From positions 2,528,001 through 2,592,000 of the forward strand of contig CBDCDC010000002.1 in the NCBI GenBank assembly GCA_965215195.1: 64,000 nucleotides of DNA. Reading direction: 5' to 3'. Below the pieces are notes generated by a model. That model was not told the DNA's origin. It saw only the letters and a program-made list of their open reading frames with translations, and did not search any database. How positions within the stretch are numbered: the stretch's first letter is position 1; each line of letters starts with the position of its first letter. The position numbers and the translations under genes were made by a program. This document shows, in pieces, positions 1-64,000 of this stretch. This DNA is from Candidatus Latescibacterota bacterium. GTDB taxonomy: Bacteria > Latescibacterota > UBA2968 > UBA8231.

Positions 1-1020
1 CTCGACCGCAACAACAACGACGATCCCGACGTGCGCGAGGACGATCTGGACCCCGACTACCCCTACGACTCCGACCAGCGCGGCTTCCACCTATTCGGCC
101 AGCTAGATCTGACGCCCCAGTGGTCTTTGGGGGTGGGGCGCTACGACATCGAACAAATCGCCGGCGGCGGGCGCAACGAGTCGAGCTACGCACTGGTGAA
201 CTACCGGCGCGAAGGGCTGGGGCGGCTGCAGCGGCTGTTTTTCGAAAACCACCTGCGCCGCGTCAAAGACGATATCGCCGACGAATTCTCCGTGCTGGTC
301 GAACGACCGCGGCGCGTAGATACGGATTTTCGCGGCCTGACCGCCGGCAACAAGCCCTCTTTCACCAATAATTTCCGCGCCGATCCGCTGCTGTATCGCA
401 ACAGCTACGTCAACGAGACCTACCTGGAGAGCTGGCTCAATCCCTGGTCCACCCTTCAGATGGTCCACAAAATCCGCCTGCGTCTCAACTGGCAACGAGC
501 CGGCTCTTTGCCCGGCGGCCTAGTCCAGCGCGACAAACGGCTCGACTTCTTCACTTGGGTCAGCCGCGCCGACTACACTTGGCATTGGCACCGGCTGCAG
601 ATCCAACCCCAGTTCAAGGTCCTGCTGCTGCGCCTAGTCGATCGGGCCGCCGATCGCCAAACCGATGGCCACTACGCCCGCCGCACCGTGCGCTCGGAGT
701 TCAGCGTCATTCCCATCCTGCGCTGTACCCTGCCGCTGATGCAGCGCAGCCAACTACAGCTAGGCATCCAAGGCTTGGGGCCGCTGCCCTACCGGGTCGA
801 GGACCGGGTCAATGCACGCAACAGTTTTGACCAGCGCACCTTGTATCTCAACGTGAACAATCGCTCGAAGTACTTCGGCTACGATCTGCGCACGATCGTG
901 GGGTTGCAGCGGGAGGTCAAGGCATTCGACGAGGAATCGCGGGCGGACGATGCCTTTGATGCGCTGACTTTTTTCGCCCGCGTCCTCATCGGCTTCACCG
1001 AATATGGACGGCTCCTATAA
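1..1020 (+). CDS. Hypothetical protein, 5'-truncated by window edge; probable C-terminal part of a large outer-membrane beta-barrel-like protein
   Basis: Frame 1 is open from base 1 (LDRNNNDDPDVREDDLDPDYPYD...) to TAA at 1018-1020. It has alternating hydrophobic/aromatic strand patterns and ends ...FFARVLIGFTEYGRLL. Function is inferred. Confidence 0.6.
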   Translation, partial: LDRNNNDDPDVREDDLDPDYPYDSDQRGFHLFGQLDLTPQWSLGVGRYDIEQIAGGGRNESSYALVNYRREGLGRLQRLFFENHLRRVKDDIADEFSVLVERPRRVDTDFRGLTAGNKPSFTNNFRADPLLYRNSYVNETYLESWLNPWSTLQMVHKIRLRLNWQRAGSLPGGLVQRDKRLDFFTWVSRADYTWHWHRLQIQPQFKVLLLRLVDRAADRQTDGHYARRTVRSEFSVIPILRCTLPLMQRSQLQLGIQGLGPLPYRVEDRVNARNSFDQRTLYLNVNNRSKYFGYDLRTIVGLQREVKAFDEESRADDAFDALTFFARVLIGFTEYGRLL

Positions 1021-1045
1021 CTGATTTTCTGCCAAGGGCAAAACC

Positions 1046-2596
1046 ATGATTTCTCCCATCCGCAACCAGCGCCCCCCCTACAAATTGCCGTCGCATATTA
1101 TCTACTTTCACGACTGGCGCTACGTCCATCACGGCAGCCATTCGACCGGCTGGCGCAACGCGGCCGGGGATTGGCTGCGCATCTGGACCAACGACGAGAG
1201 GCCACCCCTGCTACACGAGCCGAATTACATGCCCAGCGGCATTCGCCTGTGCGCCAAACCGGCGACTAAGAGCGAGCCTTTCCTGCTGCCGGCCGCGGAC
1301 GAAGGCTTTATCTGGCCCGGCACCGTGCTTTGCACAGAGGGAGGCTACCGTCTCTGGTACGAGTTGTTCGCGGGCGAACACATCGGCCACGAAAAGTACC
1401 CCATAGGCGCGGCCAACTACGTCTGCTACGCCGAATCGGACGACGGTGAAAACTGGCGTTTTCCCGCGCAGGGGCGGATCGAGCGCAAGGGCACCAAGGA
1501 CAACAACATTGTTTACGGGCTGCCTCAGATCGAAGAGACCGGTTTGCACGGTGCCACGGTGTTCGAGGATGCGTCGGCCTATGCTGCGGAGCGCTACAAA
1601 ATGATCTACGTGGGCCAGCTAAGTGCGGCGCAAAAGGAGCACTACCTGCAACAGAGGCCCGGCGAAGTGGGGGCACTCAATCTGGAAGCAGAACAGTGGG
1701 ACGGCCTGTTCGGCGCCATCTCGCCCGATGGCTTTAGCTGGACGCCCATCGCCGAGCCGCTCGTCGCCCAAATCAGCGACACCCACAATGTCTGCGAGTA
1801 CGATCCCGTGCTGGGACAGTACGTGGCCTATTGCCGCAGCCATTTCTTCAACCGCCGCAGCATTGGTCGCACCGCTTGTGCGGATTTCCGCCGCCTGCCC
1901 CTGTCCGAGGAAGTCTTCTGGCCCAACGCCGCGGCCGAACCCTACGATTTGTGGTACGCCAATTCCAAGACAAAAATGCCGGGCACCACCGACTATCACC
2001 TCATGTTCCCCCTGCGCTGGCGCTTGATCGACGACTCCTTCAGCTTTGTGCTGGCCGCCAGTCCGGACAATGTGGTGTGGAACTTCGTGCCCGGCGGACC
2101 AGTGTGCGAACCCGGCGATGGGGGCGCATGGGTCGAGGGCGCGGTGTCAGCCGGCGTCGGCCTAGTGCCATTGCCCGGCGAGCGCATGGGCATCACTATA
2201 TGCGGCTCGCCGGAACCGCACAAGCACCTGCGCCAGCCGCCGCACGGGCACATTGCCTGGGCCTGGTGGCCCAAGGGACGGCTCGCGGCCTTGGAAGCAC
2301 CGGTAGAGGGGCGCTTCCGAACCTTTCAGCTAGCAATTGAGCAGCGCCGCGTCCACCTCAACTTCAAGACCGCGCCCGGAGGCAGCGTAAAGGTGCAGGT
2401 CATGGACCGCAAGTACCAGCCCCTGCCCGGCCGCTCCTTCGCGGACTGCGACTGGCTGGTGGGCGACCAGCTAGACCGCGAAGTGAGTTGGCAAGGCGCG
2501 GCCGACCTAGGCCACCAAGGCGAGGGGCCGATCTCGCTGGGCTTTGAGATCCGCTGCGGCGAGCTCTACAGCGTCGAATTCAAAAATCCCGACTGA
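1046..2596 (+). CDS. Uncharacterised GH32/GH43-like five-bladed beta-propeller protein with C-terminal beta-sandwich
   Basis: 516-aa ORF with propeller/Asp-box-like motifs YRLWY, CYAESDDGENW, NNIV, RYKM, AISPDGFSW and YDP. No signal peptide. Paralogous to 12498-13979. Confidence 0.65.
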   Translation: MISPIRNQRPPYKLPSHIIYFHDWRYVHHGSHSTGWRNAAGDWLRIWTNDERPPLLHEPNYMPSGIRLCAKPATKSEPFLLPAADEGFIWPGTVLCTEGGYRLWYELFAGEHIGHEKYPIGAANYVCYAESDDGENWRFPAQGRIERKGTKDNNIVYGLPQIEETGLHGATVFEDASAYAAERYKMIYVGQLSAAQKEHYLQQRPGEVGALNLEAEQWDGLFGAISPDGFSWTPIAEPLVAQISDTHNVCEYDPVLGQYVAYCRSHFFNRRSIGRTACADFRRLPLSEEVFWPNAAAEPYDLWYANSKTKMPGTTDYHLMFPLRWRLIDDSFSFVLAASPDNVVWNFVPGGPVCEPGDGGAWVEGAVSAGVGLVPLPGERMGITICGSPEPHKHLRQPPHGHIAWAWWPKGRLAALEAPVEGRFRTFQLAIEQRRVHLNFKTAPGGSVKVQVMDRKYQPLPGRSFADCDWLVGDQLDREVSWQGAADLGHQGEGPISLGFEIRCGELYSVEFKNPD

Positions 2597-2726
2597 TCGC
2601 GCCGAGAACTTGAGACATTCGCACTCGGCGGTTTGTACATGCCGTCTTATGGAACAAGGCGCTGAGCGAGCAATACCAGACTCAAGTGCTTGGAAAATTA
2701 GGCGCGAGAACCTCTTAACAAAATGC

Positions 2727-2755
2727 TTGACAGGCTCGTCTAAAAGTCATATCTC
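2727..2755 (+). promoter_or_regulatory. Putative sigma70 promoter for the secreted FlgD-domain gene
   Basis: TTGACA (2727-2732), 17-nt spacer, TATCTC (2750-2755) in an AT-rich intergenic region. Confidence 0.45.
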
Positions 2756-2869
2756 CTTACGAACAAATGCGGCGATAAGCCTATTACCTATCTCAACTTA
2801 TTAATTTTTATTGAGTTATTGATTTTGCGGAAGGTAGTCATTCACTTTTTCTCAAACAAAGGAGGCACC

Positions 2870-4747
2870 ATGCGCAAATTGCGTATTTTAGCCATTAGCT
2901 GGTCCATAGCAGCACTCGCCGTCAGTGCAACGTGGGCACAGGACGAGCAGACCTTCCCCTCAGGCCCTGACTACGGAGACGCATTTGAGCTACCTGACAT
3001 CTCCGGCGAGTTCAATCCAATGGTCGTTTCGACTCAGGATGTGGCCTACGACGGCAACGGCAGTGTGGACATTCCCTTCACCGTCAACCAGCGCGCCACG
3101 GTCTGGGTAGTGATCTACCGCAAAGGTAGCAGCGAAACCGGCGAGCGGGGGCCAGCCGGCGCTTGGCTGCGCTTAGAGCCCCAAGATATGTACATCGCCA
3201 CCACCCCAAGTCAGGTCTCCGAAGCCGGCGATGGCACCGCTGCTTGGGACGGCAACGACTGGGAGGGCAATGCCGCGGGAGCCGGCGACTACGAATTTGA
3301 CGTGGTCGCGATCAACAATCTCGACTTGCCGGTGCTCGCCGGTCCTGGAGCGGGCCCCACGGGGTTCACCTTCCCCAACATTGACACCTCGCAGGACCCG
3401 CCCGAAATCTGGGTCCAAGAGTACGAGCGCGAAGTGCCCGACCGGGGCCACACGGCCGGCGACATGGTCCGCGGCACGCTGGGCACGGACTACTTGGCCA
3501 ACCCCAACGCTTGGGAACGCTGGAATTTCGACTTCGGCTTTGAGGGGGCCCGCACCTTGGGCGGCATGCGCATAGACGATCAGGATCCAGAGATTTTTTG
3601 GACCTCCCATCGCCGCGAAGAGTTCGGCGGCCTGTACAAACTCCGCATCAACCGCGCCGCCCAATCTTGGGACCGGGTCACCGACTTCGGCACCAACGGC
3701 CAGTCGCCCAATGCCAACGGCGACCGCATCGTCGAATTTGAGCCCAAAGGCGATGTGGTGTTCAACGCCCTCTGGGGCAAGCAAGAAGTGCCCTTCAACG
3801 CCGTTGAAGTGCGCGACAAGACCACGGGCGAAATTACCCAAGCATTCGACGTGACCGAGTTCTACAACAGGCTCAGAGTCGATGATGACGGCAACGAGAG
3901 CATAACCGGCGAAGGTCCCGCTCAGATTTCGGTGACCGACGACGGCATCTGGGTCTCTTCGTGGGCCCACCCCAACATTCTGCGCCTAGACCACGACGGC
4001 AATGTGGTGTGGGCCAACCGCAACGGCGATTTGTGCGGCGACGCTATTTCCAATGAAGAAGCCGCCGCCATCGGTGCCTTGGGCGGCTCCGCCATAAACA
4101 ACTTGGGCGTCACCGCGGACAAAACCGGCAACATCGTCTTTATCAATGCCGGCAGTCGGGCGGCCACCATAAGTGCCCTCGGACGCGACGGGGCCTGCGC
4201 CTTTGAAATCGAATTCCCCGCTAGCTGGGGCCGGATGCGGCCGGGGGGCACCCGTTTCAACCTATTGCAGGAAGGCGGCCCCTACGACGGTCTCTATACG
4301 AGAAACGGCATGCGCCTAGAGACCTTTTCGTACGGCTACGGGGACGACGAGACCACTAACCCCTACGGCCCCCATCTGCTGCTCTATACGCCTGTGGCCT
4401 TGGCCTCGGGCAAGATGGGTGCCGACGCCACCGCTGTGCTGGAGGTGGCCGCTGCCAACACCCCCGACGCGTATAGTCTGGGCCATGCCACTCCCAACCC
4501 CTTCAACCCGAGCACTGTCATCGAGTTTACTGTGCCCGCTGCCGCAGCACACGTGAAGTTGCAAGTATTCAATGCGGCCGGTCAGCTAGTGGCCACCCTA
4601 GCCGATCAGACCATGGCCGCGGGCAAATACCGGGCCGATTGGGATGCGCGCGATGCCAGCGGCAAGCTGGTCTCCAGCGGCGTTTATTACTACCGCATGG
4701 AGGCGGGCTCGTTCGTCGAAACGCGGGCTATGACCTTCCTCAAATAA
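2870..4747 (+). CDS. Secreted protein: N-terminal FlgD-Ig-like domain, central beta-propeller-like region, C-terminal FlgD-Ig/T9SS type A sorting-like domain
   Basis: AGGAGG RBS before ATG 2870. Signal peptide MRKLRILAISWSIAALAVSATWA. C-terminal PNPFNPST...FNAAGQLVATL...WDARDASG...SSGVYYYRM motif. Confidence 0.8.
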   Translation: MRKLRILAISWSIAALAVSATWAQDEQTFPSGPDYGDAFELPDISGEFNPMVVSTQDVAYDGNGSVDIPFTVNQRATVWVVIYRKGSSETGERGPAGAWLRLEPQDMYIATTPSQVSEAGDGTAAWDGNDWEGNAAGAGDYEFDVVAINNLDLPVLAGPGAGPTGFTFPNIDTSQDPPEIWVQEYEREVPDRGHTAGDMVRGTLGTDYLANPNAWERWNFDFGFEGARTLGGMRIDDQDPEIFWTSHRREEFGGLYKLRINRAAQSWDRVTDFGTNGQSPNANGDRIVEFEPKGDVVFNALWGKQEVPFNAVEVRDKTTGEITQAFDVTEFYNRLRVDDDGNESITGEGPAQISVTDDGIWVSSWAHPNILRLDHDGNVVWANRNGDLCGDAISNEEAAAIGALGGSAINNLGVTADKTGNIVFINAGSRAATISALGRDGACAFEIEFPASWGRMRPGGTRFNLLQEGGPYDGLYTRNGMRLETFSYGYGDDETTNPYGPHLLLYTPVALASGKMGADATAVLEVAAANTPDAYSLGHATPNPFNPSTVIEFTVPAAAAHVKLQVFNAAGQLVATLADQTMAAGKYRADWDARDASGKLVSSGVYYYRMEAGSFVETRAMTFLK

Positions 4748-4777
4748 GGCCCTGCGCCGAGAGCGCAGCCAATCTCA

Positions 4778-4813
4778 AAGAAGCCGTCTTGGGTCTTTCC
4801 AAGACGGCTTCTT
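4778..4813 (+). terminator. Intrinsic terminator-like hairpin
   Basis: Perfect 15-bp inverted repeat AAGAAGCCGTCTTGG / CCAAGACGGCTTCTT with a 6-nt loop, 30 nt after the stop codon. Confidence 0.8.
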
Positions 4814-4839
4814 ACTAGCACCCGAGGGAGGTTAGGGCA

Positions 4840-6558
4840 CTGGCGCCAACAATTAATTTACTGCTCCTAGCCGCCCTCCTCGGCACTGCCATCTGCAATG
4901 CCCAACCCCGCTTCTCCGATGCAACTCGGGAGGCCGGGCTGGCCTTCCGCAATTGGTACGGCAATAACAACGCCCTCACGATCCTAGAAACGACCGGGTC
5001 CGGTGCCGCCTTTTTCGACTACGATGACGACGGCCAGCTCGACCTGTACATCGTCAACGGCGGCTTGGGCTTTACCGGTGTGCGCTATGCCGATCTGCCG
5101 CGCGACGTGCGGCCTCCGGCCAACGGCGAAGTTCCGCACAACGCCCTGTTTCGCAATCGGGGCGACGGCACCTTCTTCAATGTCGGCGAACAGTCCGCTG
5201 TCAATGCTAGCGGCTGGGGCACCGGCTGTGTGGCTGGGGACTACGACAACGATGGCGACGCCGACCTGTACGTCACCTACTACGGCCCCAACCTCCTCTT
5301 TGCCAACCAAGGCGACGGCACCTTTGCCGAGACCGGAGCACAGGCCGAGGCCGACGACGATGGCTACGGCACGGCCTGTGCCTTCGGGGACTACGACAAC
5401 GACGGCGACCTAGACCTTTTTGCCGGCAATTACGTGGTCTTCGATCCACAGACCACCCTGCTGCCCGGCGAGCAGCGCGACGGCTTCTTCGGCGGCCAGC
5501 GCGGAGTGGCCAGCGTAGCCTCGCCCGAAGCGTTTGCCGGCCAGCCCGATGTGCTGTATCGCAACGACGGCCACGGCGCGTTCGCCGATGTCAGCGCTGG
5601 TGCCGGCCTCAACGCCGTCCCGGGCAAGGCACTGGGGGCCACCTTCTTGGACTGGAACGACGACGGCGATCTGGACCTCTACGTGGCCAACGACGCCACT
5701 CCCAACTTCCTCTACACCAACCAAGGCGACGGCACTTTTGCCGAAGAGGCCCTAACCTTGGGCGTAGCCTACGATGCCGATGGCCGACCCGAGGGCAGCA
5801 TGGGGCTGGCCGCCGGCGACTGGGACAACGACGGCGATTTGGACCTAGCGGTGAGCAATTACGAAGGGCAGACCGCCACCCTTCACCGCAACGACGGCCG
5901 CGCCTTCGCCAATATCTCCTTTGCCGCTGGCGTCGCCCGCACCACCTTCATGCCGCTGCAGTGGGGCACAGCTCTCTTCGACTGGGACCGCGATGGCGAT
6001 CTGGATATCTTCATTGCCAACGGCCACGTCACGGCTGCCCTAGAGGATTATTTTCCCCAGTCGAGCTACGCCCAAAAGAACAACCTCTTTCGCAACGATG
6101 GTGTCGCCTTCGTCGATTTGAGTGCGCGAGCCGGCCCGGGTCTGCAGATCGTCAAGTCGAGCCGGGGCACGGCGGTCGGCGATTACGATGGCGACGGCGA
6201 TGAAGATCTTTTCGTGGTCGCCAAAAACGACCTGCCCACCTTACTGCGCAACGACACCGCCAGCGGCAATCACTGGCTAACCATCCGCACCTTGGGCATC
6301 AACAGCAACCGCGACGGCATCGGCACCAGAGTGCGCCTAGTCGCCGGCGGCCAGCAACAGCTCAGAGAAGTGGCCGCCGGCTCTAGCTACCTATCGCACA
6401 ACAGCCTGTGGCTCACTTTCGGACTAGGGCCGAGCGTCGCAGTGGATACCCTCGAAATCCGCTGGCCCAGCGGTTTAATCGACCAATACACCCAAGTGGC
6501 GGGAGATCGCTTTGTGGTAGTAGAAGAAGGCCGGGGCATGGCCGCTGCAAAGCACTGA
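4840..6558 (+). CDS. CRTAC1-family / FG-GAP repeat protein with C-terminal ASPIC/UnbV domain; probable CTG start
   Basis: Repeated GDYDNDGDxDL motifs and a C-terminal SNRDGIG...GSSYLS...FGLG...IRWPSG. The frame is open upstream of the tracked start (5065) to TAG at 4816-4818 and encodes a signal peptide plus the first repeat. GGAGG lies 8 nt before CTG 4840. Confidence 0.85.
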   Translation: MAPTINLLLLAALLGTAICNAQPRFSDATREAGLAFRNWYGNNNALTILETTGSGAAFFDYDDDGQLDLYIVNGGLGFTGVRYADLPRDVRPPANGEVPHNALFRNRGDGTFFNVGEQSAVNASGWGTGCVAGDYDNDGDADLYVTYYGPNLLFANQGDGTFAETGAQAEADDDGYGTACAFGDYDNDGDLDLFAGNYVVFDPQTTLLPGEQRDGFFGGQRGVASVASPEAFAGQPDVLYRNDGHGAFADVSAGAGLNAVPGKALGATFLDWNDDGDLDLYVANDATPNFLYTNQGDGTFAEEALTLGVAYDADGRPEGSMGLAAGDWDNDGDLDLAVSNYEGQTATLHRNDGRAFANISFAAGVARTTFMPLQWGTALFDWDRDGDLDIFIANGHVTAALEDYFPQSSYAQKNNLFRNDGVAFVDLSARAGPGLQIVKSSRGTAVGDYDGDGDEDLFVVAKNDLPTLLRNDTASGNHWLTIRTLGINSNRDGIGTRVRLVAGGQQQLREVAAGSSYLSHNSLWLTFGLGPSVAVDTLEIRWPSGLIDQYTQVAGDRFVVVEEGRGMAAAKH

Positions 6559-6560
6559 AC

Positions 6561-7712
6561 CTAGGGTTTTTCCCCCATAGCGCGGAGGATTTGTTGCGCC
6601 ATGCGCCGCAAGTGATCATCGTCGCCGGTGGCGATAATGGCGCGGTACTGCTGGACGGCGGCCGCCTCATTGCCCTGCTCCTGCAGGATGGTGGCCAACC
6701 CAAATCGCGGGCCGGCAAAGTCGGGCTTGAGGCGGATGGCCTGCTGGTAGGCCTGGACCGCAGCAACCCTATCGCCGCGGGCGTAGAGCGCGGCCCCTAG
6801 GTGGTTGTAGGCGCGGACATGGCCCGGGCGCAGGCGCAGAGCAGCACCGAACGCTTGCACGGCCTCGTGGATCCGCCCCTGCTTTTTGCAGGCCAGACCC
6901 AAGTTGAAGTGGGCTTGGGCGTAGTCGGGGTTTAGTTCGAGGGCGCGTTGCAAGAGTGCCACCGCGCCAATGACATCACCGCGACTGTAGAGGATGTGGC
7001 CTAAATTGTTGTGGGCGCGGCTGTGCTTGGGGTCTAGGGAGATGATCTGGCGGTACTGGGCGCTGGCCTCTGCTGCATGGCCCCGCTCATAGAGCAGCAG
7101 GGCCAAACTGTAGCGGGCTGGAACGTAGGTAGAATCGGCCTGAATGGCGCGCCGAAAGGATTGGACCGCTTTCTCCGAATCGCCTTTTTTTTTAAGGGCC
7201 AAGCCCAAGTTGTAGTGCGCCTGTACATGGTCGCGCTCTAGCGCGACTGCCCGGCTGCACGCGGCAATGGCCCCTTCCACATCGCCTAGTCCGTAGAGGA
7301 TGGCCCCTAGGTCGCTGTGGGCTTGGGCCAATGCAGGGTCCAGCGCAATGGCGCGGCCATAGGACCGCACCGCGCCCTCGACATCCCGGCGGCTGTACAG
7401 CACATTGCCTAGATAGCTGTGCGCCAGCGCGTGCTCGGGATCGAGGCGCAGGACCGTGCGGAATGCTGTTAGAGCACCGTCGGCATCGCCGAGCTGAAAG
7501 AGGGCGACGCCCAGCTCGAGGTGGGCGGCGAGGCGCTGGGGATCGAGCGCAATGGCGCGGCCATAGGACCGCACCGCGCCCTCCAAGTCGCCTTTCTCCA
7601 AGAGCACCTTGGCGCTGTGATGAGCAATAGCCGCCGCCGCGGAAGCGTCCCTAGCCTGAGCGTACGCACTGGCGACGGCAGCAAGCAGAATAAAAAGAAC
7701 CAAGCGAGCCAT
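6561..7712 (-). CDS. Tetratricopeptide repeat protein, secreted
   Basis: Signal peptide followed by about ten 34-aa repeats (AHxNLG...G....A...Y..A..L.P). Confidence 0.9.
   Translation of the reverse strand: MARLVLFILLAAVASAYAQARDASAAAAIAHHSAKVLLEKGDLEGAVRSYGRAIALDPQRLAAHLELGVALFQLGDADGALTAFRTVLRLDPEHALAHSYLGNVLYSRRDVEGAVRSYGRAIALDPALAQAHSDLGAILYGLGDVEGAIAACSRAVALERDHVQAHYNLGLALKKKGDSEKAVQSFRRAIQADSTYVPARYSLALLLYERGHAAEASAQYRQIISLDPKHSRAHNNLGHILYSRGDVIGAVALLQRALELNPDYAQAHFNLGLACKKQGRIHEAVQAFGAALRLRPGHVRAYNHLGAALYARGDRVAAVQAYQQAIRLKPDFAGPRFGLATILQEQGNEAAAVQQYRAIIATGDDDHLRRMAQQILRAMGEKP
7342..7583. repeat. Exact 38-bp direct repeat inside the TPR gene (7342-7379 and 7546-7583)
   Basis: AGCGCAATGGCGCGGCCATAGGACCGCACCGCGCCCTC occurs twice, 204 nt (two TPR units) apart. 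Confidence 0.9.
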
Positions 7713-7782
7713 ATTCTATGCGATTCGGGAAGCAGCAATACATAGGCTCTTTCTTCCCATAACACAGGTTTTATACCAATCC

Positions 7783-9723
7783 ATGAGCGGTTCGCCGCAG
7801 ATCACCGCGCGCGCTATTGTCCTCGGTGCCCTGACCATAGCCGCCAACTTCTACTACATTGTCAACGTGGGCCAGCGCCTAGGGATAGGCAGCTACGTCC
7901 ACTCGCAATTCCCCATGGCCACTTTCATGCCCTTTGTGCTGTGGCTCTTCCTCAATACCGCGCTCAGGGCACTCTGGCCGCGCCTAGCGCTCAGCCGCGG
8001 CGAATTGCTGACCCTGTTCTCCATGCTCTGGGTGGTGGGTACCATTCCGCAGCTAGGCTGGATGACCTACTGGGCCTCGATCATGGGGGCACCAAGTTAC
8101 TTTGCCACGGCCGAGAACCAGTGGGAAGAGACCTTCTTCGACTACCTTCCCTGGCACGTCTTTGCCAATACCGCTCCCCGGGTAATCGATCCATTTTGGT
8201 TTGGCCTGCCCGAAGGAGGCTCCATTCCCTATGACGGGTGGATTGGTGCCATCGGCCAATGGCTCGGCGTTTCCATGGGCATGGTGGTCTTCGGCTTCTG
8301 CCTAATCGCCCTTTTCCACAAACAGTGGGTCGAGGCCGAGAAGCTGACCTTTCCACTGGCGCAAATGCCCCTAGACCTGACCCGCGGCTTTGAAGACAAG
8401 CAGCGGCCCGAGCTATTCCGCAAGCCCGCCTTCTGGATTGGCTGCGCCCTAGTTTTCCTGCCCATACTCTACAATATCGCCACGTACTTCGCCCTAGGCC
8501 TGCCACCCATCGAATTCTACTGGAAATTCTACGATATTCACTTGACGCCGGACTTTTTTCTGACCGTGCGCATCCTGCCCCTGATCATGGCCGTGACCTA
8601 TCTGTGTCCAGTGGATATCCTCGGCAGCCTGATCTTTTTCCACTTACTCGCTGCGCTCAAGATAGCCATAATGAAGCGAACCGGCTTTTCCATTGGCGGC
8701 TTTGCCGTGGGCGCGGCCGGCCAGCAGCCCGAGGCGCAAAACATCCTCTACATGGAGAGCTACGGCGCCCTAGTCTTCATCGGCCTGTGGTCCATCTGGG
8801 TGGCCCGCCGCCACTTGCGTCAGGTGTGGCATCAGGTGCGCAGCGGCGAGGGCGAGCCGCGCCAAGTCGCGCTCTACCGGCTGGCCCTCGCTGGCCTGAT
8901 TCTGTCGGCGCTCAGCGTCATCGGCTGGGGGGTGCAACTGGGCATGAGCTTGCCGGTGGCTATGGGCGCTTTCCTGCTGATGACGCTGACCTACTTCGTC
9001 ATAGCCAAACTCGTCGCCGCCACCGGCTTTGCCTATCTCTTGCCCAATAAGCCCCATATCAAGGGCGATTCCTTCCTCATCGAGCTAGTCGGTTCGGCCT
9101 TCCAATCGCCGCGCAGCCTAGTGGCGTTTAAGGTATTCACCAGCAATGCCTTCTTCGGCACCTTCCGCATCCCGGCTTGGCCGGCTCTGCCCCACTGCTT
9201 CCGCCTGTTCTCCCTAGAGCGGCAGCCCGGGCGGCTGACGGCCATGGTCCTGATCGCCTTTCCCATCGGATTTGTCGCATTGGCCATTGAGACGATCAGC
9301 CTCGCCTATGAAGAGGGCGGCCTGCTTTTCCTCGGCGACAAGGCCAACTGGGTCTTCCAAGATATGGTTTATCTGCTCAACAACCCCATGCTGCCCGACC
9401 CGGGCAAGTGGGCGGTGTGGCTCTTAGGCTTTGGCGAAGCCGCGCTCATCGCCCTGCTGCGCGGCTATTTCCACTGGTTCCCCCTCCATCCCATCGGCCT
9501 AGCCTTTCAGCACACCTTCGGTCTCCGCCTCTACTGGTTCAGTCTGTTCATCGTGTGGATTGTCAAAGTAACTCTGCTGCGCTACGGCGGGACCAGGGCC
9601 TACCGCGCTGGCAAACCCCTGTTCTACGGCTTGGCCATCGGTTACGTGGTCGGGGTAGTTTTTTCCATGGTCGTAGATTTGATCTGGTTCCCGGCCGAGG
9701 GACACCGCATGCACGGGTGGTAA
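7783..9723 (+). CDS. Polytopic membrane protein of DUF6785/DUF6784 type (OPT-like putative transporter)
   Basis: 646 aa with many TM segments. Family-like motifs include LSRGEL, KQWVEAEKLTFPLAQMP, WFPLHPIG and LLRYGG..AYR.GKPLFYGL. The family was recognised from memory, not searched. Confidence 0.7.
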   Translation: MSGSPQITARAIVLGALTIAANFYYIVNVGQRLGIGSYVHSQFPMATFMPFVLWLFLNTALRALWPRLALSRGELLTLFSMLWVVGTIPQLGWMTYWASIMGAPSYFATAENQWEETFFDYLPWHVFANTAPRVIDPFWFGLPEGGSIPYDGWIGAIGQWLGVSMGMVVFGFCLIALFHKQWVEAEKLTFPLAQMPLDLTRGFEDKQRPELFRKPAFWIGCALVFLPILYNIATYFALGLPPIEFYWKFYDIHLTPDFFLTVRILPLIMAVTYLCPVDILGSLIFFHLLAALKIAIMKRTGFSIGGFAVGAAGQQPEAQNILYMESYGALVFIGLWSIWVARRHLRQVWHQVRSGEGEPRQVALYRLALAGLILSALSVIGWGVQLGMSLPVAMGAFLLMTLTYFVIAKLVAATGFAYLLPNKPHIKGDSFLIELVGSAFQSPRSLVAFKVFTSNAFFGTFRIPAWPALPHCFRLFSLERQPGRLTAMVLIAFPIGFVALAIETISLAYEEGGLLFLGDKANWVFQDMVYLLNNPMLPDPGKWAVWLLGFGEAALIALLRGYFHWFPLHPIGLAFQHTFGLRLYWFSLFIVWIVKVTLLRYGGTRAYRAGKPLFYGLAIGYVVGVVFSMVVDLIWFPAEGHRMHGW

Positions 9724-9809
9724 TAGCTAACCACCGCAAACCGACGAATTTTTCGCCACCATCGCCCAATCGGCCGGCGTGATGGGCTAACATTCATTGA
9801 GGAGAGAAT

Positions 9810-10388
9810 GTGATAAAAAACAACTTCGACAAAGGGCCAGAAGGCTGGTGTTCGTACGACTACCACGCCAGCATGGTGGCCGACGGTAGCAATATCTTCA
9901 TCCTAGCCACGTGGGCCGCGCAGGGCGGTGAGGACAATGGGAGCTTTATCTGGACCGATCACCGGCGCTGGAGCGCCGATACCCCGGAGCACCCCCTGTC
10001 CATCCTGCCGCTGCTGTGCTACCGCAGTTGGGTCGGCGCTGACCCGCTCGATATGCGCCAGTCCGCAGTTGCGGTCCACCTGAGGGCCGATCGGCTGCGT
10101 TTGGACGGTGCCCAGTGTTTCTTCTGGGTACACGCCGCTAGCACGCGCTGGCACTACACAGCCCACCCTCTCGCTCTAGAAGAGGGCGTTTGGACGGCCA
10201 ATCGCCTTGCACTTGCAGCAGACGAAAACCAATGGCACCGCAGTTGGTCCGCCGACCCGGGCCATCCCGTCGCCCTCGAACAGGTGTTGAGCCGGGCCGA
10301 GAGTTACGGTTTCTCCTTCGTCGGATTTTCCAGCGAAGTTACCGGCAGGTTGTCAATGAGCCAATTTTCTATCACCGCTGGGACGTAG
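9810..10388 (+). CDS. Hypothetical Trp-rich protein (possible carbohydrate-binding-like beta-sandwich)
   Basis: GAGGAG RBS before GTG 9810. 192-aa ORF filling the gap between genes. The fold guess is weak. Confidence 0.6.
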   Translation: MIKNNFDKGPEGWCSYDYHASMVADGSNIFILATWAAQGGEDNGSFIWTDHRRWSADTPEHPLSILPLLCYRSWVGADPLDMRQSAVAVHLRADRLRLDGAQCFFWVHAASTRWHYTAHPLALEEGVWTANRLALAADENQWHRSWSADPGHPVALEQVLSRAESYGFSFVGFSSEVTGRLSMSQFSITAGT

Positions 10389-10480
10389 ATAGTGCGGCCG
10401 TTCCCACTCGAAACCGTCCCTGCTCTCTGTAGCCGTTGAAACGCGCCCCTCCTTCTTCCTCTCCCGAAGTCCAAAACCAC

Positions 10481-11533
10481 CTAGCCAGCTACTTCTCTGA
10501 AAACGCGAATAAAATTGCCGCCCATAATCCCGGCGATCGCCTCGGCCTGGTGCCCGCGCTGCTGCAAGCCCTCGACGATATTTTGGCTCTTGCCAATATC
10601 TTCTAACCCGACCGGCCGGGCGTTGAGCTGGTCGAGCAGGTCCGTACCAAAGCCAACGTGGGCAGATCCAACCAGCGCAACTATGTAATCAATGTGATCC
10701 AGCAATATCTCCAGACTGGCTTTTTCATCCCCGGGTCCCAGCGGCATCGGACTAGGGCATATCAGGCCCCCGGTAGCGGCCACCGCCCGGAGCTGGTCGT
10801 CGCTCAAGTAGCGCACGGTGTCCCGCAGCGCCCGCGCATTGCCGTGCGTGGCAACGACCGGCGCACGGGCGACTTCCAGCGCGTCCCAAAAACCGGTCTC
10901 AATTAGATGCGTGATATCGACGAGCATGCCCAGCCGGTTCATCTCGCCAATGATCTGCCGGCCAGCCTCGGTCAGCCGGCCCGGCGGATCGACCTTGCTG
11001 TCGTAAAGCCGCATGGTCGGCCCGTTCCACACCTGCGTCGCCGTGCCCAAGTCGTTGCGTCCTTCGTGTACCAAGCCGAGGTGCCGCAACCCCAAGCGAT
11101 AGAGCGTACGCAATACGCTCAAGTCGCCCTTGAGCGCATCGCCGCCCTCCAAGCCTAAAACAAAGGCGACTTTCCCACTCTTGTGTGCCTCTTCGATGTG
11201 ATCGGCAGTAGTGGCCAACACTGCGTATTCCCCGGCTTCGCCTTCGAGTTGGCGATGTAGATAGTCGATGATTCGCAAAACCTCCTGCAGGGGATGCCGA
11301 CTGCCGTGAGGACCGCCGATCCTCGCATCTGGCACCCAACAAGCGGTTAGCTGAGCCGCGACCCCACCGGCGCACATCAGGGGAACATCGGTCAGGCCGC
11401 CCAAACCTTGGTGCAGCTTGCGCCCCGACTTGAAGGCCAGATCCAAGGTATGGCCGTGGGCGTCAATGATCGGCACTGTTAGGGAATTGTCCATGCTCGT
11501 CGCCGCGTGGATATCCACTCTATTGTCTTTCAC
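10481..11533 (-). CDS. Membrane dipeptidase family (peptidase M19) protein
   Basis: Motifs DAHGH, LGLEGG, VDITH, ATHGNA, LDHIDY, HVGFGTD and GGNF. The GTG start overlaps the upstream TGA; an alternative ATG is at 11494. Confidence 0.85.
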   Translation of the reverse strand: MKDNRVDIHAATSMDNSLTVPIIDAHGHTLDLAFKSGRKLHQGLGGLTDVPLMCAGGVAAQLTACWVPDARIGGPHGSRHPLQEVLRIIDYLHRQLEGEAGEYAVLATTADHIEEAHKSGKVAFVLGLEGGDALKGDLSVLRTLYRLGLRHLGLVHEGRNDLGTATQVWNGPTMRLYDSKVDPPGRLTEAGRQIIGEMNRLGMLVDITHLIETGFWDALEVARAPVVATHGNARALRDTVRYLSDDQLRAVAATGGLICPSPMPLGPGDEKASLEILLDHIDYIVALVGSAHVGFGTDLLDQLNARPVGLEDIGKSQNIVEGLQQRGHQAEAIAGIMGGNFIRVFREVAG

Positions 11534-12483
11534 GGGGCCTCCGCGGCCCTCCGGCGCGTTGCCTGTCGGCGTGCTTCGCCCGCGGCCGTGAGTTTGCCCT
11601 CTTCATCGTAGTAGCCGTCCTGCTGTCCGGCGACTAGAGGCCCGTACAGATCGGGCCGGCGTGCTACAAAGCGCCTTTTGTCCCGTTGCGGCAAGTGGAC
11701 GTACTGTACGCTGACGCATTCGGTTTCGTACTTCTCCAAGTGCAATTCCCCGCTGGGGCTGATGATTACTGCGCTCCAAGTGTTGGCAATGACAATCCAG
11801 CAGTGATTGTCCCGGGCCCGCCAGCGCATTTTCTCGGTGTTCTCCGGCCCGCCGCTACCGTCCATGGGAATGAAAATGACCTGTGCCCCCTGGACCCCCA
11901 GCACCGCGCAATTGTCCACGGTGCGGTCGCTACACAGCAGAAAGCCCAACCGGCCTAGGGGCGTGTCGAACGGTTGCAGCGCACGCCCTGGCGTGATGGC
12001 GTACTCTCCCGCGGTGGTAATTTTGCGGTAATGGGCGATCACCTCGCCTTGCGGATCGAGCATGACACAGGCGTTGAACAGGGTCTGGTCTTCCCGTTCC
12101 AGAAAGCCGAATATCAGGTAAATTCCCAATTCTTTGCACAACGCGCCCGCTCGCTGGATATAGGAGCCATCCGGCGCGGTCTGGGCGATTTTTAGCATAT
12201 CCGCCAATTGGGATGTGGGGTCTTCGTTAAACACATAACCATCTAGCACGGACTCGGGCGCGACAATCACTTGGGCGCGACGCCCGGCCGCTTCCCGGAC
12301 ATAGACCTCCAGCCGGCAGAAGTTATCCTCCAATTCCCAAGGGGCCGATTTCAAGGTGACAATTCCAACCAGCATGCTCTGTCTCCTATCAGAGGGTAAC
12401 GGCAAGCGGTCTTGGTCCAACTCCACCAGTTCTGGCGTCGGGTAGACGAGAGCAGGTATGGTTTTGGCCTGTAACTCGTCCAT
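11530..12483 (-). CDS. Carbon-nitrogen hydrolase (nitrilase superfamily)
   Basis: Glu-Lys-Cys triad contexts VAPES, HYRKI and GFLLCSD. Confidence 0.85.
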   Translation of the reverse strand: MDELQAKTIPALVYPTPELVELDQDRLPLPSDRRQSMLVGIVTLKSAPWELEDNFCRLEVYVREAAGRRAQVIVAPESVLDGYVFNEDPTSQLADMLKIAQTAPDGSYIQRAGALCKELGIYLIFGFLEREDQTLFNACVMLDPQGEVIAHYRKITTAGEYAITPGRALQPFDTPLGRLGFLLCSDRTVDNCAVLGVQGAQVIFIPMDGSGGPENTEKMRWRARDNHCWIVIANTWSAVIISPSGELHLEKYETECVSVQYVHLPQRDKRRFVARRPDLYGPLVAGQQDGYYDEEGKLTAAGEARRQATRRRAAEAP

Positions 12484-12497
12484 TGGTCTTTTCTCCT

Positions 12498-13979
12498 TTA
12501 GTACCTATCTCCGGTTCGATAGGCGTACAGGCTCGTGGCGTTGTCGGCGCGAAAGTGCAAGCGGATACTCCGGCCGACAAAAGGCGTCAGGTCGCGCCGC
12601 TCCTTTCCCCACGTAACCTCGCAATCCGTCTCGTCTCCCTGTTCCAACCCATTGCACGAGTCAAAGTCAAAGCCCTCCGGCACGGAGGCCTCCGCGATGA
12701 CGCGCACTTGCAGGCATCCGAATAAACAAGTGGCATTGACCCCGAGCCTAGGACCGCTGACGGCAATGGGTTCGGTCATCAATTCGCCGCCCCGGATGCC
12801 GCAGCGCAGCGCCACAAAGCGATCCTTGCGCAGCGTCACTAGGCCAATCGCACTGGTGGAATTGCCCTCGGTGCCGTGGGCTTGGGGACGGCCCGAATAC
12901 CACATGTACAGTGTGTCCCCCACAAGAGCGGGGGGATTGGACGACAGGGAGGACCAAGCCCCGTCCCAAGTGCCCGGCGAGCCGACCGGCAAAAATTCCT
13001 CGCGCCGGCCCACCCGCTGCCAGTGGTCCAGATGCCGCGCCGTAGCCAGTTGCACCGGGCCCAGCTCGGTGGCCGAGTGCAGCATGCCGATAAAACCAAT
13101 GTACTGGCTGCCATAGACAAAGGGCGTCATCGCGTATAGCTGATCGCTGGGATCGTCGAAATCGTCCGGTTTGAGAATGGTCCTCAGGGGCGTCCAGTGG
13201 ATGAAATCCTCGCTGCTGGACAGGGCAATGACGCGGCGGTACTGCTTCCACTCGAGCACGAAGTGGTCCATCAGCGTTTCAAAGCGGCGCGAAACCGCTA
13301 GGTAGCGCTGCTGCATGGGATCGTACACCAGTGCGCCGGCATCGCCGGAGCGGGGTACGCAATTGCGGTCGTCCAGCCGCCAGTGAATGCCGTCTGGCGA
13401 GAAGGCCGCGTACATGCCGTGGCGGTCGCGGATTTTATCGAAGAGCACTTGGCGCAGGGCATTGCGCACTTGGCGCTCCATAGCGGGCGTTTCCTGCGGA
13501 GCGTCCGCGGTGGGGCGCTGTTGGTACATACCCATCTTATACCGTTTGGACGGATCTTGCTCCTGCGGGTCTTTGACCACGCCCCACGGATCTAGGCCGT
13601 AGTGAACACCCGGCGGCGGATAGACGATATTGTTGGCGCGGGAGCCCTCGCAGGCCACGAGCCCCAGTTCCGGCTTTTCCCACGCGATGCCTTCTTTTGA
13701 GGTGGCGTAACACATAAAGTGCCCTTGGCCAGTGCGCTCGTACAGGTCGTTGTTGATCGCATAATACCACATCTTGAAGCGGTTTTCGTCGTCGTCGTAG
13801 AGCACCGAGCCCCACAGCTGCACGGCTTTCCCCTCCCAAGGCCGATCGGGTTTTAATACCGGCTCGGTCTGTACGCGCTCGGGCCGCTGCACCTTGCGCA
13901 CAAAGCCGGGGTGATCTTGTACTTCCACGTCATCGAGAAATAGGTGCAAATTAGGGTCGTAAAAATTATTGCCGTTCAC
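12498..13979 (-). CDS. Uncharacterised GH32/GH43-like five-bladed beta-propeller protein
   Basis: Likely GTG start at 13979 with GGAG upstream. Motifs LFLDD, PDRPWEG, FKMWY, CYATSKEGIAWEKP, RYKM, SPDGIHW and LRKDRFV. Confidence 0.7.
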   Translation of the reverse strand: MNGNNFYDPNLHLFLDDVEVQDHPGFVRKVQRPERVQTEPVLKPDRPWEGKAVQLWGSVLYDDDENRFKMWYYAINNDLYERTGQGHFMCYATSKEGIAWEKPELGLVACEGSRANNIVYPPPGVHYGLDPWGVVKDPQEQDPSKRYKMGMYQQRPTADAPQETPAMERQVRNALRQVLFDKIRDRHGMYAAFSPDGIHWRLDDRNCVPRSGDAGALVYDPMQQRYLAVSRRFETLMDHFVLEWKQYRRVIALSSSEDFIHWTPLRTILKPDDFDDPSDQLYAMTPFVYGSQYIGFIGMLHSATELGPVQLATARHLDHWQRVGRREEFLPVGSPGTWDGAWSSLSSNPPALVGDTLYMWYSGRPQAHGTEGNSTSAIGLVTLRKDRFVALRCGIRGGELMTEPIAVSGPRLGVNATCLFGCLQVRVIAEASVPEGFDFDSCNGLEQGDETDCEVTWGKERRDLTPFVGRSIRLHFRADNATSLYAYRTGDRY

Positions 13980-15063
13980 GGTTCCGCTCCACAGATTGGC
14001 CGGTGATATAGGATTTGGTGATAGCGATAATGAGCTCCACGTCGTGGCGCGCTTCCGCGAGGGGCGTGCGGCACACCACCCCCTCGGTGATACAGGCGTG
14101 GAAGTGGCGCAACTCCGCAGTGAAGGCACTCTCCCAGGGAATGGCCGGCTCTTTGCGGTAGCTGGTGCCGTGCTCGTCAATGCCCTGGACAGTCAGGGTG
14201 GAGAGTACGCGGCGCGAAAAACCGGTCGGATAGGTGAGCAGCACGCGCTTGTCGTCGCCGTAGATTTCGAGGGTCTCGCGAAAATCCCACAGCTTTTCCA
14301 AGTCAACCCGACTGATGACGCAGCGCGCGCCGTTGGCGTATTCCAGCACCGCGGTAATCGCTCGGTTGTTCTTCCAGATTTCAGTGCTAACCACGGCGCG
14401 GGGCAAGCCCACCATCGCGCGCAAGCTGTAGAGATCGTGGATCAGGCCATAGGTGATGCCGCAGACCGGCTCAGCGCACACGAAAAGGTCGCCAAAAGCC
14501 TGGCGCAGTGTTTCTCTATAGGCGCGCCGGCGTTGGGCGGCGATTGCGGGGCGTTGGGCATCAGCGTATTGCACGTTGAAGTGGTCGAGGTGAAGCTCAT
14601 TGCTCGGGTGTAGGTGGTTGATCTGGATAAAACTGTAATCCAAACCCTCCACCTCTCTTTTGGCCAGCGCAAAGGCCGGATCGTAGGCCTTCATGTAGGC
14701 CGCTTGGCCCACGGTGCCAGCTTCGCGCATGGCCGCGATCATGGCGTCGGCTTCTTGCATGGAAGCGCAGATGGGCTTTTCGATGAGCACGTGTTTGCCG
14801 GCCGCAAAAGCAGCGATGGCCGCGTCGCTTTTGGGGTCGGTATGGCAAAGGAGGACCGCGTCGATATCAGCGCTCAGCAAGTCGTCGAGGGTGCTGACGT
14901 GCCGAGGGATGGCAAAGCGTTGGGCGACATAGGCCGCTTGGTCGGGGGACAGGTCGCAGACAACGGGAACGGCAAATTCCTCGTCGAGTTCCAACAGGTT
15001 GGGTAGGTGCTGGACCTGAGCTATGGCCCCACAGCCCAAAACACCAATGCGTACGCGGGCCAT
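13966..15063 (-). CDS. Gfo/Idh/MocA family oxidoreductase
   Basis: Rossmann motif GVLGCGAIA and AGKHVLIEKP; GGAG RBS. Confidence 0.9.
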   Translation of the reverse strand: MARVRIGVLGCGAIAQVQHLPNLLELDEEFAVPVVCDLSPDQAAYVAQRFAIPRHVSTLDDLLSADIDAVLLCHTDPKSDAAIAAFAAGKHVLIEKPICASMQEADAMIAAMREAGTVGQAAYMKAYDPAFALAKREVEGLDYSFIQINHLHPSNELHLDHFNVQYADAQRPAIAAQRRRAYRETLRQAFGDLFVCAEPVCGITYGLIHDLYSLRAMVGLPRAVVSTEIWKNNRAITAVLEYANGARCVISRVDLEKLWDFRETLEIYGDDKRVLLTYPTGFSRRVLSTLTVQGIDEHGTSYRKEPAIPWESAFTAELRHFHACITEGVVCRTPLAEARHDVELIIAITKSYITGQSVERNRERQ

Positions 15064-15203
15064 GTAAAGAACTCCTGCTAATGCTCTCCGGTTGCCAAGG
15101 GTCGTTTGAGTTAAGCCCCTTGAAATCCAGAGCCGTATTTAGTTACTTAGAATCCTACGTCGTCAATATAAGTCGTCAGCCAGTGCGATCACAGGAAAAC
15201 GAG

Positions 15204-16061
15204 ATGATGACCCCGGAACAGCGCTATTTTTTTGATCTAACCGGTTATCTCCACTTGCGCGGCGTTCTGCGCGAGAGCGAACTCCGATCCGCCCAAGATG
15301 CGGCCCAGCGCTACATCGACACGCCGCCGGACCAAGTGCCGGAGGGCTTTCGCATTGATTTCAACCGCGAGCACTTCAACTGGTATCTCTACGCCTTCGC
15401 CTTTGACAAAGCCCTCGAACGGCTGACAGTGCATCCTCAAACTTGGCCCATCCTGCTCGAACTGACCGGCGGCAAACCCCGGCTAGGCGGCGGCAATATG
15501 ATGGTCGACGTCCACGGCAAACCCTTTCATCCCCTGCATTCGGGACGCGAATCAGCCCGGCGGAAAGGCCAGCCAGGCTGGCGCCGCAGTTTTGTCAAGG
15601 ATGGCAAAATATACAACAATGACTTGGTGTTTTTCTTTTATCTGTCCGATGTTTTCCCCGGCGACGGCGGACTCATTGTCGTACCCGGCTCGCACAAGTC
15701 CAATTTCCCGCGCGAAAACCACTACTTCTATCCGCAAAGCTACACCGCAGACGGGGGATACAACGACGATTATTTTAGCACCGCAGTGCCCGAAGGAGTG
15801 ACCAATTTTACCCCCAGAGCCGGCGACGTGGTCATCATGTCCGAACACCTCACCCACGGCGCACTCTCTTGGGTTCCCAAAGACCGGGAGCGCCGCTTTC
15901 TCACCCTGCGCTATAGCGTGCAGCACATCGGCCCCTCCGACCCTTTTCCCGACGGCGTCAAGGCCAAATTGTCGCCAGAAACCTTGGAACTGATCGCCGT
16001 GCGCGATTTTAAGGACCGCAAGGAAATTACCACGCGCACTACAATAGAGTTGACTGTATGA
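15204..16061 (+). CDS. PhyH-family Fe(II)/2-oxoglutarate-dependent enzyme, copy 1 (H-x-G motif)
   Basis: N-terminal FDLTGYLHL, GGLIVVPGSHK, AGDVVI, distal THG and RR motifs. The first metal motif is LHSG. ATG at 15204 or 15207. Confidence 0.85.
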   Translation: MMTPEQRYFFDLTGYLHLRGVLRESELRSAQDAAQRYIDTPPDQVPEGFRIDFNREHFNWYLYAFAFDKALERLTVHPQTWPILLELTGGKPRLGGGNMMVDVHGKPFHPLHSGRESARRKGQPGWRRSFVKDGKIYNNDLVFFFYLSDVFPGDGGLIVVPGSHKSNFPRENHYFYPQSYTADGGYNDDYFSTAVPEGVTNFTPRAGDVVIMSEHLTHGALSWVPKDRERRFLTLRYSVQHIGPSDPFPDGVKAKLSPETLELIAVRDFKDRKEITTRTTIELTV

Positions 16062-16080
16062 ACGAACCGAGAGGTGCGAC

Positions 16081-16938
16081 ATGACTCCCGAGCAGCGCTA
16101 CTTCTTTGACCTGACCGGCTACCTCCACCTCAAAGGCGTGCTGCAAGGAGCAGAATTAAAAGCAGCCCAAGACGCGGCTCAGTGCTACATTGACACGCCC
16201 CTAGAGGAAGTGCCCGCCGGCCTCGAAATCAATCTCGAGCGCGAACATTTCAACTGGTATATCAATGCCTTTGCCTTTGACAAGGCCCTCGAAGCCCTGA
16301 CCCTACACCGCAAAACTTGGCCCATTCTCAAGGAGTTGACCGACGATCGGCCGCGCCTGACTAGCGGCAATCTGATGGTCGATGTCCACGGCAAGCCCTT
16401 CCATCCCCTGCACTCCGGCGTACCCGGGGCACCGGCCCGCAACCCAGAGCAAGGACGCTACAGCGCGGTCGGCGGCAGAATCCAGTGCAATGACCTAGTC
16501 TTCTTCTTCTACCTGACCGACGTCTATCCCGGCGACGGGGGGCTTATCATTCTGCCCTGCAGCCACAAGAGCCACTTCGACTATCCGCGGTCGCTTTTCT
16601 ATCCCGAGAGCTATACGGCCGAGGAGGGGTACAACGACAAATACTTTAGCACCCAAGTGCCCGAGGGCGTGCTCAATGTAACGCCCAAGGCCGGCGATGT
16701 GGTCATCATCTCCGAATTGGTCACCCACGGCGCACTCTCTTGGGTGCCCCAAGACCGGGACCGCCGCTTTCTCACCCTGCGCTACATGCAGCAGCACGAA
16801 AGTGTGCGCGGCGGCCTGGACCGTTTCTCCCCGGAGGTCAAGGCGCGACTTGCGCCGGAAACCCTCGAACTGGCTGCACCGGCTTCCTTTAGCCACACCA
16901 AGGAAATCGTCAAACGGGAAGTCGTCGCGCTGAGCTGA
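16081..16938 (+). CDS. PhyH-family Fe(II)/2-oxoglutarate-dependent enzyme, copy 2 (H-x-G motif), tandem paralog
   Basis: GAGG RBS. Collinear with copy 1 over the full length, with identical MTPEQRYFFDLTGYLHL, MVDVHGKPFHPLHSG and THGALSWVP. Confidence 0.85.
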   Translation: MTPEQRYFFDLTGYLHLKGVLQGAELKAAQDAAQCYIDTPLEEVPAGLEINLEREHFNWYINAFAFDKALEALTLHRKTWPILKELTDDRPRLTSGNLMVDVHGKPFHPLHSGVPGAPARNPEQGRYSAVGGRIQCNDLVFFFYLTDVYPGDGGLIILPCSHKSHFDYPRSLFYPESYTAEEGYNDKYFSTQVPEGVLNVTPKAGDVVIISELVTHGALSWVPQDRDRRFLTLRYMQQHESVRGGLDRFSPEVKARLAPETLELAAPASFSHTKEIVKREVVALS

Positions 16939-16942
16939 GCAC

Positions 16943-17128
16943 TCAAGCGATCTCTTCTAGAGCAATGGCCCGGGTCCGAGTAGGTGTGACCCGCTGCATC
17001 TTGAGCGGCAGGGCGATGAAAAAGACCCGGTCTTTTGTGAGTTGATCCAATCCCGCGAGGGCGATTGCCGTAGAGAGGGCTGGCCATCGCCCGCTGCTGG
17101 TCGGTCCGTTTGTGGTCTGCTCCCTCAA
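16943..17128 (-). pseudogene. Probable remnant of lipoprotein signal peptidase II (lspA-like)
   Basis: 61-aa ORF with a TTG start overlapping the sulfatase stop. Contains AIALAGLDQLTK, resembling the LspA N-terminal DQxTK motif, followed by RVFFIALPL. The NxG, GNxxDR and FNxAD motifs are absent. Confidence 0.5.
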
Positions 17129-18573
17129 TTTTCATCCGCGGCCAGCGGCCCCACTACCCCCAAACGCAGCGCGGGATAGAGCGTTGCAAAAAGTGGCGTG
17201 TCGCCGGTATCGCGGGCATAACGCCAATACAGCCGCGTCATTTTTTTGACCTGCTCGGCATAGGCGGGATCCCGCGCCAGATTCTTCATCTCGTATGGGT
17301 CTTCGTCTAGCTGGTACAATTCGTCGAAATCAAAGCCGTTAAACACAAACTTCCACGCCCCGTCCCACACCACCCGCTGCGTCAGCCGGTGGCGGTTGCC
17401 AAAGTATTCGGCATACCCTCGGGTCCATTCGTCGGCGACATGGGCCGGTTCGCGCAACAGCCCGACAAAAGAGCGGGAATCGGCCACCTCAATAGGCTCG
17501 CAGCCGGCCAGTTCCAACAGGGTCGGGCACAGATCGTGCAAACCGACTCGGCCCGCGCAAACAGCATTCCTCGCAATGTTAGGGCCACGCACAATAAGCG
17601 GCACCTGATACACTTCTTCAAAAGCGGAAATATCCTTGAAAAACAGACCGTGCGCTCCCAACAAATCCCCGTGGTCGGCGCACAGTACAACGATCGCGTC
17701 GTCGAGTTTGCCCGCCTCTGCGAGAAAGTCGATCATCCGCCCGAACTGGGCATCTATTTCGCTAATCGACGCGAAATAACACGCCCGCGCCGTGCGCTTG
17801 TGCTCCTCGTTGAGCTGCCGCCAAATGCCCTGCGCCCGGCGATAAAGCCCCGGCCGATCCGCCAGATCATCATCGGCATTGGGCGGCGGCGGCAGCGCTT
17901 GAGCGGCATAGCGGTCGTAAAACTCGCGGCCGGCAATAAAGGGATCGTGCGGCTCCTGAAAACTGACGAAAGCACACCACGGATCGTCGCCTTGTACTAC
18001 CTCCTCCAGATAGCGCAGCGCCAGCGTCGTCGTCAGCCCCATGCCGCGCTCTTCGGCTGGCCGATCGGTCACCCCGTAGAGCAGATGGGGCCCATAGCCG
18101 TGCGGCTCTTCGAGATAATGCGCCGGCTCGCACGCCGGCCGCAGCGGCTTACCGCCCAGCACCTCGGCGACCAATGCATCGTAGAGCGCACCACCGACGA
18201 CTCCGTTGACCTGCCAGCCGAAGCGGCCCAGCGCATTATCGCGCTCAATGTGCCACTTGCCGAAATACCCGGTGCGATAGCCAGCGTCGACCATGCGCTC
18301 GGCCCAATGCGCCTTGTCGGGGCGCAGCGCATGCAAATCCGGCACCTTGGGATAGAGCACCTCCAGCACCCCGTGGTTGTGCGGCATCAGCCCGGTCATC
18401 AGGCTCGCCCGGGTCGGCGAGCAAATGTTATTGGGCGTATAGGCGCGAGTAAAACGCACCCCCTCCCCGGTCAACCGATCCAAGTGCGGAGTTTGACAGA
18501 CGTGATCCGGCTCGAGCACGCGGGCCTGCATCTGGTCGGCCATCAAAAAGAGAATGTTGGGCCTATTGCTCAT
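17125..18573 (-). CDS. Sulfatase (formylglycine-dependent, Cys type), cytoplasmic
   Basis: RPNILFLMADQ, CSPTRASLMTG (CxPxR), GKWH, PHDP, ADHGD and ELYQLDEDPYE. No signal peptide. Confidence 0.92.
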   Translation of the reverse strand: MSNRPNILFLMADQMQARVLEPDHVCQTPHLDRLTGEGVRFTRAYTPNNICSPTRASLMTGLMPHNHGVLEVLYPKVPDLHALRPDKAHWAERMVDAGYRTGYFGKWHIERDNALGRFGWQVNGVVGGALYDALVAEVLGGKPLRPACEPAHYLEEPHGYGPHLLYGVTDRPAEERGMGLTTTLALRYLEEVVQGDDPWCAFVSFQEPHDPFIAGREFYDRYAAQALPPPPNADDDLADRPGLYRRAQGIWRQLNEEHKRTARACYFASISEIDAQFGRMIDFLAEAGKLDDAIVVLCADHGDLLGAHGLFFKDISAFEEVYQVPLIVRGPNIARNAVCAGRVGLHDLCPTLLELAGCEPIEVADSRSFVGLLREPAHVADEWTRGYAEYFGNRHRLTQRVVWDGAWKFVFNGFDFDELYQLDEDPYEMKNLARDPAYAEQVKKMTRLYWRYARDTGDTPLFATLYPALRLGVVGPLAADEN

Positions 18574-18621
18574 TGCTATTTGCTTTCGGCCATGGCCATT
18601 TGCGGCACTCTAACACATCCA

Positions 18622-19542
18622 TCACACAAAGGTCAACCATCCGTGCCGATCCTCGACTTCGACGCGAATCACGGCGAAAAAGGCGTCCTGTATCTGCGCG
18701 GTAATCGGCCCGCACTTCCCACAGCCGATCGGCACTTGGTCTATGGCGCGGATCGGCGTGATTTCGGCGGCCGTGCCGGTGAAGAACACCTCGTCGGCGA
18801 TGTAGAGGAACTCGCGCGGAATACCGCGTTGCTCAACCCGCATCCCCAGATCGCGTATCAGGGTAATGGCGGTGTGGCGGGTAACGCCCGGCAGGATGGC
18901 AAAATTCGACGCGGGCGTGTAGATCGAGCCGTTCTTGATGACAAAGATGTTCTCGCCGCTGCCCTCGCTCACCAACCCATCCGTTCCCAAGACAATACCC
19001 TCGTCGTAGCCGTTCGTATTGGCTTCGATCCGCACGAGTTGGGAGTTGAGGTAGTTGCCGCCCGCTTTGGCCAAGGCGGGAAGCGTATTGGCGGCCATGC
19101 GATTCCACGACGAAGTGCAGACTGAAACGCCGTTTTTGAGCGCCGCCTCTCCGAGGTACTCTCCCCACTCCCAAACGGCGATCACTACGTCAACCGGGCA
19201 CCCCATTGGATCGACTCCTAGGTTCTCATAGCCGCGGAAGACGACCGGGCGGATATAGCAGGCCGCGAGCTGGTTGACCCGAATCGTCTCGACAATGGCC
19301 TCTTTGATCGCCTCCCGCGTATAGGGAATTTCCATGCGGTAGATCTTGGCCGAATCAAAGAGCCTGTTGACGTGCTCGTCGAGGCGGAATACGGCCGAGC
19401 CTTTCGCTGTCTTGTAGCAGCGAATGCCTTCAAAGACGCTCGAGCCGTAGTGTACTACGTGGGAGAGCACATGGATCTTGGCGTCGTCCCAATCGACCAA
19501 TTGGCCATTGAACCAGATTTTATCGCATTTGGGCAGGGGCAT
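18622..19542 (-). CDS. ilvE: Branched-chain amino acid aminotransferase
   Basis: [33 protein letters not shown] and [17 protein letters not shown] before ATG 19542. Confidence 0.95.
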
Positions 19543-19617
19543 ACGGAAAATCTCCTTGGGCAAGTATGCGATTAATTAAGGTAACACCACTGCGAAACCG
19601 TTACCAATGTTAAGCGA

Positions 19618-21573
19618 TTACAGCGATCGCGTATAGGTCACATTCAGGCTGTTAAACGTGCCGACGCGCTGGTGACTGCGGCTGCCGCGCAAGATGAGCT
19701 TGTTGTTGCTGCCGGCCGGGTTGTAGTTGAAGTTCGCCAACAGGTTCCGGTGCTTATTGCGGCGGTTGAGGGAGCGCGACTGGGCGAGCGTGGAGTAGTT
19801 GTAATCCCACTGGCGGTCGAGCTTGTAGGAGTAGCTGGCACCGGCCGAATAGTCGGCGCTGGGCGAGTAGGTCATGCCGAATTGGAGGGTGTATCTGGCG
19901 TTTTCCTCTTCGACAATCTGGGCCCCGTTTTCCAAGATCAAGGTGCCGTCGTCGTCGGCCGAGTAGTCGTAGCGCGCGTTGAGCGCAAGGTCGTCAACTA
20001 CCTTGCGCCGGAGCGAGTGCGACATGCTCCAGCCGCGGCGGATATTGCTTTTGCGCGACGATTCGCGGCGATTGACTTCGCGGTCAAAATCGTAGAGGAT
20101 GCGCCTCGCAGAGACGCTAAATCTGTGCGAAAAGGACGCGTCCAAGCGCTCGTAATTGGTGCCGATGTTGAGCGAGAGGTCGCGGTTGCGCGAGTTGTCC
20201 CCGGCGCGGGTGGCGTGCAGGTTTACGCGGTGCAGAAAGCTGTTTTTGAGATCGACGCTCAGCTTGGCACCCGAGCGCAGGGTGCCGTCGTAGCTGAGGG
20301 TAACGCTGTTGTTGAAAGTGTCGCGGTCCTGCTTGGGATCCCCGGGGTTTTCCGAGCGTTTGATCTCGCCAAAGGTCGCCAGTCGCAGCGAGTGCGCATC
20401 GGACAGGGGCCAGTTGAGAGAGCCGTTGAGAAAGAGGTTGCGGTCGCTCAGATCGGAACTTGGATCGCGGCACGTTCCGTCCGCCGTGCGCGTGAAGTAG
20501 CTGTCGCAAAGACTGGTATCGGGCACCCGCACCGCCAGCCTGCGCGCGTCGCGGCCCTTGAAGCGAACGCTGGTGGCGAAGACCAGTTTCTCGACTAGCT
20601 TGCCCGAAAGGGACGCGTCCCAGCTAAAGTTCTCGCTGAGGCGGTCCTTGCCAAAGTAGCGGTTGTTTAAGTCTTGGGCCGCATTGGCAGTGTTGGTGTT
20701 CTCGTTCTGACTGTACGAAGCGCGGTTCTTGATCTTGAATCGCCCTAGATCGAACTCCACGTTGGAGGACAGGCTGGTGCCGTGCGTTTCCGATAGCTCG
20801 GCACTGACCATCGTATCGCGCAACGCGGCTTCCCCTACCTCGCTGATGATGGCGCGTGTGAGACCCCGCAGCGAGCGGCTTTCGGACAAACTCAGACCGA
20901 CGCGCACCTCGCCGGGAAAGGTATAGCTCACGTTGCCGCTCAGCCGCTCGCTGCGATTCTTGTTGTGCTCGAGCGTATCGTCCGTTTTGCTCAGCGAAAT
21001 CGAGTTGTTCAGCTTCTTGTCCGCAATCTCGATGTCGGGCGAGACACTCAGCGAAGCATTGTAGCGGATCCCGGTCTCCTTGATAGTGCTGTCGAGGCTC
21101 GCACGGCTCGCGCGGGTGGCAGAGATTAGGCTCGGTCTCAGGTTGGCACTCAGGCTCTTGAATGGGCCACTACTCAGCGGCTTGGACTTAAATCCAAAGG
21201 TAAAGGACCGGTTGAATGTCTTCTGCTGCTGTAGCGTTACGTTGCGCGTACTCATACTGGCACCGAGGCTGATGGTAGCCTTTGGACCGAGAATGGGATA
21301 GTTGATCGAAGATCGGCCAGAGGCATTGTCCTGCCAACTCTTGCCGCCGCTGCGATCGTCGAGGGTAAATCCCATACTCGCGTTCGCGCTAATCGTCAGC
21401 TTGGACGTCGAGTCCCCCACCGCTGAAAACCGCACGGGCGTCGAGTAGGTCCAGCTAGGAAAAGAGGGCTTCCAAGAGGTTCGGGAACTGGTGCGGCTGA
21501 AGTTAAGCGAGTACTGGGCATCGGCCGCTGCCCATGCGGCCAAGACGAGCCAACCCACCTGCCACAGTTTCAC
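19618..21573 (-). CDS. Hypothetical exported Ser/Thr-rich protein, probable outer-membrane beta-barrel
   Basis: GTG start at 21573 overlaps the rsmA stop, with GGAGAGG upstream. Signal peptide VKLWQVGWLVLAAWAAADA, amphipathic beta-strand pattern and C-terminal LNVTYTRSL. Confidence 0.65.
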   Translation of the reverse strand: MKLWQVGWLVLAAWAAADAQYSLNFSRTSSRTSWKPSFPSWTYSTPVRFSAVGDSTSKLTISANASMGFTLDDRSGGKSWQDNASGRSSINYPILGPKATISLGASMSTRNVTLQQQKTFNRSFTFGFKSKPLSSGPFKSLSANLRPSLISATRASRASLDSTIKETGIRYNASLSVSPDIEIADKKLNNSISLSKTDDTLEHNKNRSERLSGNVSYTFPGEVRVGLSLSESRSLRGLTRAIISEVGEAALRDTMVSAELSETHGTSLSSNVEFDLGRFKIKNRASYSQNENTNTANAAQDLNNRYFGKDRLSENFSWDASLSGKLVEKLVFATSVRFKGRDARRLAVRVPDTSLCDSYFTRTADGTCRDPSSDLSDRNLFLNGSLNWPLSDAHSLRLATFGEIKRSENPGDPKQDRDTFNNSVTLSYDGTLRSGAKLSVDLKNSFLHRVNLHATRAGDNSRNRDLSLNIGTNYERLDASFSHRFSVSARRILYDFDREVNRRESSRKSNIRRGWSMSHSLRRKVVDDLALNARYDYSADDDGTLILENGAQIVEEENARYTLQFGMTYSPSADYSAGASYSYKLDRQWDYNYSTLAQSRSLNRRNKHRNLLANFNYNPAGSNNKLILRGSRSHQRVGTFNSLNVTYTRSL

Positions 21574-22397
21574 GGCCTCTCCTTTCCCAAGCGCGAGCAG
21601 GCGTCGCTCAGCCGGACAAATTCCTCTAGCGACAATTCCTCCGGGCGGCGCGTTAGTTCGATACCTGCCTGCTGGCCCAGCTCTTCCAGCCAAGGCCGGC
21701 CGCCGTCGGGATTGAGGCCGAGGAGCGAATTGCGCAGCATCTTGCGCCGCTGGCCAAAGGCTCGGCGCACCAAGCGGTCGAAACAGCCCGCGTCCTCTAC
21801 TGCGTAGCGGGGCTTGGGGGCAAAGCGCAGCTCGACTACGGACGAATTCACGGCCGGCACGGGCCGGAAGCAATCGCGCCCCACCTGCAAGCGCAGCTCC
21901 ACTTGGGCGCGCATGGCCACCAGCACTGATAGCAAGCTGTAATCCTTTGAACCGGGGCTGGCGACCAAGCGCCGAGCTACTTCGCGTTGGACCATGACGA
22001 TGGCGCGGCTAATACAATCGGCGTGGGCGAGGAGGTGAAAGATCAGCGGAGCGGTGATATTGTAGGGCAGGTTGCCGACAATCAGCAGTCGGTGCCCGCC
22101 CGCGTCCCGCAAGACCTCCCCGAGATCGACTTGCAGAATATCTCCTTCGATCAAGCGCAGCCGACACGCGCCTTGGCGCGTGCGCAGCAAGGCCACCAAG
22201 TCGCGGTCGATTTCCACGGCCACTAGGCGATCCACAGAAGCGAGTAGAACCTCGGTCAACGCGCCCCGGCCCGGGCCGATCTCGACGACCACCTCGCCAG
22301 CGGCTGGGCGCACCAGCCCAGCAATGGCCTCTATGACACCTCGGGCCACGAGGAAGTGCTGGGCAAAGCGCGGCCGCGGTCGGTGGGCGTTTACCAA
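21570..22397 (-). CDS. rsmA: 16S rRNA (A1518/A1519) dimethyltransferase
   Basis: AQHFL, VEIGPGRGALT, VEID, GNLPYNI, MVQREVA and FGQRRKMLRNSL. TTG start overlapping the holB end (start uncertain). Confidence 0.93.
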   Translation of the reverse strand: MVNAHRPRPRFAQHFLVARGVIEAIAGLVRPAAGEVVVEIGPGRGALTEVLLASVDRLVAVEIDRDLVALLRTRQGACRLRLIEGDILQVDLGEVLRDAGGHRLLIVGNLPYNITAPLIFHLLAHADCISRAIVMVQREVARRLVASPGSKDYSLLSVLVAMRAQVELRLQVGRDCFRPVPAVNSSVVELRFAPKPRYAVEDAGCFDRLVRRAFGQRRKMLRNSLLGLNPDGGRPWLEELGQQAGIELTRRPEELSLEEFVRLSDACSRLGKERP

Positions 22398-23530
22398 CGC
22401 CGCGCCTTCGCCAAGCTGGGGTCGGGTGGAGGCACCAGCGCTGTTCCCCCGCGGCGCAAGCCGCGCCACAGGTCGGTCAGCACCAACTGCGGATTGGCAT
22501 TGTGCCCCAAGGCCGCGGCCGCTCGGTCGATCTCCAAGGCGACTCGGGCAGCGTCTATTTTATCCAGCAGGTTTTCCAAATAAGGACGCCGATCTACCTG
22601 GACGACGGACGCGCCGCGGCCGTGTGCCAACAGGAATAGATCCCGTAGATACAGGCCGCAGACTTGCAAAAAACGCTCTAGCTGGCCCCGATCCCCCCCC
22701 AGTTCCTCGAGGACGCTCCAATAGACCTCGTCCCGCCGCTCCGAGCCACCAGAGAGAAACGACTCGACCAAGCGCCGCGTTCCGTCAAACGCCCCGGCAG
22801 CCACCTCTTTGGCCTGCTGCAACGAGCCAGCCCCCATGCGCACGGCAAGCTCTAAGCGCTCCTCAGCCACGCCCTCTAGTTCGAGCTGCGCCCGCAAGGT
22901 CGCCGCATCTAAGGGACTCAACATCATGCGCTGGCAGCGCGAGAGCACGGTGGGCAGGAGGCGCTCCGGGGCCGCCGAAACTAGCGCGACGACAGCCCGG
23001 GGCGGCGGCTCTTCCAAGAGCTTGAGCAGGGAATTGGCACCCGCCGGTTGCATTCGCTCGGCCGCGAAGATCAGGCCGACTTTGCGCGGAGATTCGGTCG
23101 GCGCAAACGCCAGTTCCCGTTGCAACTGGCGCAGGTGATCAACCGCGATATTGGCGTTGCTGGGCAAAGCCGCGCCCGCGCCGCGGACGTACTCTATTAC
23201 GGACTCGCGCAAGTCCGCCGGCGAAGGCTTTTGCTTGCCCCGGCGAGGGGGTAGCGGCAATGCGGTGTGGAGGTCGGGGTGCATGAACGAGGCGACCTTG
23301 CGGCAACTCGGGCAGCGGTTGCAGGCGGAAGGACCGCTGCCAATGCACAGCAGGGCTTTCGCCCACGCGAGCGCAAAGCGCCGTTTGCCGGTTCCCTCAG
23401 CCCCGCAGATGAGAACCGCATGGGGGATGCGGCCCGATTCGAGCCAAGCTGCGGCCACGGCCCCAGCCCGATCTCGACGAGCTAGATCGCTAAACTCCCC
23501 GGTGTGCGGGGTGCCGCCCGTGCTGTACAA
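22391..23530 (-). CDS. holB: DNA polymerase III subunit delta'
   Basis: GRIPHA, GAEGTGK, C..C..C..C zinc motif, HPD, ANSLLKLLEEPP and LLPTVLSRCQ. Confidence 0.88.
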   Translation of the reverse strand: MYSTGGTPHTGEFSDLARRDRAGAVAAAWLESGRIPHAVLICGAEGTGKRRFALAWAKALLCIGSGPSACNRCPSCRKVASFMHPDLHTALPLPPRRGKQKPSPADLRESVIEYVRGAGAALPSNANIAVDHLRQLQRELAFAPTESPRKVGLIFAAERMQPAGANSLLKLLEEPPPRAVVALVSAAPERLLPTVLSRCQRMMLSPLDAATLRAQLELEGVAEERLELAVRMGAGSLQQAKEVAAGAFDGTRRLVESFLSGGSERRDEVYWSVLEELGGDRGQLERFLQVCGLYLRDLFLLAHGRGASVVQVDRRPYLENLLDKIDAARVALEIDRAAAALGHNANPQLVLTDLWRGLRRGGTALVPPPDPSLAKARRW

Positions 23531-23538
23531 TCCAGTCC

Positions 23539-24648
23539 CTATTTCTGCAACAGGCTCTCTTGGTTATCCAGAGCAAAAAAGTGGGCTTTGTCGATCTCGA
23601 CGGCCAACCGTACCGTTTGGTCAACCTGCGGCATGTGCAGCGGATCGACGCGAGCGACGAAAGCGGTCTTGCCAGTGGTCAGGTTGAGGAAGACCTCGTT
23701 GCCCATCGGTTCGACCACTTCGACTTTGGCCGCAATTTCCACGGTCTCGACATTGCGGCCAATGGTATCCGGGTCGTGGATATCTTCCGGGCGGATGCCC
23801 AGCGTCACCTCCTGATCCACGTACCGGCCTAGCTGTGCGCCGTGGCCGGTGGGCAGGGCGAGTTGCACATTGCCTTCGTCGAAGACTAGGCCGCTGCCGT
23901 TGGAGGACAGTGTGCCGCGGATGAAGTTCATGGAGGGGCTGCCGATAAAGCCGGCGACGAACTGGTTGACGGGTTTGTTGTAGAGATGGAGGGGCTTGTC
24001 GATCTGCTGGATTAGGCCATCGCGCATGACCACGATGCGGTCTCCCATGGTCATGGCCTCAACTTGGTCGTGCGTCACGTACACCATGGTGGCCCCTAGG
24101 CGGGTGTGCAACTTGCTGATCTCGGTGCGCATCTGCACCCTCAGCTTGGCGTCGAGGTTAGAGAGCGGTTCGTCAAAGAGGAATACCTTGGGCTTGCGGA
24201 CGATGGCGCGCCCCACCGCCACGCGCTGACGCTGACCGCCCGAAAGCGCCTTGGGCTTGCGCTCTAGCAATTCTTGGATGCCGAGTATATCGGCCGCTTC
24301 TTGCACCCGCGCCTCAATCTCGTCTTTGGGATATTTCCGCAGCTTAAGCCCAAAGGCCATGTTTTGATAGACGCTCATGTGCGGGTAGAGCGCGTAATTC
24401 TGGAAGACCATGGCAATGTCGCGGTCCTTGGGGGGCACGTCGTTGACGACCGCCCCATCTATCGAAATCTCGCCGGCAGTGATTTCCTCAAGCCCGGCAA
24501 TCATTCGCAGCGTCGTAGACTTGCCACAGCCCGAAGGACCGACGAGCACCACGAATTCCTTGTCTTTGATCTCGATGTTGGCGTCATCTACTGCCACCAC
24601 GTCTTTGTCGTACACCTTGCGGATATTCTTCAGAATTACTTCAGCCAT
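23539..24648 (-). CDS. Carbohydrate ABC transporter ATP-binding protein (MalK/MsmX/UgpC family), orphan
   Basis: [38 protein letters not shown] and a C-terminal TOBE domain. Confidence 0.95.
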
Positions 24649-24719
24649 CGCGTCCCTCTTCTGCTGTTATGACCTTTGGCGGTTATTTGTCGAGAAAGAG
24701 CTAGAGTATAATAAATAAA

Positions 24720-25175
24720 TTACAAAATCTCTATGTCGCGTTTCATTAAAACGGCGTCGTCCGGGGGATCTGTGTAGTACGCCGTACGCCGCCCTACGGT
24801 TCGGAACCCCGCCTTGCAGTAGAGTGCCCGCGCGGGCCGATTTGTCGAGCGCACTTCGAGCGCGCAACAGCTAGCGCCCTGCTCTGCGGCCAAGCGCAAT
24901 ATCCGCCCCAACAACTGCCCAGCCCACCCCCGGTTCCGACGTGCCGGATCCACCGCGAGATTGGCTAGGTGAAAATCGCGGCCGGCAAAATAACCGAGCG
25001 CGTAGCCAATCAGTGCGCCGCTGTGCAAAAGCCCCAAACACAGGGCGTCTCTATCTGTAAGTAAGTAGCAAAAATCGGCCTCGCTCCACGGATTGGCGAA
25101 AGAGCCTCGCTCAATCTCCATCAGGCGATGTAGGTGGATTGACCCTAGCAGAACGAAGCGACTCTCGCCGCTCAT
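24720..25175 (-). CDS. rimI: Ribosomal protein S18 alanine N-acetyltransferase
   Basis: SFANPWS, NLAVDP, LEVRSTN..A..LY...GF and YY.DP.DDA. ATG overlaps the tsaB stop. Confidence 0.9.
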   Translation of the reverse strand: MSGESRFVLLGSIHLHRLMEIERGSFANPWSEADFCYLLTDRDALCLGLLHSGALIGYALGYFAGRDFHLANLAVDPARRNRGWAGQLLGRILRLAAEQGASCCALEVRSTNRPARALYCKAGFRTVGRRTAYYTDPPDDAVLMKRDIEIL

Positions 25176-25870
25176 GCCCGCGCTAGGGGACGGGCGTCGG
25201 GCGGGCGCAAATACTCGGGTTCCACTGAATCCAAGTCCGCGGTCTGGCCCTTCTCTAGCTTGGAAAGCGCCAGCCAACCAATAGCCCCGGCGTCGGGACG
25301 GGCGCAGGGCAGGGGGGCAAAGTGCGCGGCCGAGTTGTCCGCCAACAGATCGCGATAGGCCGTGGCTCCGTCTCCGGTGTAAATGGTCGGCGCACTAGTC
25401 CGCTCGCGGGCCAACTGCGCTGGCGCGATGGCCCGGGGCGCTGCCAACTCGACTGGAACGCCCGTCGCCGTGTCGTAAAGAGCGGCATAGACCTCGCGCT
25501 TGCGCGCGTCGAGGACAGTACAAACGGGCAGGCGCGCAAAGGGCAAACGGGCCGCCAGTGCTTCGAGCGTTGAAACGGTCACTAGATCCTTGACTGCGGC
25601 CAAACACAAGCCCTTAGCTGCGCTCAGCCCGATCCGCAGGCCCGTAAACGAACCCGGCCCAATCGCGATGGCTACGGCCCGCACTTCCCCGACGCCCACG
25701 CCTGCGGCCTCTAGCGCGGCCTCCACCTCGCCGAAGAGCCGCTGTGAATGCTGCAATCCCACATCGAAATAGCGGCTGACGACGATCCCTTCTGCCGCAC
25801 AGAGCGCCACGCTGCCGACCGGGGTAGCCGTATCCAACGCCAGAATCGCGTCGCGGCCGTGTGCGCTCAT
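25172..25870 (-). CDS. tsaB: tRNA threonylcarbamoyladenosine biosynthesis protein TsaB
   Basis: ILALDTAT, GPGSFTGLRIG, DARKREVY and PEYLR. Confidence 0.95.
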   Translation of the reverse strand: MSAHGRDAILALDTATPVGSVALCAAEGIVVSRYFDVGLQHSQRLFGEVEAALEAAGVGVGEVRAVAIAIGPGSFTGLRIGLSAAKGLCLAAVKDLVTVSTLEALAARLPFARLPVCTVLDARKREVYAALYDTATGVPVELAAPRAIAPAQLARERTSAPTIYTGDGATAYRDLLADNSAAHFAPLPCARPDAGAIGWLALSKLEKGQTADLDSVEPEYLRPPDARPLARA

Positions 25871-26892
25871 AGAAGCTCCAACTGCTCGCCGGGGCTTGGC
25901 GGCGGCTCGAAGCCGAGGCGATCCCAAGCCCGCGGCATGGCCACGCGGCCCTTGGGGGTGCGCTTGATAAACCCTTCCTTGATCAAATAAGGCTCAACCA
26001 CTTCCTCGATTGTCTCGGCTTCCTCGCCGATTGTGGCCGCCAGATTGCTCAGGCCGACCGGGCCGCCGTTAAATTTTTCAACAATGGCTCGCAGCAACGT
26101 GATATCCATTTTATCAAGCCCCATCTCGTCGACATCTTGGATGACGAGTGCCTTTTGCACTACCTCGGCATCTATCTCGCCTTCGCCTTCCACTTGGGCA
26201 AAATCGCGCGCACGGCGCAGCCAGCGCTTGGCAATCCGCGCCGTGCCACGGGAGCGACGGGCAATTTCCATCGCGCCCGACTCTGAGACCGATAAATTCA
26301 GCAGGCGAGCGTCGCGCTTGACGATCTCGGCGAGTTCGGCGACCGAGTAGTAGTCGAGGTGGGCAGTAAGCCCAAAGCGAGCGCGCATCGGCGAAGTCAA
26401 CAAACCCTGGCGCGTCGTGGCCCCGACTAAGGTGAAAGGATCTAGCGGTACGCTGACCGAGCGGGCCGCTGGGCCTTGGTCGATTATGATGTCAATTTTG
26501 AAGTCCTCCATCGCCGAGTACAGGTATTCCTCGACCACGCGGTTGACGCGGTGCATCTCGTCGATGAAGAGCACGTCGCGTGGTGCCATGGTCGTGAGCA
26601 TGCCAGCCAAGTCGCCCGGACGCTCGAGCAAAGGCCCTGAAGTGGGATAGATTTCAACGCCTAGCTCTTTGGCGATCACGTGCGAAAGCGTGGTCTTGCC
26701 CAGACCGGGCGGACCGTATAGCAGCACGTGATCCATGGCTTCGCCGCGCTGCCGAGCGGCTTCAATGGCAATGCCGAGCTGTTGCTTGGTCTTCTCTTGA
26801 CCCAGCATTTCGGCAAGGGACTGAGGACGCAGCGTATTGTCGAACTGAAGGTCGTCGTCTCCGCCACTAGGGTCGATGGGTCGATGGTCCAT
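25867..26892 (-). CDS. ruvB: Holliday junction branch migration helicase RuvB
   Basis: LRPQSL, GPPGLGKTT, FTLVGATTR, GGPVGL and RTPKGR. Confidence 0.97.
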   Translation of the reverse strand: MDHRPIDPSGGDDDLQFDNTLRPQSLAEMLGQEKTKQQLGIAIEAARQRGEAMDHVLLYGPPGLGKTTLSHVIAKELGVEIYPTSGPLLERPGDLAGMLTTMAPRDVLFIDEMHRVNRVVEEYLYSAMEDFKIDIIIDQGPAARSVSVPLDPFTLVGATTRQGLLTSPMRARFGLTAHLDYYSVAELAEIVKRDARLLNLSVSESGAMEIARRSRGTARIAKRWLRRARDFAQVEGEGEIDAEVVQKALVIQDVDEMGLDKMDITLLRAIVEKFNGGPVGLSNLAATIGEEAETIEEVVEPYLIKEGFIKRTPKGRVAMPRAWDRLGFEPPPSPGEQLELL

Positions 26893-26902
26893 AGCCGGGC
26901 CT

Positions 26903-27493
26903 TCAGCGTTCCTTGAGGGCTAGTTTGATTAGCTGTGGCACGCTCAGGTCGGTGCCGTGCTTTTCGACAGCCTTGCGCACCGCCTGGCGAGCAACAGGTG
27001 CTGCGTATCCCAACGTCATCAGTGCCTTTGCCGCCTCCTCGCTCGCGCCAGCATGAGCCTCCAAGGCCGCTTCGCCAGCCGCCGGGGTACTCAAGCGGAC
27101 CTTGTCCTTTAGATCGAGCACCAAGCGTTCCGCGGTCTTGCGCCCAATGCCCTTGACCGCGGTCAGTTCGGTTACGCGCTCCTGCAAGATGGCCTCCTGC
27201 AAATCGCGCAGGGTCATGCCCGACAGCACGGTCAAGGCCGAATGAGGGCCAATGCCCGAAACGCCGATCAGCAACTCGAAGACCTCCCGCTCTTCCTCAT
27301 CGGCAAAGCCGAAAAGCTCCATGCGGTCTTCGCGCACGTAGAGATAGGTAGCCAAATGGACCGCCTCGGCGGCTGGGGGTAGTTGGTCGAAAGTTATCAG
27401 GGATATAGCCAAGCCATACCCCACGCCCCCGACGTCGACGACGGCTTGGGTAGGTGATTTGGATAGGAGTGTTCCGCGCAGGTGTGTTATCAC
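26903..27493 (-). CDS. ruvA: Holliday junction branch migration protein RuvA
   Basis: VITHLRG, VGGVGY, VRED, VSGIGP, GIGRKTAER and ALMTLGY. GTG start. Confidence 0.95.
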   Translation of the reverse strand: MITHLRGTLLSKSPTQAVVDVGGVGYGLAISLITFDQLPPAAEAVHLATYLYVREDRMELFGFADEEEREVFELLIGVSGIGPHSALTVLSGMTLRDLQEAILQERVTELTAVKGIGRKTAERLVLDLKDKVRLSTPAAGEAALEAHAGASEEAAKALMTLGYAAPVARQAVRKAVEKHGTDLSVPQLIKLALKER

Positions 27494-27501
27494 GGATATA
27501 C

Positions 27502-28041
27502 CTAACGCCGGACCATGCGGCTGAACAAGGCCTCTATCTCGGGCTTGCGCTGCCCTCGGCTCTCGCATAAAATCCGGCCGGACTGCTGGGTGTGGCATAG
27601 CGCAACGGCCAAGGCGTCTGACGCATCGAGGGGCTTGGGCCGTTCCCTCAGACCCAAGCTGCGGGCCACCATGAACTGGACCTGTTGCTTGGTCGCTTGG
27701 CCATTCCCGGTCACCGATCTTTTAATCACCGTCGGCGTATAGTGGGCAATCGGCAAGCCGGCTTTGCGCATGGCGATGATCAGGCCTCCTCTCGCTTGGC
27801 CCAGCTTGGCCACCGCTGCGGCGTCCTTGCCGAAGAACGTGGTTTCGATCGCGCCCTCGTCTGGGGAGTATTCGCCGATGAGCCGCGTCATCTCGTCGAA
27901 CATGCAAACCAGCCGATCCTCGAATTCACCTTCTCTAGGGCGGATGCAGCCGCAGGCGACATAGCGGGCCTTGCGCTTGCTATATTCGACGAATCCGTAG
28001 CCAGTGCTCGTGCTGCTAGGATCTACTCCAAGAACAAGCAA
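27502..28041 (-). CDS. ruvC: Crossover junction endodeoxyribonuclease RuvC
   Basis: VLGVDP, LGQARG, VTGNGQATKQQV and DASDALAVALCH. Confidence 0.95.
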   Translation of the reverse strand: MLVLGVDPSSTSTGYGFVEYSKRKARYVACGCIRPREGEFEDRLVCMFDEMTRLIGEYSPDEGAIETTFFGKDAAAVAKLGQARGGLIIAMRKAGLPIAHYTPTVIKRSVTGNGQATKQQVQFMVARSLGLRERPKPLDASDALAVALCHTQQSGRILCESRGQRKPEIEALFSRMVRR

Positions 28042-28053
28042 AGCGAAGCCCCA

Positions 28054-28812
28054 CTAGGCCTGAGCTATGAGTTTTTCGAGCTCGTCTTCTCGGAGATCGA
28101 AATTGGAAAAGACCTTCTGTACATCATCTAGATCCTCCAATGCCTCGAGGAGGCGAATAATTTTCTCGGCCTCTTCGCCTTGTACTTCGAGGACATTTTC
28201 GCTTTTGGGCATCCAAGCCAACGTCGCTTGGGCAAAGGCAATGCCGTTGTCCTCCAGTGCCTTTTTAACCGGCTCTAAGTCGGCAACCGGGGTCATTACT
28301 TCGTGGATTTGGTCGCCGTCTTGGATATCCTCGCCCCCTGCATCTACGACCGCCAATAGGAGGTCGTCTTCGGAAACATTGGTCTTTTCTACTTCGATAA
28401 CGCCCTTGTGTTCAAACATCCAAGCTACCGCCCCACTTTCTGCGAGATTGCCGTTGTACTTAGTAAATACGTGGCGGATTTCGGAAACCGCACGGTTGCG
28501 GTTGTCCGATAGGGTTTCGACTATGATGGCCACTCCACCGGGTCCATAGCCTTCAAAGAGTCCTTCCTCGTATATCGCCCCTAGCTCGTCGCCGGTGCCG
28601 CGGCGTATGGCACGCTCAATTGTTGCCGCGGGCATATTGGCCACTTTGGCATTCTGGACTGCCGTGCGCAGACTCGGGTTGGTCCCCTCATCACCTCCGC
28701 TGCGGGCGGCCACTGAAAGCTCGCGGATCAACTTCGTAAAGATCTTGCCGCGCTTGGCGTCGTTAGCGCCTTTTTTGCGCTTGATCGTACTCCATTTGGA
28801 GTGGCCGGACAT
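28054..28812 (-). CDS. yebC: YebC/PmpR family protein
   Basis: MSGHSKWSTIKRKK, EGYGPGGV, DNRNR and LEDLDDVQKVFSN. AAGGAG RBS. Confidence 0.96.
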   Translation of the reverse strand: MSGHSKWSTIKRKKGANDAKRGKIFTKLIRELSVAARSGGDEGTNPSLRTAVQNAKVANMPAATIERAIRRGTGDELGAIYEEGLFEGYGPGGVAIIVETLSDNRNRAVSEIRHVFTKYNGNLAESGAVAWMFEHKGVIEVEKTNVSEDDLLLAVVDAGGEDIQDGDQIHEVMTPVADLEPVKKALEDNGIAFAQATLAWMPKSENVLEVQGEEAEKIIRLLEALEDLDDVQKVFSNFDLREDELEKLIAQA

Positions 28813-28930
28813 CGGCTTTATCTCCTTGCCAATCCCCGCACTCGCTCCCATTGCTCAAAGCAGAAGCATTGCTCGGGGAAAATCGGCTGTTTTCTATGAC
28901 AATATGAAGATAAAAAAACCCACGCAATCC

Positions 28931-28971
28931 AAAAAGCAAAGGGCCGCCGACCGCTTGGCCGACCGCCCTTC
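28931..28971 (-). terminator. Putative intrinsic terminator after the EF-G paralog
   Basis: Minus-strand hairpin AAGGGCGGUCGGCC-AAGC-GGUCGGCGGCCCUU followed by UGCUUUUU. Confidence 0.6.
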
Positions 28972-28992
28972 ACAACGGGTAAAGCAAGTCGC

Positions 28993-31062
28993 TTACGCCG
29001 CTTCTCTGCCCTTGTCTTTCTGCGAATCCTCGATGATTTTAGCCATGATATCCCCGGGTACGTCCTCGTAGCGGTCGAATCTCTGCGCGTGGAATCCCTT
29101 GCCCTGCGTCATGGAGCGCAGCAATGTGGCGTAACGATCTATTTCGGCCAAGGGGGCCTCGGCGTGGATGACCTGGAAATGGCCTGATGTGTCCATACCG
29201 CTGATCCGACCCCGTCGCGAAGAGAGATCGCCCATTACGTCTCCCATAAATTCCTCGGGCACTGTAATCTCTAACTGGTAAATAGGTTCTAGCAGGATCG
29301 GTTTGGCTTTGAGGAAGGCGTCCCTGAAGGCATGGGAGCTGGCCAACTTAAAAGAAACTTCGTCCGAGTCTACCGGGTGATGCTTACCGTCGTATACAGT
29401 AACAGCCACGTCAATGACTTGGTAACCGGCCACTGGCCCCTCGCTCAGCGTCTCGACGATGCCCTTTTCCACCGCAGGGATGAAGTTGCTCGGGATATTG
29501 CCGCCGACGACCTCGTTGAGAAACTCAAAACCTTCACCGCGCCCCTTGGGAGCAATGCGCAGAAACACTTCTCCAAACTGCCCTCGTCCGCCCGACTGCT
29601 TCTTGTGCCGGTATTGCGCATCGGCATTGCCGCGGATCGTTTCTCGGTAAGGAATCCGCGGCACCTCCATATCGATCTCCACGCTAAAGCGCTCTTTAAG
29701 ACGGCTAACGATAGTCTCCAGATGCAACTCACCTTGGGTAAGCAAGATTGTTTGGCGGACTTCGCCATCGTATTTCAAGATGAAGCTCGGATCTTCCTCG
29801 TGCAATTGAGAAAGCCCGGTAGCGACGCGGTCCTCGCCGCCCTGCTCCTTGGCGTGAATCGCCACGCGAATTAGCGGCTCGGGGAATTCAATGCCCGGAA
29901 GTTGTAGCAATTGACCCTTGGCGCAAAGCGTATCGGTCGTATGCGTGTCCTTGAGCTTGACTAAGGCAACGATATCGCCAGCCTCGGCACTTTCGACCTC
30001 GGTCCGTTTGTTGCCGTTAAGGTGATAGATCTGACCAATGCGCTCGGTAGTACGATTGCTTGAGTTAGCCACTTCGTCGCCGGGCTTAATCGCTCCAGAG
30101 AAGAGGCGCAACAGAGAAAGCTCACCTACGTGCTGCTCGGCCAAGATCTTGAACACCAGAGCAGCCAAGGGCACTGTAGCGGTACCTTCAAGCTCAACTT
30201 CCTGTTCCTCGCCATCCTCGAACCTGAGTCCTGCGGCTTCGACCGGCGACGGCCCGTATTGCACCAAGGCGTCCAGCAGCCGGTCGATGCCGACATTGTT
30301 GTAGGCATCTCCGAAAAAGACCGGAAAAATTTCGCGCTGTAACACAGCCTGGCGCAGACCAGCAACCATATCCTCTGTGGTCAATTCGCCCTCGCTGAAA
30401 TACTTCTCCATCAGGTCTTCGGCGGTCTCGGCGATGGATTCTACCAGTTGCTCGCGTAACTCTTCGGCGCGGCTCTGGACCTCGTCAGGGATGTCTCCCT
30501 CAGTGGCCTTACCATCTTGGTACGCATAGGCTCTCATGGTAACCAAATCGACAATATGGTTGAATCCCTCACCTGGGTTTACTGTCATCTGTAAAGACAC
30601 GACTTGACGCCCGAAACGCTCTTGAACCATCTCTAAGATCTGGTCGGCGTCGGCATCGGCGCGATCCATCTTGTTGATGAATAGTACTCGGGGCAAATTG
30701 TAATCGGCAGCGAAATTCCAAGTCCGCTCAGTGCCGATCTCTACTCCGGCAACTGAATCGACGACAGCGACTACCGCGTCGGACACGCGCAGTGCCGCCT
30801 TGGCCTCGGAGATAAAATCTGCATAGCCCGGCGTATCAATTATGTTAAGGTGGTGACCCTGCCACTGGCCATTTAGCAAAGAAACCTTGAGCGAAATCTG
30901 GCGCTCAATCTCGGCCGAATCGTAATCCGATGTCGTCGTCCCGTCATCAATGCGTCCCAAGCGGTTTAAGACGCCCATGTTGAATAACATGGCCTCCGAT
31001 AGCGCTGTTTTACCCGCGCTGCTATGGCCACACAGAGAAAAATTCCTCGTTTGTTCGCTCAA
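28993..31062 (-). CDS. fusA: Elongation factor G paralog (EF-G2/FusA2 type)
   Basis: Full EF-G architecture (KKQSGGRGQFG, DGKHHPVDS, LLEPI). G motifs are divergent: GHSSAGKT, RQISL, DTPGY, NKMD. TTG start with AGGAGG; not in an rpsL-rpsG-tuf operon. Confidence 0.92.
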   Translation of the reverse strand: MSEQTRNFSLCGHSSAGKTALSEAMLFNMGVLNRLGRIDDGTTTSDYDSAEIERQISLKVSLLNGQWQGHHLNIIDTPGYADFISEAKAALRVSDAVVAVVDSVAGVEIGTERTWNFAADYNLPRVLFINKMDRADADADQILEMVQERFGRQVVSLQMTVNPGEGFNHIVDLVTMRAYAYQDGKATEGDIPDEVQSRAEELREQLVESIAETAEDLMEKYFSEGELTTEDMVAGLRQAVLQREIFPVFFGDAYNNVGIDRLLDALVQYGPSPVEAAGLRFEDGEEQEVELEGTATVPLAALVFKILAEQHVGELSLLRLFSGAIKPGDEVANSSNRTTERIGQIYHLNGNKRTEVESAEAGDIVALVKLKDTHTTDTLCAKGQLLQLPGIEFPEPLIRVAIHAKEQGGEDRVATGLSQLHEEDPSFILKYDGEVRQTILLTQGELHLETIVSRLKERFSVEIDMEVPRIPYRETIRGNADAQYRHKKQSGGRGQFGEVFLRIAPKGRGEGFEFLNEVVGGNIPSNFIPAVEKGIVETLSEGPVAGYQVIDVAVTVYDGKHHPVDSDEVSFKLASSHAFRDAFLKAKPILLEPIYQLEITVPEEFMGDVMGDLSSRRGRISGMDTSGHFQVIHAEAPLAEIDRYATLLRSMTQGKGFHAQRFDRYEDVPGDIMAKIIEDSQKDKGREAA

Positions 31063-31094
31063 TTTGACCCCTCCTGAATTTAAGAGAAGTGCTT

Positions 31095-31123
31095 AATTAA
31101 TTGGCCTACATTGGCGTTGTCAA
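31095..31123 (-). promoter_or_regulatory. Putative sigma70 promoter for the EF-G paralog
   Basis: Minus strand TTGACA, 17-nt spacer, TTAATT. Confidence 0.45.
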
Positions 31124-31141
31124 GGTATTTTCATAAGACAT

Positions 31142-31173
31142 AAAAAAAGCCCACCCCTAAAGGGATGGGCTTC
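31142..31173 (-). terminator. rRNA operon terminator
   Basis: Minus strand AAGCCCAUCCC-UUUA-GGGGUGGGCUU with a 7-U run, immediately after 5S. Confidence 0.85.
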
Positions 31174-31179
31174 AAAAAA

Positions 31180-31295
31180 TCCGGCGGCGTCCTACTCTCC
31201 CACTAGGCGACCCCAGCAGTACCATCGGCGCAAGAGGGCTTAACGGCTCTGTTCGGAATGGGAAGAGGTGTTTCCCCTCCGCTATAACCACCGGA
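31180..31295 (-). rRNA. rrf: 5S ribosomal RNA
   Basis: Conserved CCCATTCCGAAC, GCCGATGGTACT and GGGAGAGTAGG motifs; about 116 nt. Confidence 0.95.
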
Positions 31296-31376
31296 AAACT
31301 CAAATCCTCTTCAACAACCGAATACAGGCCCACACCAAAAGCGATGCAAAACTCCAGTATTGCTGCGACAATAAAT

Positions 31377-34400
<3,024 letters not shown>

Positions 34401-34518
34401 AAAAATCACTGCCACAACACTACTAGAGGTATGCATCACGGTGTCTCGAGCAGTAAGCACATAACGCGCTTCCACTCGGTAAACCTTAGATTACTTAACT
34501 GGTGTGAACCTGTATTCG

Positions 34519-34532
34519 ATTGTCAAAGAGCA
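34519..34532 (-). promoter_or_regulatory. BoxA antitermination element in the rRNA spacer
   Basis: TGCTCTTTGACAAT just downstream of tRNA-Ile. Confidence 0.7.
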
Positions 34533-34543
34533 AAAAGCCTGAA

Positions 34544-34620
<77 letters not shown>

Positions 34621-34707
34621 GAAAATCGAATAACGCACATGAGGACAGGCCGAAGAGTAAAATATTGACCTAGGTGGATAATGTCAGGAGCCTAACTCCC
34701 AATATCC

Positions 34708-36271
<1,564 letters not shown>

Positions 36272-36339
36272 AAAATTTGATGTACTACTTTTTGCAAATC
36301 CGAGCTCTTCGACGCTGGACCCTCATGTACGTTATTCGA

Positions 36340-36411
36340 TTTTCAAAGATCAATCTCGCTCAAGCATCGAGCGTAACATTGAAAGATAGTATCCAATTCT
36401 CTCTGTGTCAA
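36340..36411 (-). promoter_or_regulatory. rRNA operon promoter with leader BoxA
   Basis: TTGACA (36406-36411), 17-nt spacer, TATCTT (36383-36388). BoxA-like GATCTTTGAAAA at 36340-36351. Confidence 0.75.
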
Positions 36412-36461
36412 GAGGAAAAAAATATCGGCACCAAAGACAAAACCAACACAACAATCCCATA

Positions 36462-37703
36462 TCAACCCCAGCTAGCGGCACCCTTCAATTCGCCCTGCCT
36501 TTCTATGGCAATGCGCTCGAAGTAGCCGCTGCGGCGATAGGCACCTAGGGGATCGGCTTCGGCCCCCAGTTCCTGGCGCACAATCGCCAGCAAGGACCGC
36601 ACATCAGTGTCATAGGCATTGCGCAAAATTTCTTCGCCTGCCACTACGTCGTCCTCCGCCTGAGCCTCAGCTAGTGCCGTGCGGTCGACCAGCAATGCAC
36701 GGGCATAGGCCGTCTGTATATTGAGCACCGACTGGATCATCGCCTCAACTTTGGGCTTGATAATATGACTTTGATCAATCATGTAGGCGATATTAGCCGC
36801 TGCGGCACCGCGCCGCTCAGCGTTGAGGATCTCGTGGTAAATCAGGAAGACCTCGTAGAGGTTGACCGATCCAGTCGTCACATCATCATCGGCGTATTTG
36901 CGGTTGTTGAAGTGAAAACCACCCATTCGACCCTCGTCGAGGAGTAAGGCCACAAGGTGCTCAATATTGGTGGAGAGGGGATGATGCCCTAGATCGACCA
37001 GCACTTCGGCCTTCGGCCCGGCCTTAATGGCGAAATTTAGCGCCATACCCCAGTCGGCAATGTCAGTATGATAAAATGCCGGCTCGAAGAATTTGTACTC
37101 AATTAGCATCCGTACTCCTTCGGGCAGCACTTCGTGAGTCTCCCTCAGACATTCTTCAAATCTCCGCTTGCGCTCAATGATATCGTCTTGGCCCGGGTAG
37201 TTCGTACCGTCGGCAAACCAAAGGCTCAGTACTGTGGACCCTGTCTCCTGCATGATATCCACGCACTCGTGTATGTGATCGAGCGCTTTGCGACGCACGG
37301 CCGGGGACCGATGGCCAAAACTGCCCAATTTGTATTCAGGCTCTTGGAAGACATTGGGATTGATTGCCCCGATACACACACCCAATTCCGCCGCTTCTTG
37401 CCGCAGGGCGTCGTAGTCATCCACTTTATCCCAAGGGATGTGCAAAGCCACACCGGGACAGACACCTGTCATCTTATGCACTTGGGCCGCGTCGGCAAGC
37501 CGCTCGTGGACATCGCGGGCGGCACCGGGCTGTTTGAAAACGCCAAAGCGCGTTCCGGAATTGCCGTATCCCCAAGAGGGCGTCTCGATCTCTTGGGCTT
37601 TGAGCTTGGCTTTGACTTCTTCTGCTTCGATTCCTCGGGCTGAGAGCATTTCTGCTAAAGCTGCGAATTGGTCCTCTATATTGTTGTGCGCTGGAATTCC
37701 CAT
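36462..37703 (-). CDS. rhaI: L-rhamnose isomerase (RhaI-type, xylose isomerase-like TIM barrel)
   Basis: [52 protein letters not shown] and MIDQSH. AAGGAG RBS. Confidence 0.88.
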
Positions 37704-37794
37704 TCTGCCTCTCCTTTAATTATCGGGCCTAGTAGGTCAAATCCGGTGGGTCGGGACGGTAATTAAGCTCAGCCGCTACAGCCTGCTACCACAC

Positions 37795-38757
37795 TCAGGC
37801 GTTCTGCAGAACTTGTAGCTGGAGTTCGAGGTTGCGCAACCCGACTTCGCCGGATACGAGAGGAGCTCGTTTGGGCTGTACCGCAGCCTCAGCAAACTGA
37901 GCTATGAGTAGCGACATAAAATCATCGCCGATTAGCTCTGATTCACCGGTGCTGAGCACCGAGCAATAGGTCCCGTCGGGCGCAGACCGCCCTGCGCAAT
38001 CGACCAAAAAGCCGTTAACGCCGAATCGCCGCAGGGGTTGGCCCGCATGTAGGTCGCGGACGATGATTTCGCAACGACAGCTTCCCGCCAAGTCGGCAAA
38101 GCTAAAACAGGCCCGCACTTCCCCGCGTCCTAGCTCCACTTGTAGCGAAGCAGGCTCAATGACCCCGTCGGGCATCCAAGCCAAGAGCATGCTCAAAGGA
38201 TGGGGAGCCATATCGATCCACACCTCTGCGGCGCAACGGCGGCGCCCCCGGGCCAAGGTCTCCATTTCCGCGTAAAAGGATTCTATAGTAGCGATCGGTC
38301 CATGGGCCTTTTCGTATAGCTGCCGGTAGTACGGCAGCGCGGCAGCGTATTGAGTACAAACGCCCAAGTGCAGACTGGTTTGCCTCGCCAAATCAACCAA
38401 GGCCCGCGCCCGCATCAGCATCTGCTCCGCCCCATCCGAATGCCAGACTAAGGGCTTTTCGCAGAGTACGTGACAACCCCGTCCAAGAGCACCTTTGACA
38501 CAGTCGAAATGAGCCTCATTCGGCAGACAGACGTCGACCACATCGGGCGCTTCTTCAGTTAGCAGCCGATCCAAGTCCCAATAACCCCGGCCCGAAAAGG
38601 GAAAAATATCGCATAGAACGCGCTCTGTAGCAGCGACAGTTTCCCGACTGCGGCCTAAAAAGCCAACGACTTGCGCACCAACGCGGTGGAACCACTTGGC
38701 GTGATGCTTGCCGATGCCGCTGGCACCGGCGATGGCGACGCGCAGGGGCCTTTCCAT
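37795..38757 (-). CDS. Gfo/Idh/MocA family oxidoreductase
   Basis: AIAGASGIG, HVLCEKP and DMAPH. GGAGGAG RBS before ATG 38757. Confidence 0.85.
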   Translation of the reverse strand: MERPLRVAIAGASGIGKHHAKWFHRVGAQVVGFLGRSRETVAATERVLCDIFPFSGRGYWDLDRLLTEEAPDVVDVCLPNEAHFDCVKGALGRGCHVLCEKPLVWHSDGAEQMLMRARALVDLARQTSLHLGVCTQYAAALPYYRQLYEKAHGPIATIESFYAEMETLARGRRRCAAEVWIDMAPHPLSMLLAWMPDGVIEPASLQVELGRGEVRACFSFADLAGSCRCEIIVRDLHAGQPLRRFGVNGFLVDCAGRSAPDGTYCSVLSTGESELIGDDFMSLLIAQFAEAAVQPKRAPLVSGEVGLRNLELQLQVLQNA

Positions 38758-38768
38758 TTCTCCTCCAA

Positions 38769-38800
38769 TAAAAAGAGCCGACAGCCCATCTGTCGGCTCT
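38769..38800 (-). terminator. Intrinsic terminator after the small basic protein gene
   Basis: 11-bp stem AGAGCCGACAG / CTGTCGGCTCT with a 5-nt loop, followed by a U-rich run on the minus strand. Confidence 0.8.
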
Positions 38801-38831
38801 CCCAAGGCCGGTGGCCTCTAGCTTTAGCTAT

Positions 38832-38948
38832 TTACTTCTTCCTCGGTGACAGCTTGGCCTCCTGAGCGCGTCGCTTCAAGCGCTTTTTGCGCCGCTGTCG
38901 CCGACTCCTCAATTCCTTATCCCTCATTCTGCCTTTACTCGAACCCAT
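38832..38948 (-). CDS. 38-aa Arg/Lys-rich small protein (DUF6800-like)
   Basis: AGGAGG 8 nt before ATG 38948. Sequence MGSSKGRMRDKELRSRRQRRKKRLKRRAQEAKLSPRKK, followed by a terminator. Confidence 0.75.
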   Translation of the reverse strand: MGSSKGRMRDKELRSRRQRRKKRLKRRAQEAKLSPRKK

Positions 38949-39010
38949 CTGTGTATCCTCCTGAGAATAAGAAGCGGTTGCCGGCAATATATCTGGCGGC
39001 ACCACTGAGG

Positions 39011-39934
39011 TCAAGCGAGGATCATCCGCAAAAGGGCCATGCGCACGTAAAGCCCGTTGTGGGCTTGGCGAAAATAGGCCGCCCGCGGATCCGCGTCCAC
39101 TTCCGGGTCAATCTCGTCGACGCGCGGCAGCGGGTGCATGACAACAGCGCGTTCCTGCATGCAGTCCATCACCGACCGATCGACAATGTACTTGCCCCGC
39201 GCCTGCTCGTATTCTCCAAGGAGAGCACCAAAGCGCTCCTTCTGGATGCGCGTCTGATAGACGACATCGGCCTGCCTCGCTACCTCATGTAGATCTTCTA
39301 CTTCCTCGAAAGGGACCTGGTGCCGCCGCAAATACTCCTTTATGTCGTCCTTCATTCTCACCATCTCAGGCGCGACGAAGTACATTTTAACGCCCTCGTA
39401 TTTGGCCAGTAGATAGCACAGCGAACGCACCGTCCGTCCATTGGCCAGATCTCCCACCAGAGCAACTGTAATTTTTTGGAGGCGTCCGATCTCGCGCTGG
39501 ATAGTAAAGAGGTCCAACAGGGCTTGGGTCGGGTGCTGCCCGGCCCCGTCGCCGGCGTTGATTACCGGGATACCGGCGACAGCAGCAGCTCGGTTGCTGG
39601 CCCCGCTTTCGTAGTGGCGCAACACGATCACGTCCGAGTACCCGGCGACGACGCGAATGGTGTCCTCGAGGGTCTCCCCCTTGGCCACCGAAGAGAATTC
39701 CTGTGCGCTCTCGGTCGTAATCACCGTTCCACCCAACCGCGTCATCGCCGATTCAAAGGACAGCCGCGTGCGCGTACTAGGCTCGTAGAACAGCGTCGCC
39801 ATGACCCGGCGATTGAGGATATTAGATCCGTAGTGCTGCACTACTTGCTCCATCTCTTGGGCCGTGGAGAAAATGGCGTCTATCAAGTCTAGGTCGAATT
39901 GTTGCGCTTCGAGGACGTGATAAAGACGATCCAT
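39011..39934 (-). CDS. pyrB: Aspartate carbamoyltransferase catalytic subunit
   Basis: FYEPSTRTRLSF, KGETLEDT, HPTQALLD and MHPLPRVDEI. Confidence 0.97.
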   Translation of the reverse strand: MDRLYHVLEAQQFDLDLIDAIFSTAQEMEQVVQHYGSNILNRRVMATLFYEPSTRTRLSFESAMTRLGGTVITTESAQEFSSVAKGETLEDTIRVVAGYSDVIVLRHYESGASNRAAAVAGIPVINAGDGAGQHPTQALLDLFTIQREIGRLQKITVALVGDLANGRTVRSLCYLLAKYEGVKMYFVAPEMVRMKDDIKEYLRRHQVPFEEVEDLHEVARQADVVYQTRIQKERFGALLGEYEQARGKYIVDRSVMDCMQERAVVMHPLPRVDEIDPEVDADPRAAYFRQAHNGLYVRMALLRMILA

Positions 39935-39944
39935 CAGGTGCTCC

Positions 39945-40382
39945 TCAACGGCCTTCCCGCTCCCCCAATACCGCCATAATCTCCGCCTCGGCCGCCACTT
40001 CCTCTCCCACCAGTGCTCGCCCTTGCAACTTACAGGACCCGCCCCGCTGCCTGAGCACTGTTAGCTCCAGCCGCAACTGGTCCCCCGGCACGACCGGACG
40101 GCGAAATTTGCAGCGATCAATCCCGGCGAAAAAAGGCACCTTGGATTCGGGATTTTCCACGCCGCGCAGCATCATCGCGCAACCCGCTTGCGCCAGTGCT
40201 TCGACGATCAGCACCCCGGGCATGACCGGATAACTAGGAAAATGCCCTTGGAAAAACGATTCGTTGGCCGTCACGTTCTTCAAGGCCACGACGCGTTCGC
40301 CAGGCTCCAACTCGAGAATGCGGTCAATGAGCAGCAGCGGATAGCGGTGCGGCAATAGGTCGAGAATCTCCGTTAAATTCAC
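39945..40382 (-). CDS. fabZ: 3-hydroxyacyl-ACP dehydratase FabZ
   Basis: LPHRYP, FFQGHFP..PVMPGVLIVEALAQ and FRRPVVPGDQL. GTG overlaps the skp stop. Confidence 0.96.
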   Translation of the reverse strand: MNLTEILDLLPHRYPLLLIDRILELEPGERVVALKNVTANESFFQGHFPSYPVMPGVLIVEALAQAGCAMMLRGVENPESKVPFFAGIDRCKFRRPVVPGDQLRLELTVLRQRGGSCKLQGRALVGEEVAAEAEIMAVLGEREGR

Positions 40383-40915
40383 TCCTCTTCCTCTTCCTTT
40401 TCCTTCTCCATCAGTGCCAGTAGCTGTTCGGTCAGATCGTACTGCTCTTTGGCAAAGACCAAACCGCTAGAGGGCGCAGCGGCGTCGAAAATAAAATCGT
40501 AGCCCTCCTCCTCGGCCATGCCCTGAATGGCATCGTTGATCTTTTTGAAAATCGGCTCGGAAAGCTCGACATTCCTGCGCATCAACTCGCCTTCGGGGCC
40601 GAACTTCTCTTGGGTAAATTGTTGGAGTTGCTGCACTTTGGTCTCGAACTCGGCCTGTAGTTCCGCCTTTTTCGCCTCGCTCAACAGCAACTCCTGACGA
40701 CGAAAATCCTCTTGCAACTTAAGCAGCTCGGCCTCGTCCTTCTTGGCTTGGTTCTCGTAGTCCTGACTTAGCTGCTCCAACGTGCGCTGCACATCCCTGA
40801 ATTCGGGCAGGCGCTCTTTGAGCACTTCTGAATCGATATAACCTACTTTTAGCTGAGCCGAGGCAGTGGCGGCGCAACAGGCCACGACGAGGGCGGACAA
40901 TAGGGCGCGTTTCAT
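40379..40915 (-). CDS. skp: OmpH/Skp family periplasmic chaperone
   Basis: Signal peptide, KVGYID, coiled coil, GYDFIFD and YDLT; located near bamA. Confidence 0.9.
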   Translation of the reverse strand: MKRALLSALVVACCAATASAQLKVGYIDSEVLKERLPEFRDVQRTLEQLSQDYENQAKKDEAELLKLQEDFRRQELLLSEAKKAELQAEFETKVQQLQQFTQEKFGPEGELMRRNVELSEPIFKKINDAIQGMAEEEGYDFIFDAAAPSSGLVFAKEQYDLTEQLLALMEKEKEEEEE

Positions 40916-41018
40916 GCGTACTCCTCTTTATGGGCAAAAGTCAACTGGATTGAAGTTGCGTTCATTTTTTAATTCAACTGCGCTATTCTCGCTGCAACGG
41001 GTATCAGGTGTCAGACGA

Positions 41019-41321
41019 CTATTTGATCTGCACCTTGATCTTAGATCGCTTGCGCCGCGACAGGGAGAGGCCACCGAAACCGCTGATAACGGCAATGTAA
41101 AACCCAGCATCGTACCACCAGCCAGTGTTGTGCGGTTCATAGAGGCGGATGGCCGAGTCAAATAGGCCCCAGATGAGCGATATGGGAGCGATCCAACCGT
41201 GCCAGATTCCCCAGAAAAACCCAGCGGGATTCGCTTCAGTGTGTTTCCCGTCGCCAGGGACACACCCGGCAAGAGCAATCAGAACGATCAAGACAAGTAT
41301 GCAGATTAGCTGTCTGGCCAT
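41019..41321 (-). CDS. Small conserved hypothetical membrane lipoprotein
   Basis: Lipobox LAGC, followed by PAGFFWGIWHGWIAP...YEPHNTGWWYDAGF. Confidence 0.75.
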   Translation of the reverse strand: MARQLICILVLIVLIALAGCVPGDGKHTEANPAGFFWGIWHGWIAPISLIWGLFDSAIRLYEPHNTGWWYDAGFYIAVISGFGGLSLSRRKRSKIKVQIK

Positions 41322-41423
41322 AGAAAATTCTTCTACCGTTCCTCTGTAACCCGCTGTTTTTTCTCATCTCAAGCCAAATTGTATAAGATACGACTTGGCA
41401 TACATTTGTGAAACAGCGGACAT

Positions 41424-41460
41424 AAGAAGGCCCAAGATGCCGGACGACACCTTGGGCTTC
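41424..41460 (-). terminator. Terminator-like hairpin after bamA
   Basis: Minus strand GCCCAAGGUGUC-GUCC-GGCAUCUUGGGC followed by CUUCUU. Confidence 0.6.
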
Positions 41461-41482
41461 GTCTTTCCCCTGCGATTAGGCA

Positions 41483-43873
41483 CTAGTAAAACTGTGGGCC
41501 GAACTGGAAATGGGTCTTCCAGCCGGCCGGCAGACCATCGACCTCCTTGCGGTCAAAACCATAGCCGAAGTCGAAGCCGATCATCCCCAACATTGGCGTC
41601 TGGACGCGAAAACCAAAGCCCAGCGAGCGCCTGAGGTTCAAGGGGTTGAGATCGGGAATCGTCTTCCAAGCGTTGCCCGCATCGGCGAAGAGGATGCCGT
41701 ACACTTGCTGCTCGGCTATCGGGAAGCGGTACTCTAGGTTCAACACCATCATCGAGCGGCCGCCGAGGGGAATCCCGCTGGCCTTGTCCTTTGGGCCCAA
41801 GGAGTAATCCGGATAGCCCCGGACCTGTCCGTCCCAGTAATCAATGCCGCCCGGAGTAAACAGGTCATAGTACGAAATGAGGCTGTCGTCCTCGTCGGAA
41901 AAACCATCTATAACCGCGACTTTGGTCTCCAAACTCCAGACGAACTTCCACCAACTCGGCCGGTAGTAGTTGAAATTCACTTCGTGGTTGTGGAAGTCCA
42001 CATCGCCAGCCACGATCGAAGTCGCGACCGATGGAGTGTAGCTAAAAACCGTCCCCTTGGTGGGAAACTCAGCCCGGTCGCGCGTATCGCGCGTATAAAT
42101 CAATTCAAAGCGGCTTGTGAGCCGATCTTGGTAGCGGGGATCGTTCTCAGCCCCCGTAAAGCTGTCGCTGAAGTCGGAATAGCCTTGGCTATAAAGGCGA
42201 TAGCCCAACGAAAGGCTGGAGTTGGCCGGCTTCTTCAACCGCCGGCCCACTCGCACATTGATCGACTTGCGATTGGATTTCCAGAGAATCGAATTGCGAT
42301 TGTTGCTCCGGTAGTCGTAGTACTGGATGTCTTGCGTATAAGCACGCGCCGACAAACTAGTCGGGGTGTCGAAGAGCCAAGGCTCGGTGAAACCCACTAG
42401 GAACTGCTCGCGCCGGGTGCCAAACTCCCAGTTGAAGTCCAAGCTCTGGCCTAGGCCGCGGAAGTTGGGAATCTGCAACCCGATTTGGCCCACCATCTTG
42501 TCGCGGTCCGAATACCCCGCCCCCAAAGACGCTGACCCAGTCTGCCGCTCATCGACGTTAAACACCATATCCACCAGCCGCTCGTCCTCGCCCGAGCTGT
42601 ATTGGGGCTGGATTTGCACATCCTTGAAGAAGTTTAACAGAAATATGCGCCGCTGACTTTCCTGGACGAGATTCTGCTGATAAATATCGCCCGGACGCAA
42701 TTCGATCTCGCGCCGGATCACCTTCTCCCGCGTCTTGGTATTGCCGGCGATCTCGACCTTGCGAATCGTCCACGGCTGCCCTTCAAACACCTGAAACGAC
42801 ACGTCAATCGAGTCATTGCGAATCGTCTCCTGCGGCACCACCCGCGTGTCCAAGTAGCCCTTCTCGTAATAGACAAAGCGGGCCAAATCGGCCAACTCTG
42901 GCCCCGAGCGCCCATATACCATCCCCTCCTGCAGGTCCAGCTTCCCTACCAATTCGTCGGTGCCGAAGAGCGCGTTGCCCTCCCAAGCGACTTGGCCCAA
43001 CCGGTACTGTAGCCCCTCGTCGATTTCCACGTCGATGAACAAGTGCCGCCGCGTCGAGTCGTAATAGACGCTGTCGCGCACTATGGCGGCCTGCTGAAAG
43101 CCCAAGCTGCGATAGTACGCCAGCAGTTTCTGCTTGTCCTCCTCGTACGTGTCGCCGTTGAACTCGCCCTTGCGCCACCAGCGCTTCTCCTTGGTCTCCA
43201 TCAACGACACCAACCGGCGCGGCTCCGGGCCTTGGCCGTCCCACTTTTGCGGACGCCGCGGACTGCGCACTGGCAGCTCTCGGCTGTCGATCACCGTGCC
43301 GTCGGCTCGGTGCTGGACCAAGCGGATCTGCTTGATCTGCACCTTGGAACCCTCGTCGATGTCGTATTGGAGGAATACCTCGCCTTCTTCTGCGCCGGCA
43401 AAGGTCTGGCCTTTGACATCGGCGCGTAGATAACCCTTCTCGCGATAGAGATCGAGGATTTTCTGCTCGCCCCGCACCACATCCCTCGGCGCGATAACCT
43501 GACCGGTGACCAAGCTCAGCACCTCCTTGAGGTCCTTCTCTTTGAGGTTTTTCTGCCCCTTGAACTGCAAACCCTCTAAGGCCGGGTATTCTTCAACCAT
43601 GATGATCAGGTTGATTCCCTCGGGGACGGGATCGCCCCATATCTGAATATCCTCAAAGACGTTGAGCCCCTGGAGATCGCGCACCGCCTGCTGCACGTTC
43701 TCTTGCGACAGTTCAACTCCAGGCTCCAAGCCCACTGTGGTCAAGATCAACGACTTGGCCACCTTGCGCAGCGCACCCTGCACCTCGACCGAGACAACCT
43801 TCTGGGCCTCGACCGCGCCTCCCATCAACCCCATGGAGAAGACTGCAAAAAGTATAGTGCGAAAATTTTTCAT
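41483..43873 (-). CDS. bamA: Outer membrane protein assembly factor BamA
   Basis: Signal peptide, POTRA repeats (GNTKTREKVIRRE), NFRGLGQ, FTEPWLF, VRGY and FDFGYG. Confidence 0.95.
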   Translation of the reverse strand: MKNFRTILFAVFSMGLMGGAVEAQKVVSVEVQGALRKVAKSLILTTVGLEPGVELSQENVQQAVRDLQGLNVFEDIQIWGDPVPEGINLIIMVEEYPALEGLQFKGQKNLKEKDLKEVLSLVTGQVIAPRDVVRGEQKILDLYREKGYLRADVKGQTFAGAEEGEVFLQYDIDEGSKVQIKQIRLVQHRADGTVIDSRELPVRSPRRPQKWDGQGPEPRRLVSLMETKEKRWWRKGEFNGDTYEEDKQKLLAYYRSLGFQQAAIVRDSVYYDSTRRHLFIDVEIDEGLQYRLGQVAWEGNALFGTDELVGKLDLQEGMVYGRSGPELADLARFVYYEKGYLDTRVVPQETIRNDSIDVSFQVFEGQPWTIRKVEIAGNTKTREKVIRREIELRPGDIYQQNLVQESQRRIFLLNFFKDVQIQPQYSSGEDERLVDMVFNVDERQTGSASLGAGYSDRDKMVGQIGLQIPNFRGLGQSLDFNWEFGTRREQFLVGFTEPWLFDTPTSLSARAYTQDIQYYDYRSNNRNSILWKSNRKSINVRVGRRLKKPANSSLSLGYRLYSQGYSDFSDSFTGAENDPRYQDRLTSRFELIYTRDTRDRAEFPTKGTVFSYTPSVATSIVAGDVDFHNHEVNFNYYRPSWWKFVWSLETKVAVIDGFSDEDDSLISYYDLFTPGGIDYWDGQVRGYPDYSLGPKDKASGIPLGGRSMMVLNLEYRFPIAEQQVYGILFADAGNAWKTIPDLNPLNLRRSLGFGFRVQTPMLGMIGFDFGYGFDRKEVDGLPAGWKTHFQFGPQFY

Positions 43874-43874
43874 A

Positions 43875-46346
43875 TCAGATCGCGACCGCACGCTTCTTCT
43901 TCTTCACCTCTTTGCCCGCACCCTCTCGACGCTCCTCGTCGAAAACTAGTTCCTCGCCTTTTTTGGTGACGCGAATGCGACTGCCCTCGCCAAAGCGACC
44001 CTGGAGAATCTCCTCGGCCAGCGGATCTTCGAGCATCTTCTGGATGGTCCGCTCCAAATAGCGAGCACCATACGCCTGATCAAAGCCCTTGTTGGCGAGC
44101 AACGTTTTGGCTCCGGGCGTAACTCGCACTTGAATGTCCTGCAGTGTCAAACGCGCTTTGAATTCCTCCAAGCGAATATCTATGATGGCGGCGATGTGCT
44201 CTTTGTCGAGTGCGTGGAAAATGATGGTGTCGTCAACGCGATTGAGGAATTCGGGATTGAAGGTCTTTTTTAAGGCGTCGTTGATCTTGCCTTCCATCTG
44301 CGCGTACATCGAGTCGGAATCGGACTTCTGAAAGCCCAATACACCGCCTGTGCCCACATCCCGACTACCCGCGTTAGAAGTCATAATTAGCACGGTGTTG
44401 CAAAAATCTACTTTGCGGCCCGTGCTATCGGTGAGGCGCCCCTCGTCGAGAATCTGCAACAGGATGTTGAAGACATCGGGATGGGCCTTCTCGACCTCGT
44501 CTAGCAGAACCACTGAATAGGGACGGCGGCGGACCCGCTCGGTTAGCTGCCCCCCCTCGTCAAAACCCACGTAGCCCGGAGGTGCTCCAATCAGGCGCGA
44601 CACCGCGAATTTCTCCATGTACTCAGACATATCGACCGAAACCAACGCATCGGCGTCGTCGAAGAGGAATTCGGCTAGCCGCTTGGCCAATTCGGTCTTG
44701 CCCACGCCGGTCGGGCCGAGAAAGATAAACGAGCCGATGGGCCGCTTGGGATCCTGTAGGCCCGCGCGACTGCGTCGGATGGCCCGCGCAATCGCGGTGA
44801 CTGCCTGCTTCTGACCGACAATTTTCTTTGTGAGCGCGTCTTCCATGGCCAACAGGCGCTCGGTTTCGGTCTTGGCCAGCCGCGACATCGGGATGCCAGT
44901 CATACTGGCGATGACTTCGGCGATGTCGTCCGTCGTCACTTCGACCACTTCGTCGCGCACCGCTTCCTCCCACGCTTGGCGTTTGTTTTGTAGCTCTTCA
45001 TTCAAGTGAAGTGCCTTGTCGCGCAGCACGGCAGCATCCTCGAAATCCTGGCGCTCGGACGCTTCACTTTTTTGGCGGTTGATCTCCTGTATCTCGGCTT
45101 CGATTCGGCCGATCTCTTCCGGCGGGCTGAGCCGAGCCAGATGTACGCGCGAGCCCGTCTCGTCAATCACATCAATGGCCTTGTCGGGCAAGTAGCGGTC
45201 GCTTATGTAGCGGTCAGCCTGGCGCACCGCATAGGCAACGACATCGTCGGCAAACTCCACGTGATGGTGGCTCTCGAAGCTGGAGCGCAACCCTTTGACG
45301 ATCTCAATGGTGTCCTCGACCGAGGGTGGATCGACCATGATGCTCTGAAAGCGCCGCTCAAGGGCCCCGTCCTTTTCGATGTGCTTGCGGTACTCGTCGA
45401 GGGTGGTGGCCCCGATGCACTGCAATTCGCCGCGCGCCAAAGCGGGCTTGAACATATTGGAAGCGTCCAACGTGCCCTCAGCACTGCCAGCACCGACAAT
45501 GGTGTGCAGCTCGTCGATGAAAATGATGACATCGGAGTTTTGCTGGAGCTCGTTCATCACCGCCTTGATGCGCTCTTCAAACTGGCCCCGGTATTTGGTG
45601 CCGGCGACCACGCCGCCCATGTCGAGGGTGACCAAGCGCTTGTCGAGGAGGATCTGCGGTACGCGCTTTTCAATGATGCGCTGGGCCAACCCTTCGACAA
45701 TGGCCGTCTTGCCGACGCCTGGGTCGCCGATGAGGATGGGATTGTTCTTCTTGCGGCGACTGAGTACTTGCGTGACGCGCTCGATCTCCTTCTGGCGGCC
45801 GATCAACGGGTCTAGCTTGCCCTCGCGCGCCAACTGGGTCAGGTCGCGGCCAAAGTGGTCGAGAAAGGGCGTCTTGCTCTTCTTGCCCTTTTCCTTGCGC
45901 CCGGTAGTCTTGCCTTCGAGCACGGCCAAGGTCTCTTCCATGGCCGTTTTGTAATCGACGCCAAAGGCAGCCAAAATCTGCGCAGCAACCCCCTCCCTGT
46001 CCTTGAGCAAAGCCAAGAGCAGATGTTCGACATCAATGAACTGCGTCTTCATCTCCTTGGCCTCGTTGGCCGCCACTTCGAGGATCTGTTTAGCGCGGGG
46101 GGTGAAGGGCACCTCGCCGATGGTCATGGTGCCGCCCGAGGTCGTCACGTAGTCCTCCACCGACTGCTTGACCGTCTCCAAGCTCAACCCCAAGTTCGTC
46201 AGCACGGCCACGGCCTTGCCCTTGCCGGCCTTGATAATGCCCAATAGCAGGTGTTCGGTGCCGATGTAGTTGTGACCTAAGCGCGCCGACTCCTCGCGCG
46301 CTAGGTGCATTACCCGTTTTACGTTTTCGGTGAACATGTTGTTCAT
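43875..46346 (-). CDS. clpC: ATP-dependent Clp protease ATP-binding subunit ClpC
   Basis: Double Clp-N domain, two AAA+ modules ([16 protein letters not shown]), UVR middle domain and LGF ClpP-docking loop. GGAGG RBS. Confidence 0.96.
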
Positions 46347-46485
46347 CTAATCATCCTCCACAATCCGCCTATGTAAATGAGGAACTTAATTCTCGACAAT
46401 TCGGAGAGCGCAAATTGAATATCGAGCATTGCAAAATTTGCCGGATAACTCTCGATTTTGAACCTACCAAAAGGGCAGATGGTTG

Positions 46486-47550
46486 TCAAGGTGAACTTCC
46501 CTGTTCGGCCCAGCGCCGCCGCACTAGTTCGGCGCGGCGCACATCGCGGTCTGCCGGAGAGAGATCCGCACGGGATTCGGCCTGCAAATGCGAGGGCTGG
46601 GTAACGATCATTAGCTGGTTGATAACACCGAGGGGCAAGCCGTCGATCATCCCCAAACTGCATCCTAAGCGCACCGCCGATAGCAAGTTCATAAACTCCT
46701 GACCGCTCAACACCCGCGCGTGTTGCAAAATCCCATACGCCCGCCAAACCTTGTCCTCCACTTGCGCTGGTGCGTCTGCCAGCAGGGCGAGCTGCGCCTC
46801 TTTTTCGTGGCTCATAATCTGTTGGGTCACCTCGGAGAGCTTTTCGACTATCGCCCCTTCGGCCACGCCCATGGTGGCTTGGTTGGATATCTGAAACAGG
46901 TTGCCGACCGCATTGGTTCCTTCTCCGTAGAACCCGCGCACCGCGAAAGTCATCTGGGTCAAACCGCGCATCACTCGTTCCATATCCTCGGTCAGGACTA
47001 AGGCCGGCAAGTGAATGAGCACCGATATCCGCAAGCCCGTCCCGGTATTGGTCGGGCAGGCCGTCAAGAAGCCCCAGTGCTCCGATTGCGCCCAGTCCAA
47101 TTCGCTCCTGAGCGCGTCGTCGAGCGCATCAACCCGCTGCCACGCCGCGTGCGTTTGCAAACCTGGGAGGATGGCCTGCAAGCGGAGGTGATCCTCCTCG
47201 TTGATCATCGCGCTGAGCGACTCATCCGCATTGAAGAGCACGCCGCGCTGGCCCTTGCTTTTGGCCAGAGCCGGGCTAATCAGGTGGCGCTCCACCAGCA
47301 ACTGGCGCTGGTTGGCCTGTAGGGCGTTCATTTGGAAAAAGGCCGCATCGCGCATAGGACGACACTTTTGGGCGGCACTCAAGACCTGTGCAATAATTTT
47401 CTCTTGGTCTTCGAGCGTGGTCTTCGGCGCAAAGGGCCACGCTGCGAGGTTGCGGGCTAAGCGGGCGCGACAGCTAACGACCATGCCGTCGGCATCCCCT
47501 TCCCCGCTGAGCCAGCTAGCCGCATTGTAAACGAGGTCTTCGATATTCAC
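46486..47550 (-). CDS. mcsB: Protein arginine kinase McsB
   Basis: SCRARLARN, LVERHLIS, MINEEDHLR, CPTNTGTGLR, VRGFYGEG and FQISNQ. Confidence 0.95.
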   Translation of the reverse strand: MNIEDLVYNAASWLSGEGDADGMVVSCRARLARNLAAWPFAPKTTLEDQEKIIAQVLSAAQKCRPMRDAAFFQMNALQANQRQLLVERHLISPALAKSKGQRGVLFNADESLSAMINEEDHLRLQAILPGLQTHAAWQRVDALDDALRSELDWAQSEHWGFLTACPTNTGTGLRISVLIHLPALVLTEDMERVMRGLTQMTFAVRGFYGEGTNAVGNLFQISNQATMGVAEGAIVEKLSEVTQQIMSHEKEAQLALLADAPAQVEDKVWRAYGILQHARVLSGQEFMNLLSAVRLGCSLGMIDGLPLGVINQLMIVTQPSHLQAESRADLSPADRDVRRAELVRRRWAEQGSSP

Positions 47551-47552
47551 GG

Positions 47553-48062
47553 CTATTTTCCTTCGAGGGCGCGGATGCGGTCCCTGAGCTGAGCCGCCTC
47601 TTCAAAGGCCTCCTCCGCTACCGCTTGGGCCAGCTCTTCGCGCAATCGCTCCAGTTCATCGGCCGCCTGGAGGCTTTGTGCTGCTTCTAGCGGCCCTTTG
47701 CCCCGATGCCTGTTGGCACCGTGGATGCGCTTGAGCAGGCGCTCTAGCTGTGGGGCAAAGGCATCGTAACAATGCGGGCAGCCCAAGCGGCCAATTTTTT
47801 TGAACTCCTCGTAGCTCATCCCGCAGGTTGAACACCGCGTACCCCCGTCGCCTTCGGCCCCGGCCAGCTTGGCTAGCTCTATCTTGATCTCCTTCACCAG
47901 CACGGGCGCGTCTTTGGCCTGTGCAGCCGGGGCTATCCGCACTTCGATGTTTTTTTTGCTAGCGCACTGGTGGCAAAGCAAGAGCGTCTGTTTTACGTCG
48001 TCGACAATATGGGTAAAGGCCATTACGGCCTCGCGCTTGGCGCACACTCCGCACTTCTTCAT
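47553..48062 (-). CDS. mcsA: McsB activator McsA
   Basis: Four CxxC motifs, GRLGCPHCY, IHG..H.GK and a C-terminal UVR motif (EEAAQLRDRI). ATG overlaps the lolD stop. Confidence 0.93.
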   Translation of the reverse strand: MKKCGVCAKREAVMAFTHIVDDVKQTLLLCHQCASKKNIEVRIAPAAQAKDAPVLVKEIKIELAKLAGAEGDGGTRCSTCGMSYEEFKKIGRLGCPHCYDAFAPQLERLLKRIHGANRHRGKGPLEAAQSLQAADELERLREELAQAVAEEAFEEAAQLRDRIRALEGK

Positions 48063-48751
48063 GTCGCACCGTCTTCCATCTGCAATACACCCGCTTCTAT
48101 GCGCCCTCGGCGATCCATGCTCTGGGCCAATTTGCGGTCGTGAGTCATCACCACAAAAGCCTGCCCGCACGCTCGGGCCAACCCGGCGAGCAGTTCGTGC
48201 AAAGACGCGCTCGCTGTCTCGTCGAGATTGCCCGACGGCTCGTCGGCCAGCACGACCAACGGCTGGGTGACCAGTGCTCGCACCACGGCCACCCGCTGAC
48301 ACTCGCCGCCCGACAGGGCCCCGGGCCGGTGGTGCAAGCGGTCCGCTAGCCCAACGGAATCCATCAACTCAAGGGCCTCCTTGCGGCGATCGACGCCAGC
48401 AACCCGCGCCGGCAGCAAGACGTTTTCCAGTGCGGTAAATTCCGGCAGCAGGTAGTGAAATTGGAATACGAAGCCAATGTGCCGATTGCGAAAGCGCGAC
48501 AGCGCCTGATCTTCGAGCGCGAGCACGTCAGTGCCGGCGATCCGCAATTGGCCAGCCGTCGGCAGGTCGAGCGTACCCAACAGGTGCAGCAAGGTGCTCT
48601 TGCCAACTCCCGACTCGCCCATAACCGCGACTAGCTCGCCGGCCCGCACCGCTAAGTCCACGCCTTTGAGCACCTCCAAGCCCTCGCCGCCGGTGTTGAA
48701 TACCTTGCGCAAACCGCGCGCTTCGAGGATGATGTCGGCTTGTTTCACCAT
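48059..48751 (-). CDS. lolD: Lipoprotein-releasing ABC transporter ATP-binding protein
   Basis: GESGVGKS, GFVFQFHYLLPEF, LSGGE and ADEPSGNLD; adjacent to the lolC/E-type permease. Confidence 0.9.
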   Translation of the reverse strand: MVKQADIILEARGLRKVFNTGGEGLEVLKGVDLAVRAGELVAVMGESGVGKSTLLHLLGTLDLPTAGQLRIAGTDVLALEDQALSRFRNRHIGFVFQFHYLLPEFTALENVLLPARVAGVDRRKEALELMDSVGLADRLHHRPGALSGGECQRVAVVRALVTQPLVVLADEPSGNLDETASASLHELLAGLARACGQAFVVMTHDRKLAQSMDRRGRIEAGVLQMEDGAT

Positions 48752-48752
48752 G

Positions 48753-50018
48753 TTACATTATGTATCGAATGGCTTCTACGGGCATCAACCCAGCAGCCTT
48801 GTGCGCCGGATAAATCGACGTGGCCAAGCAGATGACCATGCTGATCGCCGCCACTAGTGCGAAATCCACCACATTCATATCCACGGGCAACGAGCTGATG
48901 AAGTACATGTCCCCGGGAATGGAAATCAGGGCAAAGCGCTGTTGGGCCAAGCAGAGCGCAAAGCCGATCAAGCAGCCCAACAAGGTGCCGATGCCGCCAA
49001 TGACCAAGCCCTGATAGATGAAAATGCGATAAATCTCGCCCACGGTGCAACCGATCGTCCGCAAGATGCCGATCTCGGGCGTCTTGATCAGCACCGACAT
49101 GACCAAGATCGACATGATGTTAAAGGCCGCGACCAGCACGATGAGGCTCAACGCGAGAAAGATCGCCCATTTTTCCAACTCGATCCAGCGGAAGAACTCT
49201 GGGAAAAGCTGGGTCCAATCGCGCACCTGATAGGGATAGCCCAACTCCTCGGTTAGGCGGTCGCGGATAGCAGGCGCTTGGTAGATGTCTGCGACGCGGA
49301 TGTGGATATCAGTAATTCCATCGCCCAATTCGAGCATGCGCTGGGCGTCTTCTAAATGAATAAAAGCATAGTTGTCGTCGTACTGGTACATGCCGCTTTG
49401 AAAGTGATCGGTCACGAAAAAGGACCACGGGCGGGGCGAGAAGCCGTCCATCACGGCTGCTTCCACGTCGAGATTTTGCACCGTCATCAGCAACACCTCA
49501 GAACCCGGCCCCACGTGCAAGCGCCGCGCCAAGTGCTCGCCGAGAACAATCCCCCGCTTGTTTAGCTCTGCGAGCAAGCCGAGGCGTATCTGCCCTGCTG
49601 GATTGGCGTAGCGCAGGTGTTCGGTCAGGTCGGAAACCGCCGGAAAGGTCGCCGGATCAATGCCCCACACGGGAATGCCATCAACCCGGCCCAAGTCGAG
49701 CTGCGAGGCAATAATGACCTTGGAATCCACGACCGGCGCCGCGCCCACGACCCCGACAGCACCTTTCACCTGCTGCAACAGCGCGTCCCAGCCGGCGATG
49801 GGGCCGCCGTCAAAGCGGCGAATGTTGACATGGGCGTTCATGCCGATCAGCCGATTTTTGACTTCGCCGGCAAAACCATTGGTCACCGAGAGGATTATCA
49901 CCAAAGCCGCTACCCCCAAGATCACTCCGCCGACAGCCATATAGGCGATGACTGAGAAGAAGCCCTCGCGCTGTTTGGAGCGCAGGTAGCGGCCGGCGAC
50001 AAACAAGGCAATGCTCAC
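48753..50018 (-). CDS. lolE: Lipoprotein-releasing ABC transporter permease (LolC/E family)
   Basis: RYLRSK, GVAALVIILSVTNGF, LVAAFNI, EIGILR and IYPA..A. GTG overlaps the prfB stop. Confidence 0.9.
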   Translation of the reverse strand: MSIALFVAGRYLRSKQREGFFSVIAYMAVGGVILGVAALVIILSVTNGFAGEVKNRLIGMNAHVNIRRFDGGPIAGWDALLQQVKGAVGVVGAAPVVDSKVIIASQLDLGRVDGIPVWGIDPATFPAVSDLTEHLRYANPAGQIRLGLLAELNKRGIVLGEHLARRLHVGPGSEVLLMTVQNLDVEAAVMDGFSPRPWSFFVTDHFQSGMYQYDDNYAFIHLEDAQRMLELGDGITDIHIRVADIYQAPAIRDRLTEELGYPYQVRDWTQLFPEFFRWIELEKWAIFLALSLIVLVAAFNIMSILVMSVLIKTPEIGILRTIGCTVGEIYRIFIYQGLVIGGIGTLLGCLIGFALCLAQQRFALISIPGDMYFISSLPVDMNVVDFALVAAISMVICLATSIYPAHKAAGLMPVEAIRYIM

Positions 50019-51110
50019 GTCTGTCCCTCGGTCAAATAGGCGCGGATGAACCGGTCGATGTCTCCGTCCATTACCGCTTGGACATTGGCCGTTTCGCAAG
50101 CAGTGCGGTGATCTTTGACTATGGTGTATGGATGGAACACGTAGGAGCGAATCTGCGACCCGAAGTCAATGCTCTTCTTGGTGCTCTCCACCGCGAGCTG
50201 CTTCTGCTTCTGTTCGTCCTTGAGGCGCTGGTATAGGCGCGCCTTCAGCACCTTAAACGCAGTGGCCTTGTTCTTGAACTGCGAGCGCTCATTTTGGCAC
50301 TGGACGACAAGGCCGGTGGGCAGATGCGTGATCCGCACGGCCGAGGCAGTTTTGTTCACGTGTTGGCCGCCCGCGCCCCCGGAGCGGTAGGTTTCGACCT
50401 TCACGTCCTCGTCGTTGAGGTCCACCTCGATATCGCCTTCGACTTCTGGATAGACAAAGACCGAGGCAAACGAAGTGTGCCGGCGGCGGCTCGTATCAAA
50501 AGGCGACAGCCGCACCAAGCGGTGGACGCCGGCCTCGGCCTTGAGGTAGCCATACGCATAATCCCCTTTAACCTCAATGGTTGCGCCCTTGATGCCGGCT
50601 TCCTCGGCCTGCTGCAGATCCACGACCGCGCATTCCATGCCGTGGCGCTCGGTCCAGCGCGTGTACAGGCGCATCAGCATCGCCGCCCACTCGGCTGCGT
50701 CCGTGCCGCCCGCCCCCGAGTGAATGACGAGAATCGCGTTCTTGGGGTCGTCCTCGTCGTTGAGCATCGTGCGAAACTCCAATTCGCCAATGCCCTGCAT
50801 CGCGCACTCAACCTCGGCCTCAACCTCGATCAGCGCCTCTGTATCGCCCTCTTCGGCCGCCATCTGCCGCAGTTGGCCCAAGTCCTCCAACTGTGCGTCC
50901 AAGGTCTCCCAATCCGCAATGGTGTCCTTGAGGATGCGCACCGCCTTGCCGACGGATTCGGCCTGCCGACGGTCGCTCCAGAAGTCCGCGCCCGCCATGC
51001 GCTTCTCCAGTGCGGCCAACTCTTCCTTCTTGCCGCTTATGTCAAAGATACCCTCGCAGCCGCTCTAGCTGCTGCCGCCCGCTTGCCAACTGTTCCTCAA
51101 TCGTGGCCAT
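50015..51110 (-). CDS. prfB: Peptide chain release factor 2, with programmed +1 frameshift (join 51110..51045, 51043..50015)
   Basis: GGQ (GAGGQHVN) and SPF motifs. The 22-codon leader MATIEEQLASGRQQLERLRGYL ends in GAGGG-TAT-CTT-TGA-C, the canonical RF2 shift site. Confidence 0.96.
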
Positions 51111-51624
51111 TGTCGTCTTCCTCGGTTTCGTTGTAGCGATCAAAAAGGAGGCTGTCGTGCTTGCGCTCAGAGGGTATTTCAAAGAGTAGCTGCCCCTCGT
51201 AAACCGCGCCCTTCGTCCCCTCAAACTCGTCGCTGTGTGCAATAAAAAACGGCGATCGCGACCGCGGATAATACCGCCGCCCGCGGTCGTCAACGAGCTG
51301 AAAACAGCGCGGCACAATCGCCCACGCGAGCTGCAAATTCACCTGCAAACGCACGTCGATGAGCACGAACTTGTGGCCCTCGTCGGGCGGGCCGTGAAAA
51401 AAGTGCATGTAGCGCACTCCATCAGGAGGCACCGTCAGGGCAACTTGATTGTTGATGTTGGCGAACAGGTTGGTCAAGTTTTCCAGCTTGTCCGCTGATC
51501 CACCCATCAGGCGCGCCCCAATGTAGATCGGCACAAAGAGAGTCACGCCGCCCAAGACGATGCGGTTGAGCAGCCGCAGGCGTTTGTTGAACTGCTTCTT
51601 GCGCTCGCTTGCTGGAATCACCAT
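51097..51624 (-). CDS. Hypothetical membrane-anchored protein (DUF4352-like Ig fold)
   Basis: N-terminal TM helix, then PDEGHKFVLIDV, FQLVDDRGRRY and GQLLFEIP. Confidence 0.65.
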   Translation of the reverse strand: MVIPASERKKQFNKRLRLLNRIVLGGVTLFVPIYIGARLMGGSADKLENLTNLFANINNQVALTVPPDGVRYMHFFHGPPDEGHKFVLIDVRLQVNLQLAWAIVPRCFQLVDDRGRRYYPRSRSPFFIAHSDEFEGTKGAVYEGQLLFEIPSERKHDSLLFDRYNETEEDDNGHD

Positions 51625-51642
51625 GGCGTTTCCTCAGAGCAC

Positions 51643-53310
51643 CTAGCGCACAAGGGCAATTTTGCCTAAGTGGCTGCGGTTAGGCAACCGCAGTTGGTAG
51701 AAGTATATCCCGTTGGCCACGGCCTGGCTCGGCGTCCAGCGCGGGGCGCGGCCCGGCTGGTCGTGGCTCCCTGGCCACAGATCCCAACGCTCGGCAAACA
51801 CCAACCGGCCCGCTACGTCAAAAACGCTCAACTCAACGTGGCCGTGCGCGGCTAGCTGCACCGGAAAATGCACTTCCCCGTCCCGCGCCGGGTTGGGAAA
51901 GGGTGCCAACAGACGATCTTCCCTCGGCAGCTCCTCGGAGAGACCACTGGCCGCCAGCGCGTTTATTTGTCCCCAGCCATACACGGTGTCGGGACCGGCG
52001 GCACCCAAGTCCAGCGCGGTCGAGCGCAAAGCCTCTAGCACTTGCGGCGGCTCCCATTCGGGATGGATTTGCAACAACAGGGCGCAAACCCCGCTCACCA
52101 AGGGCGTCGCAAAGGACGTGCCGCCGCGGCGCACATAGCCGCCGCCCCGCAGATCCGCGACCACCACGCCGCTGCCGGGCGCGACCACATCCGGTTTGAC
52201 GCGGCCATCGGCCGTCGGCCCCCGCGAGCTAAAGGAAGCAATCTGCGGTACGCGCTCGCCGCTGCCGGGCACATCTACCGCCCCCACCGCAATCGCGCCG
52301 TCGGCATCTGCCGGGACCGTTATGTAGTGCCAATCCTTGTTGGCCTCATTGCCCGCGGCCACCACCACCACGATGCCGCGCCGCACTGCCAGCGCCGCCG
52401 CTACGCTCGTCAGCGCGGTTTCCCCGTCCAGATCCGTCGGCGAGTATCCGCTGCCGTCGTCCCACCGATTGTAGCCCAGCGAACTGTTGACCACCTGTGC
52501 TCCTAAGCTGTCCGCCCATTCCAAACCGGCGATCCAGCGATCCTCCTCCGAGGGCAACTCGGGCAAGGTGTCGTCTAGTTCGGTCTTGGCCAAGATGTAC
52601 TCGGCGTCGGGTGCCACGCCGACAAAGTGATCGGGGTGGTAGCCTGCCAGCAGGGAAAGCACTTGCGCACCGTGCAAGTTTTGGCTGCCGCTCATTTCGT
52701 CGCCCGTGATGGGTTGATCGGCCTCGTCGCCTACTACTTCGTCGCCATTGACAAAGTCGCGCTGGGCAACCACGCGGATTGAGCCAAAGGCCGCGTGCTC
52801 GGCGTAGTGGAAGCCGTTGTCGAGCAAGGCCACGCGCACCCCAGCGCCCGTAAAACCCCGGTCGTGCAGGCGGGGAACGGCGATTTGGGCCAACGGCTCC
52901 AAGGCGAGACCATAATGGCTTTGCAGCAACTTAGGGCTAGCAAACAGCGCGGGCGGCGGTGGACTGGGCCGCTGCAAGTGCTGCACGGGCCGCGTTGCGA
53001 CGACAAAGTCCGCGGCCTGCACTCGGCGTTCCACCTCGGGCGAGGCCCGCGCACTGACCGCGTTGAGCCAACGCGAGGAGAAGCGCACGGCCGCCCCCAT
53101 CTCCCGCAGGCGCTCGATATAGCACTGGCTGACGGGCAGGTCTAGCTCTGCGTCCGCATGACCGGCCCCCAAATCCACCCAAGCGACGCGCTGCCCTTCG
53201 GCATCTGTTTTGTCGCGCAGCAGAATCCAGATATTCTGATCCGCCGCGACCGCCAAGGCGCCCGCGTGCATCAGCAGAGCCGCGCACCACCCCCACGCTC
53301 TCTTATTCAA
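51643..53310 (-). CDS. S8 family serine peptidase with C-terminal PNP/FlgD-like sorting domain
   Basis: Catalytic LLDNG, HGAQV and GTSFATP, oxyanion AAGNE, C-terminal PFPNP...FDVAGRLV...NGIYFY. TTG start near the lolA stop. Confidence 0.9.
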   Translation of the reverse strand: MNKRAWGWCAALLMHAGALAVAADQNIWILLRDKTDAEGQRVAWVDLGAGHADAELDLPVSQCYIERLREMGAAVRFSSRWLNAVSARASPEVERRVQAADFVVATRPVQHLQRPSPPPPALFASPKLLQSHYGLALEPLAQIAVPRLHDRGFTGAGVRVALLDNGFHYAEHAAFGSIRVVAQRDFVNGDEVVGDEADQPITGDEMSGSQNLHGAQVLSLLAGYHPDHFVGVAPDAEYILAKTELDDTLPELPSEEDRWIAGLEWADSLGAQVVNSSLGYNRWDDGSGYSPTDLDGETALTSVAAALAVRRGIVVVVAAGNEANKDWHYITVPADADGAIAVGAVDVPGSGERVPQIASFSSRGPTADGRVKPDVVAPGSGVVVADLRGGGYVRRGGTSFATPLVSGVCALLLQIHPEWEPPQVLEALRSTALDLGAAGPDTVYGWGQINALAASGLSEELPREDRLLAPFPNPARDGEVHFPVQLAAHGHVELSVFDVAGRLVFAERWDLWPGSHDQPGRAPRWTPSQAVANGIYFYQLRLPNRSHLGKIALVR

Positions 53311-53941
53311 CGGGGGGTTCCCTCGTGTCCAGCACCTCCACCCCTTCGGGCACCTGAAAAGAAAAGACCTCGTCGGCGATCCTCTTGTTGGTGCGGTGAT
53401 CCCTGAGCACGTACGCGGTGCGGTTGCCATTGGCCTCGCGCTGCTCCACTTGCAACAGAAACCACTTCCTAGGATCCACCCAGACCCGCATCTGTTCAAC
53501 CACCGAGGCTTCGTTTTCCGGTGCCATGATCAGCAAATAGCAGGGCCGCCCTCCCAACGCGCTTTCCTCCACCGCAATGGGCACGTAGCGCTCGGTATAG
53601 TCGAAAAACACTTCCCAAGGGGTCTTTATTTGCTCCTCGTATGGGCTGACTACCACTTGACCGTTGTGCACGACATACGACCAGACGGCCTTGCCATCGG
53701 CCACCACCACATCGCCGCCTTCTAGCTCAATGCGAAAGCGGTTCGGACGGCGCAAATAGATCCGGCCCTCGCGGCTGCGGTACTTGTCCAGCACCGCCCA
53801 GTAGAATTGCTTTTCAAAGCGGGCTGAAAACGTCTTATAGCTAGACAGACGCTTCTGCACCCTCGCGATGATTTCTTCGCCACTCTGTCCGAAGGCCGCG
53901 CTGGCCGCCAAGCCCAAACAAAAAACCAACGACAGTCTCAT
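53303..53941 (-). CDS. lolA: Outer membrane lipoprotein carrier protein LolA
   Basis: Signal peptide, SARFEKQ, G.IYLRRPNRFR, VADGKAVWSY and FSFQVPEGVEV; follows ftsK. Confidence 0.88.
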   Translation of the reverse strand: MRLSLVFCLGLAASAAFGQSGEEIIARVQKRLSSYKTFSARFEKQFYWAVLDKYRSREGRIYLRRPNRFRIELEGGDVVVADGKAVWSYVVHNGQVVVSPYEEQIKTPWEVFFDYTERYVPIAVEESALGGRPCYLLIMAPENEASVVEQMRVWVDPRKWFLLQVEQREANGNRTAYVLRDHRTNKRIADEVFSFQVPEGVEVLDTREPPVE

Positions 53942-56235
53942 TCTTCCGCGTACTCCTCTTCCGCGCTTTCGATCAGAATCTGGCGCGGCTTAGCCCCCTC
54001 GATCGGCCCGACGATACCGGCGGCCTCCAACTCGTCCATCAGGCGCGCGGCCCGGGCATAACCCACTTTCAAGCGCCGCTGCAAAAACGACGTGGAGGCC
54101 TGCTGGTGTTCGCTAACTAAGCGCACGGCCTCGTCAAAAAGGTCGTCGCGCATATTGGAAGCTGCGTTAATATCCACCTGCTCGGAAAACACCGCAACTT
54201 CCTCGGCCTCGTACTGGCTCTCCTTCAATGCCTCGACCAAGCGCTCGGTTTCCTCGCCAGAAATAAAGGCCCCGTGGACGCGGATTGGCTCGCCTTGGCC
54301 ACTCGGCAGAAAGAGCATATCGCCCATCCCCAAAAGCCGCTCGGCCCCGTTGAGATCGAGGATCGTGCGCGAGTCCGTCTTTGACGCGACTTGGAAGGCA
54401 ATGCGCGAAGGGAAGTTGGCTTTGATTACCCCGGTAATCACGTTCACCGAAGGCCGCTGGGTCGCCAAGATGATGTGAATGCCCACTGCGCGCGACTTCT
54501 GCGCCAAACCCATCAGCGAGGTCTCCACATCCGCGGAGGCCGTCAGCATCAAATCGGCGAATTCATCGATTACTATCACGATGTACGCCAGCGGCTTCTC
54601 AGACTCGACGCCATCTTCCTCGGCCTCGGCTTGGACGCGCACCAGCTTGGCGTTGTAGTCGGCCAGATTGCGCACCCCCAGCTTGGCCAGCTTCTGATAG
54701 CGCACTTCCATTTCGGCCACGGCCCACTTCAAGGCCGCCGAGGCCTTCTTAGGCTCGGTGATAACCGGCACCAGCAAGTGCGGTATATCGTTGTACATCA
54801 TCAATTCGACGACCTTGGGATCAACCATGATAAAGCGCACTTCATCCGGCGTGGCCTTGAAGAGGATGCTGCAAATCAGGCTGTTCAGGCACACGCTCTT
54901 GCCGGCCCCGGTGGCACCGGCGACCAATAGATGGGGCATTTTGGCCAAATCCGCGGCACACGGCTCGCCCGAAATAGTCTTGCCCAGCGCCATGACCAGC
55001 TTGGAATCCGACCGGCTGAACACCTCGTCTTCGACGATCTCGCGCAAGTACACGGTCTCCCGCTCCTGATTGGCAATCTCCACCCCCACCACGGATTTCC
55101 CCGGCACCGGTGCTTGAATGCGAATGCCCTTCGCGCTCATCACACGCGCGAGATCGTCCGAGAGCGCGGCGATGCGATTGACCTTGACCCCTAAAGCTGG
55201 CTCCACCTCATAGCGCGTCACTACCGGCCCGGGACTCACCTCTACAACCTTGCTGGCTACGTCGAAATTGTCCAAAGCACCCTCCAGCAGCTTGGCGTTT
55301 TCCAGCAAGGTCTCCCTAGAAACGCCGCTGCGATTGGCCGGCACTTCGTCTAGCAACGCGGTGTTCGGGAGCTCGTAGCGACCCCCGGCAGGCTTGCGGG
55401 CTGGCACTGCCTTCTCTTTTTTGCGAACCGGCGTTGCCGTGTCTTCAACCGCCGGTTCCTTCTTCTCTTTTCGCTTTCGCCGCTCAACGCGCGCTGGCTC
55501 CTGTACTCGAGGCTCCATCGCGACCGCATCTTCAGCCATTGGCTTCCAAGGTCCCTTAGCTACATCCTCAACCCGAGGCTCCGCGCCGATCTCGGGCCAC
55601 GCAGCTCCCATGTCCCCCTCCCGCTTGGCAGATTTGCTCTTGGGCACAGCAAGGCGGGGCAGCCGCAAACGCCCGAGCCACCGCCAAACCACTGCCCCAA
55701 CGGATCCCACTCGTGCCCATAGCCGCCAGTTCAGGTCGGGGGTCAAAATCACCGCAATCACAAAGAGCGCGCCCAGCAAAACCGCCGACCCCATCCTCCC
55801 TAGGTACGGTATAAGGAAGTCCAAGCTGAGCTGGGTTCCCAGCACACCACCCAGCGCGTAGGCCGTTTGCGGCGAATAGTCGGGCAAGCCCGTAGCGACG
55901 CTGATGAGGACGGCCATGAGCAAAATCGCCACACTGCGGTACACAGCAAGGGCCAATGGCTGACAACGCACCCTATTCCAACCCCAGAGCAACAAGAGCA
56001 TGGGCCAGACATACGCGGCCAACCCCATACCCGCAAAAGCCCCATACGACGCGTACGCGCCGATCCATCCCCCCCAATTCAAACTCTCAGCCATCGACCG
56101 GCTCGAATTGGGGGGGTCAAGCGGCGAATGGGACATCAAGCAGACGAGCAAAAACGCGCCGAGGCCGAGGAAGAGCACCCCTAGCGCTTGGGGCCTCTTC
56201 TTGCCTTTTGGCATATGGTGCAAAAACTCGGACAT
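53938..56235 (-). CDS. ftsK: DNA translocase FtsK
   Basis: Four-TM N-terminus, GPVVTRYE, MPHLLVAGATGAGKS, DEFADLM, ATQRPSV and gamma domain LQRRLKVGYARAAR. Start is 56235 or 56214. Confidence 0.96.
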   Translation of the reverse strand: MSEFLHHMPKGKKRPQALGVLFLGLGAFLLVCLMSHSPLDPPNSSRSMAESLNWGGWIGAYASYGAFAGMGLAAYVWPMLLLLWGWNRVRCQPLALAVYRSVAILLMAVLISVATGLPDYSPQTAYALGGVLGTQLSLDFLIPYLGRMGSAVLLGALFVIAVILTPDLNWRLWARVGSVGAVVWRWLGRLRLPRLAVPKSKSAKREGDMGAAWPEIGAEPRVEDVAKGPWKPMAEDAVAMEPRVQEPARVERRKRKEKKEPAVEDTATPVRKKEKAVPARKPAGGRYELPNTALLDEVPANRSGVSRETLLENAKLLEGALDNFDVASKVVEVSPGPVVTRYEVEPALGVKVNRIAALSDDLARVMSAKGIRIQAPVPGKSVVGVEIANQERETVYLREIVEDEVFSRSDSKLVMALGKTISGEPCAADLAKMPHLLVAGATGAGKSVCLNSLICSILFKATPDEVRFIMVDPKVVELMMYNDIPHLLVPVITEPKKASAALKWAVAEMEVRYQKLAKLGVRNLADYNAKLVRVQAEAEEDGVESEKPLAYIVIVIDEFADLMLTASADVETSLMGLAQKSRAVGIHIILATQRPSVNVITGVIKANFPSRIAFQVASKTDSRTILDLNGAERLLGMGDMLFLPSGQGEPIRVHGAFISGEETERLVEALKESQYEAEEVAVFSEQVDINAASNMRDDLFDEAVRLVSEHQQASTSFLQRRLKVGYARAARLMDELEAAGIVGPIEGAKPRQILIESAEEEYAEE

Positions 56236-56337
56236 AGAGCCGCAGACTCCGCTAATACATGGATTGGGAAGCAATCAAATTGGAGAGGGGGTCCCAAAAA
56301 ATAAACAAAAACGCAGCTTTTTGCACCTTGCGGCGCG

Positions 56338-58479
56338 TCAGATCATGCCGCTGCGCTTGCGCCCAAGCCACTCGATGGCCAGCAGGGCAATAGCCAAAAG
56401 CGCGGGCCACAGCGGCCCCCACAGCGGCAGAACCTCGGCCTTCTCGACCCAGCGCTTGCGCGGCGCGAGTTGTTCCAGCATATCCTCCCAGTCGGCGAGC
56501 GGATAGGCGCGGCCACCACTGGCGCGGGCCAGCTCGCCCAAGAGCAATGGATCGGCGCGCAAATCCCCAAGCTCAATGCTGTACTCTTCAACGACAAAGC
56601 GGCCTGTAACCGTGCCCACTGCGGCCTGGTCAACTGAGGCACGGACCTCGTATTCATAGGTGCTGGGGACCAGCCCACTAGCGACGCCTCGGTAGTGCCC
56701 GGCTCCTTGTGATTGCAGATAGAATGCTTCTCGCCCGGCCAGCGCGACCCGCACCGTCGCCCCCGGCTGCGGCTTCAGCAGCTCGTCGAAAACCTGCACT
56801 GCGAAAACCACTTCCTCTCCCGCCCGGTACACGGGTCGCTCGGTCGAGGCGCGGACCCGCCCGCCCGGGGCGTCAAGCGCGAGCCACTTGGCGGCGTCGC
56901 GCCAGAACGTCCGAATGGTCTGCGGCCGACCATCGACCCCGCTGCTCATTAGATCGAGCCGCCAAAAAGACGCGGACAGGGCCGCGATGACCTTGCCCTC
57001 GCCATACGCGCCCGCAGCTATAACTGGCTCGCCGCCTATGCTCTCGACCAGCACGGTAGTACCCGGCCGCTGCTGCGCCGTGCGAAAGTAGCCCGGCAGC
57101 GGCGGCAACCGGGACCATGGATCGCCCGCGCCCTCGGGCTGGCGCACGACCGGATGGTGCCGGCCGGCGGCGCTGAGCCGCAACAAGATCTCGCCCGGTA
57201 CAAAGGGCGCTGGGCCAGCTACCTGAAGCGGCATGAGTGCGGCCAGCGGCGAGTCGGACCGCCAAGCCCGCGCCATCTTGGGACCACCGACAAGGAGCAA
57301 ACCGGCACCGGCGTACACGTGTTGGACCAGCGCAGCGGCGGGCGGGGCGTTGAGCAGCCACGTGCCTGGATTAACTAGCAGCACTACGTCCCGGTCCTGC
57401 AAAACAGCCGGACTCCACCCTCCTCCGTAGAACGCGTCCGGCTCCCGCTGAATCATGGTCTCGACAACCCAACTCGAATCCGCGCTTAAACTGCGGCGTA
57501 AAAAGGCTAGATCCTCGCTGGGGCCTCCGGCTAGCAACAGGACCCGCGTATGCCCTGCGAGAATGTGGGTAAACGCGAGGGCTTCGTTGTCAGCCGTTGA
57601 AAACTCCCCGGCCACGGGTGCGACGACCACGCGAAAAATGTGCGGGCCAGCCTGCTGGGGCGTCACCGCAAACGAGACGCGCTGCACCTGCCCGTCGCCC
57701 TCCAACAGCAGGGATTGTTTCTGGAGCGACCGCTCGCCTTCGTAGAGTTGGAGTTCTACGCGCTGCCCTTCGTACCCCCAGCTCCGCACCTTGGCGTCGA
57801 TTTGCTGGCTCTGGCCGACGTATCCGGTCTCAGGCGTACGCACATCCACGAGCTGGACATCGACGGGGACCTCCGCGCCCCCTACGCCGATCGCGTACAC
57901 GGGCACACCCAGTTCCGCGCTCACTTGTACCGGGGCGCGGCCCAAGTTGTGGCCCCCGTCGGAAAATAGGACCACGCCTTGTACGTGCTCTCGCTCGGCG
58001 ACCGCTTCCAAGCTGGCGGCGAGGGCGCGGCCTATATCGGTTGCCTGACCGCGAGTGCTTGCGGCCGCGACCGTATCGAGAGCGAGTGGATACGCAGACT
58101 CGGCAAATCCCCAAGCGCGGACTTCGGCCTGCTGCAAGCGCGCCGACCAACCTTCGTCGCCCAGCACGGCCGCGGCCTGTTGCAGGCGCGTGACAGGCCC
58201 TTCGGCCACCCTCATGCTCGGGCTCATATCGACCAATACCAGCACCAGTGGCCGGATGACCCGCTGGTGCCACCACGTCAAAACCGGCTCGCATAACACC
58301 AGGGCCAGCAAGGCCACGGCCGCGCCGCGCAACACCACGAGCACCATGCGGCGCTTGGGATCAACATCCGGGTACGTCCGCTGATATACCCAATAAACGA
58401 ATGCTAGTAGGAAGGGGAGCAGGACGAGGAATACACGGGGTCCCGCTAGCTGGAGATGGCTATCCGACCACTCAGACAC
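56338..58479 (-). CDS. Membrane-anchored VWA-domain protein with Ig-like and glutamine-amidotransferase-like regions
   Basis: Two N-terminal TM helices, MIDAS DMSPS...TD...SDG and C-terminal TM ending EWLGRKRSG. Confidence 0.8.
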   Translation of the reverse strand: MSEWSDSHLQLAGPRVFLVLLPFLLAFVYWVYQRTYPDVDPKRRMVLVVLRGAAVALLALVLCEPVLTWWHQRVIRPLVLVLVDMSPSMRVAEGPVTRLQQAAAVLGDEGWSARLQQAEVRAWGFAESAYPLALDTVAAASTRGQATDIGRALAASLEAVAEREHVQGVVLFSDGGHNLGRAPVQVSAELGVPVYAIGVGGAEVPVDVQLVDVRTPETGYVGQSQQIDAKVRSWGYEGQRVELQLYEGERSLQKQSLLLEGDGQVQRVSFAVTPQQAGPHIFRVVVAPVAGEFSTADNEALAFTHILAGHTRVLLLAGGPSEDLAFLRRSLSADSSWVVETMIQREPDAFYGGGWSPAVLQDRDVVLLVNPGTWLLNAPPAAALVQHVYAGAGLLLVGGPKMARAWRSDSPLAALMPLQVAGPAPFVPGEILLRLSAAGRHHPVVRQPEGAGDPWSRLPPLPGYFRTAQQRPGTTVLVESIGGEPVIAAGAYGEGKVIAALSASFWRLDLMSSGVDGRPQTIRTFWRDAAKWLALDAPGGRVRASTERPVYRAGEEVVFAVQVFDELLKPQPGATVRVALAGREAFYLQSQGAGHYRGVASGLVPSTYEYEVRASVDQAAVGTVTGRFVVEEYSIELGDLRADPLLLGELARASGGRAYPLADWEDMLEQLAPRKRWVEKAEVLPLWGPLWPALLAIALLAIEWLGRKRSGMI

Positions 58480-59482
58480 GCCAGCTCAGGCGGGGGGCGG
58501 CGTCCACATCAAGGCTGTCGCAGACGCCGCGGCTGAGGTAGAAGGCCCCAACAGCCCCCACCATGGCGGCATTATCCGTACACAAATCGTACGCCGGACA
58601 GTGGAACGACAGGCCGCGGCGCTCAACTGCGGCGCGCAGGCACTGGCGCAAACGCTGGTTGGCGGCAACGCCGCCCGCGAGGCAAACGGTCGCAACGTCT
58701 GCTCGATCCAAGGCCAACAGGGTTTTGGCAACTAAGGCATCCACCACGGCTTCTTGGAAGCTAGCGGCAATATGGGCGAGTTGCTGCGTACGCGCTTGCG
58801 GGGGAAGCGAGCGCACGTAGTGTAACACCGCGGTTTTTAGGCCGCTGAAGCTGAAGTCCATCTCGTCCACGAGGGCGCGGGGGAAGTCAATGGCCTCGGG
58901 ATCGCCATTCGCGGCCAACTCGGCGATGAGCCGGCCGCCGGCCACGGCTCCTTCCCCAGGCAGGAGCCCCAGCAGCTTGGCGACCTTGTCAAATGCCTCG
59001 CCGGCTGCGTCGTCGCGCGTGCGGCCCAGCACTTCGTATGAGCCGAGGGCGCACACCAAGACCAACTCGGTGTGCCCGCCCGACACCAGCAGCGTCAGGA
59101 AGGGGCTCTCGACCTGTGCGGCGACCAAGTTGGAAAACACGTGGGCCTCTAGGTGGTGGACGCCTACCAGCGGCTTGTTGCGCGCCAACGCCAACCCCTT
59201 GGCCAGCGACAGCCCCACGATCAACGACCCAACCAAGCCCGGCCCCCGCGTCGCCGCCACCCCATCCACTTCTTCCCAACCAATGCCCGCGCTCGCCAAG
59301 GCCTGCCGAACGACCGGCACCAACGCACGCATATGGGCGCGCGAGGCCAACTCGGGCACCACGCCCCCGTAGGGCGCGTGATCTTGTTGCGAGAAGATGA
59401 TATTGGAATGCACGGCGTACGACTCATCGACGACCGCCGCGGCCGTCTCATCGCAGGAGGTCTCCAGCCCCAGCACCAACAT
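58472..59482 (-). CDS. tsaD: tRNA N6-adenosine threonylcarbamoyltransferase
   Basis: GLETSCDETA, GGVVPELASRAH, HHLEAH, VSGGHT, FSFSGLKT and TDNAAM. Confidence 0.97.
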   Translation of the reverse strand: MLVLGLETSCDETAAAVVDESYAVHSNIIFSQQDHAPYGGVVPELASRAHMRALVPVVRQALASAGIGWEEVDGVAATRGPGLVGSLIVGLSLAKGLALARNKPLVGVHHLEAHVFSNLVAAQVESPFLTLLVSGGHTELVLVCALGSYEVLGRTRDDAAGEAFDKVAKLLGLLPGEGAVAGGRLIAELAANGDPEAIDFPRALVDEMDFSFSGLKTAVLHYVRSLPPQARTQQLAHIAASFQEAVVDALVAKTLLALDRADVATVCLAGGVAANQRLRQCLRAAVERRGLSFHCPAYDLCTDNAAMVGAVGAFYLSRGVCDSLDVDAAPRLSWRV

Positions 59483-59483
59483 T

Positions 59484-60413
59484 CTAATAGCTCACCAAAT
59501 CGACGTATGCCGGCGCGATCTGGCGCACCTCAAAAATCGGCGTCTCTGCGCTGCGCACCGGCAGCGTACGCCCCTGATATTCGGCGTAATCCACGTACAG
59601 CTCTATGTCGCGGGCTGGATCAAGTTGGGCGATCACGCCGATCCCGCCGCGCACCTTGACTTGGGCGGTGGCCGGCTCGGGCCGCAGGCGCACCTCGCCG
59701 GCATGGCGCACGGCAATCGGCACCCCGATTAAATCGTCCTCGGCCAACATCTGCACGGCGGTGCGCACACGCACTGCCTCGGGCACGAACGCGAGTTGCG
59801 TGTGCTCGGGATGCCGCAAGAACTGCTCTACGTCCACGTCTTCCGCGACATCCCGCAAGACCAGCGAATCCGTCTCCACATAACGCAATGCGGCGACTTG
59901 CTGCTGAGGACCGATCACCCGGACGCGCACGGGATCGGCTTGCACCGGCGTCACCTGTACGTGGGCAGCAGCCACTTCTATACTCGCTTGCACCCGCACC
60001 GGCACGTCCCGTTCCATTCTCGGCGCTAGGGCGATTGCAATTTCTTTTGGTTCGAGGATTTCCTTGACTTCGACATCCAAGTCGGTCGCCCGTTTGGTGA
60101 TTTGGGAAGGGGTCAAGCGGTGAATCCGGCCCTCGCCTTCGGCTCGCAGCCTCAGGACAAAGGAATCGTCATCCAAGTCAAACAGCAAATCCTTGCCCCC
60201 TCCTGTGACCAAGACGCGGACCGTGGAAGGCACTTCACTGGCCAGCACCATATCCCCTTCCACGCCCTCGCCCGGCGGCGGGACTTCGATCCAGAGGCGC
60301 ACTGCAATTTCTTTATCGTAGTACTTCTCTGTAACCGCGTGAAGCCACAGCGCAAAAGATAGGACCAGTGCGCCAGCCCTGATTCCCCAACTGCTTATAC
60401 TGATGTTGGCCAA
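59484..60413 (-). CDS. YbbR/CdaR-like domain protein
   Basis: N-terminal TM (ALVLSFALWLHA) followed by about three beta-rich repeats (P..V.V.V.G). TTG start at 60413 or 60416. Confidence 0.7.
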   Translation of the reverse strand: MANISISSWGIRAGALVLSFALWLHAVTEKYYDKEIAVRLWIEVPPPGEGVEGDMVLASEVPSTVRVLVTGGGKDLLFDLDDDSFVLRLRAEGEGRIHRLTPSQITKRATDLDVEVKEILEPKEIAIALAPRMERDVPVRVQASIEVAAAHVQVTPVQADPVRVRVIGPQQQVAALRYVETDSLVLRDVAEDVDVEQFLRHPEHTQLAFVPEAVRVRTAVQMLAEDDLIGVPIAVRHAGEVRLRPEPATAQVKVRGGIGVIAQLDPARDIELYVDYAEYQGRTLPVRSAETPIFEVRQIAPAYVDLVSY

Positions 60414-60424
60414 CAATGGACCCC

Positions 60425-60461
60425 ATAAGAAGAAGAGGCTCCGCAAAAGGGGGCCTCTTCT
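60425..60461 (-). terminator. Terminator after the small Zn-ribbon gene
   Basis: Stem AGAAGAGGCCCC / GGAGCCTCTTCT (one mismatch) followed by UCUUAU on the minus strand. Confidence 0.65.
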
Positions 60462-60501
60462 CGTGATCTACTACTTTTACCGCGTGGCGAAGACGGGACC
60501 G

Positions 60502-60696
60502 CTACTTAAACGACCTCTTGAGTTCCTCGCCAATACTCAACTCGCCGTTGTCTATTCTTATGTGGTATCCGCAACTTGGATTCGTGCAGGCCCATGCCTT
60601 GTAGTGAATGGCCGCGCCGTCTCTTCCATAGTCGGAAAGCGGGATTAAAACGCCTTCCTTGCACTTCAAGCACGCAGGAAAATCAAACTTTTCCAT
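60502..60696 (-). CDS. 64-aa conserved hypothetical zinc-ribbon protein
   Basis: CLKC...CTNPSC cysteine pairs, LIPLSDYG...YKAW and a GAGGG RBS; has its own promoter and terminator. Confidence 0.8.
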   Translation of the reverse strand: MEKFDFPACLKCKEGVLIPLSDYGRDGAAIHYKAWACTNPSCGYHIRIDNGELSIGEELKRSFK

Positions 60697-60756
60697 CCGA
60701 CCCTCTCTTCCGGTTTTAGCGTACGGCCACTAGTACTAGGGGCCACGCTTCTGTTC

Positions 60757-60785
60757 AATGTACTCGTGCCGCCCTACTATGTCAA
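60757..60785 (-). promoter_or_regulatory. Near-consensus sigma70 promoter for the Zn-ribbon gene
   Basis: TTGACA (60780-60785), 17-nt spacer, TACATT (60757-60762). Confidence 0.7.
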
Positions 60786-60800
60786 TTACAACGGGGGGAC

Positions 60801-61268
60801 TCACATTTGTCCAAGATGCGCGGCATATTCATATACGGCCCGCTCTTGGGCGGCCGTCTCCACCGAGCCGGGGCGCAGGTTCCGAACCTGCGTCAGGGCG
60901 TCCGCCGCGCTGCTGCCCATCCTCACCAAATAACTCGCCAACATCGTGCCCGTGCGCCCCAACCCCGCGCTGCAATGGACCATCACGGGCTGTCCTTGCT
61001 CAACCGCCTCGTCTACGAATTGGACAAACGCCCGTATATCCCCGAGCGAAGGCGGCTGCATATCCTGTATGGGCAGGTGCAAATACGCCATATCTCGCGC
61101 CTCCACCTCGCACACCTGCAGGGGATTCGCGGTCAGCGACACAATCGCCTTTATGCCCCGCGCCGCTAGCAAATCGAGATCGTCCTCTAGCCACTCCTCC
61201 TCCCAACCACCAATCTGTCCAGCACCCGCCAACCGACCCTCTAACAGCCAACCAAAATTGAACACCAT
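60801..61268 (-). CDS. Dual-specificity / protein-tyrosine phosphatase (CX5R)
   Basis: FNFGWL, LPIQDMQPP and VHCSAGLGRTG. ATG at 61268. Confidence 0.9.
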   Translation of the reverse strand: MVFNFGWLLEGRLAGAGQIGGWEEEWLEDDLDLLAARGIKAIVSLTANPLQVCEVEARDMAYLHLPIQDMQPPSLGDIRAFVQFVDEAVEQGQPVMVHCSAGLGRTGTMLASYLVRMGSSAADALTQVRNLRPGSVETAAQERAVYEYAAHLGQM

Positions 61269-61269
61269 A

Positions 61270-61710
61270 CTAGCTGCCCTCGTAGGCTGCCTGCGGCCCT
61301 TCAACCCAGCTTTCACCCCCGATCCCCACTTCCTTTTTCCATATCGGCACGATCTGCTTGAGCCGATCAATGGCGTACTGACACGCGGCCAGCGCCTCGG
61401 CCCGATGGGGGCTGGCGACGGCAATTAACACGCTAATTTCCCCGATTTTGAGCTTCCCCACCCGGTGAATCATCCCGACGTCCACGACGCCCCACCGTGC
61501 CTTCATCTCGTCGCCAATTTCCGCCATCTTCTTCTCGGCCATAGCCGGATAGGCTTCGTACAACAAGTAATCGGTTTGCTTGTCCCCGGAGTGATTGCGC
61601 ACCACCCCGGCAAACGTGGCCACTGCGCCATTTTCATCGCGTACCACCCCGGCAAACAAATCGCTGGGTTTAATTGGGTCTTCAGTAATTTTGAACACGT
61701 TAGCCCCCAC
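61270..61710 (-). CDS. moaE: Molybdopterin synthase catalytic subunit
   Basis: GAVATFAGVVR, YEAYPAMA, HRVG, SPHR and PIWKKE. Confidence 0.95.
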   Translation of the reverse strand: MGANVFKITEDPIKPSDLFAGVVRDENGAVATFAGVVRNHSGDKQTDYLLYEAYPAMAEKKMAEIGDEMKARWGVVDVGMIHRVGKLKIGEISVLIAVASPHRAEALAACQYAIDRLKQIVPIWKKEVGIGGESWVEGPQAAYEGS

Positions 61711-61945
61711 TTACAGGCGGAATAAGGGCTACCTCGTCGCCCGCTTTTAACGCGGTATGGCTCCCCGCGTACTCGGAATTAACCGCAATCGACAACACCT
61801 GCTGCACCGCGGCCAGTTGCGGATACGCGGCCACGAGCTCGCGCTGCAAATCCGCGACCCGGTAGCCTTCCGCAATCTCCCAGTCGCAGCTTCTGTGGCC
61901 GACTGCATCGCGGCAGGAAGCAAAAAATAAAACCTTGATTTTCAT
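61700..61945 (-). CDS. moaD: Molybdopterin synthase sulfur carrier subunit
   Basis: KVLFFA, AVN and C-terminal GDEVALIPPVSGG. Confidence 0.93.
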   Translation of the reverse strand: MKIKVLFFASCRDAVGHRSCDWEIAEGYRVADLQRELVAAYPQLAAVQQVLSIAVNSEYAGSHTALKAGDEVALIPPVSGG

Positions 61946-61990
61946 ATCCAAGCGCAATAACGCCGCGGCCTTGCACAACGGGCCGCGGCG

Positions 61991-62027
61991 AAAAAAAGGA
62001 AATGGGACCCTTTTGAGGCCCCATTTC
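61991..62027 (-). terminator. Intrinsic terminator after the large surface-protein gene
   Basis: Minus strand GAAAUGGGGCCU-CAAAA-GGGUCCCAUUUC followed by C and a 7-U run. Confidence 0.8.
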
Positions 62028-62061
62028 ACTCACTGATTACTGCTGTTGTCTCACTGAAGAA

Positions 62062-64000
62062 CTACCTGAGCAGCACCATTTTGCGCTTAGCTACGTAGTC
62101 GCCGGCATGGAGCAAGTAAAAATACATGCCGCTGGCAACGCTAGCGCCGCTTTCGTTCCGGCCATCCCACATGGCTTGGTACTGACCTGCGGCCAGCGAC
62201 TCGCCATCAACCAGCTTGCGCACGACCTGACCCGCGATGTTGTAAATCGTCAGAGAGACGATGGCATCGCTGCTCAGCTCGTAGGGAATTGTCGTTTCTG
62301 GATTGAATGGGTTGGGATAGTTCTGACTCAGCGAATTGGCCAAAGGCACGGCCGCTAGCTGCTTGGCGGCAGCCCAAGCCGCGCTGAAGTCAACCGCCAA
62401 GTCGAGAGTCTTGCCGGCAGCATTCTCAGTGGTGGTACTCGCCTGAATGCTAAGGAAAGACACGACCTCAGCGTCAACCTCAATCGACGAATTGCCGTCG
62501 GTATCGGTCGTATTGCGCAAGAACGCGCTACCGCCAGGGGGAATCGTGCCGATACCGAGCACGGACACCGACTGCACACTCCGGTTATAGACATCCCACA
62601 AGATGCGCTGCCCCTCGCCCGGATTGCCCCAGAGATTGGTAAAATTGACCGAGTACTCGATCTCGCCAGGACTACTGTCATCGACCGCGCCCGTGTCGGC
62701 ACCAGAAATCAACGCGTTGCCAACCAGCGGTGCGGCGGCCGCCAGCATCGGATCCGGCCGATTGAGGTGCATGCTGCGATTCAACAACTCGGCATCCAAG
62801 TAATCGCGCATACCGGACGACGGGCCGAGGGACACACTGTGGATCACAATCTCCGCCTCCGTCTCTTCGGTAAAGCTGTCCGACGTGACAAGGGTAAAGG
62901 TTCCCAGTACACTATCGTCATTTACGGCGTCGTCATTGAGACTAACGACGGCACCACCTTGCACCTGACTCCCAGAGACTTCCACGGCCGGGGCCGACAG
63001 GCTAAACGCATCGGAACCCGCAAACGTGGTGGCCGCCAGATCAAAGGCATCCGCTGGCGACACTGTCAAGGTGACCGCAACCTGCTCAACGCCCACTAGC
63101 CCGGCCGCCGACAATTCAACTGGGATTTCTATACCCGGACCCGCGACTAGCTCATTGCGGGCCTTGTCATCGCTATTGAGGGAAACCTGCTCGACGAACA
63201 TCAACTGGTCGGCATCTGGCACCGCCCACATAGCGTTGAAGTCAACCGCCAAGCGCCTAACAGCACCGGCTGCATTCACAAGGTCCGTGCGCGCCCGAAC
63301 TTCGAGCGAAGTCGCAGCCGCCTTTAAGTTGCCTTCGGAGTCAAACTGAATCGCTGCATCGCCAGCCCCATCGGTCACATTCCGCAGGCATACATAGGCC
63401 CCGGAGGGAACCTCACCAACACCGAGCAGATAGACGGACCTCGAACCATTATTGGTGATGTCCCAAGCAATAGTTTGGCCCTTGGCAGAGTTGCCTTGGA
63501 AATTGACCGAAAACTCGAGCTCGCCGGGGCTGCCATCGGTAACCGCACCCGTGCCAATAGGCGAATAGGCCGGATTAGCCGCCAGCGACGAAGTGGCCGT
63601 CAGTGTCGCAGGGTTTATGGGCCAGTTGACGATCACGCCAAGGCCCAACGCCGCGGCGTCAAAAACATCTCGATCCACCGACGAGGCCCCCAAGGACGCG
63701 CTGTTCACCCAAATCTCAGCCGACGAATCTTCGTCAAAACTACTCGACGTCGTGAGGGTAAAAACACCCAAAGCACCATCGCCATCTACCGTCTCGCCGA
63801 GGGTGGCCACACCGCTTTTGATCTGCCCATCCCCTAACAATTCCACGCCAGGCGAAAAGCCAAAAGCAGGGGTAAACGTCGTCGCCGCTAAATCAAAGGC
63901 ATCAGCAGGCAATACTGTCAGGGTAACTTCAACTTGCTTTACCCCGACCATTCCAGCAGCCGACAGTGCCACCTGAACTTGTTCACCAGCACCGGCGGAT
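62062..64000 (-). CDS. Large repetitive secreted/surface protein with C-terminal FlgD-Ig/T9SS type A-like domain; 5'-truncated by window edge
   Basis: The frame is open to the window end. It has two copies of a ~250-280-aa two-domain module and C-terminal LSQNYPNPFNPET...YNIAGQVVRKL...WDGRNESG..VASGMYFY. Confidence 0.85.
   Translation of the reverse strand, partial: SAGAGEQVQVALSAAGMVGVKQVEVTLTVLPADAFDLAATTFTPAFGFSPGVELLGDGQIKSGVATLGETVDGDGALGVFTLTTSSSFDEDSSAEIWVNSASLGASSVDRDVFDAAALGLGVIVNWPINPATLTATSSLAANPAYSPIGTGAVTDGSPGELEFSVNFQGNSAKGQTIAWDITNNGSRSVYLLGVGEVPSGAYVCLRNVTDGAGDAAIQFDSEGNLKAAATSLEVRARTDLVNAAGAVRRLAVDFNAMWAVPDADQLMFVEQVSLNSDDKARNELVAGPGIEIPVELSAAGLVGVEQVAVTLTVSPADAFDLAATTFAGSDAFSLSAPAVEVSGSQVQGGAVVSLNDDAVNDDSVLGTFTLVTSDSFTEETEAEIVIHSVSLGPSSGMRDYLDAELLNRSMHLNRPDPMLAAAAPLVGNALISGADTGAVDDSSPGEIEYSVNFTNLWGNPGEGQRILWDVYNRSVQSVSVLGIGTIPPGGSAFLRNTTDTDGNSSIEVDAEVVSFLSIQASTTTENAAGKTLDLAVDFSAAWAAAKQLAAVPLANSLSQNYPNPFNPETTIPYELSSDAIVSLTIYNIAGQVVRKLVDGESLAAGQYQAMWDGRNESGASVASGMYFYLLHAGDYVAKRKMVLLR

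Follow-up and report, generated by a model that had tools for sequence, protein, structure and literature searches.

Two adjacent genes on the forward strand of a Latescibacterota genome, at 15204–16061 and 16081–16938 of the window (the whole 64,000-nucleotide stretch of DNA that was analyzed), probably encode HygX-type Fe(II)/2OG oxygenases in which the acidic metal ligand is a relocated glutamate and which act on two related substrates, most likely sugar or glycoside derivatives. The type is uncommon but already known, and the two are probably ordinary oxygenases within it rather than halogenases.

Identification of the gene pair

Both gene products (P0001 and P0002, 285 aa each) matched Pfam PhyH (PF05721) above the family cut-off, with E-values of 1.5e-9 for paralogue 1 and 1.5e-7 for paralogue 2, and they were 65% identical by BLASTP (186/286 identities), in line with the first-pass annotation, which had described two tandem PhyH-fold paralogues that are similar throughout. 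Paralogue 2 starts 19 nt past the stop of paralogue 1. The real start of paralogue 1 may be its second ATG, at 15207; the first codon is Ile in one orthologue (L007). The AF2 model of paralogue 1 had a pLDDT of 92.8. An NCBIfam search gave only a far sub-threshold match to ectoine hydroxylase (19 bits, cut-off 336), and in a promoter and terminator scan of 14900–17300 the number of sites was not above that in shuffled sequences.

Metal-site motifs and their conservation

The H-S-G motif was located at H112-S-G114 in paralogue 1 (15537–15545, + strand) and, from the sequence and the alignment with paralogue 1, at H111-S-G113 in paralogue 2 (16411–16419, + strand). These are exactly the positions at which it had been annotated in place of the H-x-D/E of hydroxylases; the Leu that had been included lies one codon upstream of them. 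Profile alignment onto H102-G-G104 of HygX identified H112 as the predicted proximal His ligand, with Gly replacing the usual acid. Further downstream, E214-H-L-T-H218 of paralogue 1 (15843–15857, + strand) was aligned to E202-x3-H206 of HygX and would supply a relocated carboxylate ligand together with the distal His. The equivalent E-x3-H in paralogue 2 is E212-L-V-T-H216 (16714–16728, + strand), which was placed by alignment with paralogue 1 and by residue counting, positions 16717–16731 reading LVTHG. The distal His (THG) and the Arg region (RRFLTLRY) had been noted as retained, and THG and DRxRRFLTLRY were present in both proteins, as were all predicted catalytic residues. R230 of paralogue 1 (15891–15893, + strand) was invariant in the homologue alignment and matched a HygX Arg; it is the candidate binder of the 2OG C5-carboxylate, a role that we assume from its 12-residue spacing past the distal His, as in PhyH-family enzymes.

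Of 120 close homologues, 116 covered all four columns (112, 114, 214 and 218) and were used to count conservation. Glu214 and His218 were present in 116/116 and His at 112 in 114/116, and an acid at 114 in 0/116. Position 114 was occupied by G in 74, A in 32, L in 4, R in 3, T in 2 and Q in 1, so that the annotated replacement of the acid held throughout but was not specific to Gly (G 74, A 32, others 10). As judged from these sequences the H-S-G motif is no chance feature, because it is conserved in close homologues. The same pattern was found in 51/57 of the representatives that had those columns, taken from the best 150 representatives.

Comparison with HygX

The best PDB match of the pair was HygX, the hygromycin B orthoester synthase of Streptomyces hygroscopicus (PDB 4XC9, 4XCA, 4XCB, 4ZPI), whether by single sequence (phmmer E 4.9e-10, first of 6 at E<=10), by a profile built from 65 homologues (first of 12 at E<=1, E 3.5e-16) or by structure of the paralogue 1 model (Foldseek E 3.4e-16), although identity to the pair is just 21–25%. 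Structural comparison in VIA gave Z 22.1 and rmsd 2.8 over 220 residues for HygX, with canonical-triad PhyH-fold enzymes trailing it by about 1 Z unit (FtmOx1 21.1, EvdO1 20.9, SnoN 20.9). The metal motif of HygX is H-X-G...E-X3-H, in which the acid is relocated, and Lys137 occupies the gap left by Gly (2026 review, PMC13374393). The pair aligned onto this motif residue for residue (H112/G114/E214/H218 in gene 1 and H111/G113/E212/H216 in gene 2), and, like HygX, it has the PhyH-type double-stranded beta-helix fold, a PGSHK-like motif and, beyond the distal His, an Arg.

The two differ in other respects. HygX Lys137 aligned with V142 of paralogue 1, a position occupied by V or I in 111/116 homologues, and the second sphere therefore differs from that of HygX. 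After H-x-G the pair has a loop shorter by 7 residues, and the genes are surrounded by catabolic-type neighbors, with no antibiotic, orthosomycin or aminoglycoside cluster around them of the kind in which HygX carries out the oxidative cyclization of a glycoside to an orthoester. HygX is the only studied member of the relocated-carboxylate branch that we could find so far; a literature search on a relocated facial-triad glutamate gave no related paper within the part of the literature that it reached.

Putative relocated acid across the PhyH paralogues of the genome

The genome had 112 Pfam PhyH matches. Among 119 PhyH paralogues, 95 had H-x-D/E and no Glu at distal His minus 4, 19 had that Glu and no acid after the first His, 1 had both acids and 4 had neither (one of these 4 with Asp in place of that Glu). 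The canonical acid and the acid four before the distal His were thus nearly mutually exclusive (Fisher p ~1e-16). In a FastTree phylogeny of 118 paralogues, 24 grouped into a single clade (support 0.912): 20 relocated-acid paralogues, 3 lacking both acids and 1 having both. The pair fell in this non-canonical clade, outside which lie the paralogues with the canonical motif (95 in the genome; 93/93 of the purely canonical ones in the tree). A subclade of 5 genome paralogues, separate from the pair, has K or R at the HygX Lys137 position. Canonical PhyH-family hydroxylases (human PhyH, 2A1X; EctD, 4MHR/3EMR) resemble the pair in Pfam family, fold, and N-terminal and PGSH motifs, but use H-x-D...H where the pair has Gly at the acid position.

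Proposed enzyme type and mechanism

Both proteins are proposed to be soluble PhyH-fold oxygenases of a HygX-like branch in which the acid normally found in the H-x-D/E...H triad has shifted position. The residue two past the first His would be small or neutral (Gly in the pair), and the carboxylate would come from the Glu four before the distal His, giving a putative 2-His-1-Glu site of H112/E214/H218 in gene 1 and H111/E212/H216 in gene 2. That E214 ligates the metal is suggested by homology together with its invariance and covariation. R230 (gene 1) or R228 (gene 2) would hold the far carboxylate of 2OG. Such a site is expected to form a ferryl intermediate and, therefore, to oxidize a C-H or O-H bond of the substrate with no need for halide. 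The paralogues would derive from an old duplication and have been maintained as a pair, their differences being concentrated in the loop that follows the first His (113–135), the stretch past PGSHK, and around residues 241–260.

Divergence of the loop after H-S-G

The loops after H-S-G (paralogue 1, residues 113–135, SGRESARRKGQPGWRRSFVKDGK, 15540–15608, + strand; paralogue 2, residues 112–133, SGVPGAPARNPEQGRYSAVGGR, 16414–16479, + strand) were compared between the two orthologue groups, with 18 orthologues for gene 1 and 19 for gene 2. In 20-residue windows spanning residues 111–140, identity between the group consensuses fell to 0.25–0.30, the lowest between the groups, and 40–50% of positions were fixed differently per group. 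The sharp divergence right after HSG that had been read from the two sequences was accordingly recovered as the most divergent part between the orthologue groups. Model confidence for the paralogue 1 loop was lower than elsewhere (pLDDT 83 for residues 111–120 and 72 for 121–130). Each loop was conserved within its own orthologues, which agrees with the annotated diversification for two substrates; the differences are group-specific, and therefore point to two related but distinct substrates.

Gene neighborhood and substrate class

Divergent from the pair is a Gfo/Idh/MocA oxidoreductase (13966–15063, - strand; Pfam PF01408 and PF02894), which was found upstream of the pair in 14/18 pair loci. 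A sulfatase convergent with the pair (17125–18573, - strand; Pfam PF00884, E 2e-40) was found downstream, at variable distance, in 8/18. Beyond the oxidoreductase lies a protein with a GH32-like five-bladed propeller and beta-sandwich (12498–13958, - strand; AF2 pLDDT 94.8), assigned by Foldseek. Its listed ORF (560 aa) gave no match in a Pfam or a PDB sequence search; its best Foldseek matches were enzymes of families GH32, GH130 and GH43 (lowest E 7.3e-13), and only carbohydrate-active enzymes were among the fold matches listed. Of its homologues, 2/6 scanned matched Glyco_hydro_32N, and the protein atlas offered a GH32-named cluster as the only lead. The listed ORF extends to 14180, its first ~70 codons overlapping the Gfo gene. 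In 6 related loci the two PhyH genes are separated by a paralogue of this GH32-like gene. The divergent operon further includes genes for a C-N hydrolase and an M19 dipeptidase.

The pair was found in 18/80 related loci. Clustering of neighbors in 71/80 loci (9 were dropped, as the gene caller had missed the PhyH gene) gave no neighbor family common across phyla, and neighbor conservation was lineage-specific, confined to close relatives; in Poribacteria the conserved neighbor was an enolase-superfamily gene. For the neighborhoods of other clade members, 97/177 ORFs were annotated, from 9/18 regions. The annotated catabolic rather than NRPS/PKS setting was upheld by the glycoside-hydrolase-like protein, the oxidoreductase and the sulfatase next to the pair. 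Because of these GH32-like, Gfo/Idh/MocA and sulfatase neighbors, we weakly infer that the substrate would most likely be a sugar or glycoside derivative imported for catabolism. With lineage-limited neighbors and the Poribacteria enolase-superfamily gene, amino-acid-derived substrates fit as well as sugars.

Alternative interpretations

The small residue after the first His had led to the pair being annotated as probable free-standing halogenases or other non-canonical 2OG enzymes. In a radical halogenase, halide would bind iron at the Gly gap, the substrate radical would be chlorinated or brominated, and E214 would be merely second-sphere. Fe(II)/2OG halogenases carry H-x-A (SyrB2) or H-x-G (WelO5 and BesD), and the pair resembles all three in replacing the acid with a small residue: H-x-G/A without acid is found in both genes, with G or A at position 114 in 106/116 homologues. 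The HygX gap-plugging Lys is missing (V142 here), which may leave free room beside the metal, and the relatives are mostly metagenome bins that appear, from their record titles, to be of marine or sponge type, habitats in which halide is abundant. The pair differs from these halogenases, however, in having a conserved Glu at the relocated-acid position of HygX, in not being carrier-protein linked and in lying outside any biosynthetic cluster. That Glu (214/212) is invariant in 116/116 homologues and covaries inversely with the canonical acid over 119 paralogues, the pattern expected of a replacement ligand, and L, R, T or Q at 114 in 10/116 homologues would leave no room for halide. No halogenase was found among the 12 PDB sequence matches at E<=1, the Foldseek matches listed (ranks up to 50) or the 50 VIA entries listed, an absence that weighs little. 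Taken together these observations make halogenation very improbable, and speak against the annotated activity; a carboxylate would complete the facial triad, as judged by homology and covariation rather than by measured geometry. The first-pass annotation had itself offered a relocated third ligand, the Glu of SExxTHG, as an alternative, and it is this reading that the HygX alignment, the invariance and the covariation favor. It had also called such a metal site unusual; the site has already been described for HygX, and is not new.

With the same HygX-like metal site, the substrate might instead be a nitrogenous small molecule from the host, such as a derivative of an amino acid, betaine or dipeptide. 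In the divergent operon, the M19 dipeptidase and the C-N hydrolase are conserved in related loci, an enolase-superfamily gene stands immediately upstream of the Poribacteria orthologue in 19/20 loci with that gene family and others lie near 4 further clade members in the genome (L082, L084, L086, L088), and the amino-acid hydroxylases GriE, proline hydroxylase H11 and EctD are close fold matches (Z ~20–21). We consider such a substrate a possibility of the less likely kind, since the closest characterized relative, HygX, acts on a glycoside (PMC13374393), the GH32-like gene, with only carbohydrate-active enzymes among its listed fold matches, sits within the pair in 6 loci, and the Gfo/Idh/MocA and sulfatase neighbors indicate carbohydrates. 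The products might instead form an obligate heterodimer on one substrate, as in the TlxI/TlxJ pair of PhyH-fold oxygenases. The adjacency of the genes, their maintenance together in 18 related loci in spite of 35% divergence, and the presence of the TlxIJ heterodimer structure (7vbq, Z 20.2) among the fold matches are compatible with this; but every predicted catalytic residue is retained in both copies, another gene is inserted between the two in 6 related loci, and a single copy of the subfamily is found in most other fetched loci, including bins of Poribacteria, Planctomycetota and Chloroflexota, so that we regard an obligate heterodimer as quite unlikely. Heterodimer prediction is uninformative here, as at 65% identity a pass is indistinguishable from homodimer likeness. 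Two HygX-like oxygenases, each acting on its own substrate, probably a sugar or glycoside derivative, are retained as the preferred reading.

Distribution and implications

The use of H-x-G alone is frequent in halogenase mining, and in the PhyH family this motif can mark a whole clade in which the carboxylate has moved to E-x3-H; screens should therefore check the E-x3-H position too. The same simple rule separates canonical from HygX-like enzymes (95 vs ~20 in this genome) within the very large PhyH expansions found in sponge-type symbionts, and the split indicates tractable enzyme pairs for learning the role of these expansions. Should the HygX-like group prove to act on glycans, carbon turnover in marine symbioses would involve chemistry known from one antibiotic pathway. 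More speculatively, the pair may represent a large uncharacterized relocated-carboxylate branch in which, in sponge-type and marine bacteria, the moved Glu alters which iron sites are open and so permits non-hydroxylating chemistry on host glycans, alongside the adjoining GH32-like enzymes and sulfatases; we rate this as rather unlikely. Candidate reactions include O-demethylation, the oxidative making or breaking of C-O bonds and the oxidative loss of sulfate esters; if this holds, catabolism would here draw on chemistry otherwise known only from antibiotic biosynthesis.

In sponge-associated Poribacteria, PhyH was reported to outnumber every other domain family (Kamke et al., 2014, PMC3909097). 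As far as the portion of that study drawn on here goes, the Poribacteria expansion resembles that of the present host in being a very large, diverse family, mostly of unknown function, and differs in that metal-site variants were not separated there and that the host here is a Latescibacterota. Relatives of the host and its pair come mostly from metagenome bins, those in Poribacteria being 47–53% identical to the pair, and a search with the family profile against cluster representatives at 50% identity gave ~2,000 protein matches with E<=1e-3.

Tandem PhyH genes and nearest characterized protein

Two PhyH-fold genes lie in tandem on the forward strand at 15204–16061 (gene 1) and 16081–16938 (gene 2), separated by a 19 nt spacer. 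Each encodes 285 aa and matches Pfam PF05721 above cut-off (E = 1.5e-9 and 1.5e-7), and the products are 65% identical (186/286). The sequence confirmed the first-ligand H-S-G motifs of the first-pass annotation (15537–15545 and 16411–16419, both +), with THG and DRxRRFLTLRY retained in both proteins. Tandem PhyH genes are frequent in this genome (G000), and the arrangement of the pair is in itself ordinary there.

Protein 1 was compared with PDB sequences, giving 6 matches at E ≤ 10, with the hygromycin B orthoester synthase HygX of Streptomyces hygroscopicus (4XC9/4XCA/4XCB/4ZPI) at the top (E = 4.9e-10). Out of 1560 candidates scored, 439 homologues were obtained at E ≤ 1e-5, and the best 120 of these were used. 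A profile of 63 homologues plus the two window proteins gave 12 PDB matches at E ≤ 1; HygX again ranked first (E = 3.5e-16), followed by EctD, SnoK, human PhyH, DhiD, FtbO and PrhA, and no halogenase was among the 12. An AlphaFold2 model was built from the same alignment (mean pLDDT 92.8). HygX chains ranked first in Foldseek (E = 3.4e-16) and in VIA-align (Z = 22.1, rmsd 2.8 over 220 residues), where FtmOx1, EvdO1, SnoN, a proline hydroxylase, GriE and EctD scored Z = 20–21, within about 1 unit of HygX. The matches listed from both searches included no halogenase, which by itself is weak evidence.

Metal site and its conservation

The pair is predicted to have the HygX metal-site arrangement, because the profile alignment places H112-S-G114 of protein 1 on HygX H102-G-G104, and E214-H-L-T-H218 on HygX E202-A-L-M-H206. 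The gene 2 counterparts are H111, G113, E212 and H216. A single-sequence alignment had paired HygX H102 with H104; this pairing was rejected, as H104 is unconserved in the family, whereas ≥90% of the sequences in the profile alignment have His at position 112. A 2026 review (PMC13374393) describes the HygX metal motif as H-X-G...E-X3-H with a relocated acid and Lys137 filling the gap that arises, and residue 137 in the profile-alignment numbering is the Lys named in that review. It aligns with V142 of protein 1, so the HygX lysine is not common to the pair.

Residues were present in all four columns (112, 114, 214 and 218) in 116 of the 120 homologues. His112 was found in 114/116, Glu214 and His218 in 116/116, and an acid at position 114 in 0/116 (G 74, A 32, L 4, R 3, T 2, Q 1); position 142 was V or I in 111/116. 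Searched against 1.84 billion cluster representatives, the profile matched 2071 proteins at E ≤ 1e-3, of which 781 reached ≤ 1e-10 and 105 reached ≤ 1e-30. Among the best 150 of the 2071, 57 cover all four columns, and 51 of these carry a Glu four residues before the distal His while lacking the acid that normally follows the first. Five have both ligand His and no acid at either site (the residue before the distal His is L, G or K), and one lacks the first His as well; these acid-free representatives may be misaligned or genuinely carboxylate-free.

Covariation among PhyH paralogues

The window corresponds to C2:2528001–2592000 of the G000 assembly (6.13 Mb, two contigs), which contains 112 PF05721 matches, and an iterative HMM search of six-frame ORFs converged at 119 PhyH paralogues. 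The expansion is massive, with many copies arranged in tandem or only a few kb apart. In one profile alignment, 95/119 had H-x-D/E without Glu at distal His minus 4, 19/119 had that Glu with no acid after the first His, 1/119 had both acids and 4/119 neither. Of these four, one carries Asp at the distal His minus 4 position, and a second carries it one position farther out. Counting Asp or Glu gave 93 canonical and 20 relocated paralogues, with 3 and 3 in the remaining cells (Fisher's exact test, P ~ 1e-16 under either count). The acid thus occupies one of two alternative positions, as would be expected with Glu214 as third ligand. A FastTree phylogeny of 118 of the 119 (one short sequence was left out) recovered a single clade of 24 (support 0.912), comprising the 20 relocated-acid paralogues, three that have neither acid and one that has both. 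Every one of the 93 purely canonical paralogues fell outside it, together with two canonical paralogues in which an Asp occurs incidentally. The acid switch marks one old branch of the PhyH family, to which the pair belongs. This HygX-like clade makes up about one fifth of G000 PhyH paralogues.

The first-pass annotation had read H-S-G as a sign of free-standing radical halogenases. The missing acid at position 114 agrees with that reading; however, a halogenase site must lack a carboxylate ligand, which is hard to reconcile with the covariation pattern. With Glu214 invariant in the 116 homologues, aligned with the HygX ligand and almost mutually exclusive with the canonical acid, the halogenase reading is very probably wrong. 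The alternative in the same annotation, a third ligand relocated to the Glu of SExxTHG, is supported by HygX alignment, invariance and covariation, and such a site is already known from HygX. From these sequence comparisons, the two proteins would be new, uncharacterized PhyH oxygenases of the HygX-like branch, differing from HygX in their catabolic setting and in lacking its lysine.

Three paralogues in the clade of 24 depart from the common pattern. One of ~508 aa (C1:453491–455068; L082:4545–6068, +) has a long N-terminal extension and lacks the acid at both ligand positions (LHSPA ... LFLASAQAHG), and is a better candidate than the pair for a truly carboxylate-free, halogenase-like site. 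In another (C1:1132851–1133600; L086:5855–6601, +), the motif is W-H-S-H-E and the Glu ahead of the distal His is missing, which may indicate a 3-His or shifted-acid site. The third (C1:1116520–1117362; L085:5030–5863, +) combines H-S-D with T-E-A-L-T-H-G and resembles a transitional form between the two triad types.

According to Kamke et al. (2014, PMC3909097), no domain family is more abundant in Poribacteria than PhyH, whose functions there are mostly unknown, and 2'-O-methyl nucleoside demethylase activity is reported for several PhyH-family enzymes, one from Poribacteria (2025, PMC12709175). In the literature searched, which lay mostly outside subscription journals, no account was found of a HygX-type metal site beyond HygX itself or among the PhyH expansions of symbionts.

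Paired loci and the divergent loop

A representative-genome scan identified 129 relatives of the pair, of which 80 were retained. The closest were metagenome bins labelled Latescibacterota and a few Gemmatimonadetes; Poribacteria, Planctomycetota and Chloroflexota were more distant. Both paralogues were adjacent in 18/80 loci (L001–L017 and L021), including a 79–82% identical marine bin, and the duplication is therefore old. Consensus sequences of 18 gene 1 and 19 gene 2 orthologues were compared. Identity reached its minimum (0.25–0.30) in windows spanning residues 111–140, where 40–50% of positions were fixed differently in each group; 161–180 and 241–260 also diverged. The sharp divergence after HSG noted at first pass is thus real, and these values suggest that the swapped loop is under selection in each copy, which would fit two substrate specificities.

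Gene neighborhood and substrate

Upstream and divergent from the pair, an apparent operon encodes a Gfo/Idh/MocA oxidoreductase (13966–15063), a protein without Pfam match (12498–13958), a C-N hydrolase (11530–12483) and an M19 dipeptidase (10481–11533); a convergent sulfatase gene lies downstream (17125–18573). The oxidoreductase is upstream in 14/18 pair loci. In 6/18 (L002, L007, L013, L014, L015, L021), a 28–29% identical paralogue of the 12498–13958 protein lies between the PhyH genes. The listed ORF for this protein (12498–14180, −) overlaps the oxidoreductase 3' end by ~215 nt, so the true start probably lies near 13958 or further into the ORF.

The 12498–13958 protein had no PDB sequence match, and Glyco_hydro_32N was matched by 2/6 scanned homologues. 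Its model (pLDDT 94.8) matched GH32 levanases/invertases, GH130 phosphorylases, GH43 enzymes and a GalNAc deacetylase (best E = 7.3e-13), so that the family is predicted to fold as a GH32/GH130/GH43-like propeller plus beta-sandwich. The family, for which there is no Pfam model, is widespread: of 8000 candidates scored, 861 were homologues at E ≤ 1e-10.

For other members of the clade of 24, 97 ORFs were annotated in 9 of 18 regions. Neighbors included sulfatases, Gfo/Idh/MocA, enolase-superfamily, DHDPS-family and xylose-isomerase-like proteins, a lactonase and more PhyH. In Poribacteria, an enolase-superfamily gene immediately precedes the orthologue in 19 of the 20 loci where this enolase-type family occurs, and a further PhyH gene follows downstream. 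No neighbor family common to several phyla was found among the loci of relatives. A sugar-derived substrate is tentatively favored because of the neighborhood and because HygX acts on a glycoside; an amino-acid-derived substrate is the less favored alternative.

A DUF6785/DUF6784 protein, which may be a linked transporter or membrane partner, is encoded ~5.5 kb upstream of the pair (7783–9723, +). Another copy (L089:2660–4753, +) lies directly upstream of the closest G000 paralogue of the pair (C2:1012802–1013641). Copies 27–29% identical flank distant PhyH relatives in four other genomes (L022, L026–L028), directly upstream in L022 only. The window (at 2819–7712) and three further loci (L081, L084, L085) also contain many eukaryote-like repeat proteins (FG-GAP/ASPIC, TPR, LRR, Kelch, VWA/VIT, FlgD-Ig/CHU_C tails), which are typical of sponge-associated bacteria.
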